A stretch of DNA of 57,180 nt from positions 1 through 57,180 of the forward strand of contig CAZOVA010000004.1 in NCBI GenBank assembly GCA_964583625.1. Direction: 5' to 3'. The first letter of the stretch is position 1; each line of letters begins with the position of its first letter. Shown here one piece after another: positions 1 to 57,180 of the stretch. The DNA comes from an uncultured Pseudomonadales bacterium. GTDB taxonomy: Bacteria > Patescibacteriota > Microgenomatia > UBA1400 > PJMF01. The notes beneath the pieces are model-generated. The model was not told where the DNA came from. It saw nothing but the letters and a program-made list of their open reading frames with translations, and did not search any database. The translations under genes were made by a program, and so were the position numbers.

Positions 1-137
1 ACAAATTCATTAGCGGTATATTGAGCAAAAGTTTGATCTGAAAAAAAGAATAGTCCAAAGATGGTAATAATTAAACTCAAAACTGAATTGCGAAAAAAAA
101 CACAAATAATACCTAAATAAAATTTTTTATTAGCCAT
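1..137 (-). CDS. 5' part of a secreted or membrane protein running off the window edge
   Basis: ATG at 137-135 gives MANKKFYLGIICVFFRNSVLSLIITIFGLFFFSDQTFAQYTANEF with no stop to the edge. It has a signal-peptide-like N-terminus, and TG-C-TATACT lies upstream. Confidence 0.6.
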   Translation of the reverse strand, partial: MANKKFYLGIICVFFRNSVLSLIITIFGLFFFSDQTFAQYTANEF

Positions 138-200
138 AAAGAGAAGTTTATTAAACTTTTTCTTGAAAAGAGTATAGCACAAAAACGAGAAAAGAAAAAC

Positions 201-1067
201 TTATAAACCTGCAGTTTTTAAGGCTTCCACCGCTTTTCTTTGCGCGCGATTGGTTTTTTCTGGTATGCTGGCAATCAGTCGCACATAAAAGTCACCCTTA
301 CCTTGATAACTAAGACGGGCGATTCCTTGATCGCTCAAACGAACCATTGTGTGTGAAGCCGTCCCTTCGCGCACCTTAATAACCACTTCTTCCGTCAAAG
401 TTTTCACTTTCAGCTTACCCCCTAAGATTAATAAGGAGAGAGGAACTTTGATATCAACAAAAACATCACTTCCTTCACGACGAAAGTATTTATCTGGCGT
501 AACATCAAAAATAATATAAGTTTGACCAAAACGAATTCTGGTGCCATCGTCCACTCCAGCAGGAATCTTTATTTTTTTTCTTTTACCCTCTAGTTCCACA
601 GTTTTTTCTACCCCCAAAGCTGCCTCCATAAAGGTTAGTCTCATAGTGAAAGTTTGATAACGCGGCCTCGCTCCAGCTGCTCGAGAAAAACCGCCGCCAA
701 AAAAAGCATTAAAAACTTCAAAAGGGTCAGAAAAATCAGCATTGGCAAAAGGATTTTCGCCAGTAGAGTAAGTGTAGGTGAATGGTCCTGTCCCAGAAGT
801 GCGATAAGCACCAGCAAAAGGATTGCCCCCCATGCCGCTGCTAGGGTCAAAAGCACTGTGACCAAACTGGTCGTATTTCTGTCTTTTATTAGTATCACTC
901 AAAACCTGATAAGCTTCATTGATTTCTTTGAATTTCTCTTCAGCTCCTGCTTCTTTGTTTTTGTCAGGGTGATACTCAAGGGCAAGTTTACGATAAGCCT
1001 TTTTTATCTCTGCTTCGGTGGCTCCTTTTTGCAAGCCTAAAATTTCATAATAATCTCTTTTTGCCAT
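201..1067 (-). CDS. dnaJ: DnaJ-family co-chaperone (J domain + C-terminal domain, no zinc finger)
   Basis: DYYEILG...YHPDKN J-domain with HPD motif, G/F-rich region and DnaJ_C. No CxxCxGxG repeats. Confidence 0.92.
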
Positions 1068-1154
1068 AAGTGATTATTATAACAAATAATTCGCAAACAA
1101 CAACTTCAGTTGCTAATCAACGATTAATAATTACTATCAATTTTCTTTCTTGTC

Positions 1155-1183
1155 TTGACATAGAGCCAGCTAAACTTTATAAT
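1155..1183 (+). promoter_or_regulatory. Consensus sigma70 promoter TTGACA-17-TATAAT, 7 nt before the GGDEF start codon
   Basis: TTGACA 1155-1160, TATAAT 1178-1183, ATG 1191. Confidence 0.85.
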
Positions 1184-1190
1184 CAAAACA

Positions 1191-2351
1191 ATGAAAGAAG
1201 TTGAAACCACTGTTCCTTTCAGCCAACAATCTATTACTCAAGATAATGAGGAAAAGTCAGCAATCTCTCTTGAAAAGACTACTCCAGAAACTCCGCTTTC
1301 CGACCTAAGTGAAGAGAGGTCTTTTAAGACAGAGTCTTCTACCTCAGATGAAATAATCTCCCAAATTGTTTTTGGACATCAAGCTCATAGCTCGCCCGAG
1401 TTTTTACATTTCTGGCAAGAAGTTCAAGATCGAGGCTGGCTGAGAGAACTTGTTTTACCCGAAGGCTTTCTTGCTTCTCAAGAAAAAAATAAAAAAAACC
1501 CGCTTTTCCTTTATATGGTGGAGGAAAAATTCCGGCAAAAAATTGATTTTACTTGGCTACAAAGACAAACAGAAATTAACGAGAGCTCGCCAACTCTTGC
1601 CTTTCAACGCTATCCTGGCTTATACCAAAAACAAATTATGATGGCTCTACAATTAGCTATCCACGAAGCTCAACAAAGATGTGATGATTTAATCAATGGC
1701 TTTACTGATCAACGTACAGGCTTGTGGAATCGCCAAACTTTTGACGCCTATCTCCAGCTATTACTACAACCAGAATTCCAAAAAAAACAGCTCAGACAAA
1801 ATGTTTTGGGCTATATTTTTGTGATGATGGATCTTGATAATTTTAAAAATATTAATGATAGTTATGGACATTTGGTCGGCGATCAAGTGATTGCTAAATT
1901 AGCTCAAGCTTTCAAAAATAGTCAAACTACTCGTGCTGAAGATCTTTTTTTCCGTTATGGAGGTGAAGAGTTTGGTTTACTTATGCCACTGAGCTCGGAT
2001 AAAAATATAATTGAGTGGCAAAATCAAGCTGATTTGGAAAAACTTACTCACAGGCTCTTACAAATCCTCCAACCAATCAGTGCCCAACTAAAAGATTTTC
2101 CTGTTGCCGACCAAATTCGCCAAACTATCACTTTTAGTGCTGGGGTAAGTTTGGTGCCGATCAAATCTCCCGCTCTAGCTGACTTTGTTGCTTTTAAGGA
2201 AAGCTTGATTAATAAAGCAGATAAAAATCTTTATTTATCAAAAAATGCTGGTCGCAATCGCCTCACTGTCAGTCTCCCAGCTGTTGAGCAATCGCAGACA
2301 GACCTGAGTCAAACTGTCTTACTCAATCCCCAAGCTACTTCAAAATTATGA
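1191..2351 (+). CDS. GGDEF diguanylate cyclase
   Basis: DQRTGLWNR, MMDLDNFKNINDSYGHLVGDQVI, RAED I-site, RYGGEEF, TFSAGV, ADKNLYLSKNAGRNR. Confidence 0.92.
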   Translation: MKEVETTVPFSQQSITQDNEEKSAISLEKTTPETPLSDLSEERSFKTESSTSDEIISQIVFGHQAHSSPEFLHFWQEVQDRGWLRELVLPEGFLASQEKNKKNPLFLYMVEEKFRQKIDFTWLQRQTEINESSPTLAFQRYPGLYQKQIMMALQLAIHEAQQRCDDLINGFTDQRTGLWNRQTFDAYLQLLLQPEFQKKQLRQNVLGYIFVMMDLDNFKNINDSYGHLVGDQVIAKLAQAFKNSQTTRAEDLFFRYGGEEFGLLMPLSSDKNIIEWQNQADLEKLTHRLLQILQPISAQLKDFPVADQIRQTITFSAGVSLVPIKSPALADFVAFKESLINKADKNLYLSKNAGRNRLTVSLPAVEQSQTDLSQTVLLNPQATSKL

Positions 2352-2436
2352 TGACAAAAATAGAAATCCTTATTTAAGGGATTTCAAGCCCAAATTTGTT
2401 TGCTTTTTATCTATTTGTGTTATAATTTCCCTTAAT

Positions 2437-3387
2437 ATGCGCAAAAAAACTTTTCTTTTATTATGCTTGTTTTTGCTGAGCTGGTTTTTTTATTATCAGC
2501 CCCTTCAAGCTCAAAATTTATTAACTGAAGAACAAGAGGAAGAAGTTCTTATCGGAGATGAAACTACAGAAGCAACTGATACAGCTGAAGCTAGTTTATC
2601 AGCTCTGGTTGATCCAGCGGCTAAACAAACTTTACAAGAAAAAAAAGACAAAGATATTACTGAAGTTACTGGTACTAAAAGTGATTTATTAGCTAGTTAT
2701 TTATTGGGTCAACCCTTAGACAATCCCTCTTGGTATCATTTTTTTCAAGTAGCTATTCGCAAAGCAGTGAATCGGGGTTTGCCCAGCACTCTCTTAGTTC
2801 TGCTTTTACTTTTTCCCTTGGTGGCGACTATTATTGCTTTTTCTCGACATGTAATTGGTTTGCGAGGCTTTGGTATTTATACGCCAGCAGTTTTATCGGT
2901 GGTACTAGTTTCTACTGGTATTCCCATTGGCATTGCTATTTTCCTTGTGATTATTATCTCTTCTATTGTCCTGCGTAAAATACTAAAAAAACTCAATCTA
3001 GCTCACTTGCCAAAATCAGCTTTGATTCTTTGGGGAGTTTGTGCCACCGTGATTGCTTTCTTGATTCTCATGGCTTATTTCCGCTTTGAGATGTTTTATT
3101 CTCTGACAATTTTTCCGCTACTTATTTTGGTCTCTTTGTCAGAAAATTTTACCAGCACTCAGTTGGTTTCCAATACCAAAGAAGCAATTAAGCTAACTTT
3201 CGAAACTTTGATTCTAGCTATGATTGCTACCCTTATTATTGGTAATGAAGGTATCCAAAAATTTACGATTATCAATCCCGAGGTTGTGCTTTTGGTTCCT
3301 TTGATTGCTAATATTTTAATTGGTCGCTACACTGGTCTGCGGTTCCTAGAGATGTTGCGCTTTAAGGATATTTTAAATAAAAAATAA
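2437..3387 (+). CDS. 7TM domain protein (7TM_transglut-like) with signal peptide
   Basis: Signal peptide (LQA/Q), acidic linker, about 7 hydrophobic helices with RHVIGLRGFGIYTP and a C-terminal GRYTGLRFLEMLRF. It lies directly upstream of an ATP-grasp ligase, the usual context for this family. Confidence 0.75.
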   Translation: MRKKTFLLLCLFLLSWFFYYQPLQAQNLLTEEQEEEVLIGDETTEATDTAEASLSALVDPAAKQTLQEKKDKDITEVTGTKSDLLASYLLGQPLDNPSWYHFFQVAIRKAVNRGLPSTLLVLLLLFPLVATIIAFSRHVIGLRGFGIYTPAVLSVVLVSTGIPIGIAIFLVIIISSIVLRKILKKLNLAHLPKSALILWGVCATVIAFLILMAYFRFEMFYSLTIFPLLILVSLSENFTSTQLVSNTKEAIKLTFETLILAMIATLIIGNEGIQKFTIINPEVVLLVPLIANILIGRYTGLRFLEMLRFKDILNKK

Positions 3388-3401
3388 TATTAAAAAATAA
3401 T

Positions 3402-4685
3402 ATGTTGAAAAACTCGCGGATCAAAGAAGTCTTGGGCATGAACGCCCGCAATCGGCTTTATACCAGTCAAAATTCTCGCTTTGCCCGTCAAATTTGTCAT
3501 AGCAAGTTTTACACTAAAAGATTGATGGAAGAAAAAGGTATTAATGTTGCCAAGATTATCGCTATCATCAATAGTCATGAAGAGTTGAGTCAATTTAACT
3601 GGCAAGCAATCCAAGACGACTTTGTGGTCAAACCGAGCAATGGTAGCGGAGGTAAGGGGATTGTCGTTTTCACTAAAAGAATTGATGAGCAAACTTATAA
3701 AGATACCATGGGTAAAAAATGGACAGAGGAGGAGATTTCTCTCCACTGTTTGGACATTTTAGAAGGCAAGTATACCACTCATCCTGGTGTGGTCACCGCG
3801 GTGATCATTGAGGAAAGAGTCCAAATCCACCCTCATTTTTACAAACTTTCTTATCATGGAACACCAGATGTGCGGGTAATTGTCTACAATCATATCCCTG
3901 TGATGGCGATGCTGCGTCTTCCTACCAAGGAAAGCGAGGGTCGGGCCAACTTACACCAAGGAGCGATCGGTGTAGGTATTGATTTGGCGGCTGGGATTAC
4001 TACGGGAGCTATCACTAGTGGAGGAATTCCGATTAAATTTTACCCTGAAACCAAGAAAAAACTCAATGGTATCATTATTCCTTTTTGGTCCGAGGTGCTT
4101 TTGACTGCGGTCAAAGCCGCTAAGGCAGCAGAATTAACTTATGGCGGCATTGATCTTTTTATCGACAAAGACAAGGGTCCTTTGGTGGTTGAACTCAATA
4201 CTAGCCCCGGTTTAAGTATTCAGTTGGCTAATAATAAGGGTTTGAAAAGGAGACTAGAAAGAATTAGCGGTTTGGAAGTTCTCAATGATGAACATGGAAT
4301 TAAAATTGCTCAAGCTCTCTTTGCTTCCAATTTAATTGAAAAGTCTCTACCTTCAACAGAAAAACCTGCTATTAGTTTTGTGAATGACGGTGAAATTATT
4401 GATAATAAGAAACACTATCCAGTAACTTTTACAGTGGACACTGGTAGATTCCGTTCTAGTATCAGTCGAGAATTGGCTTTGGAACTAGAACTTTTAGAGC
4501 CAGAAGATTTACTGTGGTTCCAAAAAACAGAAAGTGGCGATAAGGCTCCTGTTATTGAAGTAACTTTTGTTCTGGCTGGTAAAAAGATAAAAACAGCCAT
4601 GCTCGTTTCACGCCAACTAGACAAAGCTAAAAGCAAAATTCGTCTTGGTCGACGTGATCTTGATCAGTTTGTAATCAAAAACTGA
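3402..4685 (+). CDS. Alpha-L-glutamate ligase-like ATP-grasp protein with C-terminal retropepsin-like (RimB-like) protease domain
   Basis: LGMNARN start, FVVKPSNGSGGKGI, GTPDVRVIV, ANLHQGAIGVGIDL, VELNTSPGLSIQLAN. The C-terminus has VDTGRFRSSI and IRLGRRDL. Confidence 0.82.
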   Translation: MLKNSRIKEVLGMNARNRLYTSQNSRFARQICHSKFYTKRLMEEKGINVAKIIAIINSHEELSQFNWQAIQDDFVVKPSNGSGGKGIVVFTKRIDEQTYKDTMGKKWTEEEISLHCLDILEGKYTTHPGVVTAVIIEERVQIHPHFYKLSYHGTPDVRVIVYNHIPVMAMLRLPTKESEGRANLHQGAIGVGIDLAAGITTGAITSGGIPIKFYPETKKKLNGIIIPFWSEVLLTAVKAAKAAELTYGGIDLFIDKDKGPLVVELNTSPGLSIQLANNKGLKRRLERISGLEVLNDEHGIKIAQALFASNLIEKSLPSTEKPAISFVNDGEIIDNKKHYPVTFTVDTGRFRSSISRELALELELLEPEDLLWFQKTESGDKAPVIEVTFVLAGKKIKTAMLVSRQLDKAKSKIRLGRRDLDQFVIKN

Positions 4686-4730
4686 TTTTATCTTTGCTCA
4701 TAAAAATTTATTTTGTATAATAGGTTCTCT

Positions 4731-5840
4731 ATGTTGACAGCCATAATTATTTTAATAATTATTAATCTCATTTTGACGGGATTCTTAATTTTTTCTTCTC
4801 TAAACAAGAAAAACCAAACAAATTCTCTTGATCACATTTTATCCCAGCAAAGACAGGAGCTAACTCTTACCCTCAATACTTTTGGCGAAAACTTGCAAAA
4901 GCAGATTAACCGTCTCACTGATTTAGTAGATCAACGTTTAGAAAAAATGCGTGAGACGGTGGATGAAAAACTCCAAACTAGTTTGGAAAAAAGATTGAAT
5001 GAAAGTTTCAAACAAGTGAGTGAAAGATTGGAAGCAGTTTACAAAGGTTTGGGAGAAATGCAAACTTTAGCTAGTGGAGTAGGGGACTTAAAAAAAGTTT
5101 TAACCAATGTAAAAACTCGCGGCACTTGGGGAGAGGTCCAATTGGAAAATCTTTTGACGCAAATTCTGTCTCCAGTGCAATATCAAAAAAATGTCATTAC
5201 TAAAAAAGGTTCAAGTGAAAGGGTAGAGTTTGCCTTATTGGTTCCCAGCAAAGGTAGCGATGAACGTTTATTATTTTTACCAGTTGATGCCAAATTTCCT
5301 ATTTCTGATTACCAAAGAGTGCAAGAGGCTAGCGAACTAGCCGATCCAGAAGCTTTATTATTAGCTAGAAAAAATTTGGAAAATAGAGTAAAAAATGCGG
5401 CTAAAGATATTTATCAAAAATATCTCGATCCACCTCAAACTACAGACTTTGCTATTATGTATTTGCCCACTGAGGGTCTTTATGCCGAAGTGACGCAAAA
5501 CTTAGCCCTGTGTGAAAAACTTCAAAGAGAATGGCGCACCACCATCATGGGCCCCAATACCATTGTTCCTTTTCTCAATAGCCTACAATTGGGTTTTCGT
5601 ACTTTAGCTATCGAAAAACACTCAGCTCAAGTTTGGACTCTCTTGGGACAAATTAAAAACGAATTTGCCAAATTTGGTGAAATTTTACTCCGCACTCAAA
5701 AAAAACTGACCGAAGCAAGCAATATCATTGACGAGGCCCAAAGTAAAACTAGTAATATTAATCGGCGGTTGAATAAAGTTGATCAAGTCCCAGTTCTCAC
5801 AAAGGAAACTCTGGGTGAAGACTTAAAAACTAATAAGTGA
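4731..5840 (+). CDS. rmuC: DNA recombination protein RmuC
   Basis: NVKTRGTWGEVQLE, LPVDAKFP, TTDFAIMYLPTEGLYAE. Start moved to ATG 4731 because the TTG extension overlaps a -10 box. Confidence 0.92.
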   Translation: MLTAIIILIIINLILTGFLIFSSLNKKNQTNSLDHILSQQRQELTLTLNTFGENLQKQINRLTDLVDQRLEKMRETVDEKLQTSLEKRLNESFKQVSERLEAVYKGLGEMQTLASGVGDLKKVLTNVKTRGTWGEVQLENLLTQILSPVQYQKNVITKKGSSERVEFALLVPSKGSDERLLFLPVDAKFPISDYQRVQEASELADPEALLLARKNLENRVKNAAKDIYQKYLDPPQTTDFAIMYLPTEGLYAEVTQNLALCEKLQREWRTTIMGPNTIVPFLNSLQLGFRTLAIEKHSAQVWTLLGQIKNEFAKFGEILLRTQKKLTEASNIIDEAQSKTSNINRRLNKVDQVPVLTKETLGEDLKTNK

Positions 5841-6637
5841 ATTTTCGGGGGAGCGAAAAAACGAAAATAGGGCGCGACATTACCAATTCCTGGAGAGACT
5901 AACATTCTTGTTTGGGCTGTTTCTATTAAACCAGACAAGTATTCCCAACGTGCAATTTGATGCGGCGAGAAAGGCTGATAGCCAAAAAAACGCAACTGTG
6001 AGCCATGAGTGTGGCCAGCAAAAACAAAGTTAATCCGATCGGTTTTTTTCAATGTGTCAATAAAATTTGGCTGATGAGAAAGCAAAAGGGTAAACTGTTC
6101 CTTGGTTCTTTTTTGCAAAGCTTGACTTAAATCTGGCTGACCGCACCACAAATCACCAACTCCCGCCAAAAAGATTTTTTCTTTCCCTTTGACCAAAGAA
6201 ACACCTCTATTATCAAGCATTTTTATTCCTATTTTAGTTAAAACTTGCCCGATATCACCTGAGGCATAATAGTGATCATGATTACCTAAAACACTATAGA
6301 TACCAAAAGGAGGTTCTTCCAAAGCAGCTAAAATCTCTCCCAACTCTCGTAAAGCCTTGGTTTGTTTTTTTCGAGCAGTTTTAAAAGTTTGCAGATAATC
6401 GCCGCCCATTAAAATCAAGTCCGGCTGTAGTTGATTAATTTTTTTTACCATCAAATTTAAGCGCTTACTACTGGAAAAAGCCCCGTGGTGAAGATCACTG
6501 ATAAAAATAACCTTTAAATTGTGAAAGCTTTTTGGCAAAGCAGGATCTTTTATAATTAATCTTTCCACTCCTAAAGAATAAGTTTCCAAAGCACAATAGG
6601 TAGCTAGCAGACCGGTTAGGGCCATTGAGGATAACAT
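5783..6637 (-). CDS. Metallophosphoesterase (calcineurin-like, YkuE type)
   Basis: SDLHHG, GGDYL, LGNHDHY, LSHQP, AGHTHGSQ. Confidence 0.9.
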   Translation of the reverse strand: MLSSMALTGLLATYCALETYSLGVERLIIKDPALPKSFHNLKVIFISDLHHGAFSSSKRLNLMVKKINQLQPDLILMGGDYLQTFKTARKKQTKALRELGEILAALEEPPFGIYSVLGNHDHYYASGDIGQVLTKIGIKMLDNRGVSLVKGKEKIFLAGVGDLWCGQPDLSQALQKRTKEQFTLLLSHQPNFIDTLKKTDRINFVFAGHTHGSQLRFFGYQPFSPHQIARWEYLSGLIETAQTRMLVSPGIGNVAPYFRFFAPPKIHLLVFKSSPRVSFVRTGT

Positions 6638-6641
6638 AATT

Positions 6642-7661
6642 TTATTTTCTTCCTAAAAGATTGAGAATTTGTAAAGCGTTTGCCTTTCCTTCAGACAAAG
6701 AAACCAACCACTGTAAAATCGGGTAATTATTTAAATCAGCAATTTTTGGTAAAATTTTCAGCGTATTAATGCTCTCGGCGGTTTGGTTTTCCGCTTCTAG
6801 TTTGGCGCAAGCTTGAGCAAAACTCAGACCTTCTCCCAAGAGTACTCCCAAATAACGATTGCGAGTTTTGCCTGTGGCACTCATAACCATATCATTACCC
6901 CAACATTGACTGGCAAAACTAAAAGTCTCAGGTTTGGCTCCCTTACTTTGAGCTAAAATCTCACATTCGGCTGCTAAAAGAGATAGGGCATGAGTTTGTG
7001 TTCCGTGGCTATAACCCAAACCAGCAATAATTCCCAAAGTCAAGGAAATTAGATTTTTGAAACTACTAGCATATTGCACCCCAATTAAATCATCGCTACT
7101 TTGCACTTGCAAATAATCACTAGAAAAGACTGTAGCCATTTCTTCTGCCAAAGGCAAATCTTGGGCCGCGACCGTCATGCCCAAATACTGCTCTTGGGTT
7201 AAATCCACTCCGGTAGTACCGCCAACTAAAACAGCAGTTTTAATAGGTTTATCAGCTAGTTTTTTTTCAATTATTGCTGTTAAAACTTGGCCAGTATCTT
7301 CGTCCAAAGCCTTCATTACACTAATAATCACCAAAGGATTTTTAATTTGATTTTGAATTTTAGCTAAAACCTCTTCCAAGGCTGTGGAAACTACCGCCAA
7401 AACTAAAATGTCTAATCCAGTTAAAAATTTTTCCAAATCGGCTACTAGTTCCACCTTTGACGAGAGAGTTACCAGAGGATAGTGTCGTGGATGAAAACGG
7501 TTTTGAGCAATATAGTTTACTGTTTCTTCTCTGTGATCATAAAGCCGCAACTCCAAAGGAGTCTGAGCCTTACTGTCCAAATAAGACATTAAAGCAAAAC
7601 CAAAATTACCAGCGCCAATAATTCCCAATTTTTTCACTTTTTTATTCTCGACAACAGTCAA
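6642..7661 (-). CDS. gpsA: NAD(P)H-dependent glycerol-3-phosphate dehydrogenase
   Basis: IIGAGNFG Rossmann motif, SFKNLI catalytic Lys, and a GND...T..RNR region. The start may be the GTG at 7637. Confidence 0.85.
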   Translation of the reverse strand: MTVVENKKVKKLGIIGAGNFGFALMSYLDSKAQTPLELRLYDHREETVNYIAQNRFHPRHYPLVTLSSKVELVADLEKFLTGLDILVLAVVSTALEEVLAKIQNQIKNPLVIISVMKALDEDTGQVLTAIIEKKLADKPIKTAVLVGGTTGVDLTQEQYLGMTVAAQDLPLAEEMATVFSSDYLQVQSSDDLIGVQYASSFKNLISLTLGIIAGLGYSHGTQTHALSLLAAECEILAQSKGAKPETFSFASQCWGNDMVMSATGKTRNRYLGVLLGEGLSFAQACAKLEAENQTAESINTLKILPKIADLNNYPILQWLVSLSEGKANALQILNLLGRK

Positions 7662-8247
7662 GAGCCTTATTTAAAGCCGAGCCCAACTTACTCCACCAAC
7701 CTTCATTGGCTGCTTCTTTATTTTTCTGAGTAAAAACTTTTTTTTCTTCTTTTGTCTTAGGAAAAAAAAGGTTGTCATCACGAGAAATTTTTTCCAAAGC
7801 TGCCACTTTAACTTCACTACTTAATTTTTCTTTGCTAATTAGTTTTAAGTTTAGGGCCCAAAATAAATTGTACAAACGATAAGCTTGTTCAAAAAATTCA
7901 TAAGCTTGCTTTTTCTGTGTTGCCAAGGCCTTGGTCCCAACTTCCATTAGGCGCATACTAGCCGCCAATAAATGTTTACTAATACACCAAACTTCACCAT
8001 CATACTCTTTGATTAATTTTTTCAATAAGCTCTTACGCATTTCTCTTGTTTCAAACAATAAATCAAAATAGGCTTTCTGTTCAGTCTTTTGAGCCGTAAA
8101 AAAAAGATGCTCCTCAATGGAAATTAAATTCATCACGGCGATGGACAAATCTTCATCAGAAGATAGGTCCAATTCATGACCTTTTTCTACTTTCTTTACC
8201 TTATTCATGAAAGCATTCAGTTCTTTTTCTTCGATCTTTCCAGCCAT
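7642..8247 (-). CDS. Hypothetical helical protein ending in CCRE
   Basis: Clean ORF with GGAGG SD before ATG 8247, in the same operon direction as ispG and gpsA. Confidence 0.75.
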   Translation of the reverse strand: MAGKIEEKELNAFMNKVKKVEKGHELDLSSDEDLSIAVMNLISIEEHLFFTAQKTEQKAYFDLLFETREMRKSLLKKLIKEYDGEVWCISKHLLAASMRLMEVGTKALATQKKQAYEFFEQAYRLYNLFWALNLKLISKEKLSSEVKVAALEKISRDDNLFFPKTKEEKKVFTQKNKEAANEGWWSKLGSALNKALDCCRE

Positions 8248-8283
8248 AAAAACCTCCTTATTTTTCAATAAAATGTTTTTTCA

Positions 8284-9354
8284 TTATAACATATCCTCAA
8301 TTCGCTTTTTTAATTCAGTGAACAAATCTTTTTCTGGGACACTAGCAACTACTTTTCCTTTGACAAAAATAATCCCCATGCCATTGCCCCCAGCAATCCC
8401 AATATCTGCTTCACTAGCCTCTCCTGGACCGTTGACAGCACAACCCATCACTGCCACTGTCAGCGGTTTTTTAATTTTTTGTAAATAGTCTTCCACTTTT
8501 TTGGCCACTGGTAGTAAATCCCATTGTGTCCGTGAACAAGTGGGGCAGGAAATAACAATCGGCTCATTTTGACGTAAACCTAAATGTTTTAATATCTCTT
8601 TTCCAATTCTAATTTCCTCAACATTATCACCAGTCATAGAAACTCTTATTGTGTCGCCAATGCCTTGTAATAATAAACTACCAATGCCAATACTAGATTT
8701 GACGGTGCTACTCAAAAAACTACCAGCCTCAGTCACTCCGAGATGAACTGGATAAGAAAATCTTTGGGCAAAAAGTTCATAAGCACGCACCATTAACTCA
8801 ACTCTGCTAGCTTTGAGCGACACGACAATCTGCTCATAGTCTAAATCTTCCAAGATTTTAATATGTGAAGCAGCACTTTCCACTAAAGCTTCTGCTGTTG
8901 GATGACCACCATATTTTTGGAGCAAGTCTTTTTGCAAACTACCAGCATTCACTCCAATTCGAATTGGCACTTGTCTTTTTTTCGCTTCTGTTACCACCAG
9001 CTCTACTTTATCCCGCCCTCCGATATTGCCAGGATTGAGGCGCAATTTATCTATCCCTTGTGCCAAAGCTTCCAAAGCAAAGCGATAATCAAAGTGAATG
9101 TCCGCTACCAAAGGAATATGAATTCTTTTTTTAATCGCTTTGATATTACGAACGCTCTCCAAATCTAAAAAACCAATCCTAACTAGATCACAACCCGCTT
9201 CTTCCAAAGCAAGAATTTGTTTAACACAAGCCTCAACGTCATGAGCATCAGCTTTCACCATAGACTGAATACTCACAGGAGCTCCGCCCCCAATTTTTAT
9301 GTTTCCCACTTGAACTTGTTTAGTTTCTCTACGCTTCATAAACACTTTCTTCAT
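8284..9354 (-). CDS. ispG: (E)-4-hydroxy-3-methylbut-2-enyl-diphosphate synthase
   Basis: GGGAPVSIQSM, PLVADIHFDY, RLNPGNIG, RIGVNAGSL, HLGVTEAG, GIGDTIRVS, SCPTCSRT, VMGCAVNGPGEA. Confidence 0.97.
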   Translation of the reverse strand: MKKVFMKRRETKQVQVGNIKIGGGAPVSIQSMVKADAHDVEACVKQILALEEAGCDLVRIGFLDLESVRNIKAIKKRIHIPLVADIHFDYRFALEALAQGIDKLRLNPGNIGGRDKVELVVTEAKKRQVPIRIGVNAGSLQKDLLQKYGGHPTAEALVESAASHIKILEDLDYEQIVVSLKASRVELMVRAYELFAQRFSYPVHLGVTEAGSFLSSTVKSSIGIGSLLLQGIGDTIRVSMTGDNVEEIRIGKEILKHLGLRQNEPIVISCPTCSRTQWDLLPVAKKVEDYLQKIKKPLTVAVMGCAVNGPGEASEADIGIAGGNGMGIIFVKGKVVASVPEKDLFTELKKRIEDML

Positions 9355-9378
9355 CCTAAAACGGATTATGCTGGATAG

Positions 9379-10284
9379 CTATCTAATGATTTTTACTTCT
9401 GGTTCTAAAGTGAGAGCAAAAACTTTTTCAATTTTATTTCTTATCTGCTCACTTAACTCCAAAACGTCCTGACTGGTAGCCTCACCTAAATTAATAATAA
9501 AGGCTGCATGCTTATGACTAATAGCTGCTCCTCCTACCTGCAAACCCTTTAAACCAGCCTGTTCGATTAAAAAACCAGCCGAAATTTTTTCTGCTTGAGC
9601 AAACTGAGGAAAGAGAGTTCTTAATGAATCATTGAGAGGAGGGTTTTGCCAAAAACAGCCAGCACTAGGCTGATCTAATGGTTGAGTTTCTTTCCTTTTT
9701 TCAGCTGTTTGTCGGGCTTTTTCAGTTATTAGGTCAATTTGATGAGTTTTTTTAAGTCTTAAAATAACACTCATAATGACCGTTTGATTTTTTTGGAAAA
9801 ATGACTGATCATAAGCAAATTCTAAATCCTTTTTTGCTTTAGTCATGACTTTTCCTGTTTGAAGATCGAGATAGGTGACCGACTCAATTATGTCACTCAA
9901 AAAGCTTCGCTCAAAATGAGCATTATTCCAAATCGCTCCGCCAATCGTCCCAGGTAAACTAGCAAAATTTTCTAAACCTTGAAAACCAAGTTTTATCATT
10001 TCCCAAGAAAAAAGAGCCATTTTTTCTCCAGCCCAAACTGAAACTCGATCGTTTGTCAATAAATTCCAGCCTTGACCAGAAGTTATTTGCCAAACACAAT
10101 CTAGGTTTCTATCGGGTAAAAGGACATTACTAAATCCTCCAAAAACTAAGGGTTGCAGCCTTTTTTCCTGACAAACAGACCAGGCTTCCAGTAAGGCTTT
10201 CTCCTGATTAAGAGCCCAAAAAAAACGGGCCAAACCGCCAATCTTAAAAGTAGTTTTTTCTTTCAAACTGATGTTTTCTTGCAT
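9379..10284 (-). CDS. murB: UDP-N-acetylenolpyruvoylglucosamine reductase
   Basis: TTFKIGGLA, GGFSNVL, LPGTIGGAIWNNA, QPLDQPSAGCFWQNP, SHKHAAFIINLG, LEPEV. Confidence 0.95.
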   Translation of the reverse strand: MQENISLKEKTTFKIGGLARFFWALNQEKALLEAWSVCQEKRLQPLVFGGFSNVLLPDRNLDCVWQITSGQGWNLLTNDRVSVWAGEKMALFSWEMIKLGFQGLENFASLPGTIGGAIWNNAHFERSFLSDIIESVTYLDLQTGKVMTKAKKDLEFAYDQSFFQKNQTVIMSVILRLKKTHQIDLITEKARQTAEKRKETQPLDQPSAGCFWQNPPLNDSLRTLFPQFAQAEKISAGFLIEQAGLKGLQVGGAAISHKHAAFIINLGEATSQDVLELSEQIRNKIEKVFALTLEPEVKIIR

Positions 10285-10358
10285 CGGTGATTATTATACC
10301 ATCTCGGCAATCTTGATATAAGCTTTAATCAAAGTTTTATCCGTTTTAACAAAAAAAT

Positions 10359-10712
10359 CTAATCGAATAAGTTAGCGGGGATAATTTTTTTTGGTCGTCT
10401 TTTTTTCATTTTTACCTCTCGATCGGGATTTTTTCCTGCTTGCTTCCAGCTGAGACGTAATTGTTTGATTTTCCACATAAATAATTTGGCTTTACTTTCT
10501 GCCTGAGAGTCAATGACAAAAGAGAAAGCTTCTTCAATTAATCCTGGTTGAAGTTTTTTACATAAACTCAAATAGATAGTTTTGTTTTTCTGATCATCCA
10601 AAGCCGTGGCCAATTGAAGAGCTCGTAACTGTTCTGGGGTATTAATGTGACGATTAACTTCTTGTTGTTTGTATTTTTCTATCAGACTGGGATTGATTTT
10701 TTCTAAAGCCAT
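10359..10712 (-). CDS. Hypothetical basic helical protein
   Basis: 117 aa ORF overlapping the pth stop; likely co-transcribed. Confidence 0.7.
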   Translation of the reverse strand: MALEKINPSLIEKYKQQEVNRHINTPEQLRALQLATALDDQKNKTIYLSLCKKLQPGLIEEAFSFVIDSQAESKAKLFMWKIKQLRLSWKQAGKNPDREVKMKKRRPKKIIPANLFD

Positions 10713-11242
10713 GTTAGAAGTTCCTGATTGACCGCGGGAAATGTTTCGTCGTGCAAAATCTGTAATTCCTGATTGCTTAGATTTTGTAAAACATAGTCAG
10801 CACCAGGAATTCTTTTTTCTCTTAGTCGACGACTATCGGTTCCTAAGCGAATTTGTAAAAAATTATCAGTTTTTAAAACTTGACGAATATGGAGCAAGCC
10901 ATTGTGCTCTCTTGGTCCTTTGTGAGCAATTTTAAAATGACCAAAGGGGAGATCTAAATCATCATAAGCTAAAATTAAATCCTCTTGAAAATTAAGACGA
11001 TAAAAATGACAAATTTTACCTACACTTTCGCCAGACAAATTCATAAAGGTTTGCGGTTGTAATAAAAAAACTTCTTGCCCATCAAACTCTCCTTTACTCA
11101 GCAAAGCTTTGAACTTTTTTTCCTCTTTCCAAGAGGAAAAATGATAGTCTTTTTGTAATTGACTAGTGTAGAGAAAACCCAAATTATGCCTCGTCTTTTC
11201 ATAACTAATTCCAGGATTGCCCAGACCAACAATAATTTTCAT
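10703..11242 (-). CDS. pth: Peptidyl-tRNA hydrolase
   Basis: IVGLGNPG, TRHNLGF, PQTFMNLSG, DDLDLP, HNGL. The second ATG is preferred because TTGACA-16-TAAGAT lies 7 nt upstream of it. Confidence 0.95.
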   Translation of the reverse strand: MKIIVGLGNPGISYEKTRHNLGFLYTSQLQKDYHFSSWKEEKKFKALLSKGEFDGQEVFLLQPQTFMNLSGESVGKICHFYRLNFQEDLILAYDDLDLPFGHFKIAHKGPREHNGLLHIRQVLKTDNFLQIRLGTDSRRLREKRIPGADYVLQNLSNQELQILHDETFPAVNQELLTWL

Positions 11243-11323
11243 CTTTTTCATCTTAGCAATTTTTGTCTACTTGTCAAGGAGACAAAACTAAGTTAAAATG
11301 TGACTGGAACTAAGAATTAACTT

Positions 11324-14014
11324 ATGAGACGGAAACTTTTTTTATTATCAGCTTTAATTCTCACTGGCCTTTTTTTATTTTCTTTGAAAACAGAGGCTCA
11401 ACCAATAACCGAAGAATCAACCACTTATTTTTCCGCTGAAGTGGTCCTGCCAGACGATAACCAACCAACGGCTCCAGTTTTACATAGTCCTGCCGACAAG
11501 AGTGTACTTTATCAGCAAACCCCAGTTTTTACCTGGTATGAGAGTCAAGACGACCAAAAGGTTTTAGGTTATTTTTTTCATCTCTCTAGTCAGGCAGGGG
11601 AAAGTGTTTACAATTTTCAAAAAAATATTACCGACCCAGAAACCAATAGTGATTATCGAGTTTGGTATGAAAATGGTCTTTGGTATTTGCAATTACTTTC
11701 ACCTTTGCCTTGGGATCAATACCACTGGGAAGTGACCGCTTATGATTATAGTTATCAAGTTAAGAGTCAAACTTGGAGTCTAACTCTGCAAAAGAGAGAA
11801 CCGCCAACCAATAAAGATACCACCACTCCTGGTCTAACTTTTGACTGTCAAAAGGATAGTTTAATCGGAAAAATTCACTTGCTCTCGCCAAAAGACTCTC
11901 TTAGTACGGCTAAACCAGCCCTCGTTTTCAGTTTTCCTCAAGGAGCAAAGCCCCTCAAAGCAGATATTTATCTTAATGAACAGCTGATCTTTGCTCAAGT
12001 TAGCTTGGTAGCCTCTTACCAAAATAGTTCTTATTTAGTCAACCTCGATCAAGGCCAGGAAAGAATTATTATTCAGCCTCTCCACGAATTTATTGATCTA
12101 AGTCAAGAAAATCAGATCAAAGTAATTTTTACTGACACTGACAACTGCCAAACAGCTCTCACCGGTGGACTTTTATTAACTGATGGAAGCCAACCAGAAC
12201 AGACGGTTATCATTCCACAACTAATTTCCCCTCAACATAATTCTGTTGGTTCCGATCGAATAACCAATTTTTCTTGGAAAATTAATTCTCCTTTATCTCA
12301 TTTACAAAAACAGGTCTTTTTTCTCAATAATCGAGGGCTTTTTACTTTAGGACCAAATAGTCAAGATAATGATGACTATACTTATCAAATAGAAGATTTT
12401 GGTCACTATGTTCAATTTTTATTAAAATTGAAAAAAAATCAATATCAACTAGAAGATGAGCTTTTTTTATTTCAACCCAATGATCCCTCAAACCCTCAAG
12501 ATTATTATTCTTGGTCGATTACCGCCTTAGGTAAAAATAATTATCAAACCAAAAGCTCTACTTGGCGTTTTCGTTTTTTTCCCAAACTCACTGGCCAATA
12601 TGCTTGGTGTACTGATAAGCAAAGTTGCACTAGTGGTACTTTGGCTGATTGTTTAAAGTCGGGGAAAAACTGTTATTATCAAGACCAAAACCTCTGTTTA
12701 ACGCAGGCCAAAGTTGATTGCGGTGACAAGCCTCCACAAAAAACTTATTACTGGTGCGATAATCAAGAAAGATGTCTGGCTGGAACTCTACAAACTTGCG
12801 CGCAAAGTGGAAGAAATTGCTATATTGGCGATCTTTATCAAGAGTGTCAAAAGAACGCTGCTCAAGAGTGTGGTGATGAGGGTCAATATTTCTGGTGTCA
12901 TTCCAATTTAACTTGCCAAACGGGAAGCCTACAAGAATGTGCTAACTCTGGTAAAGACTGTTATAAACAAAATAGCCCTCGACAAACCTGCCCTGCTGAA
13001 GTTAGAACTCACTGTCAACCAGTTGGCGGACCACTAACTAAAACCTTTTGGGGACAATTTATCTCTTTGCCCTTTAATCTCTTTGATTGGTGGCAAAACT
13101 TAGGTCTATCTTGGTCGCAAGTGCAGGCTTTGGAAGAATTTTTAGCTCGAAATATGCCTTTTGTTTCTTTGGCGATTTTTTTACCCTTGGCTTTACTTTT
13201 TATCTTTTTCCCCAGACCAAAAGGTTTGGTCTTTAATCAAAAAAATCGCCAGGGCTGTCAAGGTTCTTTGGTAATTGTTCAAAAGGACGGTCAATTTTAC
13301 CAGGCTAGTTTAACTGATAAATATGGCTTTTATGATGGCTTCAGATTGCCAAAGGGTAAATATCAATTAATAGTGGCTCATCCTTATTTAATTTTTCCCA
13401 GCCAAACCAAAGAGTTGAGGAAAAATCAAAAATATTTTTATCAAGGAGAAGTCTTTCAGTCTCGTTCACAATTTTTTTCTTTTATTACTTATCAGATTCC
13501 CCTTGATTTGCCCAAAGAACAAAAAGCGAAAGCTTTAGCTAAAAAATTCTTAACTCAAGATTTGTTTGGTTGGCGCTTGCTTTTGAGTAAAATAGCCAAC
13601 TCTCTTTATTTTTGTTGGCCGCTAGCTTTTTTACTTCATTTATTTCTCACTTTGCTCTATCCCTCATTGCTCAATTTTATTATTTTGGCCATTTTTGTTC
13701 TTGGTGGCTTAGCTCGTCTTTTGGCAAAAATTAAAAAATTTAATTTTTCAACTTTTGTTTTTGATCATAAAGGTAAAGCTTTGGGGTCTTTTCCTTTAGA
13801 TTTTTACTTTGCTGCAAATAAAAAATTGATAATGAGAACTAAAACCGACCAAAAAGGTTTTTTGAAAATTCTTTTACATTCAAAATTTACTTATTTTCTG
13901 CAGAGTGAAGGGGCAAATTTTATAGAAGAGGACGGTAAAACAGCCAAAGTAGAATTTTCTTTTGCTCAAGAGAGCCAACAAAATTTAGTTCTGGTGGCTA
14001 AAAAGAAAAAGTAA
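11324..14014 (+). CDS. Large membrane-anchored surface protein: Ig/Fn3-like modules, triple Cys-rich repeat, TM helices, carboxypeptidase-regulatory-like domains
   Basis: Signal peptide (AEA-like TEA/Q), three modules beginning L(H/L/I)SP, 18 Cys in three repeats, hydrophobic helices, TDKYGFY and TDQKGF motifs. Confidence 0.8.
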   Translation: MRRKLFLLSALILTGLFLFSLKTEAQPITEESTTYFSAEVVLPDDNQPTAPVLHSPADKSVLYQQTPVFTWYESQDDQKVLGYFFHLSSQAGESVYNFQKNITDPETNSDYRVWYENGLWYLQLLSPLPWDQYHWEVTAYDYSYQVKSQTWSLTLQKREPPTNKDTTTPGLTFDCQKDSLIGKIHLLSPKDSLSTAKPALVFSFPQGAKPLKADIYLNEQLIFAQVSLVASYQNSSYLVNLDQGQERIIIQPLHEFIDLSQENQIKVIFTDTDNCQTALTGGLLLTDGSQPEQTVIIPQLISPQHNSVGSDRITNFSWKINSPLSHLQKQVFFLNNRGLFTLGPNSQDNDDYTYQIEDFGHYVQFLLKLKKNQYQLEDELFLFQPNDPSNPQDYYSWSITALGKNNYQTKSSTWRFRFFPKLTGQYAWCTDKQSCTSGTLADCLKSGKNCYYQDQNLCLTQAKVDCGDKPPQKTYYWCDNQERCLAGTLQTCAQSGRNCYIGDLYQECQKNAAQECGDEGQYFWCHSNLTCQTGSLQECANSGKDCYKQNSPRQTCPAEVRTHCQPVGGPLTKTFWGQFISLPFNLFDWWQNLGLSWSQVQALEEFLARNMPFVSLAIFLPLALLFIFFPRPKGLVFNQKNRQGCQGSLVIVQKDGQFYQASLTDKYGFYDGFRLPKGKYQLIVAHPYLIFPSQTKELRKNQKYFYQGEVFQSRSQFFSFITYQIPLDLPKEQKAKALAKKFLTQDLFGWRLLLSKIANSLYFCWPLAFLLHLFLTLLYPSLLNFIILAIFVLGGLARLLAKIKKFNFSTFVFDHKGKALGSFPLDFYFAANKKLIMRTKTDQKGFLKILLHSKFTYFLQSEGANFIEEDGKTAKVEFSFAQESQQNLVLVAKKKK
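12599..13018 (+). repeat. Three tandem ~45 aa protein repeats YxWC-x5-C-x2-G[TS]L-x2-C-x2-SG[KR][ND]CY...C-x7-C
   Basis: Read directly from the translation (aa ~426-565). Confidence 0.9.
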
Positions 14015-14058
14015 ATATTTAGTTTACTGATTGCTTAAAAATTTATCTGGAAATTATT

Positions 14059-14757
14059 TTAACGTCTTGCCTTGACTAGCCCAGCGATATTAGCGACTAC
14101 TTGATCGATATTAAGATGCGTAGTGTCCAAAACAATAGCGTCGGGCACTATGGTGAGTGGGTCGGTTTCACGATTCATATCCCAATAATCTCTTTCCTCA
14201 ATATTCTTTTTTACTGCCTCGTAGTCCAAGCTTTTTTCTAAATCTTTATTTTGTTCAAATCGTCGACGCACTCTTTCCTCCAAATCAGCCGTTAAATAAA
14301 GTTTTAATTGCGCTTGAGGTAAAACACGCAGACCAATATCTCGTCCCTCCATCACTACATTAAACTTTTTAGCTAAGTTTTGTTGTTTTTTTACCAAGAC
14401 TTCACGAATTTTGGGGAGAGTGGCCGACTTTGAAGCTGCTTGACTAATTTCGGTCAAACGAATTTGATCAGAAATGTCTTCACCATTGAGACTGACCAAA
14501 GTTTTCAGTTCACCATTTTCATCAGTAATATTTTGCAAATGCATCTTGGCTTTTTGTAAGAGACTGGCAAACTCTTCTTGATGAGCTAAATCAAGCGGTA
14601 AATTATTTTTCAAAGCTAAGAAGGCCGCCGCTCGATACATCGCCCCAGTATCGACATAAAGGAAGTGGAGCTGTGAGGCTAATTTTTTCGCGACGGTGCC
14701 TTTACCAGCTGCTACTGGTCCATCAATGGCAATTTGAAAAAATTTATTCAACTTCAT
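14059..14757 (-). CDS. cmk: Cytidylate kinase
   Basis: IAIDGPVAAGKGT, YVDTGAMYRA, VMEGRDIG, DTTHLNIDQV. Confidence 0.96.
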   Translation of the reverse strand: MKLNKFFQIAIDGPVAAGKGTVAKKLASQLHFLYVDTGAMYRAAAFLALKNNLPLDLAHQEEFASLLQKAKMHLQNITDENGELKTLVSLNGEDISDQIRLTEISQAASKSATLPKIREVLVKKQQNLAKKFNVVMEGRDIGLRVLPQAQLKLYLTADLEERVRRRFEQNKDLEKSLDYEAVKKNIEERDYWDMNRETDPLTIVPDAIVLDTTHLNIDQVVANIAGLVKARR

Positions 14758-14841
14758 ACTTAAAACTCCTTAAATTTTTTTTGATTTATATTATAACTAG
14801 ACAAACTCAAAGCCGACTTCTTATTATATAATAATGTTGCC

Positions 14842-15279
14842 ATGTTATTACTAGTAAACAAGCGGGCTAATTTTGATTATACTATTTTGAAAAAAATAGT
14901 CGCTGGTTTAGTTCTAACTGGAGCAGAAGTAAAAAGCTTACGGGAAAAGAAAGGCAGTTTGCAAGGAAGCTTTGTACAAATTGTGGGCGAGGAAGCTGTT
15001 TTGCTCAATGCTCAAATCAATCCCTATCCCTTTGCTGATAATCGTGATTATGATCCCAAAAGAACGAGAAAACTACTCTTGCATAAAAGAGAGATTTTCA
15101 ATCTGCAAATTGAATTGAGTCAGAAAGGTTTTAGTTTGATTCCTCTAAAAATTTTTACTTTGGGAAAAAGAATAAAAATAGAAATTGGCGTTGCTAGAGG
15201 AAAGAAACAGTTTGAAAAAAGAGAGAAAATCAAACAGAGAGATTGGCAGAGGGAGCAGGCAAGAGCCTCTCATTATTAA
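14842..15279 (+). CDS. smpB: SsrA-binding protein
   Basis: NKRANFDY, GLVLTGAEVKSLR, RTRKLLLHKREI, KKQFEKREKIK. Confidence 0.96.
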   Translation: MLLLVNKRANFDYTILKKIVAGLVLTGAEVKSLREKKGSLQGSFVQIVGEEAVLLNAQINPYPFADNRDYDPKRTRKLLLHKREIFNLQIELSQKGFSLIPLKIFTLGKRIKIEIGVARGKKQFEKREKIKQRDWQREQARASHY

Positions 15280-15403
15280 CTAAAAAATTTAATATTAAAT
15301 AAAAGACAAATTACTACTTGACACCAAAGAAAAATAGATTACACTATCAAGCACTACAAATTTAAAATTGCTTTAGCAAGCATAAATTAAGAAAGGATTG
15401 TTT

Positions 15404-15679
15404 ATGACCAAAAGCCAACTAATTGGCATTGTGGCGAAAAAAGCAAGAATGTCCAAACGAGCCGCCGAAGAAATTATGAATATTCTTTTTGAGGAAATGA
15501 GTAAGTCTTTGGTTAAAGGAGAGAAGGTAGTTTTGTCAAACTTTGGAACTTTTTATATTAGCAAAGTTAAAGATAAAGAAGTTGTTCCTTTCGGTAAAGA
15601 AGAAAAAAGGCAGACTATTAAAGCACATAAAGTTGTCAATTTCCGTCCTGGCAAATCCTTAAAAAAAGAAGTCTGGTAA
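15404..15679 (+). CDS. hup: HU family DNA-binding protein
   Basis: MTKSQLI...GEKVVLSNFGTF...VNFRPGKSLKK. SD AAGGA and TTGACA-16-TACACT lie upstream. Confidence 0.88.
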   Translation: MTKSQLIGIVAKKARMSKRAAEEIMNILFEEMSKSLVKGEKVVLSNFGTFYISKVKDKEVVPFGKEEKRQTIKAHKVVNFRPGKSLKKEVW

Positions 15680-15706
15680 AAGATTAATTTATTTTAGAAA
15701 AAAAAC

Positions 15707-15735
15707 AACCCCATCTTTAACAAGATGGGGTTTTT
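15707..15735 (+). terminator. Rho-independent terminator after HU
   Basis: AACCCCATCTT-TAAC-AAGATGGGGTT followed by TTT. Confidence 0.85.
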
Positions 15736-15838
15736 CCTAAATCAATAAATGTTTTATTTAATGATCACTTAAGTCTACTTTTGGGATTAGCGCTTATGTG
15801 TTATAATACTCCTCTTGAAAAAGATTTAGAAAGAAAGT

Positions 15839-16042
15839 ATGGCTAGTAAGAAAAAAGGACCACGACAGTTAATCGGTTTGCAGTGTAGCGTTTGCAAAAC
15901 TTTTGGATATGTCACCACTTACAATCGCAATAATGAAATTGCCAAAAAACAAAGTGGTGAAAAAGAAACTTTTCCCTTGAATAAGTATTGCGCTCGCTGT
16001 CGCAAACACACTGTTCATAAAACTTTAAAAAAGTTAAAGTAA
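15839..16042 (+). CDS. rpmG: 50S ribosomal protein L33 (Zn-binding form)
   Basis: LQCSVC...YVTTYNR...LNKYCARCRKHTVH. Confidence 0.93.
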   Translation: MASKKKGPRQLIGLQCSVCKTFGYVTTYNRNNEIAKKQSGEKETFPLNKYCARCRKHTVHKTLKKLK

Positions 16043-16078
16043 TTTTTCTTTATCTTCTTTCGTGCTATAATGGTTTTC

Positions 16079-16468
16079 ATGAAAACCAAAAAACACACTT
16101 TTTTTGCCAGTGTTAGTTTCGCTTGGAGAGGGATTATTCACAACTTCAACCACGAACGACATATGCGTTTCCATTTGTATGCAACTTTATTGGCGACAAT
16201 TTTTGGTCTTTATTTTCGCCTCTCTCTTACAGAGTGGTTGATTCTTTTTATCTTTTTTGCCTTAATCCCAGCCTTAGAGCTTTTTAATACTGCTATTGAG
16301 GAAATTTGCAATACCGTGCGCGATCAATTAAAGCTTGATTATCAAGCCACAAAGTTTCCTCGAGATCTAGCCGCTGGCGCAGTTTTTTGGGCAAGTATTT
16401 TTGCTTTTATGGCAGGTCTGCTCATCTTTTTGCCAAAAATTATTAATCTCTGGCTTTCTTTTTATTGA
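16079..16468 (+). CDS. dgkA: Diacylglycerol/undecaprenol kinase (DgkA family)
   Basis: SFAWRGI...ERHMRFH, ELFNTAIEEICN, DLAAGAV. Confidence 0.9.
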   Translation: MKTKKHTFFASVSFAWRGIIHNFNHERHMRFHLYATLLATIFGLYFRLSLTEWLILFIFFALIPALELFNTAIEEICNTVRDQLKLDYQATKFPRDLAAGAVFWASIFAFMAGLLIFLPKIINLWLSFY

Positions 16469-16490
16469 GTAAAAATAATTTTGTTTTAAA

Positions 16491-17342
16491 ATGACTTACT
16501 TTCAGGCTCTAATTCTAGCAATCATTGAGGGTTTAACTGAATTTATCCCTGTTTCTTCCACCGCCAACTTACTTCTAGCTGACAAATTTTTAAATATCAG
16601 TCATCGAGAACTTTTTACTAGCTTTGTGATTTTTATTCAATTGGGAGCAATGTTGGCAGTTTTCGAGCTCTTTTGGCGAGAGTTTTGGCAACATAAAAAC
16701 CTGTGGCCAAAAATTATCAGTGCTTTTATTCCCACCGCTATTATTGGTTTTTTAGTCTATCCTATATTCAAAACATATTTACAAAATGCCTCACTTTTAA
16801 CTGGCTGGGTCTTGATTATTGGCGGCCTTTTTTTCAGTGCTTTGGATTATTATTGGTGGCAAAGAGATAAAAAAAAGGCCAAAGCTAAAACAACCACTTA
16901 TCAAACAGAAAATATTTATCTTCAAGAAATAGAAAAAACTTCATTAAAAAAAATGGCCTTAATCGGTATTGGACAAGCAATTGCTATTTTGCCTGGTGTT
17001 AGTCGAAGTGCCGCCTCCATTTTTAGTGCTAGAGCTCTTGGTTTATCACAAAAAGCGGCCACCAAATTTTCTTTTCTTATTGCCCTACCGACAATCGCTG
17101 CCGCAGTTGGTTTGGACTTGTTGCAAGAAGGGTATAAATACCATCAATTAGAAGACCAAAAAATTAGCCTTTTAACTGAAAAAGGAAACTGGTTAATTTT
17201 AATTTTTGGGATTTTGGTGGCCTTTGTCGTCTCACGTCTAACTATCAAATTCTTTATGCGTTTCTTAGGAGAAAAACGATTTTATTGGTGGGGGATTTAT
17301 CGTCTGATTATTGGTTTATTATGGTTGGGATTTTTTAGTTAA
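16491..17342 (+). CDS. uppP: Undecaprenyl-diphosphatase (BacA/UppP)
   Basis: EGLTEFIPVSST, IQLGAMLAV, QAIAILPGVSRS, FSFLIALP. Confidence 0.94.
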   Translation: MTYFQALILAIIEGLTEFIPVSSTANLLLADKFLNISHRELFTSFVIFIQLGAMLAVFELFWREFWQHKNLWPKIISAFIPTAIIGFLVYPIFKTYLQNASLLTGWVLIIGGLFFSALDYYWWQRDKKKAKAKTTTYQTENIYLQEIEKTSLKKMALIGIGQAIAILPGVSRSAASIFSARALGLSQKAATKFSFLIALPTIAAAVGLDLLQEGYKYHQLEDQKISLLTEKGNWLILIFGILVAFVVSRLTIKFFMRFLGEKRFYWWGIYRLIIGLLWLGFFS

Positions 17343-17427
17343 AGAGTTTGAGTTTTTAAAAATAAAATTTATTAAAAAATTTAATCCTCTCTTATCTCTG
17401 AGAAAATTGTTTTATAATAGATGATTA

Positions 17428-18084
17428 ATGCAAATTAATCTCCTTACTACTGTTCCTGAATACTTTGAAAGTGTGCTACAAGCCTCTATTATTGGTCGGG
17501 CTATTAATAAAAAGAAGGTTAAATTTGAAATTCTCTGTCTCCGTGATTTTGCTCCTGGTAGAATTAAAAAAATAGTCGACGACAAGCCCTATGGTGGGGG
17601 AGCGGGCATGATTCTGAAAGTTGAACCAATATACAAAGCTTTGCAAGCATTAAAAAGACAAAAGTCATTGGGACAAGTTTTTCTTACTAGTGCTAAAGGG
17701 GAGATTTTTTGTCAAAAAACTGCTCATCTTTGGTCTCAATTAAATTATCTGACTCTTATTTGCGGCCACTATGAAGGAGTAGATGAAAGAATCTTATCTT
17801 TTATTGATGGAGAAATTTCTTTGGGTAAATTTGTGCTCACTGGTGGCGAGGCAGCAGCTGCGGCTATGATTGACGCCACTGTTCGCTTATTACCAGAAGT
17901 TTTAGGTAATCCTGAGAGCTTAAAAGAGGAATCTTTTCAACAAAATAGCTTGGAATATCCACAATATACTCGACCAGAGGACTTTTTAGGACTAAAGGTC
18001 CCAGAAGTTTTATTGAGTGGCCACCATGCCGAAATAGAAGCGTGGAGAAAAAAACATCGTCAATCACTTAAAAAGAAAAACTAA
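17428..18084 (+). CDS. trmD: tRNA (guanine37-N1)-methyltransferase
   Basis: VDDKPYGGGAGMIL, ICGHYEGVDER, SLGKFVLTGGE, LEYPQYTRP, VLLSGHH. Confidence 0.97.
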   Translation: MQINLLTTVPEYFESVLQASIIGRAINKKKVKFEILCLRDFAPGRIKKIVDDKPYGGGAGMILKVEPIYKALQALKRQKSLGQVFLTSAKGEIFCQKTAHLWSQLNYLTLICGHYEGVDERILSFIDGEISLGKFVLTGGEAAAAAMIDATVRLLPEVLGNPESLKEESFQQNSLEYPQYTRPEDFLGLKVPEVLLSGHHAEIEAWRKKHRQSLKKKN

Positions 18085-18220
18085 AAAAACCACTTAGGTT
18101 GGCATTTTCTTTTATAATTTTATTTAAAAAAACCTTCCTTTTATTAAGGATAAAATTTATTCTTTTCGGCTCTTTTTTCACCGAAGGATTTTTGTTATAA
18201 TGATAGTCTTATAAATTTTT

Positions 18221-19924
18221 ATGTTAGGAAATAATGACCGCTATCTAGCTTCTTCTGGTCGATCTCAACCATTGGGAGCGACCATGAGTCGGACAGGCAC
18301 CAACTTTGCCCTTTATTCTGCTAGAGCAACCAAAGCTCAACTCTTAATTTTTAAGGCCAATCATCGCTTTCCAGACAAAACTTTTGATCTTTCACCTAGT
18401 AAAAATAAAACTGGACATGTTTGGCATATCAATCTTGAAGGGATCGAGCCTTTCACTCGCTATGCCTATCGTTTGGCTGGTCCGAGCGATCCAGGAAATT
18501 ATTTCAACTTCAATAAAGTCCTTCTCGACCCTTATGCCAAAGCTATTGACTATCAATTTTATTCTCGCGAACACGCTTGTTTTACCGACGACAATCTCAC
18601 TACTAGTTTGAGAGGGATAGTCTTACCAGAACATCAATTCAATTGGGAAGATGATCGCTTACCAAAAATTCCTCTTGAGAAAACAATTGTCTATGAACTT
18701 CATCCTCGGGGTTTTACTCGTCACCCCAGCAGCCAAACCCGCTTTCCAGGAACTTTTTCTGCTCTTCAAGAAAAGCTTGGTTATTTAAAAGATTTGGGAA
18801 TCACCACGATCGAACTGATGCCAATACTAGCTTTTGATGATGATGTTATTTGGACTAATAGTCAAGGAGAAGAGATGATTAACTATTGGGGCTATTCACC
18901 TCTATCTTTTTTCGCTTTTCAACCCGAATACTTCTCTAGTAATAATAATTGCCAGTTTTCTGAATTAAAAAATTTAGTTAAAAAAGCCCATGAGCTTAAT
19001 TTAGAAATTATTTTAGATGTGGTTTATAACCATACTACTGAGCATAATCATCAGGGACCAACCTTGTCCTGGCGAGGAATTGATAATTTAAGCTATTATT
19101 CAATGTCACCAGCTGACAAAAAATACAATCTTAATTTTACTGGTTGCGGTAATACTCTCAATGCTAATCAGCCAGCTATGAGTCGCTTGATTGTTGATTC
19201 CTTAGAGTATTTAGCCAAAGAATTTCATATTGATGGTTTTCGTTTTGATTTGGGAACAATTTTTTATTTTGAAACAGATAAGTTCACTCATCAACCTAAT
19301 ATTATTAAACTTATCAATAATAATCCGGTTTTGCGCCAATTAAAACTGATTGCTGAACCCTGGGACGCTACTGGTCTGATGATGCAGGGAAGATTTGGTG
19401 GTCCCAATTGGCTGGAGTGGAATGGCGCTTACCGAGACAGATTGCGAAATTTTGTCAATTTTGGTTTGGATAAAAATGATTTTCAAGCTCATTTACGAGG
19501 AGAAGCTCCAGAATTTCAATTCTATCGAAAAAGCTCAGCCTTGTCCGTGAATTTTGTTACCGCTCATGACGGTTTTACTTTAAGAGATTTGGTTTCTTAT
19601 AATGATCAACATAACTGGGAAAACGGTTTTAATAATACTGACGGAGCGAACCAAAATTTTAGTTTTAATTATGGAGCAGAGGGGGAGACTCAAGACTTGG
19701 CCATTCAAACTATTCGTCAAGAGAAGGCTTGGGAAATGCTCACTTACTTATTTGCCACTCCAGGGGTGCCAATGATTTTAATGGGCGATGAAATGTGGCG
19801 AACTCAAGGGGGCAATAATAATGCTTTTTGTCAGGACAATTCTATTTCTTGGCTCAATTGGGATTTATTAGCAGAAAATGCAACCTGGTTTGAAAGAGTA
19901 AAAAACTTAATTAGTCAACATTAA
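18221..19924 (+). CDS. glgX: Glycogen debranching enzyme / isoamylase (GH13_11), short C-terminus
   Basis: NYWGYSPLSFFA, LDVVYNHT, DGFRFDLG, IAEPWD, NFVTAHDGFTLRDLVSYN, MGDEMWRTQGGNNNAFCQDN. Confidence 0.92.
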   Translation: MLGNNDRYLASSGRSQPLGATMSRTGTNFALYSARATKAQLLIFKANHRFPDKTFDLSPSKNKTGHVWHINLEGIEPFTRYAYRLAGPSDPGNYFNFNKVLLDPYAKAIDYQFYSREHACFTDDNLTTSLRGIVLPEHQFNWEDDRLPKIPLEKTIVYELHPRGFTRHPSSQTRFPGTFSALQEKLGYLKDLGITTIELMPILAFDDDVIWTNSQGEEMINYWGYSPLSFFAFQPEYFSSNNNCQFSELKNLVKKAHELNLEIILDVVYNHTTEHNHQGPTLSWRGIDNLSYYSMSPADKKYNLNFTGCGNTLNANQPAMSRLIVDSLEYLAKEFHIDGFRFDLGTIFYFETDKFTHQPNIIKLINNNPVLRQLKLIAEPWDATGLMMQGRFGGPNWLEWNGAYRDRLRNFVNFGLDKNDFQAHLRGEAPEFQFYRKSSALSVNFVTAHDGFTLRDLVSYNDQHNWENGFNNTDGANQNFSFNYGAEGETQDLAIQTIRQEKAWEMLTYLFATPGVPMILMGDEMWRTQGGNNNAFCQDNSISWLNWDLLAENATWFERVKNLISQH

Positions 19925-19985
19925 GGAAAAAAGTGCAAAACTAGCTTGACTTTTACTAAAAAAAACTTACAATATCAGTGTTTTT

Positions 19986-20204
19986 ATGTCAAAAACTATC
20001 AAACTACAACCAAGAACTCATCACCGTCTTTTAGGGAATTTAGATGCCGTCTTTTTAGGGGTAAGCTTGCCCGGTAAAGAAAATGTCGCGCTTTCTAGCA
20101 CCCACAGGCGTTTACAACTACAAAAACTGATCAATCAATGGCTAGCAATCAGCTGTTTCTGTTTTGCCTTGTCCCTTTGTTTCAACTTTATTTTAAATTT
20201 TTGA
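19986..20204 (+). CDS. Small hypothetical membrane protein
   Basis: 72 aa with a C-terminal hydrophobic helix. TTGACT-16-TACAAT lies at 19946-19973. Confidence 0.45.
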   Translation: MSKTIKLQPRTHHRLLGNLDAVFLGVSLPGKENVALSSTHRRLQLQKLINQWLAISCFCFALSLCFNFILNF

Positions 20205-20257
20205 GAAATTTATTTTAAGCTTCTTTGGCAGTTTTAAGGAGTTCTTTAGCTTCTGAT

Positions 20258-20866
20258 TTAAAAATCAATTATCGCTTTGAGTTTGAGCTCATTGTCTTTT
20301 TTTAATTTTTCGTCCCAAGCCCCAGCTTTTTCCACCACAAATTTAAGTTCTTTGGCCAGAACTTTTTGATAGAATGATACTTGCAAGTCAATCATTTCTT
20401 TAGCTTGATCTTCACTTAGCGCAAAAAGATAATCGGCACTTACCACTACCTGACGTAAATTATAGTTTTGTTCTCCGCCTCCTATAGTGAAAAGTAACTG
20501 ATCAGCGACATGAATTTTTTGTGGTCTTACTAAATGACCACGAGTTTGTCCATCACTCAAGTCCCGAGGGTCGCCATAATCTAATTGACCGACATAGGTC
20601 AATTTTTGTTCTTGAGCAAAATTTTCCAAAGTTTCTTGATAAAGATTAGGATTGCGCGATTGCAGTTTCTCGGCCAACCAGTCATCTTCTTGAGTAGAAG
20701 CTAAAACCAGTTCTTGTCCACTGGCTTGACGAAGTGCCTTAATTGCCAAATCAAAATGAGGTAATTGATAGCCGCTGCCCACAAAGCCAAAACGAGTTCC
20801 AGCATTCAACTGGACGCCTTCATCCCCTGAGGTAACTACTAGAGGAGGTTTTTGAGAAACACTCAT
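20258..20866 (-). CDS. Hypothetical protein
   Basis: 202 aa globular-looking ORF with its own extended -10 at 20927-20935. Confidence 0.75.
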   Translation of the reverse strand: MSVSQKPPLVVTSGDEGVQLNAGTRFGFVGSGYQLPHFDLAIKALRQASGQELVLASTQEDDWLAEKLQSRNPNLYQETLENFAQEQKLTYVGQLDYGDPRDLSDGQTRGHLVRPQKIHVADQLLFTIGGGEQNYNLRQVVVSADYLFALSEDQAKEMIDLQVSFYQKVLAKELKFVVEKAGAWDEKLKKDNELKLKAIIDF

Positions 20867-20965
20867 AAACTGTCCAACTTTCTAGACCTTTTGTTCCATT
20901 TTTGGAATAAAACGTTTAAGAGGGGTATTATAGCAAAAATAATCGTATTTGTCAACTTTTTTTGC

Positions 20966-21142
20966 CTATTGCTGCTCATTTCCTTCAGCAATATTAGTCA
21001 TAGCTTGAACACTAGCTAGGTAGTTATTCATTTCTTTTTCCACTTGTTCCCAGTTGCCATCTGCTTCTCGAATGGCATTAAAAACCAATTCCATATCAAT
21101 CAATAACTGATCATCAGTTACAATCATTCTTTGTTTGGACAT
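20966..21142 (-). CDS. Small acidic hypothetical protein downstream of rpsA
   Basis: ATG 21142 preceded by AAAGGGGG, 17 nt after the rpsA stop. Confidence 0.55.
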   Translation of the reverse strand: MSKQRMIVTDDQLLIDMELVFNAIREADGNWEQVEKEMNNYLASVQAMTNIAEGNEQQ

Positions 21143-21158
21143 TTTGCCCCCTTTTCCA

Positions 21159-22250
21159 TTATTTATAGTCAACTGGTAGTTCATTGGTAACTAAGGTCAA
21201 ACTCATGCGTTTATTCTCTTTATCGATGTTCTCTACATTAACAGTAATATGATCATCCTTATTCAGTTTTTGTTCACCCTCCAATTTACTATTGTGAATT
21301 AAGCCGTCAACACCGCTTTCCACATTGACAAAAACGCCAAAAGGTTCCACCCGAGAAACAGTTCCAGAAACAACGCTCCCTACTGGATAACGATCATCAA
21401 TTGTTAACCAAGGATCTTCAGATAATTGTTTAATTGATAAATTTAATTTTTCATTGGCTGGATCGACATCTAAAACTTTTACCTTGATCCGATCACCTAG
21501 TTTATGATAATTACCTGGATGGGTAACTTTTTCCCAAGAAATTTCACTAATATGCACTAAGCCCTCAACTAAACCAATTTCTCCTTTGTCATTAACTGGC
21601 ACTTCGGCGGTGACAAATAAACCAAAAGGCATAAGGCCAGAAACAACTCCATCATAAATAGCACCAGCTTCTACCGCTTGCATAGCTGCATTTTTTTGGG
21701 CTAATTCTTTTTCTTCAGACACATATTTTTCAGAAAAAATCAAACGGTTTTTTTCATGGTCCACTTCAATTGTTTTAACTTTAATCGTTTCCCCTCGCAG
21801 TTTATTTAATTGGCCTAAATAATCTTTGCCAAATTGACTGGAAGGAACAAAGCCTCTCACTCCATTGACCACTACAATCAAGCCTCCCTTATTAGTTTCC
21901 ACTCCTTTAACTTCAATAATCTCATTATTCTTAAGAGCTTGATAAAAGTAATCCCATTTTTGTTTATTAGCTGCTTGACGCAAAGAAAGTAAAATCTGTC
22001 CTTTGTTTGGTTCCACCGCTGTTACTACTACTTCAATTTCTTGGCCAATTTGTAGTTCATTAATATAATCCTTGGCTGCTTCATATTCCTTACCTAAAAT
22101 TAAACCTTCAGTTTTAGCTCCAATATCCACCATGAGTGATTTGTCCGTTTTAGCGACGATAATCCCCGTTACTTGAGTGTCTTTTTTTGGACTAACGATT
22201 TTTTTACTATTTTTGGCCAATAGCTCAGCCATAGTTTTTACTTGCGCCAT
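21159..22250 (-). CDS. rpsA: 30S ribosomal protein S1 (short, about 4 S1 domains)
   Basis: VDIGAKTEG, GVRGFVPSSQ, GLVHISEISWE, FGVFVNVESGVDGLIHNS. SD AAGGAG lies before ATG 22250. Confidence 0.93.
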   Translation of the reverse strand: MAQVKTMAELLAKNSKKIVSPKKDTQVTGIIVAKTDKSLMVDIGAKTEGLILGKEYEAAKDYINELQIGQEIEVVVTAVEPNKGQILLSLRQAANKQKWDYFYQALKNNEIIEVKGVETNKGGLIVVVNGVRGFVPSSQFGKDYLGQLNKLRGETIKVKTIEVDHEKNRLIFSEKYVSEEKELAQKNAAMQAVEAGAIYDGVVSGLMPFGLFVTAEVPVNDKGEIGLVEGLVHISEISWEKVTHPGNYHKLGDRIKVKVLDVDPANEKLNLSIKQLSEDPWLTIDDRYPVGSVVSGTVSRVEPFGVFVNVESGVDGLIHNSKLEGEQKLNKDDHITVNVENIDKENKRMSLTLVTNELPVDYK

Positions 22251-22303
22251 ATGAAAATGGTCTCCTTTCAATAGAGGAGTATTATAACATAAATTCTTAT
22301 AAC

Positions 22304-23521
22304 TCAGGCTATCCAATAGCCTTGAACAAAAAGGGCTAGATTCAAAAGCATTGTTGACGCGCTTAAAATTAGTAGTAAATAAAACCAGAAAGATCTTTTA
22401 GAGGTTTTAAAGGCTAGAAACAACGGCACCGCCAAACAAACTAAAAGATAGCGGGGCATACTAGAAAAGTTCCCTGTGAGAGTGGGCACTAAATAAGCTC
22501 CTAAGCTAAATAGTAACCAAGGAAGAGGAAAAACTTCCTGTTTTTGGCGCCAGTTTTGCCAAAAAGCGCCCAAAATAATGCCAAAATACAATAAGCTTAA
22601 GCAAAATTCTTGAAAAATAGCATAAGTCTTCCAGTCCAAAGGTAAACCGACAATAAACATTTTGAGATAACGATAAATAGTTTGCGGCAAGAGGATGAGC
22701 CTACTGGTTTCCCTCCCGCTACCGAATTGTTGTTGCACGGTCATAAAGTAAAATGGGTCAGAAAAATTTTTATTTAAATACAGCATATAAAATAATAAGC
22801 CGCTGATGCCACCAAAAATTAATAAAATATTCAACCAGTCTTTTTTAACTATCGGTTTTTTTTGTTGCCACAATTTAAATAAATAATCGCCTAGCAAAAC
22901 TAATGGTAATAAGGCTCCGACAATACGAGTAGCAGATAAAAGAGAAGCAAAAAGAGCCACTAAAAAATACTGTTTTTTTTCATAAGCCTTAAAAGTCATT
23001 AAGGTCAAAAATAAAAATAAGCTTTCACTGTAACCAGCTAATAAGAAAAAGCTAGTGGGTAAAAGTAAGCTAATCAAAATAAAATTTTTAGCTAGACTGA
23101 GTGAATATTTTTCTTGTAAAAAAGAAAAGGCGGTAAGACAAAAACCCAAGGCGGCTAGAAAACTAATTAATAAACTCAAAGAAAGAGGACTAAAAGAAGA
23201 AAAACTTAAAATAAAGATCAAAAGAGGGTATAAAGGAAAAAAAGCCTGAACTAGATTGGCAAATTTATAACCATGAGTGGCGATCGTTTGGTAATGAAGA
23301 CCATCAAAATTGTTCAAGCGATAAAAAATATCACTTAACTTTTCGTGGTCGGGAGGAGTGAAAGTTGGCTGATGAGGAAAAACCTCATATTCAACCGACA
23401 GAAAAGTAACTAAATAAATAATAAGAAACCAGCTAATAAAAACTCCCACTACCCAAAAAAAGTTTTTGCTGAGTTTACTAGTTTTGATTTTCTCTAATTT
23501 TGTCTTTAAACCAAAATCCAT
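22304..23521 (-). CDS. GT-C mannosyltransferase (PIG-V/GT76-like)
   Basis: NFDGLHYQTIATHGY, AFFPLYPLL, YSESLFL, RIVG, SMPRY; multi-TM. The start is uncertain. Confidence 0.82.
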   Translation of the reverse strand: MDFGLKTKLEKIKTSKLSKNFFWVVGVFISWFLIIYLVTFLSVEYEVFPHQPTFTPPDHEKLSDIFYRLNNFDGLHYQTIATHGYKFANLVQAFFPLYPLLIFILSFSSFSPLSLSLLISFLAALGFCLTAFSFLQEKYSLSLAKNFILISLLLPTSFFLLAGYSESLFLFLTLMTFKAYEKKQYFLVALFASLLSATRIVGALLPLVLLGDYLFKLWQQKKPIVKKDWLNILLIFGGISGLLFYMLYLNKNFSDPFYFMTVQQQFGSGRETSRLILLPQTIYRYLKMFIVGLPLDWKTYAIFQEFCLSLLYFGIILGAFWQNWRQKQEVFPLPWLLFSLGAYLVPTLTGNFSSMPRYLLVCLAVPLFLAFKTSKRSFWFYLLLILSASTMLLNLALFVQGYWIA

Positions 23522-24509
23522 AAGTAGTTCTAATGGCAATATAAATGGGCACAGCCAAAAGGGCTCCGATAACCCCAAAGAAATTGTAGCCGGCAATAAT
23601 TAAAAGAATACTGATGATCGGGCTAACATTAGCGGCATTCCTCATTACAGTTGGGACGATAAGAATATTTTCCAACTGCTGGATCATGATTGAAAAAAGA
23701 GTTGTCCAAAGTGTCATTTGCCAGCCTCCATAAATCATCGCCAAAATAATGGCGGGAATAGCAGCAATAATAGGTCCAATATTGGGCACGATTTCCAAAG
23801 TTCCTGCCAAAATACCTAGGGGTAAAGCATAAGGCACACCAATTAAGTAGAGACCAACACCCACTAAAACTCCCATAACTAGCATTAAAATAGATTGGCC
23901 GTAAATCCAGCCTCCTAAATCTTTTTCCATTAACAAAATAAATTTTTGCAATTTGACGACCTTTTCTTCATTGTTGGTAAACCAATAAACTTTTTTATAA
24001 AAATCATTGTGTTCCAAAGATAGATGAATAGAAATTACAAAAAGAGTAATTCCTTTGAAAAGAATGCCAAAGGTCCCACCGATTAACTTAAATATTGTTC
24101 CAAAAGAAGAAGCAAAACGACCAAAAATTTCACTCCATTCACGTAAATTATAATTAAAATTGGTAATTTCTTCAGCCAAACCAGGGGCAAGACTATTAAC
24201 ATTTACTTGTTTGAGTAAATTGGCTAATTCACTAATTAAGGCAGGTAGAACTAGGGCTGCTGCCGCTACCGACAAAATCAAAAAAAGGATATAAGAAATG
24301 ATCACCGTCATAACTTTGGGTAGGCGAGTCCATTTGATAATCTGACGGATTGGTTTTTGTAAAGCCAGCATGAGTAAATAGGCGGCAATGACAGTCAAAA
24401 CTAAATCTTTCAAATACCATAAAGCCAAAAGGCCAATAGTTAGACCAGCGACTGTAAAAAAGATAGTTGTGGTTTTGCGACTCAAACTCAAATTTTCTTT
24501 TGTTAACAT
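23478..24509 (-). CDS. AI-2E family transporter
   Basis: Multi-TM, with GWIYGQ, LEIVPNIGP, QQLENILIVP, GVIGALLAVP. Confidence 0.9.
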   Translation of the reverse strand: MLTKENLSLSRKTTTIFFTVAGLTIGLLALWYLKDLVLTVIAAYLLMLALQKPIRQIIKWTRLPKVMTVIISYILFLILSVAAAALVLPALISELANLLKQVNVNSLAPGLAEEITNFNYNLREWSEIFGRFASSFGTIFKLIGGTFGILFKGITLFVISIHLSLEHNDFYKKVYWFTNNEEKVVKLQKFILLMEKDLGGWIYGQSILMLVMGVLVGVGLYLIGVPYALPLGILAGTLEIVPNIGPIIAAIPAIILAMIYGGWQMTLWTTLFSIMIQQLENILIVPTVMRNAANVSPIISILLIIAGYNFFGVIGALLAVPIYIAIRTTYGFWFKDKIRENQN

Positions 24510-24515
24510 AAAAAC

Positions 24516-25544
24516 TCAATCTTTCTGTCGAAAATAATTACCTTGTTCTTTACTCAATTGTAAACGTTTTTGCCATTTTTTCTGCACTAATTTAGTGCGA
24601 CTTTTATTTTTATAGAGAGAACGAATTAATAAAATTATCAGCCAGCCAAAAATTAAAATTATGAGCAGAATATAGGGAAAGGCGAAAAATTTTTGTTCAA
24701 TAATTACTGGCGCGCCTGCCTCTTTTTGTTCACTGCCAAGCTCTAAACTCAAACGATATTCGCCTAAAAGAAATTTTGGCAGCCCAAAAAGAGGGGATAA
24801 ATTTATTTTATCCAAAACAACAGTTGGTTGTTTCAGGCGCGCCTGTCTCATACTTTGCGCTAAAATCAAATCAGGATAAAAAGAAAACTCACTGATATTT
24901 TTACCCGCTTTGTCCAAAAGGCTCACCTTACCTTGCAGGAGCATACTTTGAGGGCCACGATTTTCAATTAGGAGAGGAATGTCTTTTTTCCACCAAGAAT
25001 CGATCACTTTGGGGAGAGGAAAACCAGCAAAATGCCACCAGCTATTATTGACTTGACTTTCTCCCAAAAGAACGATCAAATTACTCCCTAATGATAGGGA
25101 AATATCAGACTTAGTCGCTTCTTTATTTTGTGCTTGCAAATTGAAAAATAGAGTTAAAGGATATTCTTTTTCTGCCAAACCCAAAGGTGGTTGGACTACC
25201 ACTAAAAAGTCTTTGCTCGTTTGAGCTGGTAAGAGTAAGCTCGCTGGTTCGCTGGCTGATTGCAAATCTAAAAAGGGAAACTGATTAATAGCTAAAAAGT
25301 TTGGCTGTCCTTGTTGATTAACAGTAAAACTTTTGCTCTGCAAAGAGACTAGCCAGTCTGTCTCCGTTTTATTGGTCAGAGTGTAATAAAGGGTCTTTTC
25401 TTCGCCTCCTGATAATTGAACTAAAGCATTGATGGGAGCAATCTCTAAACTAGCTGCTCCCGCAGATTTAACCAAAACTCCAAAACTAAAAAGCGAAACC
25501 ACTAAAAACTGCAATTGGATGAATGTTTTAAGAATTTTTCTCAT
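24516..25544 (-). CDS. DUF916-like (WxL-associated) surface protein with C-terminal TM anchor
   Basis: Signal peptide, two beta-rich Ig-like domains (LEIAP...TLTN; IENRG...GKV), C-terminal TM and basic tail. Confidence 0.6.
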   Translation of the reverse strand: MRKILKTFIQLQFLVVSLFSFGVLVKSAGAASLEIAPINALVQLSGGEEKTLYYTLTNKTETDWLVSLQSKSFTVNQQGQPNFLAINQFPFLDLQSASEPASLLLPAQTSKDFLVVVQPPLGLAEKEYPLTLFFNLQAQNKEATKSDISLSLGSNLIVLLGESQVNNSWWHFAGFPLPKVIDSWWKKDIPLLIENRGPQSMLLQGKVSLLDKAGKNISEFSFYPDLILAQSMRQARLKQPTVVLDKINLSPLFGLPKFLLGEYRLSLELGSEQKEAGAPVIIEQKFFAFPYILLIILIFGWLIILLIRSLYKNKSRTKLVQKKWQKRLQLSKEQGNYFRQKD

Positions 25545-25558
25545 TATTTTTACAAAAT

Positions 25559-26416
25559 CTATAAACTTGGTACAAAAGTGTAACTAATAGTATTGGTGTA
25601 AATTCCTGCCTCATTATCAGCTGAAGCTCCAGCTCGGTAGATAATTTGTGTTTGCCGATTAATTAGAGGCTCAGCTCCAGCTGATGCCTCGGCGATTAAG
25701 ACAGCGGCCTCATTTTTACTTTGATTGGCAAAAGGACGAAATTTCGTGCCCGCTCCAAAATCGGCTAAGCTATCCAAACCAGACACGCTATAGCCAAAAC
25801 CAGGAACGCTTTGATTTTCCCATAAGCCAGCTTGATTAATAGTACAGAGACCATCATCACAACTAGTATCCAGTAAACTATTTCTTGCGGTCATCGGCGC
25901 ATCAAAATTTTTATTGGACAAAATCGGTTGATGGTTTTCCTGAACATAAAGTTGGTAACCAGCGGGAGCATTGGAATTAACAATAACATTGCTGCTAGTC
26001 TGGGCCATAATTCCTGGAGTTAGACCAGAAATGTCAGCTGAACTTTGACTTAATTGCGCTGTCTGAGCTTGAACTGTAAAAGGATTTCTTATAGGTGGAG
26101 CCTTTACTAGAAGGTGTCTTAATTCTACTTCCACTTTGTCCAAAACAATGCTCAGACTGGGACGTAAATGAGCCGCGGTGGTGGCATTCAAGTTTGCAAA
26201 CATCCCTTGATCTCCTTCCATAAAATATGTATAGGCATCATAACCTAAAACTTGACTTCCTCCCTCAAGTTGAAAGTTTTGCGAGTCAGCTTTTATATCA
26301 ATAGCCTGCCAATCTCCCGCTTCTAATAAATAGCTTTCAGAAGTAGCCACTTGAGCTTTAGTTTCACCAAAAAAAATCACTAAAAAAACAGCGAGAGAAA
26401 GCAAAAGTTTTTTCAT
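25559..26416 (-). CDS. Secreted beta-rich protein, WxL-like C-terminal domain
   Basis: Signal peptide (TKA/Q), VNSNAPAGYQLYV, CDDGLC, GFGYS, C-terminal GIYTNTISYTFVP. Confidence 0.6.
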   Translation of the reverse strand: MKKLLLSLAVFLVIFFGETKAQVATSESYLLEAGDWQAIDIKADSQNFQLEGGSQVLGYDAYTYFMEGDQGMFANLNATTAAHLRPSLSIVLDKVEVELRHLLVKAPPIRNPFTVQAQTAQLSQSSADISGLTPGIMAQTSSNVIVNSNAPAGYQLYVQENHQPILSNKNFDAPMTARNSLLDTSCDDGLCTINQAGLWENQSVPGFGYSVSGLDSLADFGAGTKFRPFANQSKNEAAVLIAEASAGAEPLINRQTQIIYRAGASADNEAGIYTNTISYTFVPSL

Positions 26417-26479
26417 CTTTATTCCATTATAACAAATAATCTTTTTACTGTGAAGTCTGCTATAATGACATATTATTTT

Positions 26480-27121
26480 ATGTCAAAATATAATTTAATT
26501 TTTGATTTTGATGGCACTATTGCTGATACGTTTTCCCCGACTGTCAAACTCTTGGAAAAAGATTTTCGCCAATGGGGGGATCGTTTTAATAAAGCAGAAA
26601 CCATCAAAGATTTGCGCAGCTTGAGTATCGGAGAAATTATTCAAACCATACCTGGAGGTTGGTGGAAATTTACCTACTTACTTCTCAAAACTAAAAGAAA
26701 AATTAAAAAAATGATGCCAAAAATTGAGGCTTATCCCGGCATTATTTATACTTTACGCTCTCTGCATGAAAATGGTTACCCGCTTTTTATTGTTACTTCA
26801 AATGAAGTGGCAAATGTTAAAAAATTTTTACATCGTTATAATTTAGACAATGTTTTTATTAGTGTGATCTCTACCAAAGGCTTATTTAAAAAAGCGCGCA
26901 CTTTAAAAAAAGTTTTAAAAAAATATCAACTACCTTTGAAAAAGACTTTTTATATCGGTGATGAAATCCGCGATATCCAAGCCTGCAAAAAAATTAACTT
27001 GAAAATTATTAGTGTTAGTTATGGCTTTAATTCAGAGGCTGGTTTGCAAAGACATCGACCAAACTATTTGGTAAAAAAACCCACCAATTTACTTAGCTTG
27101 CTTGAAAATTTAAATGACTAA
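26480..27121 (+). CDS. HAD-family hydrolase (phosphoglycolate phosphatase-like)
   Basis: IFDFDGTIADT, IVTSN, K motif, YIGDEIRDI. Confidence 0.9.
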   Translation: MSKYNLIFDFDGTIADTFSPTVKLLEKDFRQWGDRFNKAETIKDLRSLSIGEIIQTIPGGWWKFTYLLLKTKRKIKKMMPKIEAYPGIIYTLRSLHENGYPLFIVTSNEVANVKKFLHRYNLDNVFISVISTKGLFKKARTLKKVLKKYQLPLKKTFYIGDEIRDIQACKKINLKIISVSYGFNSEAGLQRHRPNYLVKKPTNLLSLLENLND

Positions 27122-27347
27122 AAACCCAAGCTAAAATCATTGTAATTAATAATAAAGACGGTAATAACCAAATAGCTTTTTTGCGACTGCGCTCCTCAAT
27201 TTCTTTACGTTTTTTGCGCTCTTCTCTAGCTAGTTTTCTCTGTAATTTTTCCAACTCCAAAGCAGCAGTTTCTTCCGCCACTTCTTGTGCCTTTTCCTCT
27301 AAATCAGGAATTTCTCCCTCGCTTGAAGTCTTAGACTGTCTTGTCAT
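27093..27347 (-). CDS. Small coiled-coil protein with C-terminal TM helix
   Basis: Charged helix followed by WLLPSLLLITMILAWVF. It overlaps the stop of the upstream gene. Confidence 0.6.
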   Translation of the reverse strand: MTRQSKTSSEGEIPDLEEKAQEVAEETAALELEKLQRKLAREERKKRKEIEERSRKKAIWLLPSLLLITMILAWVFSHLNFQAS

Positions 27348-29463
27348 TGAGTACAATTACCGCATCATAGACACCCTTGGCATCTTCTGTCTGATAATCC
27401 TCATCATAGGTGAGAGTGAAACCGCCGGCTTCTTCTAGAGCTTTGATGATAGCTGTATTTTTATCTTTCATCAAAACAAAGGTTCCCTCTTCATTATAAG
27501 TGCCTTTTTTATTGCCAGTGGTGATATTACGAAAACCCTCTTTTTCCAAAACAGTTTTTACCTTACCAGCTTGACCAGCCACTCCCGTAGCATTAATTAC
27601 CAAAACTTTGAGTTTTGTTTTGTCAACTTCTTCTTCTGGAGTTGTTGTTGCCGCTTGAGAACTATCGCTAGCTTCCTGGATAATAGCGGGTGGAGTAGGA
27701 GCGGGCAGAAGAGTGGGTTCAGGAGTAGGAAGGGTTTCTTTATTAAAAAAATCTTTATTAGTCAACTTTAAAATTAAAAAACCCGCCCCAATACCTAAAG
27801 CAATCGTCACTACAAAAATGAGAATAAATAATAAGGCTTGTTTTAAAAATCGATTCATACTCCCTTTCTTTTTTCCTGTTACTGGCTTGTCGATCATTTT
27901 GGCCACCAATTTTTCTTCCATAGGCAACTCCGCTTCTAAATCCGCTTGTTTGGCAGTTTCTTCAGTCATTGGTTCGACCTTGTCTGCATCCAAAACCGCC
28001 ACATCTTTCTCCTTCTCCTCTCGGCTACGAATAGAGTTTCCCAGTTTATTATAACCGACATCCGCCTTTTTTTCGACTTGTTTTTCCAATTCACTAGCTA
28101 CTGCCATCTTTGGGTTAAGAGGTTCTTCTTTTTCAGCTTCTATTTCTTTGAAAATAGCTGCAAAATCATTATTTTTCTCATCGAGAATCGAAGTTTCTTC
28201 ATTAGTTTCTTTTTGCGCCATTTTTTCCTCTTCTGCTACTTTTTCCTCTTTTACTGAGAGCGAAGCCCTTTCCAGCTTTGTCTCTTCCTTATCGTCTTCA
28301 CCTTCGGGTAGTTTATTTATCAATTTGGCTGGCTGCAAACTCACCACTTTGGCCGCTTCCAGTAATGTTCCACTAGCGGTGGTTGTAGCCGCTACCGCGC
28401 TAACTGTAGTTGCTGTCGCAATTACGGCTTCTTTTTCCTTTGTCTCACTCGCTGAACCTTCTTCTTTGATGGTCGTTTCTTGCTCACTATCTAAGTCTTT
28501 TTCCTCTAAATCAGCTGTTAATTCTTCAGTAATCTTTTCTTGCTCAAAAGCGACTTCATTTTCTCTTTTTTCCTGATTCAATACTTCTGCCACCACGGTT
28601 TTTTTATCTTCCCCAGCCACCAAAGCACTAAAACGGGGTAGGACAAATTCCTCCAAACTCAGAGTTCGACCAGCCACTTCAACAATTTGTTTGATATGAG
28701 AAGGAATTTGTGCTTCATTATCTTCCTCTTTGGTTAATTGTTGGACAGGTAAGACACTTTTTAATTCTTGTTTCAATTTTTCTTCAATTAAACCAGAAGT
28801 AAATAGGTAAGCTGTCTGTAAATTGGGATCAGCTCCTTTCAAAGTGCGAACGGTTTCACCAATCTTGGCAATTTCAGTGATAGAGGCATGATTGGTTTGA
28901 TTAATACCTACAAAATGTTCAGCTAAATAAAGTCTCTCTCCTAGTTGGGCAATAGTCAAGGATGGTTCTAAACTAACGGCCGCTTTCAAAGTCCAGCTCA
29001 AAGGAATAATCTCCTCAATCACTGTTTTTTGCTTACCTAAAGCCAATTTTAATTCTGCAGCCAACTCTTTTTCCCAAGCAGACAACTGTACTTTGGTATT
29101 TTTTCCTCTTTGTAAGAGAACACTGGTGCGAGTTTCGTGGGAAAAAGTTGAAACATCAATTTTTGGCAACAGTTCATCTCTTAAATAAGTGGCAATCTCT
29201 ATATCTTGAGTGGCGGGCACATTAATAATGGTGTCAGCAAAAAGAAAATCTGGTAAAACTAAGGTATAAGTGTCAGTTTCAATTTTTTCAAAAAGTTTGC
29301 GTAAGTTTTCAAAAAGAAAATTTTCTTCAGCGATAAACTCACCATTGATTTGATGAAAAGTTTGAACTAAAAAATAACCCGCTTTGGGAGATTTTTGCAG
29401 CGTCACTGTAAAAGCCATTTCTGGCAAAATATAAAGTAATTTTTTATCTTTTTTCATTTTCAT
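27331..29463 (-). CDS. Bitopic membrane protein: N-terminal PilM/GspL-like domain, acidic disordered linker, TM, C-terminal LytR_C domain
   Basis: The C-terminus KVLVINATGVAGQAGKVKTVLEKEGF...DAVIVL is LytR_C-like. There is a single TM and an E/K-rich linker. The N-terminal assignment is tentative. Confidence 0.7.
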   Translation of the reverse strand: MKMKKDKKLLYILPEMAFTVTLQKSPKAGYFLVQTFHQINGEFIAEENFLFENLRKLFEKIETDTYTLVLPDFLFADTIINVPATQDIEIATYLRDELLPKIDVSTFSHETRTSVLLQRGKNTKVQLSAWEKELAAELKLALGKQKTVIEEIIPLSWTLKAAVSLEPSLTIAQLGERLYLAEHFVGINQTNHASITEIAKIGETVRTLKGADPNLQTAYLFTSGLIEEKLKQELKSVLPVQQLTKEEDNEAQIPSHIKQIVEVAGRTLSLEEFVLPRFSALVAGEDKKTVVAEVLNQEKRENEVAFEQEKITEELTADLEEKDLDSEQETTIKEEGSASETKEKEAVIATATTVSAVAATTTASGTLLEAAKVVSLQPAKLINKLPEGEDDKEETKLERASLSVKEEKVAEEEKMAQKETNEETSILDEKNNDFAAIFKEIEAEKEEPLNPKMAVASELEKQVEKKADVGYNKLGNSIRSREEKEKDVAVLDADKVEPMTEETAKQADLEAELPMEEKLVAKMIDKPVTGKKKGSMNRFLKQALLFILIFVVTIALGIGAGFLILKLTNKDFFNKETLPTPEPTLLPAPTPPAIIQEASDSSQAATTTPEEEVDKTKLKVLVINATGVAGQAGKVKTVLEKEGFRNITTGNKKGTYNEEGTFVLMKDKNTAIIKALEEAGGFTLTYDEDYQTEDAKGVYDAVIVLNDKTV

Positions 29464-29693
29464 CCTTTAAAAAAATAGTCTCTCTTGTTTTTTGAAAAAA
29501 AGCAATTTTCATTATGACGAAAAAAGGGGATAAAGTCAAGTTTCAATTTTGATAAACTCAGTTCTTTTTAAGAAGTTTAATCAAAAAAAAATTAGTTTGG
29601 CTTTCTGTTTCCCGAAAAAATCTAATTTTAACTAGTAAAAATCTTGTTCATTGTCTCAATTTAGATAAATTTATTGTATAATAATCGCTTAGC

Positions 29694-29766
29694 GGTAAGC
29701 TAGTCAAGTTGGTCACGACACGTGTCTGAAAAACACGCCATTCAGGTTCGATTCCTGAGCTTACCA
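29694..29766 (+). tRNA. tRNA-Phe(GAA), atypical
   Basis: Acceptor GGTAAGC/GCTTACC, anticodon stem CGTGT/ACACG with loop CTGAAAA, T arm TCAGG-TTCGATT-CCTGA. CCA is not encoded. Confidence 0.88.
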
Positions 29767-29773
29767 CCGAATC

Positions 29774-29804
29774 AAAACTCAAGTTATTCAAACTTGAGTT
29801 TTTT
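29774..29804. terminator. Bidirectional terminator between tRNA-Phe and elp3
   Basis: AAAACTCAAGTT-ATTCA-AACTTGAGTTTT, with A- and T-tracts on either side. Confidence 0.75.
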
Positions 29805-29842
29805 ACTTTCATAAATAAATTAAAAAGTATTTAACCAGTAAA

Positions 29843-31675
29843 TTAACGGTCAATTTCGTGATACAAGCCTTTTTCGCCAAAGCCTAATTTTTCATAATAT
29901 TCTTTGGTGCCAATAGCACTGATGACTTTTAGTTTTTTAAAGCCAGCTGCTTTGGCTAATTTCTTCGCTTCTTTGATTAAACTTTTCCCCAAGCCTGCAT
30001 GTTGATATGGACCTTTTTGTTTCAAAGCGGTTGCTAAACCATAAACATGAACTTCTCTGATCATGGCCACTTTGCCTAATTCTTCTGGCAAAACTAAACC
30101 TTTTGGTAAATGAGGCAAACTTAAACGCAAAAAACCAGCAATTCGCTGATCACTATTAACAAATTGCAGGAAAATTTCTTCACTAACTGAAGTCTGATAA
30201 GTAATCTTTTGTAAAGCAAAATCATTCTTTAAATTTTTCTCGCTTCTGACTTCTCTTTGACGAATTTCTTTAATTGGTAAGCGGTTTTTTTGACAATGGT
30301 CTTCGACCAGTTGACGAAAATTGGTTTTTTTATTGCCAACCACAATTTCTGCAGAAGAAATATCTCTGATCATCCGAGTGACCCGCACAAAAGCTGGCGT
30401 ATCCAGTAAATATTGAGTTAAAAGTTTTAATAAAGTTTTTTCACTATAAGGCTGCCATTTTCCAGCTTGATAATATGACATTAGTTCGCTGCTGGGCAAA
30501 AGAGAACAAGGATAAATTTTTACTTCATCAGGTAAAAAATCGACACTAGTCATAAAATCTCGATAGTCGGCCATATCGCTTTCGGGCGTGGCTTGATAAA
30601 GATTGGCCATAAAATGGGCATGAATTTTAAAACCAAAAAGTCGCAATAGGGCAAAAGCTTGAGCCTGGCGCTCTCTAGTAATATTTCTGTTGTTTGCTAC
30701 CAGAATTTGATCATTAACACTCTGCACTCCAATTTGTACCTTGGTACAACCCAAACGTCTAAGAGAGTGGAGATTAGCAATCGAAATCAGGTCCGGTCTG
30801 GTTTCAACTACTAAGCCCACATTACGCAACTTGGCACTTTGATTGTCTTTTTGAGCTAATTCTAATTCCTCCCAAGTAGCTTTTTGAGTTTCAGCTAACC
30901 ATTGCTCTCGCTGGGTTTTAAGATAATATTCAGTCAGAGCTTGATTATAATTTAATTCTCTGTTCTCCAACTTTTCTTGCAATGAACGCCAGGTTTTTTC
31001 ATTTTCCTGGTCCAAACGACTAAAGGTTAAAGCTTTTTTACTAATCAATCTCTGATTGAGAGTTTGATAAAACTTTTCTACTTTGAGTTTTTCACTTTTT
31101 TTGGTAAAAGAATTAAGGGCATCATAAAGTCTCTTGATAAACCAGATCCGATAGGGAAGAGGGTAGCCTTCCCAAGTCCCCCCTAAAACAATCAGTTCGA
31201 CTTTGCTTAAATCGTGACCCATAGCCTGTAAGTTCTCCAAGCGCGCGCTCACCTGTAAAAAGGGATCGAAGTAATTGGCTTGAGCGCGCGCTGCTCCTGG
31301 TTCGCTCGCTAAATAACTTTTAGGCATCCTTATTTGACTGGGACAAAAAATACATTCTCCCGGACAGGGCCAAGGTTTGGTTAAAACAGTAATTGTCGTA
31401 ACGCCAGATTGTGTTCTAACAGGCTTGACTTGCAAAAATTTGGCCAATTTTTGTGCCCAAGTCTCCAGTTTCTGACCAGCATATTTTTTTTTGAAAGCGG
31501 CTAAAATCTCTGCCTTAGTAAAAAAGGGTTGGGAAGCTCCTTTTTTTTTCAAATATTTCCTCTGTAAACGTAATAAATCTAGAGCCTGAGGTTGACTTTG
31601 TTCCCTGCGGAACATTTCTTCCAAGGCCGTTAAAATTTTGGCTAAATTTTGTTCTTGAACTTTTTTGTTTGTCAT
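29843..31675 (-). CDS. elp3: Elp3-family tRNA uridine(34) acetyltransferase (radical SAM + GNAT)
   Basis: PVRTQSGV, KPWPCPGECIFCP, ETRPD, VQIGVQS, DEVKIYP, IREVHVYG, QHAGLGKSL, VISAIGTKEYY. Confidence 0.93.
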   Translation of the reverse strand: MTNKKVQEQNLAKILTALEEMFRREQSQPQALDLLRLQRKYLKKKGASQPFFTKAEILAAFKKKYAGQKLETWAQKLAKFLQVKPVRTQSGVTTITVLTKPWPCPGECIFCPSQIRMPKSYLASEPGAARAQANYFDPFLQVSARLENLQAMGHDLSKVELIVLGGTWEGYPLPYRIWFIKRLYDALNSFTKKSEKLKVEKFYQTLNQRLISKKALTFSRLDQENEKTWRSLQEKLENRELNYNQALTEYYLKTQREQWLAETQKATWEELELAQKDNQSAKLRNVGLVVETRPDLISIANLHSLRRLGCTKVQIGVQSVNDQILVANNRNITRERQAQAFALLRLFGFKIHAHFMANLYQATPESDMADYRDFMTSVDFLPDEVKIYPCSLLPSSELMSYYQAGKWQPYSEKTLLKLLTQYLLDTPAFVRVTRMIRDISSAEIVVGNKKTNFRQLVEDHCQKNRLPIKEIRQREVRSEKNLKNDFALQKITYQTSVSEEIFLQFVNSDQRIAGFLRLSLPHLPKGLVLPEELGKVAMIREVHVYGLATALKQKGPYQHAGLGKSLIKEAKKLAKAAGFKKLKVISAIGTKEYYEKLGFGEKGLYHEIDR

Positions 31676-31788
31676 TGATCTTGGGTCTTATTATAACTCA
31701 AGCTCTTGCTTCTCCTAAGATTAATAATTTCGCATTCCCATCAAATCTCTATTTATGTTATAATAGCGGGTCTTTATTTTGCGAAATA

Positions 31789-31862
31789 GGGTCCGTAGCT
31801 CAGTCGGTTAGAGCGACAGCCTTTTAAGCTGTGCGTCCCGGGTTCGAGTCCCGGCGGACTCA
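31789..31862 (+). tRNA. tRNA-Lys(UUU)
   Basis: GGGTCCG...CGGACTC-A; D arm GCTC/GAGC; ACAGC-CTTTTAA-GCTGT; CCGGG-TTCGAGT-CCCGG. Confidence 0.96.
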
Positions 31863-31877
31863 CTGATAGATAAAAAT

Positions 31878-32630
31878 ATGCTTGCTATTTCACCTCTTCT
31901 CCAATTCTTTATTCTCCTCTTAATAATTTTTTTTAGTCCCTTATTGGGGTTCTTTTTTTTAAGAAAAAATTTACCAAAAAAATTTTTAAGTTTTTTCTTA
32001 GGTCTAGCGGCTGGAACTTTTGTTTTTCTTTTTCTTTTCGAGTTTTTAGAAGAAGTAAATAATTTAACTGGTAAAGATTTTTTTGTCTTGATAATTTTGC
32101 TTGCAGCTGGTTTTGCTTTCAATGCCTTCTTAGATTTTTTGCTTCCTGGTCACCAACATCATCACCATGACCACTGTCAGCATCAAGAAAAATTTTGCCA
32201 CTTAACAGCAATGACTGTGATTAGTTTGGCAGCTCATAATTTAATTGAAGGTTTTACTTTTGGACTAGTGGCTCGCATCAATTTACACTCGGCCCTGATG
32301 ATGGCCTTAATGATTGCTTTGCACAATATTCCTCTCAATTTGGCTCTGCTAGCTCCAGAAACCTATGCTCAAAGAAGTAAAAAACATATATTAAAACATT
32401 TTTTTTGGGCAAACTTGCCTTTTGTTCTTGGAGCCGGGAGTTTCTTTTTTTCAACTGACTTGATTTCTGAATCGGTGTTAGAACTTTTAGCCTTTTTTAT
32501 TTTTGGTATGATAATCCATCTTCTCAAGATGGAAATCCTCCCGCTAGCTTGGGAAAAACAAGGAAAAAAAACCACTATTTGGGGCATATTTGGTGGCTTA
32601 TTATTAGTTATTTTTATTCATTTATTTTAA
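31878..32630 (+). CDS. ZIP family metal transporter
   Basis: Multi-TM, His-rich loop HQHHHHDHCQH, AHNLIEG, IALHNIP. Confidence 0.9.
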   Translation: MLAISPLLQFFILLLIIFFSPLLGFFFLRKNLPKKFLSFFLGLAAGTFVFLFLFEFLEEVNNLTGKDFFVLIILLAAGFAFNAFLDFLLPGHQHHHHDHCQHQEKFCHLTAMTVISLAAHNLIEGFTFGLVARINLHSALMMALMIALHNIPLNLALLAPETYAQRSKKHILKHFFWANLPFVLGAGSFFFSTDLISESVLELLAFFIFGMIIHLLKMEILPLAWEKQGKKTTIWGIFGGLLLVIFIHLF

Positions 32631-32631
32631 A

Positions 32632-33486
32632 ATGCCAGAATTACCAGAAGTTGAAACTGTTAAAAATAGCCTGGAGAGCTTTATAAAAGGCAAAAAAATT
32701 ATTTCTTTGAAAATTCTTAGAGAAAAAAGCTTTCCACAACCAGAAAGAAAAAAAATAATTTTAGGTCAAGAAATTATTTCCCTGCATCGTCGAGCTAAAT
32801 ATTTAGACCTCGTCTTAGCTAATAACTATCATTTGCTGACTCATTTAAAAATGACTGGTCAATTATTATATGTTCATAAAAAACAGCTGGCTGGTGGCGG
32901 TCATCCAACAGCCGATGTTTTACAACAACTCCCTGGGAAACACACTAGATTAATTTATCAATTGGACGATGGTAGCCATCTTTATTTCAATGATATGAGA
33001 GTTTTTGGCTGGATGAAAGTTTTATCACCAAAAGAATTGGAAAAAGAATACGCTAAGTTGGGGCCAGATGCCAATGCGTCAACTTTTACTTCTGCCTATT
33101 TATATAAGGCCCTGCAAAGAAAAAGCCAACCAATTAAACAAGTACTGATGGACAATCGTATTTGTTGCGGTTTGGGAAATATCTATGTAGCAGAAACTCT
33201 CTTCCAGGCAGGAATTGATCCCCGAAGGGGGGCTAAAAGTCTCTCATTAACAGAAATAAAAAAAGTTGTCAAAGAGGCTAAAAAAATTCTCCAAAAAGCT
33301 ATCAAACACCGAGGAACCACATTCGACGGACGTTATGTTGATAGCACTGGTAAGGGTGGCAGTTTTGAAAAGTTTTTACAAGTTTATGGCCGTGAGGGGA
33401 AACCCTGTAAAAAATGTCAACTAAAATTGCAAAATGTTCGACTTGGAGGACGAAGTACTTGTTTTTGCCCTCATTGTCAAACCTGA
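32632..33486 (+). CDS. mutM: Formamidopyrimidine-DNA glycosylase
   Basis: MPELPEVETV, RRAKYL, HLKMTGQL, GLGNIY, Zn finger CKKC...FCPHCQ. Confidence 0.97.
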   Translation: MPELPEVETVKNSLESFIKGKKIISLKILREKSFPQPERKKIILGQEIISLHRRAKYLDLVLANNYHLLTHLKMTGQLLYVHKKQLAGGGHPTADVLQQLPGKHTRLIYQLDDGSHLYFNDMRVFGWMKVLSPKELEKEYAKLGPDANASTFTSAYLYKALQRKSQPIKQVLMDNRICCGLGNIYVAETLFQAGIDPRRGAKSLSLTEIKKVVKEAKKILQKAIKHRGTTFDGRYVDSTGKGGSFEKFLQVYGREGKPCKKCQLKLQNVRLGGRSTCFCPHCQT

Positions 33487-33512
33487 TCTTTTGTGATATA
33501 ATCGCCCACAAT

Positions 33513-33887
33513 ATGAAATCGAACTTACATCCCCAATGGCAGGAATGCACTATTAAATGCGCCTGTGGTAATACTTTTGTCACCAAAGCCACAGTTGCTA
33601 CGATGCAAGTCGATATTTGTCACAAATGTCATCCTTTTTTTACTGGTGAAGAAAGGTTTGTCGACAAGCAGGGACGGATTGATAAATTTAAACAAAAAAT
33701 GGACGTTTCCAAGCAAAGACTGAAAGAAGAAAAAGTCAAAGAACAAGAAAAAAAGGCTAGAAAAGAAGCTCAAATCAAAGAACAAGGCCAAGAGAAAAAA
33801 TCTTTCAAACAAATTTTGAACCAAGCAAAATCAGAACAAGAAAAAGCAGAAAAATTACTCAAAAAAGAAGCTAAAAAAAAGGTTTAG
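33513..33887 (+). CDS. rpmE: 50S ribosomal protein L31 (Zn form) with long Lys/Glu-rich tail
   Basis: MKSNLHPQW..CACGNTF..DICHKCHPFFTG..VDKQGRIDKF. Confidence 0.94.
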   Translation: MKSNLHPQWQECTIKCACGNTFVTKATVATMQVDICHKCHPFFTGEERFVDKQGRIDKFKQKMDVSKQRLKEEKVKEQEKKARKEAQIKEQGQEKKSFKQILNQAKSEQEKAEKLLKKEAKKKV

Positions 33888-33947
33888 TAAAAAATTAATT
33901 TTCTTTACTAATCGAATTGATTTTTAATTTTTTCTTTATTCAAAAAC

Positions 33948-33971
33948 AATCTCGGTTAGCCGAGATTTTTT
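33948..33971 (+). terminator. Terminator-like hairpin between rpmE and prfA
   Basis: AATCTCGG-TTAG-CCGAGATT followed by TTTT. Confidence 0.65.
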
Positions 33972-33982
33972 AGCAAAAAAAT

Positions 33983-34930
33983 ATGAATCCTTTTTCCACT
34001 CAAATACAAGAACTAGAACGAAAAATTCAGGAAAATCAGCAATTATCCACTGCTGATCCAGAATTGGCCAGTTTGGCTCAAGCAGAGATTGCTGACTTAC
34101 AAGCGCAAAAAGAGGCTTTAGAATCAGCCGCCCGGGCTATGGACATAGCCACCCAGTCGACCACGACTGGAGCCCCACCGGACCTTGATATCGCTGGTTG
34201 CATTTTGGAGGTCCGCGGTGGGGCGGGCGGCGACGAAGCGAAAAACTGGGCTGGAGAATTACTGCGTCTTTACCAACGTTTTGCTCAAAAGCACAAATTA
34301 AAAATTGAACTCTTGGATGACGATGTCGTTAAATTTAGAGGACAAGTGAAATTAAGCGACGGTCGAATTCTTTCCCCTTTCAAAGCATTGCAATATGAGT
34401 CTGGAGTCCATCGAGTGCAAAGAGTGCCTACAACAGAAGCATCTGGAAGAATTCACACTTCTACCGCCAGCGTCGCAGTCCTACCAGAAGTTGCCCCGCA
34501 AAGCGTGGCTATTAAAGAAGAAGATCTTGATTGGCAGTTTTGCCGAGCTGGCGGAGCTGGCGGACAAAACGTCAACAAAGTCAATAGTGCCGTCCGACTA
34601 ACCCATTTACCAACAGGAGTCGTTGTTAATGCGAGGCAAGAAAGACAACAAACGCAAAATCGACAGATTGCCTTAGCTATGTTAGCTTCACGTTTGTGGG
34701 AAATTGAGGAGGAAGAGAAACAAAAAAAACTAGGCAATTTACGTTCTGCTATTGGTCGAGCTCAAAGAGCAGAAAAAATCCGTACTTTCAATTTTCCTCA
34801 AAATCGAGTGACTGATCATCGCTTAGAAAAAAGTTGGTACAATTTGGAGAGTATTCTCGAAGGAAATATCGAAGATATTATCTCTGCTTGTAGCGAATTT
34901 TTTCAAACAAAAACAGCGGGTGATGATTAA
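33983..34930 (+). CDS. prfA: Peptide chain release factor 1 (short N-terminus)
   Basis: [14 protein letters not shown] (PxT), [38 protein letters not shown]. Confidence 0.95.
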
Positions 34931-34932
34931 TC

Positions 34933-35427
34933 TCAATCACTAATTTTTATTTGTTTTTCTGGGGAAATATTCTTCTCTAAAGCAAAACCACTCGGCACTT
35001 CTAGCACTAAATTGGCTTTTTTCTGATTAAGATAAAGTGGTAAAAGATAGGCTGGCTTATCCCATGGTTCTTTGGGCACATTAGTCATCACTTCAACCAA
35101 ATTTTGATCATCAAACCATAAAATATCCAAATCAAAATACATTTTCGGCATCCAAAAACTATAATAAGACTTAGCTGGTAAGACAAAAAGCATGCCTTCG
35201 CTACCCATCACTTGACGTTCAGACAAACCTTTTTGAATAGAAGTGGCACTATTAACCACTTCTACTTGATATTCTTGATTGTCCAATTTGATTCTAATTT
35301 TACTACCGTCGGGCAGAGCCTTAAGCCTATTATAAAAATCGCTTTCCTTTTTTGGCCACAAAAACCCGAGAACCACTAAAAAAATTCCTGCCAAAATTAA
35401 CCAAGAGAAATATAAGCTTTTCTTCAT
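34933..35427 (-). CDS. DUF192 family protein
   Basis: N-terminal TM, VEVV...GLS..GMLF..FWMPKMYFDLDILW, VLEVPSG. Confidence 0.85.
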   Translation of the reverse strand: MKKSLYFSWLILAGIFLVVLGFLWPKKESDFYNRLKALPDGSKIRIKLDNQEYQVEVVNSATSIQKGLSERQVMGSEGMLFVLPAKSYYSFWMPKMYFDLDILWFDDQNLVEVMTNVPKEPWDKPAYLLPLYLNQKKANLVLEVPSGFALEKNISPEKQIKISD

Positions 35428-36473
35428 AGTCTAATTATTTTAACCTTTTTTCCTTTAATTTTTTTTAAGACTTGTTCTTCAGTGGTAGTTATAATAGTTT
35501 GTTGTTTCGTTAATAAGCTCAAAACTAAGTTTTGCCTTTCGTCGTCAAGTTCAGAGAGAATATCATCCAAAAGAAGAATTGGCTTCTGTTTGGTTTTTTG
35601 ACGGAGAAACTGCCATTGTCCCAGTTTGAGCCAAAGGGTAGCCAATCTTTGTTGGCCACGAGAACCATAGGTTGTCACAGAGCTTTGTTTTTGATCGGCA
35701 AAATCAAAAAGGATATCAAAATCATCGCGATGTGGACCGATTAAACTATGTCCGCTAGCAATCTCAGCTCCTTGATACTTAGCCAAACGTTCTCGCGAAA
35801 CAATTGAGTGATCATAAGTAACTTGGAAATTGAGTTCAAAAGGCACTTCTTTATTTAAAAATTGACAAAAATCAGCTCTTTTTTGATGAATAATTTCACC
35901 AAAAGTAAGTAGGTTTTCATTCCAGTAGGGGAGAGAGTCCAAACTAGCCAAACCTTCGCGGATATCCGTTAAAAGACGATTGCGTCTTATCAGAGTAGAT
36001 TGATAATGGGTCAGAGCCTCTTGATAAACTTTACTAGTCAAAATTAAAGCCTGATCTAAATAATCTCTTCTTCTTGGAGGGGAGCCTTCAATCAGGCGCA
36101 AGTCTTCTGGCCGAAAGCTAATCGCTAATAATTGACCAATAAAATCTTTTTGCTTTTTTTTTGCCTGACCGAGAGTAAAAGTCTTACTCGGAACTTTACG
36201 ACCAGCGACTATGCCGGTGGTAACAGTCACTCCCAAACGGGTATTGTCCTCCAGCAAACCATAAACTCGGGCAATTTCCTTTTGGAATTTTAGCATTTCT
36301 TGATTTTTTTCTGCTCGAAAACTTTTACCTGTCGAAAGAAGAGAGATGGCTTCCAAAATAGTAGTTTTACCACTGCCATTGGCCGCAATAAAAACAGTCG
36401 TTTCTGGAGAAAGAGTGAAGGTTTGATTTTCAAAAGCTCGAAAATCTTGGAGATAAAGTTTTTCCAAAATCAT
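35424..36473 (-). CDS. recF: DNA replication and repair protein RecF
   Basis: NGSGKTTILEAI, GSPPRRRDYLD, GPHRDDF, SRGQQR, LLDDILSELD. Confidence 0.96.
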   Translation of the reverse strand: MILEKLYLQDFRAFENQTFTLSPETTVFIAANGSGKTTILEAISLLSTGKSFRAEKNQEMLKFQKEIARVYGLLEDNTRLGVTVTTGIVAGRKVPSKTFTLGQAKKKQKDFIGQLLAISFRPEDLRLIEGSPPRRRDYLDQALILTSKVYQEALTHYQSTLIRRNRLLTDIREGLASLDSLPYWNENLLTFGEIIHQKRADFCQFLNKEVPFELNFQVTYDHSIVSRERLAKYQGAEIASGHSLIGPHRDDFDILFDFADQKQSSVTTYGSRGQQRLATLWLKLGQWQFLRQKTKQKPILLLDDILSELDDERQNLVLSLLTKQQTIITTTEEQVLKKIKGKKVKIIRL

Positions 36474-36525
36474 ATTTATTTTTGCTTGATTACAACTTTA
36501 TTATTATATAAGGGAAAAAAGAAAA

Positions 36526-36550
36526 GTCCCCACCAAAACTTGGTGGGGAC
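36526..36550 (-). terminator. Rho-independent terminator after the small 66 aa gene
   Basis: GTCCCCACCAA-AAC-TTGGTGGGGAC, followed by a U-tract on the minus strand. Confidence 0.85.
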
Positions 36551-36590
36551 AATAATCTACAATTTATTTTTCGCTAAAGCGAACTTCAGA

Positions 36591-36791
36591 TTATTTCTTT
36601 TTCAAAACTGGCATGCCAGTACGAGTGGTTTCCACCACCTGATAACCGGCAGGAACGGCTTCCAAAGAACCTGGTCTTTGGTCACGAGCAAAGAAATAAA
36701 TAGTTTGCACCCGACCATTCTTCAAGGTCACGTCTTTGGTGTGCAAGTAATAGACTTGTCCTTTAGCATTAGTGTAACTGAATGCACTCAT
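36591..36791 (-). CDS. Small conserved-looking basic beta-rich protein
   Basis: 66 aa (YTNAKGQVYYLH...QTIYFFA...TGMPVLKK) with an upstream purine-rich SD and its own terminator. Confidence 0.75.
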   Translation of the reverse strand: MSAFSYTNAKGQVYYLHTKDVTLKNGRVQTIYFFARDQRPGSLEAVPAGYQVVETTRTGMPVLKKK

Positions 36792-36900
36792 ACTGCCTTT
36801 CTTCTGCCCTTAATATTCGAGCAATACTATTTTAATTAACTTTATAAGTGTTCTCAAGTTTACCTCTAGTTGCCTTCTTTGTCAAGAGGTAAATATTTTT

Positions 36901-37383
36901 CTACTTAACTTCTCCAGACAACAAGACTGATTCTCCTGAACGAACCTCCACTTGCAGAGGCAAACTTTCATCGTTTAGAGCGGTCGCTGCCCAAAAACCT
37001 GATTTTCCTAAAGTGAAATCCTTGATATGATTAAATTCTGTCTCCTCGTTCTTTTTGAGCCAAAGGGCATACTGATCAGCGGTCGATTCTGGTAGATTGG
37101 CTGTGACAGTCAGGAAAATCTTGCCATCTTTCTTCTCATAACGCAAGTCTCCTTGAAGATCGTCACCTTTGAGCTTAATGGTTTGATAATTCCCAATTCC
37201 TCTAGACATTTTTTCCAAAGAGGCTAGTTCAGCCACACTTAGTTCTTCGATTTCGGCTCCGGCAGTAATTTCTGGAGTGGCTAACTTTTCGGCGGTTCTG
37301 CGCTTATACCAACTGCTAGCAAAGAAAACTACCAATAAAACTGCTGCGATCGGTAAAACAAATGGTAAAACTTTTTTCATCAA
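36901..37383 (-). CDS. Membrane-anchored hypothetical protein (anti-sigma-K-like beta domain possible)
   Basis: N-terminal TM, then ANLP...YALWL...G beta-rich domain. Confidence 0.65.
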   Translation of the reverse strand: MMKKVLPFVLPIAAVLLVVFFASSWYKRRTAEKLATPEITAGAEIEELSVAELASLEKMSRGIGNYQTIKLKGDDLQGDLRYEKKDGKIFLTVTANLPESTADQYALWLKKNEETEFNHIKDFTLGKSGFWAATALNDESLPLQVEVRSGESVLLSGEVK

Positions 37384-37447
37384 ACCCCACCTTTCTATAT
37401 CAGATAGGTCTATTCTCTATGAAAAAGTTAAAATGTCAAGAGGCAAA

Positions 37448-38158
37448 TCAAGCCCCAGACCTTTCAATAATGATTTTTTCTTTACTGATCCCTTTTTCTT
37501 GAGCAATAGCTTGAACATCGCTAATCATCTGATCGTGACCACAGATATAAATCTGACTACTGGGAGGTAAATCTAGAGCGGATAGGTGTTCTGTTACATG
37601 GCCGCTTTCCCCTTTCCAAGCTGGTGAAGGACGAGAAATGATCGGTAAAAAATGAAAATGAGGATATTTTTCTTGCCATTCTTGAAACTCATCCAACCAA
37701 AAGAGACGATCTTCATAACGCATACCCCAAAGAAGAGTTAGGGGTCGTTTTTCTTTTTTATTGACTAATAAATCGACCAGCAGACCTTTGATAGGAGCAA
37801 TCCCGCAGCCATTGGCAATAAAAACCAGGTCAGTTATCTCTGGGTCTTCTTGAAAAATAAAATGACCTAATGGCGCCACACACTTAACTTCTTGCCCAAT
37901 TTGCAAATGACGTAAAAAGCTAGTACCTGGTCCTCCAGGAGAAAGATTAACTAATAAATCAAATCTTTTCAATAATTTACTATCACTACAAATAGAATAA
38001 GCTCTAGTTGTTTTCTCATCCACTTGCAGTAGAACATATTGACCAGCTAGACGTTCTAGTTCCTCTGGTTCGACTAAGGTAAATTGGAACTGAGTAAAGT
38101 CTTGATTAAAATCTTGACGCTGGCTCAAACGAGCGAGACATTGTTTGGGGGGGATCAT
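37448..38158 (-). CDS. FAD/NAD(P)-binding ferredoxin-reductase-type oxidoreductase
   Basis: AGQYV, RAYSICS, GPGTSFL, IANGCGIAPI, IYICGHDQMI. Confidence 0.9.
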   Translation of the reverse strand: MIPPKQCLARLSQRQDFNQDFTQFQFTLVEPEELERLAGQYVLLQVDEKTTRAYSICSDSKLLKRFDLLVNLSPGGPGTSFLRHLQIGQEVKCVAPLGHFIFQEDPEITDLVFIANGCGIAPIKGLLVDLLVNKKEKRPLTLLWGMRYEDRLFWLDEFQEWQEKYPHFHFLPIISRPSPAWKGESGHVTEHLSALDLPPSSQIYICGHDQMISDVQAIAQEKGISKEKIIIERSGA

Positions 38159-38178
38159 AAAAAATTTTCTAAATTCTT

Positions 38179-39405
38179 CTAAATTTTTATTTTATCCAAA
38201 ATCTCTGTACTGCTTAATAAGAGAGAGTCTGCTTCTGTCCGCGCTTTAAGTTCTATTTGTTCTCCTGTTTTTTCTGAAATTACCGCTCTCCAGGGACAGC
38301 CAAGCAAGTCAGCGGCAGCAAATTTGGCTCCAGCGCTTAAGTCTCTATCATCATAAATCACTTCAAGACCTGCTTGTAACCAACTTTGGTAAAGCTCCTC
38401 TGCTAGGGCAGATTTGTCACCCAAAGCAATTAAATAAACTGTGGCTGGTGCTAAATTTTTTGGCCAAAGTAAACCTTTTTCATCGTGATGAACTTCAGCT
38501 AAAATTCCCATTGCTCGACTAATACCAATGCCATAACAACCCATAATTGGATACACTACTTGATTGTCACTAGTAGTTACTTTTAGGTCGAAAGCCCGAG
38601 TAAACTTGTCACCTAGATCAAAAACATTCCCTGCTTCACTAGCTCGGGCCGTTTGCAAGGGCAGGCCACATTTAGGACAAGAGGTGCCACTGGCTACTTC
38701 TCCCATCTCTCTATTAATACAATAATTGCAAGCAGAGCAATAATAAATATCGTCCTCTCCCGCAGGAGTTAAAACCATATACTCATAAGACACTTTATTA
38801 CTAAAATTGCCCCCACTAGCCTCGGTCACTTTTACTGGCAGAGCTAATCGGGCAAATATTTTTAAATAAGCCTCCTTCACTTGTTGGTAATAATGGTCAA
38901 AATCGGCTTGATCTAAATGAAAAGAATAACCATCCTTCATTAAAAATTCTCGACCACGCAAAATGCCAGACTTGGCTCTTAATTCATCACGGAATTTCCA
39001 TTGAACTTGAAAAACTGCTTGTGGTAAATCCTTATAGGAATGGAGAATTTCTTTGAAAAGCGGGGTGACTATTTCTTCGTGAGACTGACCAAGAGCATAT
39101 TTTTTACCCGTTTGACTCTCTACCTTGAACAAGACATCAATCTTATCCCAGCCGCCAGTTTGACGCCAATTAGCCTCAGGGTGGAGAGCTGGCATTAAAA
39201 TTTCCTGCATCCCCAAAGCGAGCATCTCTTCTCGAACTATCTTTTCAATTTTACGTAAAACGGCTAAACCCAATGGGGTATAGATATAAACTCCAGCCAT
39301 CAACTGGCGAACAAAGCCAGCTTGTACTAAAAGACGATGATTGACCGTTTCTGCTTTAGCTGGGGCTTCTTTTAAGGGAGTAAAACTCAGTTGGGACATT
39401 TTCAT
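38179..39405 (-). CDS. proS: Proline--tRNA ligase (short, no INS editing domain)
   Basis: LLVQAGFVRQLMAGVY, KFRDELRAKSGILRGREFLMKDGYSF, MGCYGIGISR, anticodon-binding domain. Confidence 0.96.
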   Translation of the reverse strand: MKMSQLSFTPLKEAPAKAETVNHRLLVQAGFVRQLMAGVYIYTPLGLAVLRKIEKIVREEMLALGMQEILMPALHPEANWRQTGGWDKIDVLFKVESQTGKKYALGQSHEEIVTPLFKEILHSYKDLPQAVFQVQWKFRDELRAKSGILRGREFLMKDGYSFHLDQADFDHYYQQVKEAYLKIFARLALPVKVTEASGGNFSNKVSYEYMVLTPAGEDDIYYCSACNYCINREMGEVASGTSCPKCGLPLQTARASEAGNVFDLGDKFTRAFDLKVTTSDNQVVYPIMGCYGIGISRAMGILAEVHHDEKGLLWPKNLAPATVYLIALGDKSALAEELYQSWLQAGLEVIYDDRDLSAGAKFAAADLLGCPWRAVISEKTGEQIELKARTEADSLLLSSTEILDKIKI

Positions 39406-39586
39406 GGTGATTATTATACACTAGAATTACTTGACAGGCTAAAGTTTATTGGTCATGATTATTAAACTTATGATTATTGAGGGCACTATTTCAAAAAAAA
39501 GACAGTCTTTATTTTTTCTGAAAACTCTAACTAAAATAGGGCCGAATTGCTAAACTTTACTGTTTTATGGATAAGCTTGACACTTT

Positions 39587-39663
39587 TGGTGGTCGCACCA
39601 GGATTCGAACCTGGGACCTCTCGAATGTGAATCGAACGCTCTAACCAACTGAGCCATGCGACC
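39587..39663 (-). tRNA. tRNA-Val(CAC), CCA encoded
   Basis: Reverse strand GGTCGCA...TGCGACC-ACCA; TTCGA-TTCACAT-TCGAG; CCAGG-TTCGAAT-CCTGG. Confidence 0.96.
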
Positions 39664-39710
39664 AAAGTAAGGGTAATTATATCATGAAAGATAAGGCTTA
39701 AATAAAAACT

Positions 39711-40049
39711 CTAAAGGGCGGTCGGTGTTTCTTTTTTAAAACCACCCAAAAGATGAAGGTGCAAATGAGGGACTGCTTGAACTTTATCCCCGACATTGAG
39801 ATGAAGTTTGTAGTTATCAGCTACTTTAAGTTCTCGAGCTAGTTTTCTCGCTAATTGAAGTAAACGCAGCTGCATCTGATCTTCCATCGCCACTGCCTCC
39901 AATGTGGGATAGGCTTTTTTAGGAACAATTAAAACGTGAACTTTGGCCGCTGGAGCAATATCATCAAAAGCAATAAACTCATCATCCTCATAAATGATAT
40001 TGGCTGGTAATTCTCGATCAATAATCTTTTCAAAAACAGTTTTACTCAT
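39711..40049 (-). CDS. HIT family nucleotide-binding protein
   Basis: TVFEKII, DIAPAAKVHVLIVPK, HLHLHLLGG. Confidence 0.93.
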   Translation of the reverse strand: MSKTVFEKIIDRELPANIIYEDDEFIAFDDIAPAAKVHVLIVPKKAYPTLEAVAMEDQMQLRLLQLARKLARELKVADNYKLHLNVGDKVQAVPHLHLHLLGGFKKETPTAL

Positions 40050-40050
40050 T

Positions 40051-42099
40051 TTAAAATGATGCCTTGTAGGCAGTATCACCTGTCACCATAATTTCTTCCT
40101 GATTTTCATTAACATCAATTAGGTGTTTTACTAATCGCAAACCTCCCTGTTGCCAAATTTTCAAATTGTAATTTTGAGTATCGGTATAGGGGACGCTATA
40201 TTCCAATTCAATTTTGGCAGTGCTGTCAGGATTGAGAGAAAAATAACCATCAATCACTGTAAAACCTTCCTCTTGAGCAACTGTGGGCGGACTTTTATAG
40301 CCTTTGGCATTGATGAGTTCGGAGTTGGCTGGTAAATAAATTCTTTGCCAGTCATTATTAGTAGCATTCAAACAAAGTTGCCCTGCTTCCAAATTGCAAT
40401 TATCTCCTGGTTGCGAATTGCGATAATTAATTGATAATTGTTTAGTCAAGCGTCCAGCTTCTGGCGGCAATATTGTTTGTTTGACATCATAGTCGATAAA
40501 AAGATTGGATTTCGCCCCGCCTAAATTAGCATCGACAATAGCAAGAAAATCTTGATTGACAACTGGAGCCTCCATTCGCCCCGCAGCATTAATTTTTTCC
40601 GCTGCCTTTTGTAGTTCTGGATCAATAAAATAAGCCTGAACATGTTTGCCATTCAAACTGCTAAGAGCCACTTGGAATAAATTGGGGAACTGCTCACTGG
40701 TAGCCGAATAAACTTTGGTGAGAATAGCTGCCATCATTGGCCCTAAAACTCCTTTTCGATCAGTTCGCAAATAAGGAGTGGGTTTAGTAATAATTTCCGA
40801 CAAAGCAATAACAATTTGAGGGGCATTATATTTCTTATCTAACTCGGTACTAAAAGTTCCATATCCAGGCACTTCAACTGGACCTAAAACATCAATCAAA
40901 CCTGTTAATACTTGAGTGTCAAGAGCGATAATACCATCAATATCTTGTGGTTCACCTTTCATCGTTTGATAATGTTCCAAAAAAGTTGCCATTGATTGGG
41001 CAAAATCTGGGTCAATATTCATATCTCGCAAATGCCAATACTTTTCAGTGGTTAAATATTTGCCAAGTTTTTCAGGAATAGCAATCCTTTTGGTAAACTT
41101 TTTATCAAGTTCATAAATATCATCACTTAATTCAGTGGTTACCTTGCCGTCCTCCAAATAAATAATCGCATAGGCCGTAAGAAAGCCACCAGTGGGGCGT
41201 AATTCATTATTATTTTGGAATAAAACTAAATATTTCTTTTTACCGCTTTCTCCTGCTCCCATCATGGCTGGCAATTTCAAAATTGCTGGTTGATATTCGG
41301 CAAAAGAATTCACTAAAGTGTCGGTTTGTTGACGTAATTGCTGCACTAAATCTCTGGCTGGTAGGTCTTGCCAGTCGCTTTTATTCATCTTTTGTAAAAT
41401 GAATTTAGCTCCCCATAAATCACCTAATTTTTCGGGATAGTCTTGAGGATCAACTGTTTGAATTTGTGTTTGAGCCTGATGTAGGTCTTGTGAAATCTCA
41501 TCTAACTCTGGACCAACCAAAGCAATGGTGTCCAAAAGTTTCTTAATCCGATCTTCGGCTACTCCCCCTTCAGCTTTCTTTTCAACACTAAAACCCAAAA
41601 CATCAGCGTGAGGGGTGATAACTGCAATTGTTTTTTTAGCTGCTTGCAAACCAGAGTCAGCTGCCGCCATTAGAGCCAAACCGTCTTCATATTTGTTTTT
41701 CTGGCCTAAAAGGTTCAAAGGTAAACGGAATTGTTGATAATCTGTTCTAGTCTTTTGAAAACTCTTTTCTAATTCTTGCAATTTGAGGGTGGTGTGGGGC
41801 AGATTTTGAGCTTTAAAAAGAGCATAGGTTTCTTTCCCTAAGTTCATAGTTTCTTGAGATTGGACTTTAAAATCATTGGCAATAGACCGATAGGCCAAAG
41901 CTAAAACGGTAATCGCACTCAAACTCATTACTAGTAAAACAGCTACTATTAGCAATAGCCAGCGCCACCAAGTTGCTTTTTTTTGAGGAGTTTGAAGTTC
42001 TTTTTGTTGTTCTTTTTCCATTTCAATTTTGCCCAACTTCACTTTTTGCTCTTTTCCTCTATCATCAATTAAGGATTTTTTCATTTTTACTTCAACCAT
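40051..42099 (-). CDS. DUF4012 domain membrane-anchored protein
   Basis: N-terminal TM, coiled coil, KYLVLFQNNNELRPTGGF, RDMNIDPDF, NLGGAKSN. Confidence 0.85.
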   Translation of the reverse strand: MVEVKMKKSLIDDRGKEQKVKLGKIEMEKEQQKELQTPQKKATWWRWLLLIVAVLLVMSLSAITVLALAYRSIANDFKVQSQETMNLGKETYALFKAQNLPHTTLKLQELEKSFQKTRTDYQQFRLPLNLLGQKNKYEDGLALMAAADSGLQAAKKTIAVITPHADVLGFSVEKKAEGGVAEDRIKKLLDTIALVGPELDEISQDLHQAQTQIQTVDPQDYPEKLGDLWGAKFILQKMNKSDWQDLPARDLVQQLRQQTDTLVNSFAEYQPAILKLPAMMGAGESGKKKYLVLFQNNNELRPTGGFLTAYAIIYLEDGKVTTELSDDIYELDKKFTKRIAIPEKLGKYLTTEKYWHLRDMNIDPDFAQSMATFLEHYQTMKGEPQDIDGIIALDTQVLTGLIDVLGPVEVPGYGTFSTELDKKYNAPQIVIALSEIITKPTPYLRTDRKGVLGPMMAAILTKVYSATSEQFPNLFQVALSSLNGKHVQAYFIDPELQKAAEKINAAGRMEAPVVNQDFLAIVDANLGGAKSNLFIDYDVKQTILPPEAGRLTKQLSINYRNSQPGDNCNLEAGQLCLNATNNDWQRIYLPANSELINAKGYKSPPTVAQEEGFTVIDGYFSLNPDSTAKIELEYSVPYTDTQNYNLKIWQQGGLRLVKHLIDVNENQEEIMVTGDTAYKASF

Positions 42100-42154
42100 A
42101 AAATTAGCTTTCTTTTCACTGGTTCATTATACTGTAATTGGTGATAATCTGCAA

Positions 42155-42718
42155 TTATTTTAAGTTTTTTAAGACTTTTTTGACGATCTCTGCCACACTT
42201 AAATCGGCTAATTCCAATTGGGCAAGTTGTTTTTCAATTTGTTCATCTGGCAAACCTAAAGCTTGCAGAGCTTCAAAAGAGTCTTGATAGGCTTGAGATT
42301 TGGGAGCTAAATCTAAATCTTTTAGTCCGCCCAGTTTTCCCTTAAGCTCAATGATCAACTTTTGCGCTACTTTTTTACCAACCCGCGGAAAAGCGGTAAA
42401 AAAACTAATATTAGCTTGTTTGATGGCTTCAATAATTCTCTCGCTTCCAGCCGCCGTAATCGCGAGAGCCATCTTCGGGCCGCAACCAGAAACACTAACT
42501 AATAATTCAAAAAGCTGTAAGTCAGCGGCTTGCAAAAAACCATAAAGTTCCAATCTATCCTGTCGAAAATAGGTATAGATAAAAAGTTCGATTTCTTGAT
42601 CACTCACTTCACCCAAAACCTTTTGCGTCACAAAAACCTTATAACCAACTCCGCTATTGGTTTGTACTGAAAGACTATCACTAAAAACTCTGGCTTTGCC
42701 AACTAAATAATTAATCAT
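42155..42718 (-). CDS. ruvA: Holliday junction branch migration protein RuvA
   Basis: GVGYKV, ELYGF, LVSVSGCGPKMAL, VGKKVAQKLIIELKGK. Confidence 0.95.
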   Translation of the reverse strand: MINYLVGKARVFSDSLSVQTNSGVGYKVFVTQKVLGEVSDQEIELFIYTYFRQDRLELYGFLQAADLQLFELLVSVSGCGPKMALAITAAGSERIIEAIKQANISFFTAFPRVGKKVAQKLIIELKGKLGGLKDLDLAPKSQAYQDSFEALQALGLPDEQIEKQLAQLELADLSVAEIVKKVLKNLK

Positions 42719-42723
42719 AAATT

Positions 42724-44217
42724 TTACTTATTCCTCAAACTTTTAAATTCCAACCATAATTTTTTTCTTCCACATAATAACAAAACCAAAAGATAAATCA
42801 AACCGCTCAGTAAACCTCCTAATATAAGTTGACGCCAATCTTGTAGCCAATATTTTTGTCCCATTAAGGCAAAGGCAGCCATCGCCACCGAAGATAAAAG
42901 TTGCCGCCAAATATTGGGCCAAAGAACAAAACCAGTAAATTTCTTTACCATCATCACTGGAAAAACACTGGTAAAGGAAATTAAAAAAGCTGACCAAGCT
43001 ACTCCCTCAAAGCCTAAATAATTTATTAGGGGAAAAGTTAGGCCCCAAGTCAGCAGGGTCCAAAAAATCATTAGCTTGAGAGTTTGATTGATCCTGCCTG
43101 TCGCATTCAAGGTATTAGTGAGCGGGCTAGATATGGCCGACCAAGCAATAGAGAGCGTGAAAAGAACAAAGGTGGGAATTGCTGCTTGCCATTTGGCATA
43201 ACTGGGAATCACTACCGTTAGCGGATAAATAAAAGTGATCATTCCTGTGATAATAGGAAAAATGACCAAAGTAATGAAAAAGAGAGATTTTTCTAAGGCT
43301 TTTCTTAATAGATCAAGGCGATCTTGCAGACGAGAGAAAGTGGGAAAAGTAATATTCATAATATTTTGGACAGTTAAATTGTATGGATACATAGACCAAT
43401 TCTTTGCCCAGCTAATATAACCAAATTCTTGAGCGGGTAATTGCCAGCCAACTACTAGATAAAAAAGATTGTCTTTGATTCTCGCCAACAGATCATTAGC
43501 TTGAAATTTTAATCCAAATTTAATTGTTTTTTTGAAAGAAATCTTATCAAAAAACCAGGCTGGACGATAAGGTTTAATGATCAACATCACTATTACTCCC
43601 ACTATTGCTCTAGCCAAAATAGCATAGGCATAAGCCATGACTCCAAACCCGCGCCAAGCTAAGGTAATTAAAATTAAATTGTAAAAAATTTGTTCAAAGA
43701 TTTGAGGGATAACTAGCTTGTAAAATTTCATCTCTCTAGCCAATTTAATAGAGGAAACAGTTTTGAGGGTAGCGAGAGGAAAAGAAATTGCCAAAGCTAA
43801 TAAAATCCAGTTGCCAGCGATGGTGGTTTTTTGCTGAACTAAACCACTAAGAACCAAAGCTAAAGCTAAAACAAAAATCACCCAAGATAAGGCTTGCTGA
43901 GTCCAAAAGACAGTGTGATAATCATTATTTTTTGGCTCTTTTTTCGCTTGAATCAGACTAGAGGCTAGACCAACATCAGAAAAAAAGACCAAAATAGCAT
44001 TAATTTGCATAACAAAACCATAAACCCCAAAATCAGCTGGATCAAGAAAAGCCATTAATAAAAAATTAGCGATTAAAGCAATAAGATTTAGTCCCAAAGT
44101 GGTCCCAAAATAGGAGAGCGCTCCTAAAACAGACCGTTTTTTTAAATTTTGCACATCTAGCTCTTCATTCTCGCTAGTAAGATTTACGACTTTGGTCACC
44201 TTTGCACTTTCTGCCAT
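42724..44217 (-). CDS. Oligosaccharide flippase (Wzx/MOP family)
   Basis: About 12-14 TM, LDPADFGVYG, FSDVGLASSLIQ, FPTFSRLQ. Confidence 0.88.
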   Translation of the reverse strand: MAESAKVTKVVNLTSENEELDVQNLKKRSVLGALSYFGTTLGLNLIALIANFLLMAFLDPADFGVYGFVMQINAILVFFSDVGLASSLIQAKKEPKNNDYHTVFWTQQALSWVIFVLALALVLSGLVQQKTTIAGNWILLALAISFPLATLKTVSSIKLAREMKFYKLVIPQIFEQIFYNLILITLAWRGFGVMAYAYAILARAIVGVIVMLIIKPYRPAWFFDKISFKKTIKFGLKFQANDLLARIKDNLFYLVVGWQLPAQEFGYISWAKNWSMYPYNLTVQNIMNITFPTFSRLQDRLDLLRKALEKSLFFITLVIFPIITGMITFIYPLTVVIPSYAKWQAAIPTFVLFTLSIAWSAISSPLTNTLNATGRINQTLKLMIFWTLLTWGLTFPLINYLGFEGVAWSAFLISFTSVFPVMMVKKFTGFVLWPNIWRQLLSSVAMAAFALMGQKYWLQDWRQLILGGLLSGLIYLLVLLLCGRKKLWLEFKSLRNK

Positions 44218-46013
44218 AAAAAATAAACTACCAATCCCGATAAAGTCAACAAACTAAGACTATTGGAGAACAAACGCAAGGGAGTGGGGCATAATTTAAT
44301 CACTACTTGATTTTCACCAGCAGGAAGCCAAAAACTAAGATTGCCTCTGACACTGGTTTGTGACAATATCTTCTCTTGATTAATTTTTACTTGCCACTGA
44401 GGGTAGACGCTGAGAGGTAATTCGATTAATTCTGGTTGTTGAATATTAAACAAATAAATTTTTTCTTGAGGCTCATCTTTAATAATCGTCATGGGTTTTG
44501 AACCTGACAAGACCTTTTGTTCAAGTGGCACCGCTTCCCAAGAGTTGGCAAAATCTTTGGGTAAATAATCCACTAAAACATAGCTGGCTTTTTGTCTAAG
44601 GTCCTCAGCTCCACTATTATAATAAGCCCTAGCATCGGGCTGATTTGGATCTCCTTGAAAATACCGCCAGCTAGTGGCAAAAGTGAGAAGTAAAAGCAAA
44701 ACCAACCCAAGATTTTGCCAAAATTTACTTTTCAACTGACTTAAACTATAAGGGGCAATAATGGCAATAAAAAGTAGAGCCAGACTTAAAAACCGCCAAG
44801 GAAATTGAGCAAAGGCTAAAAGCGATTGACTCCATTGCCAAACTACCAAAGAAAGATAAGTTGTCAACCAAAGATTGAGAGCGCATAAAAACAAAATTCC
44901 CCAATAAAAAAGAGGGTGGTAACTATTGTCTTCCTCCTGTTTAATTGAAATTAATTTTTTCTTAGCCAGCTGCGCAGAATTTTTTGTTTTTCCTTTTTTA
45001 CTCAAAAAAGAGCTAACTATCTGAACAAACAAAGTCGCACCAGCAAAAAATAAAGCCACCATTTGTCCCCAGCCAAGAAAGAAACTTAAGCCGTCTTCAG
45101 GACCATAACCACTCCCGCCATAGCCGAAATAGTTTTTAAATAATTGTTTGGGATAAACAAAATGCAATTTATAATCAAAATAATCGTCTAGAATCCAGCT
45201 CTTCAATTGGGTTTGATCTTGCTCAAAAAAAGCTGGCAAAAGATAAAAGGCACTCAGGGCTGCAACTAATAAACCAGCAGTTAAAATTTGTCTGCTAAAA
45301 AGCAAAAAATTAAAACCAGATTTTTTGATTGTTTTTTGTGAGGAAAGAGAGGTCTTTTTATCTGTCTTTTTATTTAAAAAATCTTTATTAAACAAGAGAA
45401 TTAAAACATAAATAATCACGCTTGGAATCGCTAATAAGGTGGTGATATTATGAGAAAGAGCCAAACCAACACCTCCCAAAACACTCCAAAAGAGACCGCC
45501 TGTTTTGCGTTGAGCAATTTTGGTTAAACCATAAAATAATAAGGGCAAAAAGGCTATTGCCCAAATCTCACTCAAAGCTCCACGAGCAAAAATGTCCATC
45601 GCTCGATAAGGGGCGAGAGTAGCCAATACGGCACTCAAAAGCGCGAAACGTGAAGTATTATAGATTTCCTTCGACCAAAAATAGACCGCCCAAAAAGTCA
45701 CTAGCTGACTGAAAAAAAATAACAGCTTCACACTCCAAACTAAATCCAAACCACATAAAAAAAGTAGAGCTCCCAAAAAATAGGGTAGAGGAGCATAAAA
45801 TTGAAAAAGGGGCATACCATAACCCCAACCTAAATTCTGACTCCAAATGACTGGCAAATCCCAAGCTTGTAAACCTCGAGCCATTTCTGCAATTCGGGCA
45901 CCATGCAAAAAATCATGAGTATAAAACATCTTTTCTTGAAAAAAGAAAAAACTGCTAACAAATAAAGCTAACAAAAAAACTAAACCCAGCCAGACTTGCT
46001 TTTTAGTCCACAT
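44196..46013 (-). CDS. GT-C membrane glycosyltransferase-like protein (PTPS-related/YfhO type)
   Basis: THDFLH..R, GYGMPLFQFYAPLPY, PYRAMDIFARGALSE, LSHNITT, QFPWRF. Confidence 0.8.
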   Translation of the reverse strand: MWTKKQVWLGLVFLLALFVSSFFFFQEKMFYTHDFLHGARIAEMARGLQAWDLPVIWSQNLGWGYGMPLFQFYAPLPYFLGALLFLCGLDLVWSVKLLFFFSQLVTFWAVYFWSKEIYNTSRFALLSAVLATLAPYRAMDIFARGALSEIWAIAFLPLLFYGLTKIAQRKTGGLFWSVLGGVGLALSHNITTLLAIPSVIIYVLILLFNKDFLNKKTDKKTSLSSQKTIKKSGFNFLLFSRQILTAGLLVAALSAFYLLPAFFEQDQTQLKSWILDDYFDYKLHFVYPKQLFKNYFGYGGSGYGPEDGLSFFLGWGQMVALFFAGATLFVQIVSSFLSKKGKTKNSAQLAKKKLISIKQEEDNSYHPLFYWGILFLCALNLWLTTYLSLVVWQWSQSLLAFAQFPWRFLSLALLFIAIIAPYSLSQLKSKFWQNLGLVLLLLLTFATSWRYFQGDPNQPDARAYYNSGAEDLRQKASYVLVDYLPKDFANSWEAVPLEQKVLSGSKPMTIIKDEPQEKIYLFNIQQPELIELPLSVYPQWQVKINQEKILSQTSVRGNLSFWLPAGENQVVIKLCPTPLRLFSNSLSLLTLSGLVVYFLWQKVQR

Positions 46014-46097
46014 AAACTTTTACTTATTATAGTATAACTTGTAAAAGTAAATTTTAAAACTTAAAGTCTTAGGAATTATAAAAAAACAAATATGAAC

Positions 46098-46460
46098 TCA
46101 AAACTGGCCACTTAATAGCACTTGCCACTCTTGCCAAGGACTATTATTAGAATCAGTTATTAGGGGCAATTTTCTCTCTTGATACTGCCAATTAGCCAAT
46201 TCTAAATTTTCTTCACCAGGAGCTTTGAGCCATTTTTGATCATGAATAATTCTCGCTTGGGTTAATGGTGAAGATGCCAATTTTTCTTGATAAATCAGCT
46301 CTTGTTCTCTTAATAATAATCTTTTTTGTTCTGCTTGAGCCAAGGCTAAATTTTCTTTAATTTTCTCTGTCTGCCAGCTCGAACGGCGCATGGACAAAGA
46401 GAAGCTCACAGCTAAAATAGTGAAAAAAATTATAAATATAGGTCGAAAGATAATTTTCAT
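46098..46460 (-). CDS. Septum formation initiator (FtsB/DivIC/FtsL-like)
   Basis: N-terminal TM then coiled coil and a PGE motif. Confidence 0.6.
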   Translation of the reverse strand: MKIIFRPIFIIFFTILAVSFSLSMRRSSWQTEKIKENLALAQAEQKRLLLREQELIYQEKLASSPLTQARIIHDQKWLKAPGEENLELANWQYQERKLPLITDSNNSPWQEWQVLLSGQF

Positions 46461-46554
46461 GCTTGACTAAATGACAAAGTTATGATATTATAAGTCATTC
46501 TAGTTATTATAACTAGATCAAATCGAACTTTGATTATAAAAAAAAAAGGAAAAG

Positions 46555-47427
46555 ATGTCAAATTTAACGCTTTTGGAAAGTGAAGAAAAGTTTAGTCAAT
46601 ATTTACAGCAAAGTGGCAAAGCTCCAGCCACCATTATTGCTTATGCTAAAGACATTGAGCAATTAATAGAGTTTCTGACTGCTCAAGGCAAAGCAGAAAT
46701 TAATAATGTGACGGGCAATGATTTAGAAGCTTATAAAGCTTATCTGACTCAAGTTTACCGGAGTGATAAAACTGTTTCTCGCAAAGTTAATTCAATCAAA
46801 TCTTTTTTCCGTTATCTCAATGATCATAAATTTATCCCTGAAAATCCAGCCAGAATAGTCACCCAACCTCAGTGCGAGCAAACACCTCCTCGAGTCCTCA
46901 GCAAAACTGAATACCGAGCTTTGCGTGATGCCTGCCGGGGTGATATTCGCATGTTGGCGATCGTCGAAGTTTTACTGCAAACAGGAATGCGGATCAGCGA
47001 ATTGGCTGGTTTACAAATTTCTGATTTAGATTTTGAGAGAAATTTAATTAATATTAATACCAATGACACTGGCGTTGACCGTCAAGTTCCGATGAATGAA
47101 ACGGCCAAAAAAATCCTTCAATCATATTTGCGGATTCGCCCACGAGCGAGAGAAAAAACAGTCTTTTTGACCAAGACTTGCAAACCATTCTTAGTGCGCA
47201 ATATTCGCAAGTCTTTGGATCGCTACTTCCGCTTAGCAGGTTTAGGCGCTGGGGTGAAAGTTAATGATTTACGTCATACTTTTATTGTTGAACAATTAAG
47301 AGCTGGTTTGCCAATGGTTTATGTTTCCAAAATTGTGGGACACAAACGTTTGACAACTACAGAAAAATATCTGACTTTTGTTCAATTACCAGATTACGAC
47401 CCTTCTATCAAAATCGAAACTTTGTAA
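46555..47427 (+). CDS. XerC/D-type tyrosine recombinase
   Basis: SAM-like N domain (TVSRKVNSIKSFFRYL), TGMRISEL, DLRHTF, GH..L.TTEKY. Confidence 0.92.
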   Translation: MSNLTLLESEEKFSQYLQQSGKAPATIIAYAKDIEQLIEFLTAQGKAEINNVTGNDLEAYKAYLTQVYRSDKTVSRKVNSIKSFFRYLNDHKFIPENPARIVTQPQCEQTPPRVLSKTEYRALRDACRGDIRMLAIVEVLLQTGMRISELAGLQISDLDFERNLININTNDTGVDRQVPMNETAKKILQSYLRIRPRAREKTVFLTKTCKPFLVRNIRKSLDRYFRLAGLGAGVKVNDLRHTFIVEQLRAGLPMVYVSKIVGHKRLTTTEKYLTFVQLPDYDPSIKIETL

Positions 47428-47533
47428 GCTTAATTAGTAAAAAGCTTTAAAAAATTTATCCAGCTATCAAAAGATAGGGAAGTGTTATAATAGCTTCTTG
47501 TTTATTATTTAAAAAATTTCTTAAGGATAATTT

Positions 47534-48124
47534 ATGGCAATGGTTAACGGTGGCAATCTTAAAAAGAATATGTATATTGATTTTCGTGGTTCTCCTCATG
47601 TGGTGACCAGCACTCAGTTTGTTTCACCAGGAAAAGGTTCAGCCTTTACTCGAGCCAAACTGAGAAATATTAAGACTGGCAATACAGTCGAGTTTACTTT
47701 CAAATCAACAGAAAACCTTGAAGTTTTGGATGTTAATAGTCGAGAACTTACTTATTCTTATCACGATCAAGATATTGTTGCTTTTATGGATCCCCGTACT
47801 TATGAGCAGTTTGAAGTGAAAAAGAGTCTAATAGGGGACGATCTGCTTTATCTAACAGCTGATGTTTCTATCTATGTTATTTTTTATGAAGAGGAAGCGA
47901 TTGGCATTAGCTTGCCTCCCAAAGTAAAGTTGAAAGTTACTGACGCTCCAGAATCAATCAGAGGAGATCGCGTCACTGCGGGCAAAAAACCCGTGACTTT
48001 GGAAACCGGTTTGGTGGTGCAAGCACCAATTTTTATTAAAAATGGGGAAACACTTTTGATCGACACTAGTGATGGAACCTATGTTTCTCGAGCAAATGAA
48101 AAAATGGAAAAATTATTTTCCTAA
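47534..48124 (+). CDS. efp: Elongation factor P
   Basis: FVSPGKGSAFTRAKLRNI, RGDRVTAGKKPVTLETG, VQAPIFIKNGE, YVSRA. Confidence 0.96.
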   Translation: MAMVNGGNLKKNMYIDFRGSPHVVTSTQFVSPGKGSAFTRAKLRNIKTGNTVEFTFKSTENLEVLDVNSRELTYSYHDQDIVAFMDPRTYEQFEVKKSLIGDDLLYLTADVSIYVIFYEEEAIGISLPPKVKLKVTDAPESIRGDRVTAGKKPVTLETGLVVQAPIFIKNGETLLIDTSDGTYVSRANEKMEKLFS

Positions 48125-48643
48125 TTGACGTCGCCAATTATTAAAATCGATTTCAATAATTTCTTTATTAGGAGGTCTAAGGCTGCCTTCAGGCTCTAAG
48201 AAAAATTTCATATTTTTGATAAAGTCTGCTTTTACCCCTCGCCAATCACGATCAGGAATGGCGATCATCCCTACCACCTCTAATGATTCGTCAGTGATGA
48301 TTGCCACCGTAGGATAACATAATTGTTTAATATTACTCATCCCTCGTTCCGTTTTTCTTTTGCGCCATTCTGTATTAAAACGGACATAATCGCCATAATA
48401 GGCAATATTTGTCTCAACGGGCGAGCGAACGCCATCTTTTTTGCACTGATTTTCACCCGCATTAACCTTACCTAAGAAGGTAAAGTTGCCATAAGCTTTA
48501 TCCAAAAGAGCCAGCTCAGTATCAGCTTCACCCCTAGCAAAACCATGACTCCACTCTTGAGTTAAATATGGCTCATGAGTATAGGCAAAACCCATTAAAA
48601 CAACTTTGAAATTCATATCTCGTATTGTAACAAAAGTCATCAA
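48113..48643 (-). CDS. Hypothetical protein
   Basis: 176 aa ORF filling the gap between coaE and efp; no recognised motif. Confidence 0.6.
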   Translation of the reverse strand: MMTFVTIRDMNFKVVLMGFAYTHEPYLTQEWSHGFARGEADTELALLDKAYGNFTFLGKVNAGENQCKKDGVRSPVETNIAYYGDYVRFNTEWRKRKTERGMSNIKQLCYPTVAIITDESLEVVGMIAIPDRDWRGVKADFIKNMKFFLEPEGSLRPPNKEIIEIDFNNWRRQLGK

Positions 48644-48647
48644 AAAA

Positions 48648-49241
48648 TCAAGCTTTTTTCGTCTTTTTTATCTGCTGAATAACCAACTGACGCAAAGTGT
48701 CAAGGTCACTAAAATTGTAAATAATTAAATCTACGAAATTCGTTTTTCTTTGATCGTCAATTTGGGTTTCCAGTCTAGTTAAGATTTCATCGTGATTTAA
48801 ACGATCACGAATTTGCAGTCTGGTAAGAATATCTTCTTTCTTTGCCCTAACGAGCCAGATTTGGTCAAATTCTTTCTCCCAGCCAGCTTCAAAAAGCAAG
48901 GGAATAAGAACAAAAACTCTTTCTCTTTGCTTCTTTTCTTGTTTAAAAAACCACAACTGAAGTTCTTCTTTGAGTGGTGGCCAAATTACCTTTTCCAACC
49001 ACCAGCGTTCTTTTTCGTCGGCAAAAACTTTCTTGGCTAGCTTTCGCCGATCAATTTGACCATCTGGCGTAAAAACAGCTAAACCAAAATGTTCTTGTAT
49101 TAAATTTTGCCAGCGATCCTGATGATAAAGGGTAGCGGTAAGATCGTCTATATCCAGAACTTTCTCACCTCTTTCAAGCAAAACTTTACCTACCTCACTT
49201 TTGCCTGTTCCTATATTCCCTGTAATAGCAATTCTTTGCAT
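48648..49241 (-). CDS. coaE: Dephospho-CoA kinase
   Basis: IAITGNIGTGKS, IDRRKLA, IPLLFE, RLQIRD, DLIIYN. Confidence 0.93.
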   Translation of the reverse strand: MQRIAITGNIGTGKSEVGKVLLERGEKVLDIDDLTATLYHQDRWQNLIQEHFGLAVFTPDGQIDRRKLAKKVFADEKERWWLEKVIWPPLKEELQLWFFKQEKKQRERVFVLIPLLFEAGWEKEFDQIWLVRAKKEDILTRLQIRDRLNHDEILTRLETQIDDQRKTNFVDLIIYNFSDLDTLRQLVIQQIKKTKKA

Positions 49242-49325
49242 AACAATAAAACTATTATAACGCCCTTTGTTGTCTCTTAAAAGGAGTTTGTGATTATGTT
49301 ATAATATCAAGTCGCTAAAAAAGGA

Positions 49326-49408
49326 GCCCCGGTGGTGAAATGGTAGACACAGTAGACTTAAAATCTGCCGACCGCGAGGTCATGCGAGTTCGATTCTCGC
49401 CTGGGGCA
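49326..49408 (+). tRNA. tRNA-Leu(UAA)
   Basis: GCCCCGG...CTGGGGC-A; GTAGA-CTTAAAA-TCTGC; long variable arm; GCGAG-TTCGATT-CTCGC. Confidence 0.95.
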
Positions 49409-49414
49409 CAAGTT

Positions 49415-49489
49415 GGTGGCTGTAGCTCAATTGGTTAGAGCGCTGGGTTGTGGTCCCAGAGGTTGCGGGTTCAAGTCCCGTCAGCTACC
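49415..49489 (+). tRNA. tRNA-His(GUG)
   Basis: G-1, GTGGCTG...CAGCTAC-C73; CTGGG-TTGTGGT-CCCAG; GCGGG-TTCAAGT-CCCGT. Confidence 0.95.
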
Positions 49490-49711
49490 CATTTAATTTT
49501 TGGTCTCATAAAATATCCCTGCTTGGTAATTTAGTCTTAATGTAATATTTTTTAACAGATTTTCTAAATATCTTATTCTGGATTATAAATTAATTATAGT
49601 GTTTCACTTATTCACTAAGAGTTAAGTAACTAGAGTGATACTAAACTGCCTATATATATGCTATACTTTATCTGTAAAAGGTTTGTTGATAGAGACTAGA
49701 AGGAGAATTGT

Positions 49712-50467
49712 ATGAAAATGAAACTGACTATTTTAACGCTAACAATGGCGACATTATTAATATTGCCCTCAGTTGCGCAGACCAAAGATGGGCCAATGGG
49801 TCAAAATGGAAATAGTCCGCTTGACAACCAAGAGAATATGGCTCAAGAACGACAGCCGGCAGAAATCCCCCCAACTCCAGCTAATAATCAGACTCAAAAT
49901 CAAATGGCAATACAAAATCAAGGGGAAGATTCACGATTAGATATTGATCTTATGGAAAAGGAAAGGCTGGGTCTAGGTATTGGTCAAAATATAGCTAGTG
50001 ATGAAACAAATTTTCAAGATCAAGATGAAGTTGAAATTAAAAACACAGGTGGAGTGGCCAGTCAGGTGCAAGCATTACTCCAATTTAGGGTTGAAGGAGG
50101 AATTGGGGATCAAGTCCGTCAAATAGCCAGAGAGCAGAATCAAGCCCAATTAGAAATTCAAGATCAAATATCAAAACTTGACTCCAAAGGAAAGGTAGCT
50201 AGATTTTTAACGGGGACTGACCGCCAAACAGTTAAAACCTTAAAACAGCATTTGGAACAAAACCAACTTCGAATCCAGCAACTGGAAAACTTACAAAGCC
50301 AGTTAACAAACCAAGAAGATATTGCTCAATTAGGGGAAGCCATCCAGTTAATAACCAATCAAAATACGTCTTTGCAAGAAAGAGTAATGGCGGAAGATAA
50401 ATCAGGCGGTCTTTTTGGCTGGCTAATTGATTTGTTTGAAAAAATAAGTTTTAAAAAGACAAACTAG
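49712..50467 (+). CDS. Secreted Gln/Asn-rich coiled-coil protein
   Basis: SD AAGGAG, signal peptide, low-complexity N half, heptad-rich C half. Confidence 0.75.
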   Translation: MKMKLTILTLTMATLLILPSVAQTKDGPMGQNGNSPLDNQENMAQERQPAEIPPTPANNQTQNQMAIQNQGEDSRLDIDLMEKERLGLGIGQNIASDETNFQDQDEVEIKNTGGVASQVQALLQFRVEGGIGDQVRQIAREQNQAQLEIQDQISKLDSKGKVARFLTGTDRQTVKTLKQHLEQNQLRIQQLENLQSQLTNQEDIAQLGEAIQLITNQNTSLQERVMAEDKSGGLFGWLIDLFEKISFKKTN

Positions 50468-50702
50468 TAATCAGCTAAACTAGTCATATTCAACAAACAC
50501 AATTGTGTTGTCGGTGTGGGGATTTTTGTAAGCAGTCCAAAGGTGATTCTCACTTTAAGATAATATAAAAACTTTATAACGGGGCGAATTACTCCTTGAA
50601 TAACTTTTAATTCCTCTGTTGTTCGCATAAATCTAGCCTAATTTCCACTTTTTCCATGCTAAAATTCTCTAAAGATTGGTTTTTTAGTAAAAAAATAAAA
50701 AT

Positions 50703-51263
50703 ATGCCAGCAAGAAACTGGAATAAAATCAAAGCTCAATTTGCTAAAACTACCGACAAACTCGGTCGAACAATAGATGGTGGTATTATCGATGTTGTTGT
50801 CGGTCTCAATCTTAATAATATTCACACTATTAGTTCTTGTGAGGGGCATTTGCAATGGGGGATAGCTGGTCCTTGGATCGATATTGAAGCAGATATTGAT
50901 ACTTCACCTCTAAAAGAGCGAGCCCAAAGCTTATATCATAAAATAGAACAAGACTTTGACCGACTAACGGAAAAACAAATCTTCCAACTTTCTAGTCAAG
51001 CTCGAAAACTACAAAAAAAAGCTCAGGCGCCACATTTATTGGAAAGGGAGAAACTTCTCAAACTTCTGAGTGAATTTTATCAAACAAGAAAAGTTCCTTA
51101 TCAAGTACAACTACATGCTGTGGATTATGATTTTGCTACTACTAGATTGTGTAATATTGGTGCCAGCATCCAAGAAAGCTTGCCAGCTAAATTAAAAGAA
51201 AGAAATCTTAAAAAATTTCAGGCAGAAATTCGAGCTTTTGGAGATTTTTTAAAGAATAAATAA
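50703..51263 (+). CDS. Hypothetical protein with T-x-S-S-C-E-G-H motif (TYW3-like N-terminus)
   Basis: IDGGIIDVVVGLN...HTISSCEGH...PWI. Confidence 0.7.
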   Translation: MPARNWNKIKAQFAKTTDKLGRTIDGGIIDVVVGLNLNNIHTISSCEGHLQWGIAGPWIDIEADIDTSPLKERAQSLYHKIEQDFDRLTEKQIFQLSSQARKLQKKAQAPHLLEREKLLKLLSEFYQTRKVPYQVQLHAVDYDFATTRLCNIGASIQESLPAKLKERNLKKFQAEIRAFGDFLKNK

Positions 51264-51354
51264 TTCCTAAAAACAGGCTCTGTTCATATTTTTTATTCTA
51301 CTATTCTAATTCGTTTTTACTTTTCTAAATCTCATCTTTCTATTTTTGTTTTTA

Positions 51355-51558
51355 TGTTAAAATCGAATAAACAATAAGCGGGTGAGATCATTAGCGATCG
51401 AAATTTGCTTGTTCTTTAAAAAGTTAAGAAACAGCAAATTTTTCTTGATGGACATTTGGAGCTAAAGTGACTTAGCTCTAGTTTTCCATCAAGAAATTGA
51501 TGGGCTGGCGGATATAAAGATTGGCAAGAAAAATTTTCAACGAGAAGGAGGCACTAAA
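51355..51558 (+). promoter_or_regulatory. Extended -10 promoter and highly structured 5' leader of the PIN-PhoH gene
   Basis: TG-T-TAAAAT at 51355-51363; several perfect inverted repeats across 51401-51536; SD AAGGAGG at 51545-51551. Confidence 0.7.
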
Positions 51559-52965
51559 GTGACTAAGACCAGCGAACGCTGTACCTATGTTCTAGATACC
51601 AATGTCTTACTCAACTTCCCCGACTGTGTTAAAGACGACACTTTCACTGATACTGATATTTATATTCCTGAGGTTGTTATAAATGAACTAGAAAAATTTA
51701 AAAAGGAGGACACCGAAAGGAGTTTTCGCCAGAGAATAGTAACTAGAAACCTCAATGATCTAAGGGCTTACGGTAAGTTAAAGGAAGGAATTGCTCTGCC
51801 CAATGGCAATACTTTAACTATCGTCTCTGCCAATGGTGAAAGAGAAATCAAACTAATGGATGATTGGGATCCTCATGATCCAGATCATTTGATTGCAAAA
51901 ACTGCTGTCAGATTAGGAACGGAGAGAGGAAGGGAAAATACCTACCTAGTGACAAGCGACCTGCTTCTAATCCTGAGAGCCGACACTATTGGTCTGCAAA
52001 CCAAAGAGTTAACAGCAGACCAAAATAGTTTGTACACTGGCTACCGAGAGGCTTATGCCAAACCACACCATTTCTGTAATCTTTTACTGAAAACTAATCA
52101 ATGGGAGCTGGATAGCGAAGAATTGTTTTATCTAAGTGATGGTGGAGAAAAAATCCCACTGGTCGAAAGACCAAGAATTAATGAATTCGTTGCTATTTAC
52201 AATCCCAGCAATCCAACAGATTTCAGACTGAGCCGATTCAATGGCGAATGCTTAGTCCCTCTAAAAAATGATAAGAGAACAGTTTCTAATATCTCCGCCA
52301 GAGGTATAGTGCAACGGTTTATGATGGAGTCGCTTATTGTTCCTGAGGACGAACAAAGACTAGTTATCATTGAAGGACCCGCGGGTGGCGGAAAAACTCT
52401 TTTGTCTTTGGCTGCTGGTATCCAGCAAAAAAAGGATAAACGTTTTTTTCGTTTTTTCTATACCCGAGCTAATGTCGAAGCTGACAATTCCTATGGATTT
52501 TTGCCTGGAGACATCGATGAAAAAATGGACTGGCTTCTCAATCCTATCTATGACAATCTTTTTGCCATAGATAATAACCTTAAATATAGCACTCAACCTG
52601 TTTCAGTGGAAAAGAAACAAGAAACTCTCGACATTTTTGGTATTTCTGCCAGAGCTCTTAATCATATGCGCGGACGATCTTTACCAAAATGCTTTGTCTT
52701 GGTAGACGAAGTTCAAAATCTAACGCGTGAGCAAGTGAAAATGGTTGTCACACGAGCTGGCAAAGGCACTGTTGTAGTTTTAATTGGTGATACCAGCCAA
52801 ATCGACGCACCTTATCTCAACTATTTCAACAATGGCTTAACTCATGCTTTCAATGCTATGGACAATGAGCCACTTTGTTACCGTCTCCGCTTGGGCCCGC
52901 AAGAAAGCCAACAAAGAAGCGTTTTAGCCCAAGCAGCCGCTGCTCGCCTCGGTCGTCACTACTAA
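51559..52965 (+). CDS. PIN domain-PhoH ATPase fusion (PhoH2/YlaK type)
   Basis: YVLDTNVLL, VINELEKFK, VTSDLLLILRA (PIN); GPAGGGKTLL, GFLPGD, MRGRSL, DEVQNLT, GDTSQID, NGL, RSVLA (PhoH). Confidence 0.94.
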   Translation: MTKTSERCTYVLDTNVLLNFPDCVKDDTFTDTDIYIPEVVINELEKFKKEDTERSFRQRIVTRNLNDLRAYGKLKEGIALPNGNTLTIVSANGEREIKLMDDWDPHDPDHLIAKTAVRLGTERGRENTYLVTSDLLLILRADTIGLQTKELTADQNSLYTGYREAYAKPHHFCNLLLKTNQWELDSEELFYLSDGGEKIPLVERPRINEFVAIYNPSNPTDFRLSRFNGECLVPLKNDKRTVSNISARGIVQRFMMESLIVPEDEQRLVIIEGPAGGGKTLLSLAAGIQQKKDKRFFRFFYTRANVEADNSYGFLPGDIDEKMDWLLNPIYDNLFAIDNNLKYSTQPVSVEKKQETLDIFGISARALNHMRGRSLPKCFVLVDEVQNLTREQVKMVVTRAGKGTVVVLIGDTSQIDAPYLNYFNNGLTHAFNAMDNEPLCYRLRLGPQESQQRSVLAQAAAARLGRHY

Positions 52966-53001
52966 GGTGTTCCCAAATTGCTAGTTTCTTAACTGTTTTT
53001 C

Positions 53002-53030
53002 AAACCCTCGCCCAAAAAGCGAGGGTTTTT
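53002..53030 (+). terminator. Rho-independent terminator after PIN-PhoH
   Basis: AAACCCTCGC-CCAAAAA-GCGAGGGTTT followed by TT. Confidence 0.85.
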
Positions 53031-53075
53031 GCCTAATAACTGAAAAGTGTTGTTTGATAAATTTTATTTAAAAAA

Positions 53076-53105
53076 AGCGCTCTTGTTTTTACAAACAAAA
53101 GCGCT
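53076..53105 (-). terminator. Probable terminator of the 53117-53530 gene
   Basis: Imperfect hairpin AGCGCT..TTGTTT-TTAC-AAACAA..AGCGCT with a U-tract on the minus strand. Confidence 0.6.
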
Positions 53106-53116
53106 GTTGTTTTCCT

Positions 53117-53530
53117 TTACTTTTTCTGAGCTTGAGCCCAAGCTTCTTCTAGCTTTCTCTGCCACTTGTCTTTGATGTTTTGTAAAAATTCATATTTTTC
53201 GTGATTGCTCATATTTCCTTCCAAGATAAAATAGAATTTTACATTGTGAAATTGAAAGCTCAAAAAGTTGGTTTTTATTGCTCCAGTGAGAATCAAAGGG
53301 ATTAAACCTAAGGATTTCTCCCACCAATTTTCTCCCTCTTTACTGATATAACTGTCAACAATCACTGGGAAAATTTGTGGCTGTTCAATGTCCTCATCCA
53401 AAACGAGAAAAAGGACTAAAACTCCATAAAAGTGCCTAGCTGTTATCTCCGCTGACAGTTCTCTCATCAAACCTGTTGGGTTCCAAGTAAGCATCCCTAT
53501 TGGTAAATTTTTCAAATAGCCCACCTCCAT
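53117..53530 (-). CDS. Hypothetical protein
   Basis: 137 aa ORF with upstream TG-A-TATAAT and downstream terminator. Confidence 0.55.
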   Translation of the reverse strand: MEVGYLKNLPIGMLTWNPTGLMRELSAEITARHFYGVLVLFLVLDEDIEQPQIFPVIVDSYISKEGENWWEKSLGLIPLILTGAIKTNFLSFQFHNVKFYFILEGNMSNHEKYEFLQNIKDKWQRKLEEAWAQAQKK

Positions 53531-53616
53531 TTTTTAGACATCTAGAAAACAACCCTATAATTATATCATAAAAGTTACTTTTTGTAAAGTATTGACCCTA
53601 AAATAAAAATAGAGAA

Positions 53617-54843
53617 TTACTTTTCAGCTGACCATAAAACTTTTGGTATTTGCTCCAAAATTTGTCTGACTACGTCTATTTCCTGACTAGTATTGTAGGG
53701 GCTCAAGCTAAAACGCAAAGAGCCTTTCAAACCCAGGGCCTCATGTAATGGCTGACAACAGTGATAACCTTCACGAGCCAACAATCTACGACTGGCAAGA
53801 TAAGACATAATATCTACAGAATTAAAACCTTGATAAGTAAAACTGACCAAATGTCCCTTTGTTTTCTCACCTAAAATTTTAATTTCTGGGATTTTTATAA
53901 GAACCGCAATCAATTCATCAGTTAAATTTTTCAAATAGGTCAGACTTTCTTTTTGCCCTTTTTCCGCAAAATATTGACAAGCTTGTGCCCAACCCACCAA
54001 AGAAACCAAATCACTCACTCCAGCTCGATATTGTTGCTGCCAATTATCACTCAACTGCATTTCTTTATCCAAAGACAAACTTTGCAACATGCCTCCTCCA
54101 TAAAAAAGAGGTTGAATAATTTTTTTACTAAGCAGTTCATTTTTAACTAAAACTCCAGCAATGTGCGGAGCAAACATTTTATGACCAGAAACAACTAGAG
54201 CATCAGCTTTGCTTTTGCGCCAACAAATTTCTTGTTCTGTCACGGCTGCGGCTGCGTCAACTATTAGATAAATTTTTCTCTTTTGTTCTTGACCAACTTT
54301 TTCGATCATGTTAGCAATTTTCTCAATTTCTTCTGTTACGCCAAAAACATTAGAAACTGCTGTTAGGCTGACTATTTTGATTTTCTCTGTAAGCAAAAGT
54401 TTTTTTAATGTTTTGCTATCAACTTTTCCTGTGGGCAAAAAGGGCAACCACAAAGTTTGGTCCTTTTTGAGTTTAAACCAGGGAGCGAGATTGCTGTGGT
54501 GATTGGCCTGACTCAGCAAAATTTTTTCATCTTTTTTAAGAATTTGACAAAAGTTTTGCGCTAAAAAATTTAGGCCCTCAGTCGAGCTTTTGACGATAAT
54601 TAATTCATTGGCGCGCGCGCCCATAAACTGGGCCACTTGTTTTTGCGCTTGCTCATAAAGATCACTTTGGGCGCGCGCCAAAGCTCCACTAGAACGACCA
54701 ATAGCGGTCACTCCTTTTTCCCACAACTCATTCATGCGCCTAATAACTGAAAAAGGCTTTTGTGTCGTAGCCGCATTGTCAAAAAAAATAATTTCTGGTT
54801 GATTATTAATAGCTGGAAAATCTTTGCGCCACCAATTGCTCAT
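53617..54843 (-). CDS. sufS: Cysteine desulfurase, SufS/Csd group (class V aminotransferase)
   Basis: RKDFP, FFDNAATTQKP, HHSN, SGHKMF (PLP Lys), REGYHCCQPL (catalytic Cys), LRFSLSPYNT. Confidence 0.88.
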   Translation of the reverse strand: MSNWWRKDFPAINNQPEIIFFDNAATTQKPFSVIRRMNELWEKGVTAIGRSSGALARAQSDLYEQAQKQVAQFMGARANELIIVKSSTEGLNFLAQNFCQILKKDEKILLSQANHHSNLAPWFKLKKDQTLWLPFLPTGKVDSKTLKKLLLTEKIKIVSLTAVSNVFGVTEEIEKIANMIEKVGQEQKRKIYLIVDAAAAVTEQEICWRKSKADALVVSGHKMFAPHIAGVLVKNELLSKKIIQPLFYGGGMLQSLSLDKEMQLSDNWQQQYRAGVSDLVSLVGWAQACQYFAEKGQKESLTYLKNLTDELIAVLIKIPEIKILGEKTKGHLVSFTYQGFNSVDIMSYLASRRLLAREGYHCCQPLHEALGLKGSLRFSLSPYNTSQEIDVVRQILEQIPKVLWSAEK

Positions 54844-54962
54844 GACAAGATCAATTATATCATGAGCAACCACGACCGATAACCTTAACTTCTAGAAAAC
54901 TCTTCACTAAGTATTTAATTACTCGTCTTAAAGATTTTAAATAAAACTATATTGGTCAACTA

Positions 54963-56000
54963 TTAAAATTGAGCTAAAAAATCCAGATTGCCACTATAAA
55001 AATGACGGATATCATCAATTTTGAGACCAGGACGCAAAGTATAAGTTCTTTCAATACCCCAGCCAAAAGCAAAACCAGTATAAATAGTCGGATCAATTCC
55101 TGCTGCTCGCAAAACTGCGGGGTGAACCATACCCGCTCCACCTACTTCGTGCCAACCAGATTTGCAAAAGCGACATTTTTGTCCTTCAATTTCACCACTG
55201 CCGTCACAAAGTTGACAAGAAAAATCAATTTCAAAACTTGGCTCAGTAAACTGAAAGTGAAAAGGTCTCAAGCGATTTTTAGTCCCAACGCCATAGAATT
55301 CTCGAGCAAAAAAATCCAAAACTCCTTTGAGATGAGTTAAATTAATGCCCTTATCAATGACCAAACCTTCGAATTGATGAAACATCTGAGTATGAGTAGC
55401 ATCTTGCTGACGACGATAGCAACGACCGATATTGATCATCCGAACGGGGGGTTGACCTAGCCGAGCCATCTCGTGAACTTGACCATTAGAGGTATGAGGA
55501 GTAAGAATCCATTTTGGTGCGTCTTTGCTTTCTCCCTGAGGATGATTAACAAAAAAAGTTTCCCATTCATCTCTTGCTGGGTGATTGGGCGCCATATTGA
55601 GCTTGGTGAAAGCATTGTCATCGATATCTAGTTCTGGATGTCTCACTCGCACAAAACCCAAACGAGCAAAAATTTGTTCAATTTCTTCAATAGCTTGAGA
55701 GATCGGATGAAGGTGGCCTTGAGGCTGGTCTTGATCAGCGGGCAAAGTAAAATCAAAGTTTTTTTGCTCATCAACCGAATAAGTCTCCTTTTTTTGTTCC
55801 ACCAACTCTTCCAAAGCCTTTTTTAATTGATTAAGAATCTCACCAGCCGTTTTTTTGTCCTCAACTACAGCGATTTGTCCAGAAATTTCTTTGAACAAAC
55901 CTTTCTTACCTAAGTATTTAGTAAAAAAGTTTTCACTTCCGTCCTGACTTGCCTGTTGTAGAAGGGCAGCGGCTTGGTTTTTTAAATCTTGCACTTTCAT
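54963..56000 (-). CDS. pheS: Phenylalanine--tRNA ligase alpha subunit
   Basis: GHLHPI, HPARDEWETF, PHTSNGQ, DATHTQMFHQFEGL, FQFTEPSFE, GAGMVHP, GFAFGWGIER. Confidence 0.97.
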   Translation of the reverse strand: MKVQDLKNQAAALLQQASQDGSENFFTKYLGKKGLFKEISGQIAVVEDKKTAGEILNQLKKALEELVEQKKETYSVDEQKNFDFTLPADQDQPQGHLHPISQAIEEIEQIFARLGFVRVRHPELDIDDNAFTKLNMAPNHPARDEWETFFVNHPQGESKDAPKWILTPHTSNGQVHEMARLGQPPVRMINIGRCYRRQQDATHTQMFHQFEGLVIDKGINLTHLKGVLDFFAREFYGVGTKNRLRPFHFQFTEPSFEIDFSCQLCDGSGEIEGQKCRFCKSGWHEVGGAGMVHPAVLRAAGIDPTIYTGFAFGWGIERTYTLRPGLKIDDIRHFYSGNLDFLAQF

Positions 56001-56145
56001 TAGATCTTAATTATAGCACGCTTTTATTTTATCAGACAGAAAAAAATTAGATCAATAATTTCAAGAATCTGCGAAACTTGAAAGACATATTCTCTTGTCT
56101 TTATGGCTAGAACTTGTAAAAAAAAGCGCTGAGCTGGCAATCTGA

Positions 56146-57024
56146 CTATTTGTTTTCCATCTGTGATTCTAAAAGATGGTGGAGTTTTTTCATCATTACT
56201 TTTGGGTTTTTTTCCGAAGTATGACCCATATTGGTTGTTATGGTTGTAAAATTGGATAAAAGAGACTCAGGATTAACACCCATTGCCAACGCCCCATTAT
56301 ATAAAATGACAATATCTTTTTCGATTTTATGAAAATATTCAATACTTGCTTCCGTAGGAGTTCCCATCAACAATAATTCAATGAGTTTATAAGCAATCAT
56401 ATCAGACGGATGAGCTAATAAAATCTCAGAACTAGTTTCCTTATTAACAATGGTCGCAATAATAAAATTATTAGTCGTTCTCTCAGCATGCTCTGTGCCA
56501 ACAAGGTCATATGGATAAACCATAGTTTTTTCATTCCACCCTTTAAATAATGCCGTTGACTGGGGCACATGTTGAATTATTTTCTGTGCGCTAACAAGGC
56601 CCTCTTGATGACTAACAGATTTAGCGACTGCATAAGGGTTATTACTTATGACAGCTGCGTCAATATCTCCTAATTTTCTCGTAAAACCCTTGAAGGTTTC
56701 TCTGGCTTCAGCCGACATCATTTTTTCTTCTGGTTGGAAAATTAATTGTTCCTGCTTATTTTCTCCATCTGGAGCATGATAACAAATAACTCTTGCTTCT
56801 TTGAAGGAGTTTGTCCGTGAGAGTAAATTAGCTGCAAATGATCCAGCAAAATAATAATTTACTTGAGATTCCGCTGTAAATTCATCAGTATCAAATTGTG
56901 GCGCAGTTTTTATAATATATTGAGCAACATCGACAGTTACTTGCGATAGGTCTGGATTTGGCAGAGATTCAATGTTCGCCGTGGCTTCTTTGTTGCTTGG
57001 TTGATAGCTTCTTATTTCATTCAT
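56146..57024 (-). CDS. Hypothetical protein, putative Pol-beta-superfamily nucleotidyltransferase
   Basis: YYFAGSFAA...GDIDAAV...YDLV...HPSDMIAYKL...KIEKDIVIL; SD GGAG upstream. Confidence 0.65.
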   Translation of the reverse strand: MNEIRSYQPSNKEATANIESLPNPDLSQVTVDVAQYIIKTAPQFDTDEFTAESQVNYYFAGSFAANLLSRTNSFKEARVICYHAPDGENKQEQLIFQPEEKMMSAEARETFKGFTRKLGDIDAAVISNNPYAVAKSVSHQEGLVSAQKIIQHVPQSTALFKGWNEKTMVYPYDLVGTEHAERTTNNFIIATIVNKETSSEILLAHPSDMIAYKLIELLLMGTPTEASIEYFHKIEKDIVILYNGALAMGVNPESLLSNFTTITTNMGHTSEKNPKVMMKKLHHLLESQMENK

Positions 57025-57180
57025 GATTTACTCCAGTCTATTATTTTTTTAATAATGTAAGAATAAGTAATTTATAAATACCCCGGTTTAACACCAGTCA
57101 TTAATACACCCTAATATAATTCCCCCCATTGATTTGATGCAAGATATTATAGGCAGGAAAAGAAAAGGTAAGATTCCAGT

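Follow-up and report, generated by a model that had tools for sequence, protein, structure and literature searches.

The ribonuclease genes rne, rnc and pnp are autoregulated via structured 5′ leaders. In the pnp leader, RNase III makes a cut and PNPase then removes the upstream strand. PhoH2, which combines a PIN RNase with a PhoH helicase, is conserved in bacteria as well as in archaea; to our knowledge, the targets and the regulation of this family are little understood. We also know of almost no regulatory RNAs from CPR bacteria. In mycobacteria, phoAT-phoH2 has been described as a type II toxin–antitoxin module (Andrews & Arcus 2015, as represented in PMC4826407 and PMC7390352). The mycobacterial PhoH2 inhibits growth when its protein antitoxin, PhoAT, is missing (PMC4826407, PMC7390352), and it favours dsRNA with a 5′ overhang (PMC7390352).

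Here we describe the 5′ leader of a phoH2 gene from an uncultured bacterium of the Patescibacteria (CPR). The window is the whole stretch of DNA that was analysed (57,180 nt). An earlier note on it had proposed an undescribed cis-regulatory RNA in this leader, in the form of a bistable switch between two folds built from four helices, and all the sequence elements and coordinates that it named are present in the window. Our best reading is that the leader is a new, lineage-specific cis-acting element of a small Patescibacteria (CPR) clade, and it probably controls the amount of potentially toxic PhoH2 that is produced.

The phoH2 locus and its promoter

The features of the locus are as follows.

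51355–51363, + strand: extended −10 TGTTAAAAT (TGnTAnnAT), read in the sequence and kept in orthologs
51373–51413, + strand: H1, the 5′-proximal hairpin (MFE, blastn, compensatory changes, RNAalifold, CM)
51413–51423, + strand: invariant box TCTTTAAAAAG (consensus UCUUU[A/G]ANAAG), with an A-rich tract after it
51434–51441, + strand: GCAAATTT, the downstream partner in the hairpin 51401–51441 of the earlier note, outside the conserved element
51441–51496, + strand: H2, a long hairpin of ~25 bp (MFE, compensatory changes, shuffles, RNAalifold)
51497–51503, + strand: seg3, TTGATGG, which copies part of the H2 5′ arm and can pair with seg2
51525–51536, + strand: CAAGAAAAATTT, a 12/12 complement of AAATTTTTCTTG (51436–51447), window-specific
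51544–51551, + strand: Shine-Dalgarno (SD) sequence GAAGGAGG, read in the sequence
51559–51561, + strand: GTG start codon, from which the PhoH2 N-terminus aligns with orthologs
51559–52965, + strand: phoH2, a PIN_4 + PhoH fusion of 468 aa

The downstream gene had been called PIN-PhoH, and Pfam recovers both domains, PIN_4 (5e-19, residues 10–150) and PhoH (1e-43, residues 245–448). The product has the layout expected of PhoH2, an N-terminal PIN domain with its acidic residues (D13, E43, D109 and D134, all intact) and a C-terminal PhoH P-loop ATPase with intact Walker A (GPAGGGKT) and Walker B (VDE) motifs; judged from its sequence, the enzyme looks active. The NCBIfam model “RNA 5′-3′ helicase PhoH2” matches over its full length with 131 bits. 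Its cutoff is 680, and a score below this equivalog threshold makes the protein a distant member of the family.

Every one of the 13 distinct orthologous leaders has an extended −10 (TGnTAnnAT) 6–14 nt before its first hairpin, whichever gene lies upstream. Those upstream genes vary among lineages (ABC2_membrane, glycosyltransferase, aldolase, Inhibitor_I42, tRNAs), and the protein genes among them are mutually unrelated. Because the extended −10 is kept despite the differing upstream genes, phoH2 and its leader appear to form a transcription unit of their own. Two other candidate signals were rejected. The TTGACA-18-CAAAAT arrangement that might place a promoter inside H1 in the L009 leader is not kept in the window, and a PhoB-box likeness (CTGTCA) in the L007 lineage is lost in other lineages because the arm that contains it covaries.

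A conserved folded RNA linked to one phoH2 clade

The ~190-nt leader has a predicted folding energy of −57 kcal/mol (z −5.2), and none of 200 shuffles folded equally well. Owing to G.U pairs, the predicted stability of the + strand exceeds that of the − strand by 15 kcal/mol. Orthologs of PhoH2 at 45–50% identity gave 13 distinct leaders with one shared architecture, which reads, 5′ to 3′, extended −10, H1, invariant box and A-rich tract, H2, seg3, SD and start codon. About five independent lineages stand behind this comparison; the same-species copies (five contigs) have leaders that are 100% identical, and thus add no information. On a plain MAFFT alignment, RNAalifold returned a consensus of two separate hairpins and a single-stranded box, with 32 pairs (H1 and H2), 16 of them showing compensatory changes. 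Covariation in homologous leaders was the check that the earlier note had suggested, and both conservation and compensatory changes are present, in H1, in H2 and in the helix of seg2 with seg3 that is described below.

The earlier note had recognised no known riboswitch consensus, and no family emerged at gathering or permissive thresholds, either in the window or in seven orthologous loci. Rfam 15 found only tRNAs above threshold in the 57-kb window, only sub-threshold matches of eukaryotic miRNA/snoRNA type at E ≤ 10 within 51200–51650, and likewise no family match at the seven loci. On these comparisons of sequence, the fold of the leader is genuine and has been kept in evolution, and the RNA falls into none of the catalogued families. 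The proposal of an undescribed cis RNA is thus borne out in that the leader is structured, conserved, linked in cis to phoH2 and without an Rfam match.

The CM of H1 plus the box scores 66–74 bits at clade members (66.5 bits for H1 in the window with CM R1) and at most 21 bits everywhere else in 628 kb, which included ~135 more distant PhoH2 loci and the window itself. The element is dedicated to this phoH2 clade and its linkage to the gene is exclusive. An interspersed repeat, MITE or REP-like palindrome was rejected, given a single copy in the window by CM and a position that is always 5′ of phoH2. The pattern GATCAWWAGCGRTYRAAWTTTG, searched for in GTDB representatives, hit the four known loci and five chance matches, which the CM scored at 13–20 bits across the pattern alone. 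Among the matches listed for the pattern TTTGN{4,5}TCTTTAANAAGAAAA, there were only chance ones. The viral contigs searched held neither the PhoH2 clade nor the motif, and a metagenome protein scan gave no further clade member having upstream DNA. Clustered at 90% identity, the proteins of the clade that carries the leader fall into about 14 groups, a narrow distribution.

H1 and the invariant box

H1 (51373–51413) and the box (51413–51423) are the most conserved parts of the leader, and both had been missed by the earlier note. The block of ~40 nt that holds H1 is 82–88% identical to orthologs (blastn). Its conserved core (51378–51408) consists of an outer stem (GCGGGU/AUUUGC, with three G.U pairs in the window, where the stem is lengthened to 11 bp), an internal loop of 2x3 nt, an inner stem (GAUC at 51386–89 with GAUC at 51396–99) and the loop AUUAGC, with conserved bases in the loop and the internal loop. 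In orthologs, 90.9% of cells are paired vs at most 45% in slid controls, and 4 of 11 pairs have changed on both sides. H1 was also recovered by RNAalifold and is in the MFE of the window. The earlier note had instead paired AAATTTGC (51401–08) downstream with GCAAATTT. The occupancy predicted for that hairpin is ~0.003; GCAAATTT sits in an insertion missing from orthologs, in which AAATTTGC pairs upstream, as the 3′ arm of the conserved 5′ hairpin.

The box is found in 13/13 distinct leaders, including that of L156, which has no H2, and those of L151 and L153, in which the H1 sequence is unrelated. It is predicted to be single-stranded or to form a marginal UCUU/AAGA mini-hairpin, and it is invariant wherever pairing would be possible, so that a role of the box in RNA and a role in DNA (as an operator) are indistinguishable. 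Across 713 kb of loci and the window, a hairpin followed by this box occurs only 5′ of this phoH2 clade.

Conservation of the box and the H1 loop in sequence, beyond pairing, would suit a separate trans regulator. This could be a protein that binds RNA at the box or at the loop of H1. It could also be a DNA repressor with operators downstream of the promoter, namely the inverted repeats together with the TCTT-N4-AAGA palindrome of the box. TCTTnnnnAAGA is indeed a DNA palindrome, and the H1/box element is kept where H2 has been lost (L156). We nevertheless regard such a regulator as improbable. The L151 and L153 leaders have had their entire H1 sequence replaced, yet keep the hairpin, and no syntenic candidate regulator gene was found, the flanking genes varying by lineage. 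As for the DNA form in particular, H1, H2 and seg3 contain G.U pairs and have changed in a compensatory manner, which favours recognition as RNA.

H2 and its alternative helix

In the lower stem of H2, seg1 (TTTCTTGATGGA, 51441–51452) pairs with seg2 (TCCATCAAGAAA, 51485–51496); a 3x3 internal loop leads to an upper stem (51456–65 with 51472–81) and a loop at 51466–71. This was the long hairpin of the fold termed A in the earlier note, and it exceeds chance and is kept with compensatory changes in orthologs. Its lower stem is 95.6% paired, 9/16 pairs are compensatory and none of 500 shuffles was equally good, and the base of the stem (UUCUUGA/UCAAGAA) is conserved. Searched for with up to three mismatches, H2 occurs once in the window, with no second copy.

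Across a GAAA loop, seg3 can pair with CCATCAA (51486–51492) within seg2, which excludes H2. This helix, too, had been proposed, as part of a fold B, and it is again above chance, with compensatory changes in orthologs. A lineage-specific equivalent of seg3 lies 3′ of H2 in all 10 H2-bearing leaders (AGCAGCAAA, UUGGCAG/UUGACAGCUAA or GAUAGCAAAAAA). Depending on the leader, 0–46 of 500 shuffles gave an equally good seg2:seg3 duplex. The alternative helix is 82.7% paired with compensatory changes at 6/11 pairs, in a register picked by similarity to seg1 and hence biased towards pairing. The L156 and L151/L153 leaders, which have no comparable H2, also have no seg3; as L156 retains H1 and the box, at least one lineage must be able to do without the H2/seg3 module.

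The claim of mutually exclusive folds therefore holds for H2 vs seg2:seg3, for which there is comparative support, but not for the other helices of folds A and B, which are specific to the window. Put differently, two of the four proposed helices (H2 and CCATCAA/TTGATGG) are beyond chance, and two are window-specific and at chance level, namely the hairpin 51401–51441 and the 12/12 helix of AAATTTTTCTTG with CAAGAAAAATTT, which 37 of 300 shuffles equalled and which has no ortholog counterpart.

The bistability that had been claimed was not upheld. Full fold B has a predicted occupancy of ~4e-8 in the window, and the seg2:seg3 state lies 2.9–13.1 kcal/mol above the ground state in 10/10 orthologs in a nearest-neighbour model that ignores kinetics. 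The two pairings exclude each other, but their free energies are not comparable, and since the alternative is the less stable in every ortholog, there is no equilibrium bistability; according to this model, the leader is not an evenly balanced two-state switch at equilibrium. Once seg1 is blocked or removed, seg2:seg3 enters the MFE of essentially all orthologs.

Translation, termination and coding in the leader

The SD has an unpaired probability of ~0.5 in the window, the same with seg1 blocked or removed, and the accessibility of SD and start codon did not shift consistently among full-length, seg1-blocked and 5′-truncated RNAs. As there is no consistent change in accessibility at any downstream element, no output is readable from the sequence. 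Pairing of the SD with the box, or with UUCUU at the base of seg1, was rejected, as the strongest duplexes, many of which involve the SD, are no better than those of dinucleotide shuffles. Pairing of one arm of H2 with the TIR was rejected too, as it was not above shuffles or cross-lineage pairs.

These results bear on whether the leader is a riboswitch, in which a small molecule or temperature would shift the balance of folds A and B and so tune translation. Two mutually exclusive helices with comparative support are what such a device needs, and the lack of a match to any known family leaves room for a new class. We think it very unlikely, however, given an alternative fold that is 3–13 kcal/mol less stable in all orthologs, accessibility of SD and start that is constant between the states, pairing potential between the TIR and box/seg1 or H2 that lies within the shuffle and cross-lineage controls, and window-specific helices in the rest of both folds. 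Unpaired conserved bases are present in the H1 loop and internal loop and in the box, but they do not belong to a multi-helix junction, and neither a conserved terminator nor an SD-sequestering helix was found that could serve as the expression platform.

The inner hairpin of the window (51456–51481), followed by TTTT, was flagged as terminator-like, and the L009 leader has U6 after the upper stem. If the leader were a transcription attenuator, some transcripts would be terminated by the upper stem of H2 together with the U-run, and the alternative pairing would tune read-through. We give this very little chance. The U-run is short and varies (CUUUAGC in the L007 group, UUGCUUGC in L155), no terminator-like site was found inside the L007 or L009 leaders, and the hairpin forms part of the larger H2. 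An intrinsic terminator was accordingly rejected, the window site not being conserved and no conserved U-run following H2 or seg2:seg3. An attenuator of the trp type was rejected as well, there being no conserved ORF or terminator U-tract. Open reading frames in the window leader encode 20–32 aa and keep neither frame nor length across orthologs, and the AUG/GUG codons within H1 of several lineages have differing frames and stops; a leader peptide in a conserved frame is thus missing.

With no conserved ORF between the promoter and phoH2, an upstream ORF or a PhoAT-like antitoxin was also rejected. One might therefore suppose that the RNA takes the place of PhoAT, the processed H1-box-H2 leader binding PhoH2 as an antitoxin or decoy that keeps the PIN-helicase inactive, in the manner of type III systems. 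The leader RNA lies always and solely beside phoH2, and mycobacterial PhoH2 is toxic without PhoAT (PMC4826407). The toxicity of the window PhoH2 is, however, an extrapolation from mycobacteria, and the type III hallmarks of tandem repeats and a terminator between RNA and gene are missing. TRF found no array in 51200–51650, and a repeat search gave short two-copy repeats only. We find such an antitoxin hard to credit.

The target motif of mycobacterial PhoH2, AC[A/U][A/U][G/C], occurs 0 times in the window leader vs ~1.7 expected. It coincides with the box (ACAAG) in L009, L155, L156, L151 and L153; it is absent from the L057 leader too, and overall it is not enriched across leaders.

Proposed mode of action

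We tentatively propose, with a probability of roughly 40%, that the leader acts post-transcriptionally on PhoH2 synthesis via mRNA processing or stability, most likely as autoregulation. At equilibrium, the RNA would be in the H1+H2 fold, and seg2:seg3 would be populated only after the 5′ arm of H2 had been removed or unwound. PhoH2 joins a 5′-3′ RNA helicase to a PIN RNase, and its mycobacterial relatives favour duplexes that have a single-stranded 5′ extension. Either this enzyme or an RNase of general function, for example RNase III, may engage the box/H2 module and cleave or remove the 5′ arm, whereupon the freed 3′ arm would pair anew with seg3, giving a processed mRNA with a new 5′-proximal hairpin. 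Control would thus be exerted via mRNA processing and stability, not SD masking or termination. We infer both the identity of the acting factor and the direction of its effect on expression. Autoregulation by PhoH2 is plausible by analogy and from the exclusive association with phoH2, and is weakened by the fact that the mycobacterial target motif is wholly missing from the window leader.

Some of the same evidence would also fit a housekeeping stability element without PhoH2 feedback, in which H1 is a generic 5′ stabiliser, H2 an RNase III site and seg3 the means to re-form a protective 5′ hairpin after cleavage. H1 begins ~0–8 nt from the expected (predicted) TSS, the near-continuous duplex of ~25 bp in 10/10 H2-bearing leaders is long enough for RNase III, seg2:seg3 is the predicted fold after removal of seg1, and SD masking was looked for and none was found. 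A generic stabiliser would have no need, however, of invariant loop and box sequences, nor of being confined to one gene, and a second copy is found neither in the 57-kb window nor at other loci. We therefore hold this to be rather unlikely.

The autoregulatory reading also has a more speculative extension, in which the leader is the natural RNA partner of PhoH2. The enzyme would be loaded on it, unwind it and cut it, the RNA would in turn titrate or gate the enzyme as an antitoxin or decoy, and seg3 would reset the structure after each passage of the helicase. To us this seems quite doubtful, but if true, the widespread PhoH2 family would gain its first defined physiological RNA target as well as a first instance of control by RNA, and CPR bacteria one of their first characterised regulatory RNAs.

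Comparison with known systems

These ultra-small CPR bacteria, as a clade, keep a dedicated, covarying leader of ~190 nt before phoH2, and no antitoxin gene was found. Whatever its mode of action, it is a new RNA motif for the catalogues, and a cheap in vitro substrate with which to study PhoH2 specificity, as it offers a single-stranded box, a long duplex and a built-in alternative partner. Were autoregulation false, it would still be a well-supported new cis-regulatory RNA motif with a narrow distribution.

Among described systems, mycobacterial phoAT-phoH2 shares the PIN + PhoH protein and a dedicated element directly 5′ of phoH2 in the same transcription unit. The upstream element here is a non-coding structured RNA rather than an antitoxin ORF, the proteins are distant (131 bits vs the 680 cutoff) and the mycobacterial target motif is not enriched. 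Type III toxin–antitoxin systems (ToxIN) likewise have a non-coding RNA directly 5′ of an endoribonuclease gene, possibly processed by the enzyme, whereas the phoH2 leader has neither a tandem array nor an intervening terminator, and the toxin family is another one. With trp/pyr attenuators and riboswitch platforms, the leader has in common three segments of which the middle one pairs with either neighbour (1:2 vs 2:3), both pairings being kept by compensatory changes. It differs from them in having no fourth segment, terminator, SD-sequestering helix or leader peptide, and in two states that are far from isoenergetic.

In function, although not by homology, the leader belongs with the conserved structured 5′ UTRs that are dedicated to a ribonuclease gene. 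Like the E. coli leaders of rne (hp2/hp3), rnc and pnp, it precedes an RNase gene, contains a long hairpin whose loss of the 5′ strand would alter the structure at the mRNA 5′ end, and is proposed to control mRNA stability rather than to mask the SD. It has no sequence or structural homology to them (no Rfam match), and the enzyme here is of the PIN-PhoH helicase/RNase family. If autoregulation is true, the phoH2 leader would be a further example, beside rne, rnc and pnp, of control by an RNase that senses its own mRNA. Its unusual refolding device would be seg3, a “spare” copy of the 5′ arm that those three leaders do not have.

The phoH2 leader and its surroundings

The sequence elements that an earlier note had described in 51355-51564 were each found where described; they are listed below with the two ORFs that separate the tRNA pair from the phoH2 leader.

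Features of the leader and its 5' flank
49712-50467, + strand: ORF of 251 aa
50703-51263, + strand: ORF of 186 aa
51355-51363: extended -10, TGTTAAAAT, read from the sequence
51401-51416/51426-51441: inverted repeat I3, from a repeat search
51441-51465/51472-51496: inverted repeat I1, from a repeat search
51436-51447/51525-51536: inverted repeat I6, 12/12 match, from a repeat search
CCATCAA/TTGATGG: short pair around GAAA
51544-51551: SD, GAAGGAGG, 7 nt 5' of the GTG at 51559

The GTG at 51559 starts a 468-aa ORF whose product has Pfam PIN_4 and PhoH domains, and by sequence comparison the PIN acidic residues and Walker A/B motifs are all intact. The 195-nt leader has a predicted fold of -57 kcal/mol (z = -5.2), a stability equaled by 0 of 200 dinucleotide shuffles. 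Because several helices depend on G.U pairs, only -41.8 kcal/mol is predicted for the opposite strand, an asymmetry that points to a sense-strand RNA. The long hairpin at 51441-51496 (H2) is present in one copy in the window, and a scan for tandem repeats found none in the leader region. There is a 13/14 direct repeat between the H2 apex (CTAAAGTGACTTAG, 51462-51475) and CTAAAGTGACTAAG (51554-51567), the latter covering the spacer, the GTG start and two phoH2 codons. The apex copy, with GGAG 5 nt ahead, resembles a decoy ribosome-binding site with the mini-ORF GUG-ACU-UAG; CTAAAGTGAC also occurs in the H2 apex of three related loci (L007/L161/L166), whose own start region is different.

Neither upstream ORF has a Pfam or NCBIfam family, or a counterpart 5' of phoH2 in other lineages; two loci (L156, L151) have tRNA genes directly 5' of the leader instead. 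At 51272-51294, just past the stop of the nearer ORF (51261-63), AACAG-GCT-CTGTT forms a weak hairpin with CATATTTTTT behind it. This hairpin is too GC-poor to be listed by the terminator scan; it may be a poor terminator, and transcription may read through into the leader. Farther upstream, same-species strains (L001 vs. L002/L005) are 100% identical right of ~49483 and unrelated left of it. In place of the two tRNAs and coaE of the window, L002/L005 have an ORF of 85-86 aa and a DEAD/ResIII/restriction-endonuclease-like gene of 981 aa. As the breakpoint falls at the 3' end of a tRNA (49416-49489), this suggests an integrated element or island. Genes 3' of phoH2 also vary by lineage, and include LemA and an M48 peptidase (L151/L153) or a Bro-N domain gene (L159, 3019-3867; L161, 1931-2773). 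Bro-N domain genes are often phage associated.

Related leaders share a hairpin and an invariant box

The proteins closest to the window PheS carry the names Pacebacteria, Microgenomates or Patescibacteria, and the species was not found among GTDB representatives. Leaders from five same-species contigs are identical, thus uninformative. The nearest PhoH2 proteins (14 clusters) are 45-50% identical to that of the window, and the next tier (Clostridia and others) is at ≤38%. Upstream DNA for this clade, taken from GTDB genomes and assemblies, gave 13 distinct leaders: the window; L057, L162; L007 (=L161, L166), L006, L158 (=L159), L163, L164; L009, L155; L156 (=L157); L151 (=L152) and L153 (=L154). 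The order phoH2/aminotransferase/pheS is kept in the window (phoH2 51559-52965, pheS 54963-56000) and on the L009 and L155 contigs, with PhoH2 46-50% and PheS 73-74% identical, so phoH2 diverges at a speed unusual for a chromosomal gene in conserved synteny.

A blastn search of all loci with the window leader recovers a ~40-nt block (51383-51423) at 82-88% identity 5' of phoH2 in L057, L007, L006 and L009, and a common architecture emerges when orthologous leaders are aligned and folded. An extended -10 (TGnTAnnAT) lies 6-14 nt ahead of the first hairpin in every lineage, whereas the genes further 5' vary (ABC transporter, glycosyltransferase, aldolase, Inhibitor_I42, tRNAs; in the window, family-less ORFs), which argues that the leader is transcribed from its own putative promoter. 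In the first hairpin (H1, 51373-51413), the outer stem GCAAAU/AUUUGC (in the window GCGGGU/AUUUGC, three of whose pairs are G.U) is separated by a 2x3 internal loop from the inner stem GAUC/GAUC, which is capped by the loop AWWAGC. In a gap-free alignment, 90.9% of H1 cells are paired (≤45% in slid controls), and four of 11 pairs show double-sided changes (G-C to A-U, U-A to C-G, and U-A via U.G to C-G). The box that follows, UCUUU[A/G]ANAAG (51413-51423), is invariant and present in 13/13 leaders, with an A-rich tract after it. In L151/L153 (also L152/L154) the box is kept and the H1 sequence is wholly unlike (AAGACGG/CCGUCUU), yet there is a hairpin at the same position. H1 and the box, the most conserved parts of the leader, had been overlooked in the earlier note.

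H2 and its partial copy

H2 is a ~25-bp hairpin (lower stem, small internal loop, upper stem) with a conserved base, UUCUUGA/UCAAGAA, and a covarying middle: GAUGGA/UCCAUC in the window, GACAGC/GCUGUC in L007, UAGCAGC/GCUGCUA in L057 and GAUAGC/GCUAUC in L009. Pairing in the lower stem reaches 95.6%, nine of 16 pairs are compensatory, and 0/500 shuffles are equally good. RNAalifold, run on a plain MAFFT alignment with no manual input, returned 32 pairs that make up H1 and the two parts of H2; compensatory changes occur in 16 of them. The long hairpin originally proposed for one of two competing folds is thus real and conserved.

Directly 3' of H2 is seg3 (51497-51503), a lineage-specific partial copy of the 5' arm (seg1, 51441-51452) that is able to pair with the 3' arm (seg2, 51485-51496). 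Its sequence is UUGAUGG in the window, UUGGCAG in L007 (with G.U), UUUUGACAGCUAA in L158, AGCAGCAAA in L057 and GAUAGCAAAAAA in L009. Against 500 shuffles, the seg2:seg3 duplexes have 0-46 exceptions per sequence. In register with seg1, 82.7% of cells are paired (25%-50% in slid controls) and six of 11 pairs are compensatory, in a register that we chose and that favors pairing. With that proviso, the CCAUCAA/UUGAUGG helix of the second proposed fold has compensatory changes too, and this comparative support beside that for H2 bears out the core of the proposal, that two pairings which exclude each other are both under selection.

The module is not universal. L156 (=L157) runs from H1 and the box straight to the SD, without H2 or seg3, and L151-L154 have only a short hairpin (GTCAAGA/TCTTGAC) at the H2 position. 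H2 and seg3 therefore appear to be gained or lost as one unit, with H1 and the box as the core. In the short hairpin, the conserved TCTTGAC pairs upstream, not downstream. The same heptamer forms the conserved base of the H2 5' arm, and in three lineages, L009 (~1466-1473), L155 and L156, the phoH2 start TTG lies within (T)TCTTGAC; there the start codon is a further potential partner for AUCAAGA of the H2 3' arm, a pairing not significant vs. shuffles.

The alternative fold is predicted to be costly

Other helices that had been proposed do not hold up. Pairing of AAAUUUGC (51401-08) with GCAAAUUU (51434-41), the supposed first hairpin, has a predicted occupancy of ~0.003; the former belongs to the H1 3' arm and the latter, in the ortholog alignment, lies inside a window-specific insertion. 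No ortholog has a counterpart of the 12/12 helix (51436-47/51525-36), and 37/300 shuffles match it. A terminator-like inner hairpin (51456-81, then UUUU) is also window specific. Relative to a window ensemble free energy of -64.5 kcal/mol, forcing the complete second fold (seg2:seg3 plus the 12/12 helix) gives -54.0 kcal/mol (P~4e-8), and forcing seg2:seg3 alone gives -58.5 kcal/mol (P~6e-5). In the 10 orthologs that have H2, adopting seg2:seg3 carries a penalty of 2.9-13.1 kcal/mol, so the nearest-neighbor model contradicts the suggestion of a bistable switch. Blocking or removing seg1 makes the seg2:seg3 hairpin the predicted fold of essentially all orthologs; on this model, the alternative can matter only where unwinding, cleavage or some other means keeps the H2 5' arm from pairing. 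What survives of the original proposal is its general type, a cis-regulatory RNA not described before whose helices compete, minus two spurious helices and the bistability.

Distribution and possible function

Rfam with thresholds applied found only tRNAs in the whole window. A permissive scan of 51200-51650 gave only sub-threshold eukaryotic miRNA and snoRNA models, which signify "a long hairpin" and nothing beyond, and seven orthologous loci had the same outcome. A full-text literature search found no description of a phoH2 leader motif. An H1+box covariance model scores clade members at 66-74 bits; over the 628 kb scanned, made up of the full window plus ~135 loci with more distantly related PhoH2 genes, no other match exceeds 21 bits. 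By regular expression, the box preceded by a hairpin occurs only ahead of this PhoH2 clade, and the motif was not found in IMG/VR. By these searches the RNA is single copy, clade specific and dedicated to phoH2. Overall, we consider it a conserved cis-acting leader RNA of phoH2 (probability roughly 0.85), a new, phylogenetically restricted motif whose link to PhoH2 biology can be tested.

Across orthologous leaders we found neither a conserved terminator nor a leader peptide in a conserved frame. SD and start accessibility shows no systematic shift with seg1 masked or removed, and neither the box/seg1 nor H2 is more complementary to the translation initiation region than expected by chance. 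With the usual outputs not found, control through mRNA processing or stability, or through protein binding, is likely. The same anatomy would be compatible with a housekeeping role as an RNase III site or 5' stabilizer, and with an unknown trans-acting factor. Autoregulation by PhoH2 is, in our analysis, the single most likely reading, although we put a processing or autoregulation mechanism at somewhat less than even odds. Under autoregulation, seg3 would re-pair with and refold the 3' arm once the H2 5' arm is gone. The reading draws on the restriction of the element to an RNA helicase/RNase gene and on the ribonuclease genes rne, rnc and pnp, classic cases of autoregulation via their own leaders.

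It draws also on the mycobacterial system, where one observation counts against it: AC[A/U][A/U][G/C], the motif targeted by mycobacterial PhoH2, shows no enrichment in the leaders (0 in that of the window). The mycobacterial work describes a PhoH2 that favors duplex RNA bearing a 5' single-stranded extension and that inhibits growth unless the protein antitoxin PhoAT is present (PMC7390352; PMC4826407). Unlike mycobacterial PhoAT-PhoH2, the locus here has no PhoAT-like ORF; like the described substrate, the leader offers a conserved, predicted single-stranded box and then a long duplex.
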